DNA of 32,065 nt from Octopus bimaculoides (taxonomy: Eukaryota). The position numbers and the translations under genes are program-made. Shown in pieces: positions 1 to 32,065 of this stretch. Positions within the stretch are counted from its first letter, which is position 1. Each line of letters starts with the position of its first letter. Under the pieces are notes generated by a model. The model ran no database searches. It was not told the origin of the DNA and saw nothing but the letters and a program-made list of their open reading frames with translations. The stretch lies in contig NC_068981.1 of NCBI RefSeq assembly GCF_001194135.2, forward strand, positions 166,364,044 to 166,396,108, given 5' to 3'.

Positions 1-445
1 CTAGTGATCAGCACTGCCACACTCAGCCTCTCCTCACTTTCACATACAGAACTTTTCCTATAGTGTACTAACGAACTGGTATAATTGCTCACGCGTCATT
101 TACTGACTCTTTCTATCTGCTGTAATAACACACACATGTATCACTCACATACACACTTTTCTTTGCATGACGGCCTGTCTTTGATTATGTTCTTATATGT
201 CGCATTCACACTCTCACACAGACATACATCTTTAACGCTACAATAAATATCTCTGTTATTCATCTAATACGGTTGTGGTCATTCATTACTGGTCATCTAT
301 GTTATCGTCGCATAACATATTATATATATCATCCATCGATATATATATGGTATGTTCGACCGTGTGACACGTTTAAATAAAAGGAGTCCTGTTTTTCCAT
401 TCGTCACCATTTCTCCTTTTTGAGTTCGCACGGTCGTCCCTTACA
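1..445 (+). mobile_element. 3' part of a Gypsy-type LTR (copy A, cut by the window start)
   Basis: Aligns with 11042-11486 and very closely with 19970-20332. Ends ...GGTCGTCCCTTACA (CA terminus) and contains AATAAA at ~243. No PBS follows. Confidence 0.85.
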
Positions 446-1821
446 TATGCTTGCGTGTACACATGCATGAAGCGTATTGTAATTTCAAAGCGTTTGTCAC
501 GAAAATTGAGTGTAAGATTATGACGTGTATTGAAGAATTTACGTCATTCCTTACTATAAATAACTACACCATCCTTCTTATTCATGAGTCGTGCGCAGTG
601 ATTTCATTACAGCTTTCCAATCGTAACCGTATCGTCTCGTAACCTCTAACACGAAAACCATAACCCCACTAAATTCAACCCCAACCTTAACTTACTAAAC
701 CTAAACCTAAATGAACCCTAAGCAATAGTATTATCATGTATTGTAATAAATTTTATTGAATCGTACTGCATGCGTTTAGCGCATGCGTAAAAATCAAAAT
801 GAATTAGACCGTTTCATTTTGTTTTGAAAAACTATTTCAGACAGTAAAGTACGAGATAATTATGAATAGAATAAGTTACTCGTGATAATAAGTAAATTGT
901 GGAAGCACTTGATATTTTAACCACTCTGTACAAAACACACAAACCAAAAGAATGCAATCGAACCAATCAAAAGCATAGAAAACAGCATTTTTCTCGAGGA
1001 ATGGGAATTTGAATTTGACACATGTTCAGGGCAGCTGCAGGAATCAATCATTTTCGAATATTAGTAAGATTAAAAAATAGGGTCGCATTATATACACTTT
1101 TGCCATGATCCAGGGATGCAAGAAGAGCCGAACACACTACTATGAGTTATTGAAACAAATATCAAACAAATGTCAAATTTATACAGTTTGTTTACCACAT
1201 AAACCATTCATCAACTGGAGGTACCTGCTTGCAACATAGCGAGTTAATGAGGGTAACATTTGTGTGGTTGTTCGAACCACAAAAAATAGCAATCAAAATC
1301 TCCTGTAAATCATATTTTATTATGTTAAAAAAAAGGACGTATTTCATGAGCGTAGCCAAGATTTTGATTGAAGGTTCCCAAATATTAAGATGAACCCACC
1401 ATTAGTTGTCTAATTTACAAAAATAAATGTTAGATAATTATACTTGCATGAAGTAGAGTAAGAGTTCGCCGAATCTATTGAGCCCCACCAGGGGTGGAAG
1501 CATTTGATAAAAGTGGTTCTTGTTGGATTGTTCCTGAGAAAAGATGAAATAGTTGCGACTGGAATAGCTTTTGACCAAAGATTCACTCAATCAAAGCTCA
1601 CATTGGGCTTAACAACAACAACAACAACTAACAGAGAGGCAGAGCAAACATTGAGATTTGATTAAACATTTGGATCTCTTCTTCTCTGGTAGCTGGAGAT
1701 CAAATCAGAAAAAAAAGACAAAAAGAAAAACAGCCTCAAGATAAACGACAACGGTGTAGAAAGACATTTTTGTACAAGGGCTGAAACGAGAGATAGTGCC
1801 GCAGTTCAAATATCAGAAATA

Positions 1822-2110
1822 GATATTAATGATAAAGGAACAAAGCTAGAAACACTTGCAGACATTGTCCAGTCAATGGCAGCACTAATCAAACCTAAAC
1901 CAGTATGGAGAGATAGAAATATCATCATGGAGAACAAACTTACTCCTGCATGCACATCTACTCTCCATGTTCTGGTACGAGTGCAAAATGTGACTTCTCA
2001 CTACAGGGGGAAAATATTCTGATATTATAAATTAAATGCCACTACATCTTATACATCTCGTACTTGGATCACATCACAAATTAGAAGCTTTTCAAAACCA
2101 TTCAGTCTCA
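1822..2110 (+). mobile_element. Degenerate RTE-clade LINE fragment (region C-terminal to RT)
   Basis: Broken translation INDKGTKLETLADIVQSMAALIKPKPVWRDRNIIMENKL / LLHAHLLSMFWYECKM* / LYISYLDHITN* resembles RTE ORF2 motifs (IWRDRNISL..K, SIFLYACETW, ISY.DHITNEEV) as I recall them. Confidence 0.7.
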
Positions 2111-2445
2111 CGTTGGCTCCCATCAAGACCTCACAATTGTGAGGAAAACAGAATTAATGACGATAGGGGTAAAATGGACGAAAAACATAAAATAAACCGG
2201 CAAAACATTAGCGAAAACCCGAACTCTGGCACACTGTTGCTGACATAGAAGACTAGTGTTCATCAGTGTTCTCGACGGCACCCTTACGATTGCATCTGAA
2301 GTCGAGGGTCCAAGCAAGGACACACACACACACACATGTGTGTATGTATGTATATGCAAGCATATAAATCCAAACTAAAGGGAAAAAAACATATTCAATA
2401 AATTATTTTATTGGAAGCAGAAAAGCTTCGCAAATGCGACGAGTG

Positions 2446-2464
2446 TAGTGACCCCTGGCGGTCA
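2446..2464 (-). promoter_or_regulatory. CTCF-like binding site
   Basis: Minus strand reads TGACCGCCAGGGGTCACTA, versus the canonical TGGCCACCAGGGGGCGCTA. Confidence 0.5.
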
Positions 2465-2525
2465 AGCAGGAAAGCAAAACGAAAAGGGGATGTAACGAGA
2501 GTAATCTCCCTCGACCATCTCGCAA

Positions 2526-2550
2526 ATTCGAGAAAATTCTAGAAACTTTC
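2526..2550. promoter_or_regulatory. Heat shock element (HSF site)
   Basis: aTTCg aGAAa aTTCt aGAAa cTTtc: four perfect alternating nTTCn/nGAAn pentamers plus one imperfect. A CRE/ATF-like TGACGTGG follows at ~2554. Confidence 0.75.
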
Positions 2551-2587
2551 AATTGACGTGGAAGTCGAGGACTTCGGAGTCATCCCT

Positions 2588-2627
2588 TATATAAAGCGAA
2601 CGCATTTCTAATTTCGCGCTCCTTTTG
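2588..2627 (+). promoter_or_regulatory. TATA box with TCT/TOP-like pyrimidine initiator
   Basis: TATATAAA at 2588-2595 and CTCCTTTT at 2619-2626, 31-34 nt downstream, in CpG-rich surroundings. Confidence 0.6.
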
Positions 2628-4444
2628 CCTGTCGGTTCCTAGGCGTACGCATTGAGCCACACCACTCACACGCACACACACCGCACGCGCGCATATTCGC
2701 CTCATTTTGCTTTAAGACATGTGGTCGCAAAGTATGTTCATGTAATATGTTACAAGCCTTTTCTTTCAAACCATTCTTATATGTTAACACATTACAGCCA
2801 GTAATAAATATGGTATGACTTATTATGAACGTCTCACAAGTTCTTATTTTTCTTGTGGTTTTACGTACAAGATGGTGACCACTCTTTCTCGCATGCAATC
2901 GTAAAATTGTAGGTTGTCCCATACTGACATCACTACACGAGTTTCGTTTTACTAATTTTGGGATCAAAAAAAGAAAGAAATTGATGCGAATACATCATTT
3001 TTCGTTCGAAGATCGGTAATGAGAAACTCGGAGTAACGATTTATGAAGTTTTTCAATTTCCAATAAAATTTCACGCGCGCGCGCATTGACAGTCCCGCAC
3101 AGATGACAGTATACGAACTGCATACAATTTGGACTGCAGCTCTTCATATTACATTGACTCAGCTCTCGATTACTGTTCTCTAAATAAACAACACAGTCTT
3201 AACAATTAATCAGTTCAACTTAATCTCACATCTCAGCCGGAACTGTTTTAATCCGTTGTTAATCCGATCATTTTTTATTATTTCACACTATTGTGACGTG
3301 TGGTCTAAGGTCGGAGGCAAAGCGTTCGACATATTTAGCCCGCTGCACGGTTTCGTTTCCCAATTTAAAATCTAAAAATTCTTCGTAGCTACCGCCTCTT
3401 CGTTTTATGGTTATATGATAAATAAAATATATAAATAAATAACACGATAGGAAAAAGAAAAAAAGAACCATACATTTCTTTCAAGGGGAAAAAGTTAACG
3501 ACCCGATTTTAATTTCTGCTGGGAGGTATTTTAATTAATTTCTGTTTTAAATGACAAAACATTTCCCAAAAGTTATTTGCTTAAATTTAACTGCTTACAT
3601 GCTGATAACTGTCAGTTGCAATGTTTTCACATTTGAGTTTTTCACTAATGTAGTAAATTAACTGTGTTGCTAAGGATATGACATAAACAATAAGCCTAAT
3701 TATTGTCACATTCAGACCCTGGTACACGCTAATACCATTTTTATATTAAACTATAGGTATAGTTTACCAGCATACTGCCTAATGGACATAACTTCCTACC
3801 CATTTATGTCTGAGAATATATTCTTAGTAAGGATTGAGCAGCCAAAAAAATGTGATGAATGATTTCTTTCAGAAAATTGCTTAATTTGCATTTGACAGCA
3901 GTCTTTTGTTTTGCTATTATTATTTATTATTTGCAGCGTGGAAGGTGTTTATAAGCCATTTAAGAAACACACAAAAACCGTTAGATTCACTTCAACATTT
4001 AAATTTAATTTGCCAAAATATTTTCGTCGTTTTGAGACCGCTACCTGTTCACTGACAAAATTCCGTTCTGCATCTCTTGGAATAGTATTTATTTATTTTG
4101 TATTGCTAGTGAAGCGAAACGCTTCCTTGATTCTTAACCAGGATTCGAAACCCAATCTAGATTTTTCTGTGAGTCCCCTTCCTATTCTTTTCGGCATTTT
4201 CTCTAAGCAATTTATTGAGAGTCAACTATCACATCTATATAAGGACTATTGTTTCTTGAGGATCCTTAGGTTAAATACAGTTCAAATCAGATTACAACGA
4301 AAAACCCTTTGTTAAGCCTAACCTAATTTATGTACGAAAATATTATAAATATAGGACCCAAATTCAATTGTTCCTCTTTCATCTGGCCCCTTGCTAAAGG
4401 AGTATTTGACGTATGACATGTCATCGAGGAAACATTCAACTTTC

Positions 4445-4585
4445 CGAAATTTTTGGGGAGGGGGCCAGTCGATTAGATCGACCCCAGTGCGCAATTGGTA
4501 CTTAATTTATCGACCCCGAAAGGATGAAAGGCAAAGTCGACCTCGGCGGAATTTGAACTCAGAACGTAACGACAGACAAAATACC
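4445..4585 (-). mobile_element. tRNA-derived SINE, 3' portion (B box and body), split by an insertion
   Basis: Minus strand has the B box GAGTTCAAATTCC and the body GGTCGACTTTGCCTTTCATCCTTTCGGGGTCGATAAA, shared with copies at 7310-7485, 12562-12710 and 18760-18935. Confidence 0.9.
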
Positions 4586-6223
4586 AATTTCTTTATTGCC
4601 CACCGGGGGCTAAACATAGAGGTGACCAGCAAAACATGTGGGACATAAAACATATATAAAAATAGAAATGAATGTTATAATGTATGAAGACATGAAATGA
4701 TAGAATGGAAATGGAACCACTCGCCCCACTTACGAGTGGTCTCATTTTCTACTTTTTAAATCCTGAACCTTCTAACACATCGATACCTGTTTCCTCCAAC
4801 CACCTATCGTATGTAGTAAATCCTTGGGATGAACTCCAGCTGCAGTCCACCTCCCAAAAATAAAATCGAACCATATACTCCTGTATTTTTCTCCCTGCCT
4901 CTTGTCTGGTATTACACACAAATGATGTTCCTCCACATTATCATACCCCGCAGTTCCAATACACTCTATATCCCATTCCGCCATATCCCTTAACAGTTCG
5001 TCACTAAGCAACATATAAATCCTACATTTTTTCCTTCTCTTTCTTTGACTTGGGGGAGGGGTTTTGGGTTTCTTTGTATGTATTTGCATCTTGTTTTTGT
5101 GTCGGATGGGAATGGATAGGCCTAGTGTCTGCAGGGAGTGGGTGGGTCTGAGAGGGTGTGGAATGTGGGTTACAGTTTAGCTCACTTGCCTTTTTTCGTT
5201 TTTTTCCTGTTACATTTTGCCATTTATTTTTTCCTGTTTCCGCTACTTCCTTTTCTTTTTCGGTTACTTCCTTTCTGCGGCTCTCTTCTATCTTCTCTTC
5301 CGCATTTTCTGGTCACTTTTTTCTTGGCTTTGATGTACATTCTGCTCTTATATGTCCCTTCAGGCCACATTTAAAGCAGCGTGGAACTCTTCCTTCCACC
5401 CTGACAGTCATAATTGTTTCTTCCATAATTATGGTTTCCGTAATCTTTTCCATCGTTTCTTTTGAACCTTGGACTATCATCTCCAGTTGACGCACTCTTT
5501 TTTTCTTGGCCTGGAGCACTACTCTGTTGTCCTCATTACCAAAGAGGACCGCATCTGCCACCCAGGTCACATCAATCTCCGGTGGAATTCCTTCAACCGT
5601 GACCCTTGTTGCTCTCATGCCTCTATACGTGGGCAACAGCACCACTTCTTCGCTCCGAATTGTCGACGCTGCATGTTTCCTTGCTGCTGCTGCATTACGA
5701 AACCTCACTTCTACTGTTTCAAATGTTGAACCTCTAGTCAGGTATATTATGTCTTCCCAAATCTGCTTTAACGCCTTTTCTATTTGTTCTGTCGTGACGA
5801 CGTCTATTTTCCCTTTATTTATCGAAAAGTTTCGATAGATTATCGTCTTTTCCCTTATTCTGTTTTTGCGGGGGTGACAGCTTCACTTCAAACCCATCTC
5901 GGTTCATTTCTTCTTTGTGTCTTCCGAATTCCCTAATGTCCACTTCTGTTTCTTTACACCTTGCTGCATCAGCAAAATTCCGCTTCTCTTTTATCAGTTT
6001 CTGATCCATTGTCTTAACTGCCTCCAACAACTCCTCCTCGGACGATGACATGCCTGAGTAACTATAACTGTCTTCAGACATTCTTCAACCAGCTGTCACT
6101 TCTCTTACGAGAAGAGAAAGCTCAAACAAATTACACACGTAAACACCGAAACCGCTGCAAAGCAGCACACACACAAAAGAAAACTATTCAAAAATCACCA
6201 CGTATTAACTTCACAAAGACGTT
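4586..6223 (-). mobile_element. ORF1-only non-LTR retrotransposon (Tx1/L1-like, HAL1-type), 1638 bp
   Basis: ATACC is duplicated at 4581-4585 and 6224-6228. It has a ~140 nt 5' UTR, a gag-like ORF1 and a ~185 nt 3' UTR ending GGGCAATAAAGAAATT. No endonuclease or RT coding sequence is present. Confidence 0.8.
4772..6081 (-). pseudogene. Disrupted gag-like ORF1 (putative RRM-like region plus CCHC zinc knuckle)
   Basis: ORF pieces 6081-5815, 5708-5313 and 5089-4772 are joined across frameshifts and stops. The knuckle is CFKCGLKGHIRAEC (CX2CX4HX4C), followed by an acidic/basic stretch and KWQNVTGKKRKK. Confidence 0.8.
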
Positions 6224-6277
6224 ATACCGCTAAACAGTTCGACCGGCGTGCTAACGTTTCTGCCAGCTCCACGCCTT
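6224..6277 (-). mobile_element. tRNA-derived SINE, 5' portion (A box), continuation of 4445-4585
   Basis: Minus strand AAGGCGTGGAGCTGGCAGAAACGTTAGCACGCCGGTCGAACTGTTTAGCGGTAT. The unsplit junction GAAATACCGCTAGGCATTTTG is seen at ~18885-18905. Confidence 0.85.
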
Positions 6278-6279
6278 AA

Positions 6280-6345
6280 CCACAATGGTACTAAAGCCAT
6301 CAACACCTACAACAGCGACTCAGATGTTTGAAATATATCACCATT
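6280..6345. repeat. Dispersed repeat fragment, homologous to ~26345-26410
   Basis: ACAATGGTACTAAAGCCATC..AGCGACTCAGA versus ACAATGGTGATAAAGCCATC..AGCGACTCAGA. Confidence 0.55.
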
Positions 6346-6735
6346 AAACAGTTCGACACGAGCATACATGCAAACGTCACATATAACCGCTACAGCTAAA
6401 ATAAAATTTCCTTGTTTCGTTTTCAGTCCAAGTTTTGAGTCATTGATAGCTTTCATATTCACTTCTCTGTCTAGTGTTGTTAAGTGTTAATAAAGTTTGT
6501 CACTCTATTTTGATTTTGTATCATTTTTCTTTCCTTTTTGAATCTGCCTTTTTCTTTTGTCAGTATCTAGAACTTTTCCTTCTGTGAAATTAACATTTAG
6601 TTTGTACTTCATTGATTAATTCGCATATGATTATTATTCGTTGTTTCTTACATAGACAAATAGCTTGAGATTCTAAGAGATAACAAAATTAACGATAAAT
6701 AATAAAAAAAAAAACGTTGTTCTTAGATAACTACT

Positions 6736-7278
6736 ATTAAAGATTTGTAGATACGTGGTACTTCGTTATGCAAACACACTATAGTATTAAGGTATACCAA
6801 ATGTTTTCAGAAGTCAGTACCACGTTCTATTGCGTCAGCAGTGCTCGTACATTATTTTGTTTATGTTATTTCTTCAGATATTCTATAGAACTTTGATCTT
6901 CACTACAACGTTTCGTATCGAGACGTCAGATGTGAACAGACAATGTGATCGAAGACAAATGTGAGTAATGAGATATTTCGGGAGTAGCCCCTTCTTCAGC
7001 ACTATCTAATCTACTATTGCTTTCGAACACATTGTTTATATAGCCACCGCATACAACGGTACTAAGTTATTGGGTATACCAATTTACATATTAGACGCAT
7101 TCCTGGGGCTAGTATGTAGACATTAAAGATTTGTAGGTACGTGGTACTTTGTTATGCAAACACAATATACTATAAGGTATACTAAATGTTTTCATAAATC
7201 AGTACCACATTCTATTGCGTCAGCAGTGCTCGTACATTATTTTGTTAAAGTTATATCTTCAGATATTCTATAGAACTT
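6736..7278. repeat. Direct repeat of ~157 bp (6736-6893 and 7122-7278), period ~386 bp
   Basis: Both copies run ATTAAAGATTTGTAG...ATTGCGTCAGCAGTGCTCGTACATTATTTTGTT...CTTCAGATATTCTATAGAACTT with scattered substitutions. Confidence 0.9.
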
Positions 7279-7309
7279 GTAGTCAGCACTGATTTTTATC
7301 CTAGAGGAC

Positions 7310-7485
7310 ATAATCCTTTCTACTATAAACACAAGGCCTGAAATTTGGGGCTAATCGATAACATCGACCCTAGTACTCGACTGGTACTTATTTTATCGAG
7401 CCCCAAAAGGATGAAAAGTAAAGTCGACCTCGGCGGAATTTGAACTCAGAACGTAAAGCCGAAAGAAATGCTTCGAAGCATTTTT
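7310..7485 (-). mobile_element. tRNA-derived SINE (partial)
   Basis: GTCGACCTCGGCGGAATTTGAACTCAGAACGTAAAG core, the same family as 4445-4585. Confidence 0.85.
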
Positions 7486-8384
7486 GAAATCGCATTCATG
7501 GGAAAATTTGAACTCTGTATTGCAAGCTTAAAAGAATTTTCTGCTGCACTGCAGCTGATTTCTAGTGTTAACGGTATTTGACTTCTAGTATTACGTATTA
7601 TAGAATATGTGCTCAGCTCTGAACAATAACGATATACTTTGAACTATACTACTCAGTCGATGATTCCGCAACTCTCCATGAAATTCGATCAAACCTCAAT
7701 CCACGCGATACCACCTTTTAACACGTAAATCAACAAAAAAGTCTCTATGCAGTTGTTCAACCTCGGGAAACAAATATTTTATTGAATGATATATGACACT
7801 TAATTTTCAGCAAATAGAGTGCCTTGAATACGAATTTTAACTTGGTTTGTCCCTATCAGGTCCTGGTTCTTGTCAATAGCCTATGTGCCATTTACCAGAT
7901 TTTTCAAATTAAGACTAAAAAAATTAAGTCGTATTCAAATTTATTTCCAAGTTTCATGAATACGAGCAGTTCAAACTATTGTAAAGTTACATTATAACGA
8001 TAGAAATAACTTGAAACTTTAAAAAAATAAGGATATTTAAAAGAAATAACGAGAAGAATTTTCTTTTAAAAGACTTCCTCGCGTATTTTTTTGTTGATGG
8101 CAGATTTCTTTTCAAGCATCAACAGTAATTAACCATCATGTGGGAACCTCAGCGTCCTTGGTACCCCTCCATAATTTTGATATCTTGGTGGAATCTCTCC
8201 CTTTCTTTGTTCGTCACTTACAGCACCTAAATTACTTGGAAATTGGTCAGCCTGTACACTTGCTAAGATTGATGTCACGCTTCGTACTACACTGCATATT
8301 GGAGAGGAGTGTTGAACTTACGACTGAGTCCAATGTTAGGTTGCGAGTCGCACTTTACTGTGCCCCCTTTTTTATATCTATCTA

Positions 8385-8393
8385 TCTGTCTGT

Positions 8394-8436
<43 letters not shown>

Positions 8437-8582
8437 CCGGTTTGGCAGAGCAAACAAGAGAAATAGAACTCAATATATGAGTATACATACTTTTCTATTT
8501 TTAATAGTCAGAAAGTTACAAAAGTTACACATGAGCTGATAGATTCGTGCATGACACCTTTCATTTTGAAGAAAGAAAGAAC

Positions 8583-8621
<39 letters not shown>
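8385..8621. repeat. Facing (TATC)n (8385-8435) and (GATA)n (8586-8621) microsatellites
   Basis: Read directly. The two tracts are reverse complements. Confidence 0.9.
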
Positions 8622-8622
<1 letters not shown>

Positions 8623-8852
8623 TTGTTGACTCTTCTTTAGTTAGTGATGGTCATTCCGAAGGGAAGTGTAATCACTTACATACGTACGTACGTACATATC
8701 TTCAAATCCAATCTATTAGTTGCACAATGAAGACTTGTAAAACATTCCAAAGATTCTCCATCTGAGAATCTTTAGCTGAATAGATGCACGCACTTGAGTG
8801 TGTGCATCTCTTGAACTCTCTTATAAGAACTTAAGTAAAACTCAAGAAAAAT

Positions 8853-9176
8853 CACACACACACACACACACATACGCACGCACACACGCGTGCGCACATA
8901 CATACATACTGGAGCAAAATATAGTTGAACTTGGGCTTTGGGGAGAGAGAGCGCAACCCCTTACACTACAAATGATTACGATATCTAGGACTATAAAAAT
9001 CTACAAGACCTTAAGATTTAAAGAATGATGAACAAAGCAAGATCCTTTCCCTGGCAACGTTGTTACCATGTGGCCGGTTTAAAATTAACTCTAAATTAAA
9101 AAGAGAAAAAGAATACATACATACATACGCATGCATGCATACATACAAACATACATACATACATACATACATACAT
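8853..9176. repeat. (CA)n-rich tract (8853-8910) and (TACA)n tract (9112-9176)
   Basis: Read directly. Confidence 0.9.
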
Positions 9177-9177
9177 A

Positions 9178-9872
9178 AAAATAGCTGATTTACAGAAGGC
9201 CATCAGCCATGTGATGATGCTTATTGCTTGTAAACGAGCAAATCACAATGTGTCTCACCAACACAAAGTGAAGGAGATAGAAGTGATGTTTGGAGATAAC
9301 AACAAGAGAATTGTAAGCTGATCAGCCTCAAGTAGGAGCTGAAAGCTGTCAGTGAGAAACTCCGACATCAGAAGAGAATAACCAAGAGGAAAACAATAAG
9401 CAAAAAGTTTAACCGGAACCAGGCAGCAGTGTGCAGAGACATGAGAGGAGAAGCAGTGAATATCACAGAAGATCCTTCACGAGAATACATAGACTGTTTC
9501 TGGAGGATAATCTGGAGCGAAGAGATGGAGTTTAACCAAGATGCTATGTGACTGGAAAAAATTCGAAGAAGTTATTGTCCCTGCATTACACTCAAGACAT
9601 ACAACATTGATAGTGATACCCTTGTGACTGTAATACAGAAATTTCATGATGGAAAAGCATCTGCAAGAGACTTGATTGTTGGATATTGTTACAAGAATCT
9701 AATAGTTTACCGACCATATCTTATCAACCTGTATCAGCAAGCTCTCAATGGGAATAATAGCATACCAGACTAGGTAGCTCTGGCGGAAACAAAACTGATC
9801 CCCAAAGGCAGAACCAGCCACATGACAAAAAACTGCCGGCCAATTGCATGCCAGAACTTAATGTGTAAAAAA
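9178..9872 (+). mobile_element. R4/Dong-like RLE-type LINE remnant, region N-terminal to RT
   Basis: Near-continuous frame ...ELKAVSEKLRHQKR...FWRIIWSEE...KASARDLIVGYCYK...IPD*VALAETKLIPK...KNCRPIACQNLMCK, resembling the KAPG..D / PK....YRPI RT N-terminal motifs. Confidence 0.8.
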
Positions 9873-11694
9873 CTAGCAAACGCCCCACCCCCCGTCCATT
9901 GGACGGTTTGTATAGCTGAAACGGGTTAACTTGGACGGTGTTAAGTTGTGGAGATGTTTGGTGATTGTACGGGGTTGTTACTTTTGGTTAGGACATTAAA
10001 GATTCCTAAGACGTTAAAACTGTTGACAGTTTCTTCTAAATAAGGAAAATTGATTGATAGTGAACCTTTTCAAAATTGTCATGAGGCCAATAAAATGAAG
10101 GAAAACTGTTCCGCCCACAATATATACAACTTCCAGTGGAATCGGACATCATAATTAACCTTAAACTTTTTGCACACAAACACTTTCACATTAGGATAAG
10201 CACAATGTACTCTTCCATAGTACATGCCTCATGTTGACACCTATACGTCAGACTGAAGGCTGTTTTATCTCCAAAGTGAATATTGTAGGTGATATTTAAG
10301 CAATAAACAGTTCTTTGGCTTTTGCATTTGACGACTGTTGCTTTACATATTTTATTTCGATTTTCACTGGCGTAGTGGTAAGAAGTACGGGATACGTAAC
10401 ATTAGTTTCGAATAAAAATATAAATGGAAGTTTAAATCACCCTGTAGTGAACACTTCTATCGCCATTATATACAAACAAACCATCTTCTCTCACTATAAA
10501 TATTGACAGACGCGAGCGTAGTAGAAAGCAACTCATTCCCTGTCATCACCTGACTGACTATTTCTTTGCGCGGGTAAATTATCTCCACCCGTTCGCCTCA
10601 GGACGCAAACTGACCAACCACAGCCACTAATAAGGTCACGTGAGAGAGTTCTTCTAATGCTTCTCTGGAGCCTACCTTCAGCTATAAATAGACTAAATTA
10701 TACCCGCCAAATCGTCGCGCCTCAGATCGCCTAGATCTGGCCCCGACGTCGCCAGCAGCAACACGACTCTACGACTACCAGCATCGTCCCCAACAGCGTC
10801 AACATGACTCTACACGTACACACGATACCAACAGCTAACTACCGCAGCACTTCTCTTTGGCCTCAGGATGAGAAAGACACTATATATTGAGATCCATCGA
10901 AAAGATAACCCTGAGGCCACTTCTCTTCGATCCTGTTTGTGTGATTCATCTTCACCACGATAAATAACAGCCAAGAACCCAGCCTGCGAAGAACATCTGT
11001 ATTCAAGAACCCGGCTTGGCATGGAAGCCCTAACATCACAACTAGTGATCGCTCTGCCCCACACGCCTTAACTTCTTATATACAGACACTTACCACTGTG
11101 TACTCTAATTAAGAACGGGTAAATTCTTATACGTGTTACTGATTCTAATCTAACTCTGTATCTCACGCATTCACATACATGTATTACTCGCACACAAACT
11201 TTTCTTTACATGACGGCCTGTCTTTTATTGTGTTTCATTATGTCGCATTCACTCACACACAGACATACAATTTAAAACTACAATAAATCTTACTGTTATT
11301 CATCTATATCGGTTGTGTCAATATCGTCTTCCTTACTGGCCTTTACGAATTCTCTATGTTATCGAAGTATAGCATATTTATCAAATATATATTTTTGTGT
11401 TCGACCGTGTGACGCGTTATAATAAAGGAGCTTGTTTTTCCATTCGTCACCATTTCTCCTTTTGGGTTTGCACGGTCATTCTTACAACCCGATGGATAGG
11501 CAAACCGAAACTGCTACTCAATAAAGGCGCAAAAATGCTTAAGGAAGTCTCTCTTCTCTCAGAAACTGACACAAAAAGAGTTGAAACTCGGGGGTAAAAT
11601 AACACAATTTGCAATAAAATAACATAAGGCATGTTCTTTGCAAATCAATTTTAACTCAAAAATTGTACAATACCGCTTATTTTTTTAAGTTGGA
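9873..11694 (-). mobile_element. Non-autonomous Helitron-like element (~770 bp after removing the nested LTR)
   Basis: Minus-strand 3' end: hairpin CCGTCC-N3-GGACGG (9892-9906) 15 nt before CTAG (9873-9876), then T. Candidate 5' end A|TCC at 11695/11694. It interrupts the R4-like remnant at an AT dinucleotide with no TSD. Confidence 0.55.
10443..11486 (+). mobile_element. Solo Gypsy-type LTR (copy B)
   Basis: TGTA...TACA termini with 4-bp TSD ACCC (10439-10442 and 11487-11490). Homologous to copies A, C and D. Confidence 0.85.
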
Positions 11695-11950
11695 TGAGAA
11701 AGACACTATATATTGAGATCCATCGAAAAGATAACCCTGAGGCCAAAGAAATAAGGACCCACAGTATAGTAGAAACCATAGCTACTCATAATGGGGAGTA
11801 CTGATGAAATGTCCTAGTGAAAACCTCACTAAAATGTAAACATAATATACCTGACATAATGACTTAGGATAAAGGAAACTGTGTACAGTTGTGGAAATCA
11901 GCTACCCAGCAAATGTTAGCATAAAGCTTAAAGATCAGCGAAAAAAAAAA
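11695..11950 (+). mobile_element. R4/Dong-like LINE remnant, restriction-like endonuclease region (first part)
   Basis: KTLYIEIHRKDNPEAKEIRTHSIVETIATHNGEY**NVLVKTSLKCKHNIPDIMT*DK...VEISYPANVSIKLK carries the HN.PD..D..EIS RLE motif. Confidence 0.75.
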
Positions 11951-11954
11951 AAAC

Positions 11955-12140
11955 AAATCAAGATTTCACTTAATAGGAGTTTACTTTTTGTTCATCGGTG
12001 TTCTTTATAGCACAATTAATTTCATTAACCAATCACAAGGACGTTAGTGAAAATGCTACTGTGTGCTGAAGAGCCTTCAGAATAAAGAAAAAAAGTTATA
12101 TGGTCGGCGCGAACATATGTGTCAATGAAAAAGAAAATAC
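11955..12140 (+). repeat. Unclassified ~170-185 bp repeat inserted in the R4-like remnant
   Basis: Splits ISEK|ENTY at an A-rich site. An inverted homolog lies at ~12880-13045. Confidence 0.75.
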
Positions 12141-12535
12141 CTACGCTGAGCAATTGAGAAATCTACAGTTACTCTACTCAGCTTACAAGTTCAGGTTTAC
12201 ACCTGTAATTACTGGGGCACTGGAATATGTAACACACTGCCTAAGTACCAATCTTGAGAAATGAAGCTTCTCAAAACCAGAAAGGAGAAAGGTGATTCGA
12301 AGACTACAGATCCAAGCCATCACTGGAACTGTAAAAATCCGTAAAACTCCGCGCATGCAACTATATGCATGAGAATGCATACATAAAGCAAAACATACAA
12401 ATCTGCACATGCACTGACTCCAAATACTGCACACATAATACATACATCATTGTTGATGTTAAAATTCCAATGAAGGAGCCTTGGATCTAGGTTAGAAACC
12501 AGCTCTTTCACTATCTTGAAATAAAACTGAATAAT
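12125..12535 (+). mobile_element. R4/Dong-like LINE remnant, RLE C-terminus and 3' UTR
   Basis: NEKENTYAEQLRNLQLLYSAYKFRFTPVITGALEYV...RRLQIQAITGTVKIRKT resembles the P.V.GALG ... LGT..I C-terminus of RLE-type ORFs. Confidence 0.75.
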
Positions 12536-12561
12536 GACATACACACACATGTAGATGAACA

Positions 12562-12710
12562 GGAGACTCTGAGTTCAAACACCGCCGAGATCGACTTTGC
12601 CTTTTATCCCTTTAGGGTTGATAAAATAAGTACCAGTGAGCACTGGGGTCTATGTAATTGACACCCCGCCCCCGAAATTGCTGACCTCGTACCAAAATTT
12701 GAAACTATTA
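12562..12710 (+). mobile_element. tRNA-derived SINE (partial)
   Basis: CTGAGTTCAAACACCGCCGAGATCGACTTTGCCTTTTATCCC...AAGTACCAGT. Confidence 0.85.
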
Positions 12711-12879
12711 TTTTTCGGTACCACAGCTGTTTGGTGTCACTTTAACGAGCGGTCTACCTGGTCATATACACTTTAGCGTGTAGTCTACCCTAAATTCTTG
12801 TCCTAATCCTAACCCAGATCAGGTCCCTTCACAGATTAGACTACAGATACTGGAATGTACCCGCACGCTAATGTAACAT

Positions 12880-13045
12880 CTATTTTTCTTTTTCATTGGC
12901 AAGTATAGAAGATATCGCGCCGAACATACCACTTCTTTTTCTTCATTTTGAAGGCTCTTCAACACACAATAGCATTTCACTAACGTCCTGGTGATTGGTT
13001 AATGAAATTAAATGACCACCGACTCCTGTTAAGTGAAATCTGTTG
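12880..13045 (-). repeat. Second, inverted copy of the 11955-12140 repeat
   Basis: The reverse complement reads GATTTCACTTAACAGGAG...TTTCATTAACCAATCACCAGGACGTTAGTGAAA...GAAGAGCCTTCA, matching the first copy. Confidence 0.8.
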
Positions 13046-15714
13046 ATTAGGCTCAAATCATTCCATTAGTTTACTTTTTTTCCCCACCCTGCAGCGGTAG
13101 AACGGTGGATTTGATGCTTTGTGTTTTTTAATCACGTCCTTCCACGTTCAAATTCCAATCACGCAGAGATTGACTTAGCTTTTTATTCTTCTGTGATCCA
13201 TAAATCAAGTACCAGTCCAGCGGAGAACTCATAAAATTGATTATATCTTTTCTTCTAAATGTGTGGTCTAGTGCCCGATATTAGTGGTTTGGGTGTTCGT
13301 TTCATGGTCACTAGGTCGTGCTTTCTATCTTCGAACTAGGCAGTGCTCTGTGTCCTTCATTTTATGGTGTTTCAGTTCACTCAGCTGAAAATGATTATCA
13401 ACGATAGCTGGGGTGGGGGCCAACTGTGTGACGAACTTACATCCCATCTAAAAAGAGTCTTGTATTTCCACTCGCTTAAACGCCATAGAAACCAGAAGCT
13501 CGGCCCTACTGAGTCTGTAGGGCAGAGTTAGACATCAACTATTTTTTAGCCTTTATATTTAGGAATACCTGGAATGCTGCTGAAGCTACGAAATGTTCTG
13601 CTTTCGATTGTCTGTTTACGACATTAAGGTGTAACTTTTTGTATACTTTTTGCGCTTTTGAGTTTTTCTTCTCATTTCTTAAGCAACGTCAAACCTAGTT
13701 GATACTTGGGGTGACCGCTTGAAGAACTTAGATGCTGTAAGCAAAACCTGTAGTTTTTCTCAATGGCGGTGCCCCAGCATGGCCGTAGCTTACGGACTGA
13801 AATAAAAGATAACAAATAAAGATACACCTAAATTATATACTATTTTGTAATGAGAAACCATCGTTATAAGAGTTATAGGTTTTGAATTAAATATATATAT
13901 ATAGGTAAGTGTATATCCTGCTTGAGTGTGTACATACAATTTTATGATTAAATAAGTGTTATAGCATCTTCGCACGAAACAAATATTCAGTCACAAGCAA
14001 TCCATATTTACTAGTGAACTTTACTGATCATTTCAGCTATTTATAGTGTGCGCGCGTGTGTAATACATACATACACACACGTACGTAATACTGTCACTGT
14101 AACTTGAGTAATGCAGGTGTGGTGTGTCAACTTTGTGTTACCTGTAGCAACGTCACTCAAGCATTACAAAGTTTTCAGTCAACAGGTTAAAATATTTAAA
14201 AAAAAAGAAAAAATTACAATAAGACAGTAGAAAGAGAGAGAAGAGAGAGAACAAAAGGAAGATAAATAAACAAAAGAGGAAACCAGCATTGTTATCAATC
14301 AACAGCTACTATTTAATTTAAATACAAATCGCCTGTTCAGCTTAAGTTAGTAACAGTAAAACTAAGAGAAGGAATAAAAACGTGAAAATATGGCGAAGAA
14401 AGTAACGACTAAAAAAGGTATGAATTATTATTATTTAAAAAAAAAAATTACATAGTATACTTTTGTCTTTCAGTCGAGCACAACATGCAAAAAACATTCG
14501 ATATCCCGTATTATTTGTGTACTTACTTGTTTAGAGGAAATAACTCGTATTGTTAGTTACGCCAAGCAGTCTTACATGAAAGAGTTTTTCTTATTTTTGT
14601 TTTTTCATTTACATATTACATATGATAAGCCATTGACACCTTTTCAAATATATATTAAAACAATTTTTCAGGTGAACTAAAAAGGAGTACTTGTATTTTC
14701 TATTTGAAATTATATTATCTTCACTTTTCTGTCTGTCTGTCATAGTGTTCATGACCGAGATTTCTTTTAATTAAATTATGTTGGGTTTTCTTTTTATTGT
14801 ACATGAGGCTAATTTTTAAGGTCGGAGCACAGCCGATTGAATTGATGTGCTACATAATTTTCCGATTCTGATTTAAGCAAACAACAGATGAGAAAACCAG
14901 AAACCAAAATAACGTTACCTCTATCGATTGGAGTCGAACCTAAGATCTGTAACTGGTTGTCTAGTTTACATACATTGTAATAAATGACTACCTTTTGATT
15001 CCTGGTTTCGGATCTTCTACGTGATCGATCGACTTGCTAGCAATAGCAGCCAAAGATCCCCTTAAAGCATACCCTATCTAAAAAGGAAGAGAGTACACAT
15101 TAGTTTGGGGGTATACTGTCTGGAAGAATAAGCACGTTGATGCTCGTGGCTAGAATTCTTTTGGTTATTGGTCGGCTCAGCCAGGATCAGCTAATTTCTT
15201 TAAAGACCCGTTTCCAACGAGAAACTGGGTATTATAGTATAAATTACTGTAGTACTAACAGTATAATAACTATTGAATGATTCTTAACTGATAGTACCAA
15301 TACCTCCCCATCAAAATATTAGAATTTTTACCCTCTCCCCTCTTTATTAGTAAAAAGACAAAATAGCGTTTGGATCCATATAATTCTTCTTTATTTACCG
15401 CGGTGTTGAATGAGTTTAAAGCAGTTTAATTTCATTAAACAAAGCAATGTTCTTTTCAGTCCTTCGCCCGTACGAGAAAACACTGGAGCGTGCTTTATCT
15501 TGATACTAGGTTTACCACTCATGTGGGTTTTTTTTTTTTTCAGATAAGATAATACTCGTTATATATCGTCTCATATTTATCTTCACTCTCTTTACACAAA
15601 CGTCATTGTGGCTTATTGAGACACCCATAACATGGCTTTATATTGTCGTTTCTCGGCCATTTACTTTTAACACCCTGTTTTCTGAATCTTCTCATCTTCT
15701 GAAAGAACCACAGC

Positions 15715-16864
15715 CCATTCCTATACATGTCACCCCCATACAACTTTGTTACTTCATAACTTCCTGAAAAATGGATATTTTTTAATGAAATTTTCAATAC
15801 TTTTCTGAGTGTTTAAGATCACGATTACATAGGATTTTTTTTTTCAATTAGTCAGCTTTATTCTGATAAAATCAGGTAAGTAGCTTGCTTACCAACCACA
15901 TTGTTCTGGGTTCAGTCTCACTGCATGGTACCTTGGGCAAGTGTCTTCTCGTATAGCCTCGGACCGACCAAAGCCTTGTGAGTGGATTTGGTAGACGGAA
16001 ACTGAAAGTAGGCCGTCGTGTATGTGTGTGTATATGTTTGTGTCTGTGTTTGTCCCCCCCCCCCCAACATCGCTTGACAACCGATGCTGGTGTGTTTACG
16101 TCCCCGTAACTTAGCCTTTCGGCAAAAAAGACCGATAGAATAAGTACTGGGCTTACAAAGAATAAGTCCTGGGGTCGATTTGCTCGACTAAAGGCGGTGC
16201 TCCAGCATGGCCACTGTCAAATGACTGAAACAAGTAAAAGAGTATATAAATATGTACACTTTTTTTTTTCAATATTGTCATTTTATAAGATTTTGCTGGC
16301 AAATTCTTAAATTAACATTTATTTACATAAAAGAAAATTACCGGAGAACTTTGTTCTAATTCTTCCAAACCTTTCTTAATATGAAAAAAAACATTGGTGG
16401 GCTCGTACACATAACATGCTGCACGTCACACAGATCTACAAATTTTTTACTCGGTGGGAGGTGGGGGCTTTATTTTAGTTTTGGAAAATGTACATCTTTT
16501 AGAACGAAACTTGAAATTTCGATGAAAAAAAAATGTATCGGTATGTATGGGTGTGTGCTCACTATTTTTCTTTTCACACCAAATCCCGATATAGTCGTAA
16601 TTTACACACTCTGAAAGGTATTTTTAGAACAATTTCATTAAAAAGGCACTCATTTTCTGAAAGTTATTAGGAAACAAAACTAACTCGTGTGAATTTTCGG
16701 AAATCTCTCTTTCAACCCAAAGAAAAATCTTTTCACAATATAATCGGAATCTACACAATCTGAAACGTATTTGAAGAAAATGTCATTAAAAAGTATCCAT
16801 TTTTCTGGAAGTTACGAGGAGACAAAATGTGGTGGGGGTAGGCACATGTAGGAATACCCCCTGT
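15715..16864. mobile_element. Degenerate DNA-transposon remnant with long inverted arms (Tc1/mariner-like), carrying a nested SINE
   Basis: 15715-15840 is inverted relative to 16585-16680 and 16740-16860 (TTTCATTAAAAA..ATCCATTTTTC.GGAAGTTA). The right end is CCCCTG|TA. Confidence 0.5.
15872..16245 (+). mobile_element. SINE with internal (TG)n tract
   Basis: tRNA-like head, CCTTGGGCAAGTGTCTTCT core, and tail GGCGGTGCTCCAGCATGGCC...CTGAAACAAGTAAAAG. An inverted homolog lies at 28385-28600. Confidence 0.85.
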
Positions 16865-17012
16865 AGTTCAAAAGGTCTCACCACAACCGAATGTTGAGAT
16901 AGTGAAGTAATTTAGAGGCGAAATGCCAGAGTGCATATGAAATACCAATTATCAATTCAATCAATTTGAATTGTCAATGTTTCGTTGTCAAGGTAATTCG
17001 CTGTAATCCAAC

Positions 17013-17172
17013 CACTAGCGTAGCTAGAGTGTGTGCCGCCCGGGGCGGCCCTTCCATTTGCTGTCCCTGGACCCTACAAAAAATATATGTTGCTTGCAGC
17101 AGACCTAAAAGTGGTGCCCCTTTAAAAGTGCCGCCCGGGGCGGACCGCTCCTACCCACAAATTATGCTAGTG
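17013..17172. mobile_element. hAT-type MITE, 160 bp
   Basis: TIR CACTAGCGTA / TATGCTAGTG with 8-bp TSD AATCCAAC (17005-17012) / AGTCCAAC (17173-17180). Two internal GCCGCCCGGGGCGG motifs. Confidence 0.75.
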
Positions 17173-18654
17173 AGTCCAACACCTTAGCAACTCAGAATGA
17201 GCGGCGTAAAACTTCGACTTTCTGCTTTGTAAATTACTAGAAGAGTTATAATTATTTCTGAGAAGGGGCACGCGGCTGCTGATGTATATGTAAAACAGAG
17301 TTTGACCGATCACTACAAAATAAATCTAGTCGTTGATGATTTGTTCAGTCCGAGATCGATTCCTGACTGTAATCCTTCGAAAAGTTAACAGAAGCGCTTC
17401 ACCTGATTTAGTCCCATAACACTTTAGTAAAAGCTAAAAAAACCCAAGGGCGTGATGTTACACCAAGAAATGAAATCACTATGCCGGTTTATGCTGTCAC
17501 AAAATGATAAATAATGTGAATTAAAGGGTAACTAGAATCTCGGAGAAATTAGCGTTGGTCTGTTGCTAAAATAAAGAGGAGCCTGCTAAAAGGGACAGAC
17601 CCCTTATCCCAATCGAATATCTGTTATTTTACGAATATTTGTGAGAAGAGCAATCTGGATTTTCGGACATTCTCATTGCTCTGAGAAAAAATTAAACTTT
17701 CTAGTGGCGGTGGGTTAGATGGTACTTTGAATAGAAATCACTAGACGTAAATAACAGTTTAGTGAGTGTGTGTTGAGAGAATAGTGAAAACTTGTACGGA
17801 TTTGTAAATAGAAGTATTCTCTCTATCTTAACCGTCACCCTGTCCTTATCTATTCTCAGTTTTTTTTTAAGCTGTCAATTTCCAAACATCATATTTCCGT
17901 TTTCATGGCATATGAACTTGTCTACACTGAACTTCATAATTTTTGTTGAAGCAGACCACCACCAGTTACATCGGACACTTATATATTATGAATGTTATTT
18001 GTCTCCTTTCCATACCCTTACTCTCATTCTCACAATAGTTTTGTCTTTTCGCTCTATAAATCAGTTATTTATCATAATGATTTTTTAGAAGGGATAAAAA
18101 GCTACTGATGTGCAGGGGAGCAAAACTTAGCTTGACGATCTCCATAAACTACAGCATCGATTCCCGACTTCGTCTCTCAAAAAGGAAAATTCACTTAGGT
18201 TGTAAAAGACATTTATCATGATTTATTTTCTCACATATAAATTTCTTGAGAAGCAGACAAACAAGGTAGTTTCGATTCTCAACTTGAATAGTTTGCTATT
18301 GTTAACGGCACGACGTGCCATTTTCTCTTCGTCGGCAATTTATTTGTCAAAGGACATATTTTCGGGTGTAATTAATAAAATACTATGTTACTATTTTACT
18401 TCGTCTATATTGAATCATTTTTTGTTCATTTTTGCGTTTGTTGTTTTAAGCTGAAGTAGGAAGAAAGGGTAATTTTGACTGGAATTTCTAGCAGGTCAAA
18501 CGACCGCATAGACGTCATCACAAGGTATAATAATTGAAATTATTCAATTAATGGAGTGATATCAATAACAGAAATTCTTTAACAATTGTAATTTTAAACA
18601 AATTAAAAAGAAGCAAAAAAAAAATGAACAGAGTAAGAAAATGTAATGTTTCAA

Positions 18655-18935
18655 ATTTTGACACAAGGCCAACAAATGGTGAGGTGGGAGTCTATTAGAT
18701 TGACCCTAGTGCGCAGATTCTGCCAACCCGCTGCCCTTTTAATGATAATCCTTTTTTCTATAGACTTAAGGCCTCAAATTTTGGAGGAGTGGGCTAGTCG
18801 AATACATCGACTCCACAGTTCAACTGCTACTGCATTTTTTTTTATCAACCTCGACGGAATTTGAACTCAGAACATAAAGCTGGGAGAAATACCGCTAGGC
18901 ATTTTGTCCGCAATTCTGCCAGCCCATCGCCTACA
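18655..18935 (-). mobile_element. Two adjacent tRNA-derived SINE fragments
   Basis: Two TCAAATTTTG tail motifs, then AATTTGAACTCAGAAC and GAAATACCGCTAGGCATTTTGTCC..TTCTGCCAGC. Confidence 0.75.
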
Positions 18936-19084
18936 TAATATCAACTCAATCCAACTATAAAGAATGAACATAAATAACATCCTCGTGACAAATATAAGTT
19001 GGCTACAGCACAGTCCAAAAAAATTTCCTCTATAGTTTTTCAAAGTGAAAGTGGCATTGTATATCCCTTAGTTTAATATAGATG

Positions 19085-19185
19085 CAGTATAGTCAAATGG
19101 TTAAGTTCGTTTCACAATCACGTAGTCTAGAGTTCAGTCCCTCTGCGTGGTATCTTGCACCTTTTACTATAGCTTTGAGTTAACC
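19085..19185 (+). mobile_element. SINE 5' fragment
   Basis: A/B-box-like head TGGTTAAG...GAGTTCAGTCCC with a degraded core similar to the SINE at 15872. Confidence 0.55.
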
Positions 19186-19271
19186 TAAAGCATCATCATC
19201 ATTTAACATCCGTTTTCCATGCTAGCATGGGTTGGATGGTTTGACAGGTACTGGCAAGCTGGAGAGCTGCA

Positions 19272-20332
19272 CCAATCACGGCCCCTAATAAGGTCACGTG
19301 ATGGAGTAAAATTCTGAAGGCATTTGGAGCCCTCTTAACGCTATATATAGATCAACTCATACCCAATAATTTGTCTCGGTCCAGTTTCTCTTTGAGAACT
19401 GTTCCGTGTACCACACGACAGCAGCAGCAGCCAGCGACCACTTCAGCAGCTTCGTCCAGCCACGATGACCTCCGCCGTCGCCACATCAGCAACAAGAGTC
19501 TACTACTACTATCCAGCATCATTATCATGACCAACACGATTCTACGATTACTACTAACCAGCAACAATCTCCGCCAGCGTCTACACGACCTTCTATGTNN
19601 NNNNNNNNNNNNNNNNNNNNNNNNNNNNNNNNNNNNNNNNNNNNNNNNNNNNNNNNNNNNNNNNNNNNNNNNNNNNNNNNNNNNNNNNNNNNNNNNNNNN
19701 NNNNNNNNNNNNNNNNNNNNNNNNNNNNNNNNNNNNNNNNNNNNNNNNNNNNNNNNNNNNNNNNNNNNNNNNNNNNNNNNNNNNNNNNNNNNNNNNNNNN
19801 NNNNNNNNNNNNNNNNNNNNNNNNNNNNNNNNNNNNNNNNNNNNNNNNNNNNNNNNNNNNNNNNNNNNNNNNNNNNNNNNNNNNNNNNNNNNNNNNNNNN
19901 NNNNNNNNNNNNNNNNNNNNNNNNNNNNNNNNNNNNNNNNNNNNNNNNNNNNNNNNNNNNNNNNNNNNTGTTCACGTGTTATTGACTCTCTTTTTCTCTG
20001 CTGTAATATTTCTCATACACACATGTATCACTCACATACACACTTTTCTTTGTATGACAGTCTGTCTTTGATTATGTTCTTATATGTCGCATTCACACTC
20101 TCACACAGACATACATCTTTAACACTACAATAAATATATCTGTTATTCATCTTATACGGTTGTGGTCTTTCATTACTGGTCATCTATGTTATCGTCGCAT
20201 AACATATCATGTATATCATATTTGATATATATTTGTATGTTCGACCGTGTGACACGTTCAAATAAAAGGAGTCCTCTGTTTTTCCATTCGTCACCATTTT
20301 CCCTTTTTGAGTTCGCACGGTCGTCCCTTACA
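19272..20332 (+). mobile_element. Gypsy-type 5' LTR (copy C, 5'-truncated, spans a gap)
   Basis: Has the same promoter block as copy B, a 3' part nearly identical to 1-445, and ends CCCTTACA followed by a PBS. Confidence 0.85.
19599..19968. other. Assembly gap (N run)
   Basis: 370 N. Confidence 1.
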
Positions 20333-20334
20333 AT

Positions 20335-20349
20335 TGGTGACCCCGACGT
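20335..20349 (+). promoter_or_regulatory. Primer binding site complementary to the tRNA-Trp 3' end
   Basis: TGGTGACCCCGACGT, 2 nt after the LTR end, matches the reverse complement of metazoan tRNA-Trp(CCA) ...ACGTCGGGGTCA-CCA over 15 nt. Confidence 0.85.
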
Positions 20350-20551
20350 CAGTCGTCCCTTACAGATACATTTGCCATTTGGAATACTCAAGCCACTTAG
20401 ACGCAAATTCAATTAATGAAGGTAAGTTCAGTTGCTTGAACAAGTAATACCTCAGTCAAAACTGATGCAGATCCATTTACGCTCTTAGTCAAAATAATTC
20501 ATGCTGTATGATTTAGTTCAAGAGTTCTCCATTTTTTTTTATCTATGGACC

Positions 20552-21580
20552 TGTAGCATACACTTGAGGAAAATTCCTCTCCTCTCGGTTATATATACAT
20601 ACGAATGTAGTAGAGGACAGCTATCCTTTGGCCGCATTTTGAACCCTGTTGTGTCCTCTACTCTGGTTGGTATTGGCACAATTTGTCTCTTGCTCTATAG
20701 CACGCCAATATGCAACCCAACCAATCGCAGCCTTCAAATAAGGTCATGTGAGGCAGTCTGTTCTCAACCCTAGTTTGAGCCAACTGCTCCCTATAAAACT
20801 CCAGCTTCTCATTGTCTTGATGTCTTTGGTTCCAGACCTTTTAAGGTCTAGCCACTGACCAAACAAGGCAGCCAATTCTAACAACAACACCAGACGACAA
20901 CACTCGTCCAACAGCATTACGGCAATCTCTTTCTTTGTTGCCATTAGCATCATCTCTCTATGTACACAGCAACCAGCAACTCGCACAGGTTCTAACACAA
21001 CACTGTTTGTGAATTACTTCACCATGGTTAACAGTAAATACAACCTGCAAGAACTCCTGTACCAAGTGACCCAGGCAGCAGCATCGCAGCCACAACTTCA
21101 CATATGACTTGTACCTCAATTGGCTCTGCATTGCAGCCACAACTTCACATATGACATGTACCTCAATCGGCTCTGCATCGCAGCCACAACTTCATGTACA
21201 ACGTACCTCAACCGGCTCTGCATCATCACCACAACTTCTTGATATGGCATTTCAACTATTGTGTGCAATTGACTATGAACTGGTATTTCTCATTCTTGTC
21301 TATGAACATTCTTCTAACTTCTCATTATAGACTCTTTCAATGCTCTGTACTTGACGCACACACAATCACACATGTTAACATATCAATATTCTGTACACCT
21401 GACACACACACCATCACACATATTAACATATCAATAAATCTTCTCTTAAACATTCTATCCGGTTGTGTCTCTCTTTTCCCTCTGGCTTGTATACGCATTT
21501 ATTCTTTTTATATTTATTGTATCGTCCATGTGATGTACTAAGGAGCCATGCTCGTCACGTCACTTTGCACGATCATTGGA
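20552..21580 (+). mobile_element. Diverged solo LTR (copy D)
   Basis: Starts TGTAGCATACACTT (copy B: TGTAGTGAACACTT) and ends TTTGCACGATCATTGGA (copy B: TTTGCACGGTCATTCTTACA). TSD GACC at 20548-20551 and 21581-21584. Confidence 0.7.
21081..21238 (+). repeat. 47-bp tandem repeat, ~3.4 units, inside LTR D
   Basis: Units GCATCGCAGCCACAACTTCACATATGACTTGTACCTCAATTGGCTCT start at 21081, 21128, 21175 and 21220 (partial). Confidence 0.9.
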
Positions 21581-22221
21581 GACCTCTTTCATTATTGTTT
21601 TATTCTGATGGACCCCTGTGGCCATTCGATGTTTTAAAAACTAGTTTTATAGAAACTTCTTTCAAAATGCTTGTTTTGTTTCTCACACATTCACTTTTGT
21701 AGGTTGAACTGTGTGAAATATTAAAGAAACCTAGCTGTTTCTTGCTATACATACATTTAAAGCGAAATCTTTTCAGGGGCCTTTAAAATACTATCGTGGA
21801 TCCCCAATTTTGCTGTGCGGACCTCCAAAAGTCTTATATGGACCCCAGTTGAGAATTGCTGCTTTAGTTCAACTTTAAAATAAATGTTTTTGACACCATC
21901 TTAAATTAGATCCTTCATAGTACAAACTTTATTCCTTCTAAACATAAGTTTCTATTGCCTTCTCTTGAAAGTCATACAGTAAACGAGGGAAAAAATGAAA
22001 ATTATTACATTCACGCTTTTCCCAAAGACGTGTGAGAATTGGCTTCCAAAAAACTCACAAATGAACAAATGAGATGACAAAATATTTCATATATTTATCC
22101 CCAAATCATTTTTGATCGATTAAAGGCTTTCCAGCCTCGACCATCCTGTCTTTTTTTTCCAGGTTATTTCTTTTTTCCAATGTTATTCAATCTGTCTTCT
22201 TTAAGACGGAAGTATAAAGCA

Positions 22222-22265
22222 TGAGGGAGACATTTAGCTGCTTTTCTAGCAGGTCGAGAGACCGT
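22222..22265 (+). repeat. Short dispersed repeat (GAGGGAGATTTAGCTGCTATTTCTAGCAGG family)
   Basis: Related copies at ~15015-15064 (-), 18466-18515, 22829-22872, 23516-23560 and 26967-26995. Confidence 0.6.
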
Positions 22266-23223
22266 TCGATACTCCTGGTTAGTAAATATACGCATCGAAT
22301 TCCAGCTTACATAGACAGGATGAAGACCAGAAGAAGGCATCCGAAATTCTCTCTTGAAGAACAAACAAAAATTTTCTTTTTATAAAATTTCTCATTTCTC
22401 TTTATTACTTTTTATTCTTTCACTTTTGGTTTGACTTTACTAAATTTTCATTTTTTTTTTCCTATTGATTGCAATGGTTGAATTTGTCACAACCAACAAC
22501 TGCAAATACCACTAAGATAATTTTGAGGAAACTCAATATCTTTCAGTCAGTGCAGTTTCAACATTTTTAGTTCTTAGCAAAATATAGACATGTTCAGCTC
22601 AATTGTACAGATGTGAATTTCTCAAGGAAGTACATACAATAAGGACTATAAACTCTTTTAATATGATTTTGGATGGTCAAATACTGATGGTCGTTTTTAT
22701 TTTTAATCCCAGATCATTCCGAATCGAGCAGACTTATGTTCAAAAATATTCCAATCGTAGTCATTTCTTATTTTGCAGACGTCTTCGAACACACTAGGAT
22801 TTTGTTTTTAAAGTAGGTAGGACCGTAATTTGAGGGAGATTTCTGGAAGGTCTAACAACCTAGTAGAGACTCCAAATATTGGCTAGAACCACAACATACA
22901 ACCTCAGTCTACTCTGTTTTTACTTCATTTGCTTCTTTACTTTTTCATATGCTTCTTTCCTTTTATTTCCTCTTTCCCTGCTCTCTTCTTCCTCTACTTC
23001 TTTATTTCATTGATTTATATATCAGTTTAGGAAAACTAGTGCCTTATCAATTTTCAGTTGCTGCATTACTAATGTTTTTTTAGTTTGAACCCAACCTCAT
23101 GCAATATACCGAGCATTTTCGACGGAATTCTGGTTTAAGCACCCTAATAACTTTCTTATTTTTTGGAATTTTCAGAAATGTTTTGCGAATTAGTGTTCTA
23201 CACACGGGAATTTTGTGATTTAA

Positions 23224-23513
23224 CCCATTACCTACCAGTGATCTCATATGAGATCACTTAAAAATTACAAATTTCGTAATTATCTGTCAATATTTACACA
23301 TATCTAACCTTTTTGCTATATCTACTAGGGATATTTCTCTGATATTCAAATGAGGTTTGCTAATTTTTCACCCAATATCTCGCTTATTTCTATTTAAAAT
23401 GTTATTTTGAAATGTTATTTTGATCATTCCAGCATGTTTCTAAGACTGTTTTATGCTAGAAATCAAAGTTTCATAAAAAAACTTCAGTTAATAGAATTAT
23501 GGAAGGTAATGGG
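23224..23513. mobile_element. piggyBac-type MITE
   Basis: TTAA|CCCATTACCTACC ... GGAAGGTAATGGG|TTAA (TIR matches 12/13). Confidence 0.8.
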
Positions 23514-25269
23514 TTAAGGGCAATTTAGCTGTTGCATTTAGTATATCTCACAACCATCTGATACCGCCTACGTTTCTTTGCTACTCTGACATGTATTGAT
23601 GTTTTTCAATATATTTCTCCCCATAAACACATTTAATGGAAGGATGATGCACCCAGGGGTGGTCCACTGCTGAGATTTTAGCAAAAAATTTGGACTGTCC
23701 ATCCCTCCTGCCAACCAGTCTTAAAAGCCTTCTAAAAAAAAAAAAAGAATCATGAATTCTGCCTTCCTTCTTCATCCCCCCCCCCACACACACCCCTACA
23801 TGCAAAAATCTCTCTTGATATATTATTGCAATAACTAATGGTCTTGGTGATGGAAAGGGATGGTATTTATGGTAGTTGGGTTGCTAGGATGAAGATTCTA
23901 GTAATGATTAGGATGGCTTTTGTTATGTTTAGTCTCCAAGTCAACTCTGACTGGACAAATCTCTGATCAATGATATTCAAGTCATGATTATCCACTCATT
24001 TCTCTCTCTCTCTCCTTCTCCTTTTTTTTTTTATAATAGTATGCCAGAACTATATTACCCAATGTGTCTTTCTTTTAAGACAGTGGGGTGTGGTTTGAGT
24101 GAGATTTGACTGCAGTCTAGAGATCTCTCCATATAGCATCCAAATAGAACAGGAGGCTTTCTTAGGTGTTTGCAGTAAAAATATTGATGTTGGTTGTAGT
24201 AATGACATTGATAACGATGGCAGTACTCATGGTAGTGTTCATGATAATGCACCAATATATAAATGTCAACTGTTGTATAATAAATGTGGTAATGTCAACT
24301 GCAAGATCATAATAAAAATGGTGTCAGTATGCACGAGAAACAATTTTCTAGTTGTACCACCAGCCGGTTTTCCTTTTTTTTTTTATAATTTTAATTTTGT
24401 GTGAGAAAATAAAAGTAAGCTTCTTCGGCAAGCCAGCTAAGTCTGTGACACAGATTTGATTTGTTAGTTGTTACAATTTTTTTTTTTATTGCACCTCTTA
24501 AAAATGCACGTCCTACAGTTGTGAGTCTTTTGCTCTTCTTCACCATCATCATCATCATTAAAGAACTCATTTGATGGTGGGGAGGTGAATTAGTGTAAAG
24601 GCTTAAGATATTGCATTTTGATTTCATATGACTGCAAAAGAGACTAATAGTTAAAGTACCTAACTTAATAAGTACTGGAGTTGATTTGTTTGATTGTATC
24701 CTTTAAGGTAGTTCCCCTCCATGGCCACAGTCCAATGACTGAATCGAGGAAAAGATAAGATAAAAGAAACTATAGATATCAAACTTTTCATAATTTCACT
24801 CTTTCACTAAATCTTTAATTGAGGATATTTTAATCTTTTCCCATTCTGGAGTGCTATATTCAGAGATTCAGTTGGTTATACAAATTCCACTGTTTTTCTA
24901 GTAATAATTTTATCAACTTTCAAAAGAGTAAAAAAAAAGCAAAGTTCACACGAACAGTCATGGTGAGAACACCTTATATTTATATCCGCTATACATAGAG
25001 AGCTTTCAATCAAATACTATGCAAATATTATTGTAATAATATAACTGCTATTAAATTGAAGTATTTTGTTGTTTTGTTTCTCACACTCCTTGTTGTTGCT
25101 GTCATGTTTTTCTTTGTTACCTGTGAGGATTTTGTAGTCAGATTTTAAGTTTTACATTTTCTTCTAGTTCACCACTACTTCCCATTTCCTTAACCTTTTG
25201 ATACAAATATACTTGAAACCCACTCCCATTTCAGCTCTGTGTCACAAAATCTCAGATCTTTATGTTTAA

Positions 25270-25486
25270 CCCTTTTGATACCAACCTGTCTGAGACTGCT
25301 CCTGGTTCTGTGACAAAAATTTTGTTTAAAAGTGATCTAAATTAAAACTTCCCATCAAAATTCCATGTCAATTATGCCCCAAATACCAGCTTAATAGCAA
25401 AAGCTATTTTACTAAATTCTCCATTATTTTCAAAAGTAATTGAAACAAAGACAGTGTATTTCAATAGAAACATGGTAACGAAGGAG
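25270..25486. mobile_element. piggyBac-type MITE
   Basis: TTAA|CCCTTTTGATACC ... GGTAACGAAGGAG|TTAA. A partial relative follows at ~25565-25645. Confidence 0.7.
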
Positions 25487-27184
25487 TTAAATGAAAACCA
25501 ATCATGAATCAAAGTTATGCTTCAAACATTATTAGTTTGTTAGCAGAGAAGTTAGTTTTATATATTCCATCAAATTCATAAATATTTTCAAAAATAACTG
25601 GAAGATGGTGTATTTCATCAGAAATATGGTAATACTAGCATTAAACTCTATTACTTTCATGCCATTTGTAATTTCTCTTTTGTTTGTATGGAATAAGTAT
25701 TGTCTTTTTATTTTTCACAATTTATCATTTCAATCCAGTTAGTAAAATTTGAGTCTACAGATCATTATACATAAATGATATAGAATCAGTTAGATATCTT
25801 ATAAAATTTAGTTTATGATACAAGTTCAACAGTGGCTTTCCAGACACTGATGGTCCCAAACCTCTGTAGTGCTCCAAACTCCCACTGTTAAATACTTAGA
25901 CATCTTGAGTAAGCCACCACAGTTTCACATGGTGAATCAACAAGTCAGTGTGAGGCTGTGGCATGATATGACTTCTCAAATGTTTTAGAATTTACCCTCT
26001 TTCCATTCCATAAAAACCATTTGGCACCTAGCTTAGCAGGCAGTTGACCATGAGAATTTGAGCAGACAGCTCCAGACTTTTATGCTAATTACTTCAGGTA
26101 TTCGAACAGACTGACTTTGAAATATTCACACAATGTCCCTTAAGTAGGTTTCTATGGACACAGCACTGTTTCCTCTCCTCCCAGTCAGCAATTGTATTAA
26201 CATTTTCCACTGTAAATAGCCAACACAAATATTATGTCCAGCGATAAATATTACAGTTAAAGGTTTGTGAGTTTGTTTCAGTAATTATTCATGCAGCTAA
26301 CACTTTCCACATTGCTACAATACAACACCAACAAGCACCTCGCAACAATGGTGATAAAGCCATCCATAGTGACAATAGCGACTCAGACATTCACAATATA
26401 TTATCATTGGCCATCTCAACACAAAACAACCAAGCAATTAAACAACACCTCTTAAAATCCACATTAATTTACAAGCAGGAACTTCAAATTCCTGAAATTG
26501 CCAGACTAGTATTCTGGTACCTTACACTGACTAGTACCTTCTACAGTACAGTATTAATAAACTTGTATCATTTATACTAATATACAAGTACCTGTATTTT
26601 ATTTGATTATATAAGTTAATTTAATATTTGTTTAATTTAGAGTGTGTTGGCCAAAGTGACCACCCCTGGTTTAGAAAAGTCAGTAATCGTGAAAGGCTTT
26701 GAAGCCAAAGGCTCAAGAAAATCGATGCTGTACCTGTATCTAATTGTGCCTATGACAACTGTTTTTATCTCTTGACTGTCAAGACAAAGATTGCCAACAT
26801 CTCTTCTTAATATTCTAGCAGAAGGAAAACTCTGGTTTGTATTATTGGCATTTAGGTCATATTTGGATCTGATCAATCGGAGGTGTTCAAATTGTGACCA
26901 TCCCATCTCTAAGTATTTTTTTGGCTACAGTGCACTGATCTTTATTTTAGCTGCTATGGTGTGATATGAGGGAGATTTAACTGCTATTTCTAATAAATTG
27001 ATTGTAATGTAGTAGCACCCTTGTTGACTCAGCTTGGAAAGAATTACTTGATATTTCAGTTTCCTACATACTGACGAAATGCAGCTAAGCATTCTGTTTG
27101 GTATGCTAACAATCCTACCAATTCACCATCTTGACAATGATAATGATGATGATAGGAGGATGCTGACGATAATAATAATGTCTT

Positions 27185-27747
27185 GATGCAGTACCAGACA
27201 GTGGCTTTCAAGGCATTTGATCTTTACTGATTGGAAGTGTTATCATGTACATTGTTTTGTCTTGGTATAAAAGATGGGCTACAGCAAATATTCTGCTCAA
27301 TACCACAGACTTGCTTGTCAGTTTCTTGACCATGACCATTTGAGCATGTCACTTAGTGACTGATGATATGTGCATCTCTGATCACAAACAGAAGTAGTGG
27401 GGGAGCATCATAGCCATGTGTTGAAAGTCTTTGGGATTTGAATAATTCACCTCTTGAAACATGGGTGTTTTGTTCATCATCCTTAAACAAACCTTATTCA
27501 GGGACCTTTTGAGCAGGTGGGACTACTCCTCCTGAAGAAAATTCTAATTGGGCTCCCACCTGCAAAGTCATGCACCGTTAATCTTGATATAAGATCACCA
27601 TGTCATGCACATATGGTTGTGATGCATGTACCTGGTGTACCCTTATCAGACGGGTAGTAATGATGGGTATACTGGGCTTCGTATATTTTACTCCAGTGTC
27701 ACTTTGATGGCACGCACTGTTCTCTCATTCAATAATAATAATAATAA
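27185..27747 (+). mobile_element. Probable LINE 3' UTR or long SINE ending in an (AAT)n tail
   Basis: GC-richer non-coding block ending CTCTCATTC(AAT)6. I recall it as an abundant octopus repeat; not verified. Confidence 0.5.
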
Positions 27748-28129
27748 TTTCAAATTTTGCCACAAGCACAGCAGTTTTGGGGGAGAGGATGAGTCGATTA
27801 CCACAGCTTTCACCAATCTCCTCACTTCATTTATTACCTCTGCTCCCTCTCCCACCATTTTAGTTGTCATCATATATTATTGAAACCTGTTGCTGCTGTG
27901 GAAATAAGAATACTTACCAAATGCTTTATAAAGAACACTTATAAAAGTGGATCACTAAAGTTTCACATTTCTGCTTTTCAGATGACTGGTGATGTTATCT
28001 GTATTGGTTGTATTTATTGTGAAGCAATCACATAGATAAATTAGCACAATGATACTGTAATGCTCTCATGTAAAACAACACTAGTGATTCAGAATTAAAT
28101 ACAATTAACAAACAAATAGCGGAGACACA

Positions 28130-28350
28130 TTGCTTAGAAGTTAGGATGGTGAACTCATGATTGTAAGATTGAAGTTTTGATTCCTGGACCAGGCAATTCA
28201 TTGTGTTCTTGAACAAAACACTTCATTTCATGTTGCTCCTGTCCACTCAGCAGCTAAAAATGAGTAATCCTGTGACAGATTGGCATCCCATCCAGGGTGG
28301 AATATATATATATATATATGCCAGGGAAACCAAGAAACCAGCCCTGTGCT
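28130..28350 (+). mobile_element. SINE (CORE-like, degenerate)
   Basis: tRNA-like head, TGTGTTCTTGAACAAAACACTT core, and GGCATCCCATCCAGGG followed by (TA)n. Confidence 0.6.
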
Positions 28351-28384
28351 CCTCATGGAGTTATGTGAACTAACCAGTTCTTTT

Positions 28385-28600
28385 TACATGTTTAAGTCAT
28401 TTTACTACAGCCATGCTGGAGCACCACCTTTAAAGGGCTTTAATCAAAGAAATAGACCCCGAAACTTATTCTTTGTGAGCTTAGTGCTTATTCTATTGGG
28501 CTCCTTTGCCAAACTGTTAAGTTATGGGGATGTAAACACACCAACATCGGTTGTCAAGCGATGGTGAGGGGACAAACACAGATGCAAAGACACACAAATA
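28385..28600 (-). mobile_element. SINE 3' part, same family as 15872-16245
   Basis: GCCATGCTGGAGCACCACC ... GTTAAGTTATGGGGATGTAAACACACCAACATCGGTTGTCAAGCGATG is the reverse complement of 16060-16215 with CpG decay. A (TA/CA)n tract follows to ~28675. Confidence 0.85.
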
Positions 28601-29722
28601 TATATATATGTATATACACACACACGCATATATATATATATATATGCATATATATATATATATATACACACACATACCACCAACAGGCTCAATATAGATG
28701 TACTATACCATATTGTAAGAGCAAAGTTAGACAAAGAGAAGCTTGTTTTAACAGACATTTCTATCATTTTCTGTTTATCATCATAATTTTAATGTTTGTT
28801 TTTTCATGTTTGCATGGATTCAATAGGTCTGCAGCATAGCACACTACTACTATTGATCTTGTTTCATATTCTCTGTGACATCCAATTATGCTGAGACTCA
28901 ATTTAATTACTTCCTCCCATATTTTTCTTTTGTCTCTTCAGTTGACATAGGAATGATTTGAGATACATAGTAATACACACTTGTCTTAAATATAGATATA
29001 TATATATTAATATAAAACTATATTAAGGGTTAGCTTTTGGACTTCTTGATTGTATTCCTAATGTCCTGTCATTTACAATATACGTTATTGATCAACCAAA
29101 CAATTTACATAAACATAATTTGTTAATCTTTCTTAGAATCAGCAAGAAGTTGGTCGGTGGCACAATTTCTGTTGCAAGATACTGATCTCTGTTTCACAAG
29201 AGAACATAACTGGGACTTGTCAATTTAAACAAAGTATTTTTAATTACTTTTTCCTCAATGCCTTCATACTAACATGAAATAGGGTTATCCAGTCATGACT
29301 GTACAGCTGTAGTAGCATTATAATTTTTTTTTTTTTTGTGCGTGTGTATGTGTGATACATAATATCTATTGGAGCATGTATAATGCCAACTGCAACACCC
29401 TTCTTCTTTTCACAATGAATAAACTGTTCATTTGAAAAACCAAAATCTGATTAAGCCAGTGAGAAACCTCTGTCTGTGAGAGTGAACCTTTTTTTTCCCC
29501 ACCCAGTGCATTAAAATTTTAATTTCTTAGACAAACTTAAGATTTCGATTTAAAAATTTTGCTGCTATTTCAAGAGCAGGGCAAGTAATGAAGTACACAC
29601 TACTTCATTGACTCTTCCTTTCCTATTCATATTTACCCTGCAGACATCAAGCTGCAAAAGCTAAGCTGAATTAGTTCGACCTGTCTGAGAGAGCCTGCAA
29701 AAGCTTGATCATTGCTCCTTAA

Positions 29723-29915
29723 CCTTTTGCCCACCCAAAGCATTTTCATAAGTTTATCCTTAGTATACATGCTTGAGTGATATAAAGCTTTCTTTTTATA
29801 AGTTCCAATTTACTCTAATGGTTGAAAAAATTGGGAATTTGCATTATACATGATGCATGGAAGTCAGGGAAATATGTCTTGTTTATCATATGTGATACAC
29901 AGGACAGGCAAAGGG
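29723..29915. mobile_element. piggyBac-type MITE
   Basis: TTAA|CCTTTTGCC ... GGCAAAGGG|TTAA. Confidence 0.65.
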
Positions 29916-30193
29916 TTAAAAACAAAAAAGTAAAGAGAAGTTTTTCCATCAAATTTTGAGACCTAATTTTCATTACTAGTTTTAACCACAAAGCTTAATT
30001 TATATTGGTAATATATTTATGCTATAAATCTAAAATACTATTTCCATCAAGGTGTAGAAATATTGATATTTCACCACATACTTAAATTTTTAAATGGTTA
30101 TGTAGTTTCTCTTTCTTCCTTCCTTCCTTTCTTTTTCTTTCTTCACCAACTGAAAAATGTTAAGAGGAATGAATTGTGTGTGTGTGTGTGTGT

Positions 30194-30596
30194 NNNNNNN
30201 NNNNNNNNNNNNNNNNNNNNNNNNNNNNNNNNNNNNNNNNNNNNNNNNNNNNNNNNNNNNNNNNNNNNNNNNNNNNNNNNNNNNNNNNNNNNNNNNNNNN
30301 NNNNNNNNNNNNNNNNNNNNNNNNNNNNNNNNNNNNNNNNNNNNNNNNNNNNNNNNNNNNNNNNNNNNNNNNNNNNNNNNNNNNNNNNNNNNNNNNNNNN
30401 NNNNNNNNNNNNNNNNNNNNNNNNNNNNNNNNNNNNNNNNNNNNNNNNNNNNNNNNNNNNNNNNNNNNNNNNNNNNNNNNNNNNNNNNNNNNNNNNNNNN
30501 NNNNNNNNNNNNNNNNNNNNNNNNNNNNNNNNNNNNNNNNNNNNNNNNNNNNNNNNNNNNNNNNNNNNNNNNNNNNNNNNNNNNNNNNNNNNNNNN
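30194..30596. other. Assembly gap between (TG)n and (TA)n microsatellites
   Basis: 403 N, with (TG)n at ~30175-30193 and (TA)n at 30597-30643. Confidence 1.
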
Positions 30597-30648
<52 letters not shown>

Positions 30649-30904
30649 CTCATTTTTATGTTTACTTTTCCTTATTTGAATGGGTTGGACAGATCCTTTC
30701 TAATACGCCATCTCGCCATTTAAAAGAGTATTGTAAAATACTTGAAACATTGTAATGTGTAAATGCTATAAATATTAGAAAAAAAATCTTTAAGCAATGC
30801 AGGTGAGAACTTAAGCAGGATATGTACCATACTGCCAACAAGTAAAAACAAAAACATCATGTTGTGTTACCTTACATAGGTTGTTTAATGCTTCTATTAT
30901 ATTT

Positions 30905-31255
30905 GTGGAAAGATTTCCCTCGTCAAATATAGTCTCACTGGCACTCTGTCAGTTACGATGACAAGGGTTCTAGTTGATCCAATCAATCGAACAGCCTGCT
31001 CATGAAATTAACATGCATGTGGCTGGGCACTCCACAAACACATGTAGCGTTAACATAGTTTTCAGGGAGATTCAACATGACGCAGTATGAGAAGGCTAGC
31101 CCTTTGAAATACAGGTACTATTCATTTTTGCCAGCTGAGTAGACTGGAGCAATGTGAAATAGTCTTGCTTGAGGACCCAACACCTCAAAAGGAATTGACT
31201 TCACGACCTTGCAGTCATGAGCCAAATACCCTAACCACTAAGTCACATGCGTTCA
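30905..31255 (-). mobile_element. SINE (CORE-like)
   Basis: Minus-strand head ...GACTTAGTGGTTAGGGTATTTGGCTCATGACTGCAAGGTCGTGAAGTCAATTCC and core TCCTCAAGCAAGAC..TTTCACATTGCTCCAGTCTACTCAGCTGGCAAAAATG. Confidence 0.75.
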
Positions 31256-31752
31256 CCTATCAAATATAAGAAAGAAAATAATCCCAGAGTTCATGAGAAA
31301 GTGTTGCTATTGGCAGGCCAGTCTAGGGTGTTGTAATGAAAAGCATTGATGAATTAGATACTTCGGTCCAGTCTTACTGTGTGAAAGTTTTATATCAATC
31401 TGATTTATTTGCGTTCAATAATATATCCTTGGCATGCATTACATGTTTTACATTTGTACAAGAGACCAACACTGATATATATGCATATGTTTGTCTGTGC
31501 AGGTGCACACATATGTGCATTGATATGTTTATGTTTATTTGCATATATTTTTTTTATTTGTGACTACAGTATTTGTAATTCTAAAATTTTCATTGAAGAA
31601 AACTTTAACTCCTTATTCCATAAACATCATGCTTTGAGAATTTCCTTGCAGTTTGACAACTGTCTTTGTCATTAAGCTGAACATTTTGAAGGCCAGGAAT
31701 ATATTTGCATATATATTTAAATATGTATAAATAAATACACGTGTGTGTGTAT

Positions 31753-31787
<35 letters not shown>

Positions 31788-31796
31788 GATAGATAG

Positions 31797-32065
31797 GTTT
31801 CTTTATTAGCCACACAGGGCTCAACACAGAGGGGACAAAATACAAATGTAGAGTTTTTCTTTTCGAGGGGGTCGAAAACAAAGCAGAAAGAAAACAAAAG
31901 TGGGGACAACGATGAAAAAAAAACATCGCAAAACGTTTGGGGTATTTACAAAAAATACGAAATAATACAAAAAATTCCCAATAAATGGGGAGGTTATCCG
32001 TGGAAAGAAAAACCTACGAAAAGACCACGGTAACCTCGGTCTTTAGCGTCACACTTTGGTAAATA
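31797..32065 (-). mobile_element. 3' end of a Tx1/L1-like LINE (continues past the window end)
   Basis: T-rich 3' UTR ending CCCCTCTGTGTTGAGCCCTGTGTGGCTAATAAAGAAA next to a (GATA)/(TA)n tract. The terminus is homologous to that of 4586-6223. Confidence 0.7.

Follow-up and report, generated by a model that had tools for sequence, protein, structure and literature searches.

What does a heat-shock-type promoter serve when no heat-shock gene is recognisable behind it? The question is raised by a stretch of 32,065 nucleotides of the Octopus bimaculoides genome (here the window), near the start of which a multi-unit HSE stands just upstream of a TATA box. The window is about 36% G+C, rich in microsatellites and populated by several interspersed repeat families, and it contains assembly gaps at 19599-19968 and 30194-30596. 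A preliminary description of this DNA had suggested that the promoter may drive either a stress-induced lncRNA or a gene whose first intron is very long. When the promoter is placed into the context of its immediate surroundings, a different reading is favored. The promoter is most likely a transposon's own rather than that of a host gene, and the segment of 494 bp that contains it can be read as the solo LTR of an LTR retrotransposon whose promoter acquired a strong HSE, a reading to which we assign a probability of about 0.65. The features on which the argument draws are collected in Table 1.

Table 1. Features of the 494-bp unit and its flanks, by position in the window (a dot is entered for features without an assigned strand)
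Feature	Position	Strand	Remarks
Left target-site duplication, CGAG	2440-2443	.	direct reading and terminus scan
Putative solo LTR	2444-2937	+	494 bp; TG..CA inverted ends, flanking CGAG/CGAG
Putative LTR subdivision, U3	~2444-2619	+	
Putative LTR subdivision, R	~2620-2836	+	
Putative LTR subdivision, U5	~2837-2937	+	
CTCF-like site CCGCCAGGGGTCACT	2447-2461	-	extreme 5' end of the 494-bp unit
HSE TTCgaGAAaaTTCtaGAAacTTT	2527-2549	.	four perfect alternating units and a near-perfect fifth (TTT); direct reading
TGACGTGG	2554-2561	+	between HSE and TATA box
TATA box TATATAAA	2588-2595	+	direct reading
Predicted transcription start, U3/R boundary	2619-2623	+	pyrimidine-rich gCTCC; placed by spacing only
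ATG in ATGTGGTCGCAAA, then GTATGT donor-like site	2719-2737	+	donor G at 2732, CAAA/GTATGT
AATAAA polyadenylation signal	2803-2808	+	cleavage probably at the CA dinucleotides of 2835-2838
T/GT-rich downstream element TTCTTATTTTTCTTGTGGTTTT	2841-2862	+	after AATAAA at 2803
Right target-site duplication, CGAG	2938-2941	.	direct reading and terminus scan

Promoter motifs and the search for a downstream gene

The arrangement of the motifs supports assignment as an HSF-type promoter, with a multi-unit HSE upstream of a TATA box. At least three contiguous alternating nGAAn units are present near the core promoter, the center of the HSE precedes the predicted start by about 80 nt, and that start would in turn fall 31 to 34 nt past the TATA box. 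Direct reading places the HSE, TGACGTGG, TATATAAA, the pyrimidine-rich start, and the donor at 2732 exactly where the preliminary description had put them, and the HSF-driven architecture that it had proposed, a multi-unit HSE directly upstream of TATA, is borne out at the level of motifs.

Among these motifs, only the HSE clearly exceeds chance. Its perfect four-unit form occurs a single time in the 32 kb and is reproduced in none of 100 dinucleotide-preserving shuffles, and even with one mismatch allowed only 0.14 occurrences would be expected in the window. By comparison, TGACGTGG, which we take to be a bZIP core of the CRE/ATF or UPRE type, occurs once against 0.41 expected and is by itself not above chance, and TATA-like octamers are frequent across the AT-rich window. 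The CTCF-like site that had also been pointed out is present, with two mismatches to the consensus CCASYAGRKGGCRSY, one of which falls on a highly conserved G of the core, but such sites are no more frequent than chance would allow (two observed, 0.81 expected). As the CTCF-like site, TGACGTGG, and the TATA box all occur at chance frequency, the observation rests on the HSE and on its position 39 bp before the TATA box.

These frequencies bear directly on whether the motifs could form a functionless chance cluster. Three of them would be consistent with such a view, and simple arithmetic leads one to expect some perfect HSEs beside TATA boxes in a genome of several Gb. The failure of the shuffles to yield a perfect four-unit HSE argues in the other direction, as does the coincidence of the HSE not only with a TATA box but also with a poly(A) site and bounded termini (see below), and we consider a chance cluster very unlikely.

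The sequence behind the promoter was searched in several ways. When every ORF that runs from stop to stop over at least 43-44 aa (150 on the plus strand and 149 on the minus strand) was scanned against Pfam, no chaperone domain emerged, and tblastn with seven human proteins of the heat-shock response (HSPA1A, HSPB1, DNAJB1, HSP90AA1, ubiquitin, HSPE1, and HSPD1) gave a best E value of 0.37. The plus-strand ORFs of at least 40 aa past 2732, when concatenated, had no matches at E <= 1e-3 among 5.8 billion proteins, a search of such reach that exons under 40 aa or lineage-specific exons would escape it. Scans with Rfam (at the gathering threshold) and ARAGORN found no RNA gene in the window. In the 29 kb downstream, no exon of Hsp70, Hsp90, sHSP, DnaJ, Hsp60, Hsp10, or ubiquitin is recognisable, nor is any other exon. 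The earlier remark that Hsp70, Hsp90, and small-Hsp sequences are missing downstream therefore holds for 29 kb in the Pfam, tblastn, and ORF searches alike, and neither a chaperone nor another heat-shock-response gene, which would place the locus in the class of heat-shock genes, is found behind the promoter within this stretch.

The only match of the Pfam scan is a CCHC zinc knuckle ORF (5316-5882, minus strand), which is also the only protein-like feature of the window. In the database search, this ORF had one relative only, a UniRef protein of Octopus bimaculoides (P0001), with 75% identity over 26% of the query. Look-ups for the exact products of the ORF and of P0001 gave no record. Among the repeats, a SINE-like core, GGAATTTGAACTCAGAAC, is found on the plus strand at 4537, 7424, and 18845, with an inverted copy at 12568; it has no matches in metagenomes.

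Boundaries and internal order of the 494-bp unit

The entire HSE/TATA promoter is enclosed by a unit whose two ends, TGTAGTGA at 2444-2451 and TCACTACA at 2930-2937, are complementary at 8 of 8 positions and form a TG..CA inverted repeat. The whole window was scanned for TG..CA units of 150-2000 bp with an inverted terminus of at least 8 bp and a 4-bp flanking duplication, and two such structures were found, compared with 0.73 per 32 kb in first-order Markov simulations. About 3% of random structures of this kind would enclose any given 100-bp segment. The chance that a bounded structure frames the promoter is then about 0.02, or 0.02-0.07 if other acceptable combinations of terminus and duplication are allowed, a figure that is post hoc, as the TG..CA ends were sought deliberately before being found. 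The probability of these termini and this duplication around the promoter is suggestive, not conclusive.

The contents of the unit follow a defined order, from the inverted end through the HSE, the bZIP-like site, the TATA box, and the predicted start to a poly(A) site about 215 nt further on, which is followed after about 100 nt by the second inverted end. At the level of motifs, the TATA box, the predicted start, the AATAAA signal, and the T/GT block are consistent with the U3-R-U5 organization of an LTR. The poly(A) site is a feature independent of the termini, and its AATAAA begins 183 nt past the predicted start. Only 2 of the 44 plus-strand AATAAA motifs in the window, this one included, are followed by a T/GT-rich block, and the chance of finding such a pair within a few hundred bases of the predicted start is about 0.01-0.02. 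A minus-strand reading of the unit was rejected, as the sole minus-strand AATAAA with a T-rich block lies at 2412, outside the unit.

Because the unit carries a poly(A) site of its own, a short transcript is predicted unless that site is bypassed or the donor at 2732 is used. The plus-strand transcript that had been envisaged to run on through an ORF1-only element and SINEs is for this reason not favored. The same short distance between promoter and poly(A) site could suggest a self-contained host gene, namely, a heat-inducible, unspliced, polyadenylated ncRNA of about 215 nt from 2620 to about 2836. The unit also lacks a plausible ORF, as the ATG at 2719, the only one of the predicted 5' segment, opens 8 codons when unspliced and a later one at 2747 opens 23. 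Such a gene would leave both the inverted TG..CA termini and the CGAG duplication unexplained and has no match in Rfam, and we regard it as highly improbable.

The boundaries, by comparison, are what would be looked for in an LTR. Short inverted TG...CA termini are present, a target-site duplication within the range of 4-6 bp directly flanks the single unit, and neither an internal gag-pol region nor a partner LTR is found nearby in the window. The 32 kb contain no further copy of the unit, whether intact or diverged, and the Pfam scan of both strands of the window was likewise empty for RT, RNase H, integrase, and protease domains. A duplication placed directly around one unit that has neither a partner copy nor retrotransposon enzyme domains in the window points to a remnant of LTR-LTR recombination, that is, a putative solo LTR, and this anatomy would explain the missing heat-shock gene. 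Target-site duplications of 4 bp are typically left by Ty3/gypsy or BEL-type elements; assignment to any named LTR family needs the internal coding region, which is absent from a solo copy. The pattern formed by the HSE and TGACGTGG had no matches in metagenome, GTDB, and viral collections. If the insertion is real, the empty site would read ...GCGACGAGTTTCG..., with a single CGAG and without the 494-bp insert.

Terminal inverted repeats and a 4-bp target duplication could also be accommodated by a nonautonomous, MITE-like DNA transposon, for example, of the Ginger or Sola type with TGT..ACA ends, that carries promoter-like motifs only incidentally. Ginger elements do have TGT ends. Such elements usually have long terminal inverted repeats, whereas the repeat here is just 8 bp; the internal order from promoter to poly(A) site suits an LTR, and the Pfam scan of both strands revealed no transposase domain nearby. 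A DNA transposon thus seems barely probable.

Two further structures in the neighborhood were considered. A weak inverted repeat (2405-2435 and 3039-3069, matching at 25 of 31 positions) flanks the 494-bp unit. It could mark the ends of a 167-bp MITE that received the LTR, a possibility given little weight because of the AT-rich composition of the repeat and the lack of a clear target duplication. A link between the putative LTR and the neighboring CCHC element was set aside, as the two lie on opposite strands with no LTR copy in common, and as the duplication sits directly around the single LTR.

Host promoter or promoter of a transposon

The most substantial alternative retains the promoter for the host. 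In this scenario, an HSF-driven promoter would serve a stress-inducible lncRNA or coding gene, with an exon at about 2620-2731 spliced from 2732 across an intron of more than 29 kb. A strong HSE properly placed upstream of a TATA box is what such a promoter would show, and the only ATG lies 13 nt before the GTATGT donor, as it might in a host first exon. Set against this, no plus-strand exon is recognisable in 29 kb, a canonical poly(A) site follows the donor by about 70 nt, and the TG..CA termini and 4-bp duplication must be dismissed as coincidence, at a probability of about 0.02-0.07.

The distribution of CpG could be taken to speak for a host gene as well. The region is CpG-dense, with observed/expected ratios of 1.23-1.45 in the unit (1.43 in U3 and 1.23 for the unit as a whole), whereas the window averages 0.67, and a strongly CpG-depleted domain that begins at about 22.5-23.6 kb could start at the first internal exon of a long gene. 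CpG density was nevertheless rejected as evidence of a CpG-island host promoter, as copies of the window's repeat families are equally dense (130-445, 11172-11488, and 20016-20332, with ratios of 1.2-1.4). It also does not delimit the unit, as the dense zone runs on past its end at 2937 to about 3500. According to one report, transposons of octopus are CpG-dense and carry essentially no methylation, and a CpG-depleted domain in octopus marks a gene with a methylated body and broad expression (PMC9476566). Methylated octopus genes are broadly expressed and not inducible, which argues against the host reading. Taken together, we consider a host promoter unlikely. The lncRNA or long-intron gene of the preliminary description is consequently not the best reading of a promoter that lies between TG..CA ends and a 4-bp duplication and is followed by a poly(A) site within the same unit.

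If the 494-bp unit is indeed a solo LTR, a straightforward mechanism can be proposed from its motifs. The four- to five-unit HSE in U3 would be occupied by HSF trimers during proteotoxic stress, and Pol II would thereby be brought to the TATA-driven core promoter, with a predicted start of transcription near 2620. The product of a full-length element would be a heat-induced genomic RNA that begins in the 5' LTR and is terminated at the AATAAA/GU-rich site of the identical LTR at the 3' end. The copy described here would have lost its interior through LTR-LTR recombination, with one LTR left between the copies of the duplication. Its output would then be limited to a short RNA of about 215 nt with a poly(A) tail or, alternatively, to an occasional read-through or spliced chimeric transcript that uses the 2732 donor, located ahead of the poly(A) signal. 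It is conceivable that the solo LTR also acts as a heat-responsive enhancer.

It could further be speculated that this LTR stands for a multicopy family that is still or was recently active in cephalopods and gained its multi-unit HSE independently, and that solo LTRs scattered by it provide host transcripts in octopus with heat-inducible promoters or enhancers, much as Helitrons do in Caenorhabditis. We offer this extension tentatively, as one with a rather small chance of being correct as a whole. About half of octopus genomes consists of repeats, and transposons there are not silenced by DNA methylation (PMC9476566). With repeats so abundant and unsilenced by methylation, stress-triggered transcription of transposons and heat-responsive solo LTRs could matter for genome evolution and thermal biology. 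If the solo-LTR reading is true, the locus is neither an orphan heat-shock gene nor a new stress lncRNA but a transposable-element promoter with a captured host heat-shock switch. For annotation, it suggests that clusters of HSE plus TATA without a gene need to be checked for transposon boundaries before they are labeled as host promoters.

Comparison with known heat-responsive systems

The octopus promoter resembles hsp70-type host promoters in having at least three alternating nGAAn units within about 100 nt of a TATA-driven start. It differs from them in that no chaperone CDS is found in 29 kb and in that the unit has transposon-type ends and its own poly(A) site. Drosophila hsr-omega offers another host parallel, with an HSF-type promoter that has no chaperone ORF behind it. 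The hsr-omega gene contains a long tandem-repeat tract, and TRF detected no such array near the octopus promoter, only microsatellites and a 47-bp repeat of 3.4 copies 18 kb away. An hsr-omega-like lncRNA was therefore rejected on the basis of this result and of the poly(A) site about 215 nt past the predicted start.

Mobile elements provide closer parallels. Helitrons are not known to have terminal inverted repeats or target-site duplications, and their ends read 5'-TC...CTRR-3'. Both features are present in the octopus unit, with its TG..CA inverted ends and its 4-bp duplication, and it is therefore not one of these elements. A functional likeness may nonetheless be drawn with Helitron1_CE of Caenorhabditis, a transposable element that spreads HSEs and, by distributing HSF sites, can render neighboring genes heat-inducible (PMC6927752).

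HSE-bearing, heat-activated LTRs are already known, and the strongly validated cases are few, namely, ONSEN in Brassicaceae and several Ty3 families in a single flatworm. A cephalopod case, if true, would add a mollusc lineage and would be the third validated one after ONSEN and Macrostomum. The octopus unit is likened to both by the layout of its promoter, not by sequence similarity. ONSEN (ATCOPIA78) is a plant Ty1/copia element with a target duplication of 5 bp, and the octopus unit would represent a convergent acquisition rather than a member of the ONSEN family. In Arabidopsis, canonical HSEs in the LTR promoter of ONSEN confer strong heat induction (PMC3907296) and are bound by heat shock factor, such that the host heat response is exploited (PMC3907296, PMC5059998); in octopus, binding by HSF is predicted from the HSE.

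The comparison with the flatworm Macrostomum lignano brings the octopus unit next to elements of another spiralian host. In several of its Ty3/Mdg4 families, canonical HSEs upstream of the LTR start confer more than 250-fold induction, which is abolished by HSE mutation (PMC12801592). The evidence there comes from RNA-seq and reporter mutation, whereas the octopus unit is a single solo copy read from sequence and has no RT by which to place it in a clade. The Mag, CsRN1, and Gmr1/Osvaldo elements of Macrostomum carry one to four canonical HSEs upstream of the start in a TATA-type LTR promoter, and solo LTRs exist among the Ty3 elements (PMC12801592), as we propose for the octopus unit. The 4-bp target duplication of the octopus unit adds to this likeness, as it would fit the Ty3/gypsy or BEL superfamilies.

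Sequences around the LTR-like unit

The LTR-like unit (2444-2937, + strand), a putative solo LTR carrying a heat shock element promoter, is enclosed by the two arms of an AT-rich inverted repeat (see table). When the unit and one copy of CGAG, the 4-bp direct repeat that flanks it, are taken out, the arms would delimit a MITE-sized element of ~167 bp. As no clear target duplication was found at the inverted repeat, it may be a product of chance.

The whole-window scan for stretches with LTR-type inverted ends and a 4-bp flanking repeat (TG..CA units) also returned two others. The one at 10336-10763 is rich in G+C and CpG and could be a second solo LTR; the one at 25816-26570 is AT-rich and is probably a chance occurrence.

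The zinc-knuckle open frame is a retroelement remnant of gag/ORF1-like type. Its sole relative, a UniRef protein from Octopus bimaculoides, carries the annotation of an ISXO2-like transposase domain. The frame lies on the strand opposite to the LTR-like unit and is unrelated to it.

Features of the window
Feature	Position	Strand	Details
AT-rich inverted repeat	2405-2435 / 3039-3069		25/31 paired, outer 12 perfect
SINE-like core, three copies	4514-4597, 7401-7484, 18845-18905	+	
SINE-like core, one copy	12568-12635	-	
CCHC zinc-knuckle open frame	5316-5882	-	189 aa; Pfam zf-CCHC, E = 3.5e-4
TG..CA unit	10336-10763		CGAC 4-bp flanking repeat, 7-bp inverted terminus
TG..CA unit	25816-26570		TTTA 4-bp flanking repeat, 8-bp inverted terminus
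~320-bp repeat, three direct copies	130-445, 11172-11488, 20016-20332		
54-bp direct repeats, two	10866-10919, 11692-11745		100% identical, 826 bp apart
47-bp tandem repeat	21081-21238		3.4 copies, 87% matches

Dispersed repeat families

The outer copies of the ~320-bp repeat share 96% identity, and the middle copy is ~70-83% identical to the other two; all three are CpG-dense, with an observed/expected (o/e) CpG ratio of 1.2-1.4. The middle copy is flanked by the 54-bp direct repeats, which are longer than a normal target-site duplication would be and could reflect local duplication or an assembly artefact.

The SINE-like core, present in four copies in the window, contains GTCGACCTCGGCGGAATTTGAACTCAGAACGTAA. 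No tRNA genes were detected by ARAGORN within the copies, and an exact search of the JGI metagenome collection with a 25-mer of the core gave 0 matches.

The CpG-depleted right end of the window

The 47-bp tandem repeat lies immediately upstream of a CpG-depleted domain.

Across this domain (22500-32065), the CpG o/e is 0.14-0.23, compared with ~0.6-1.1 across 1-22 kb. The drop is sharp, with its boundary at ~22.5-23.6 kb, and the G+C content is the same on both sides. Exons were sought here on both strands, with Pfam on the - strand, and none was recognised. The domain resembles the margin of a methylated gene body running past the right end of the window; in octopus, methylation is found only within the gene bodies of genes with broad expression (PMC9476566).
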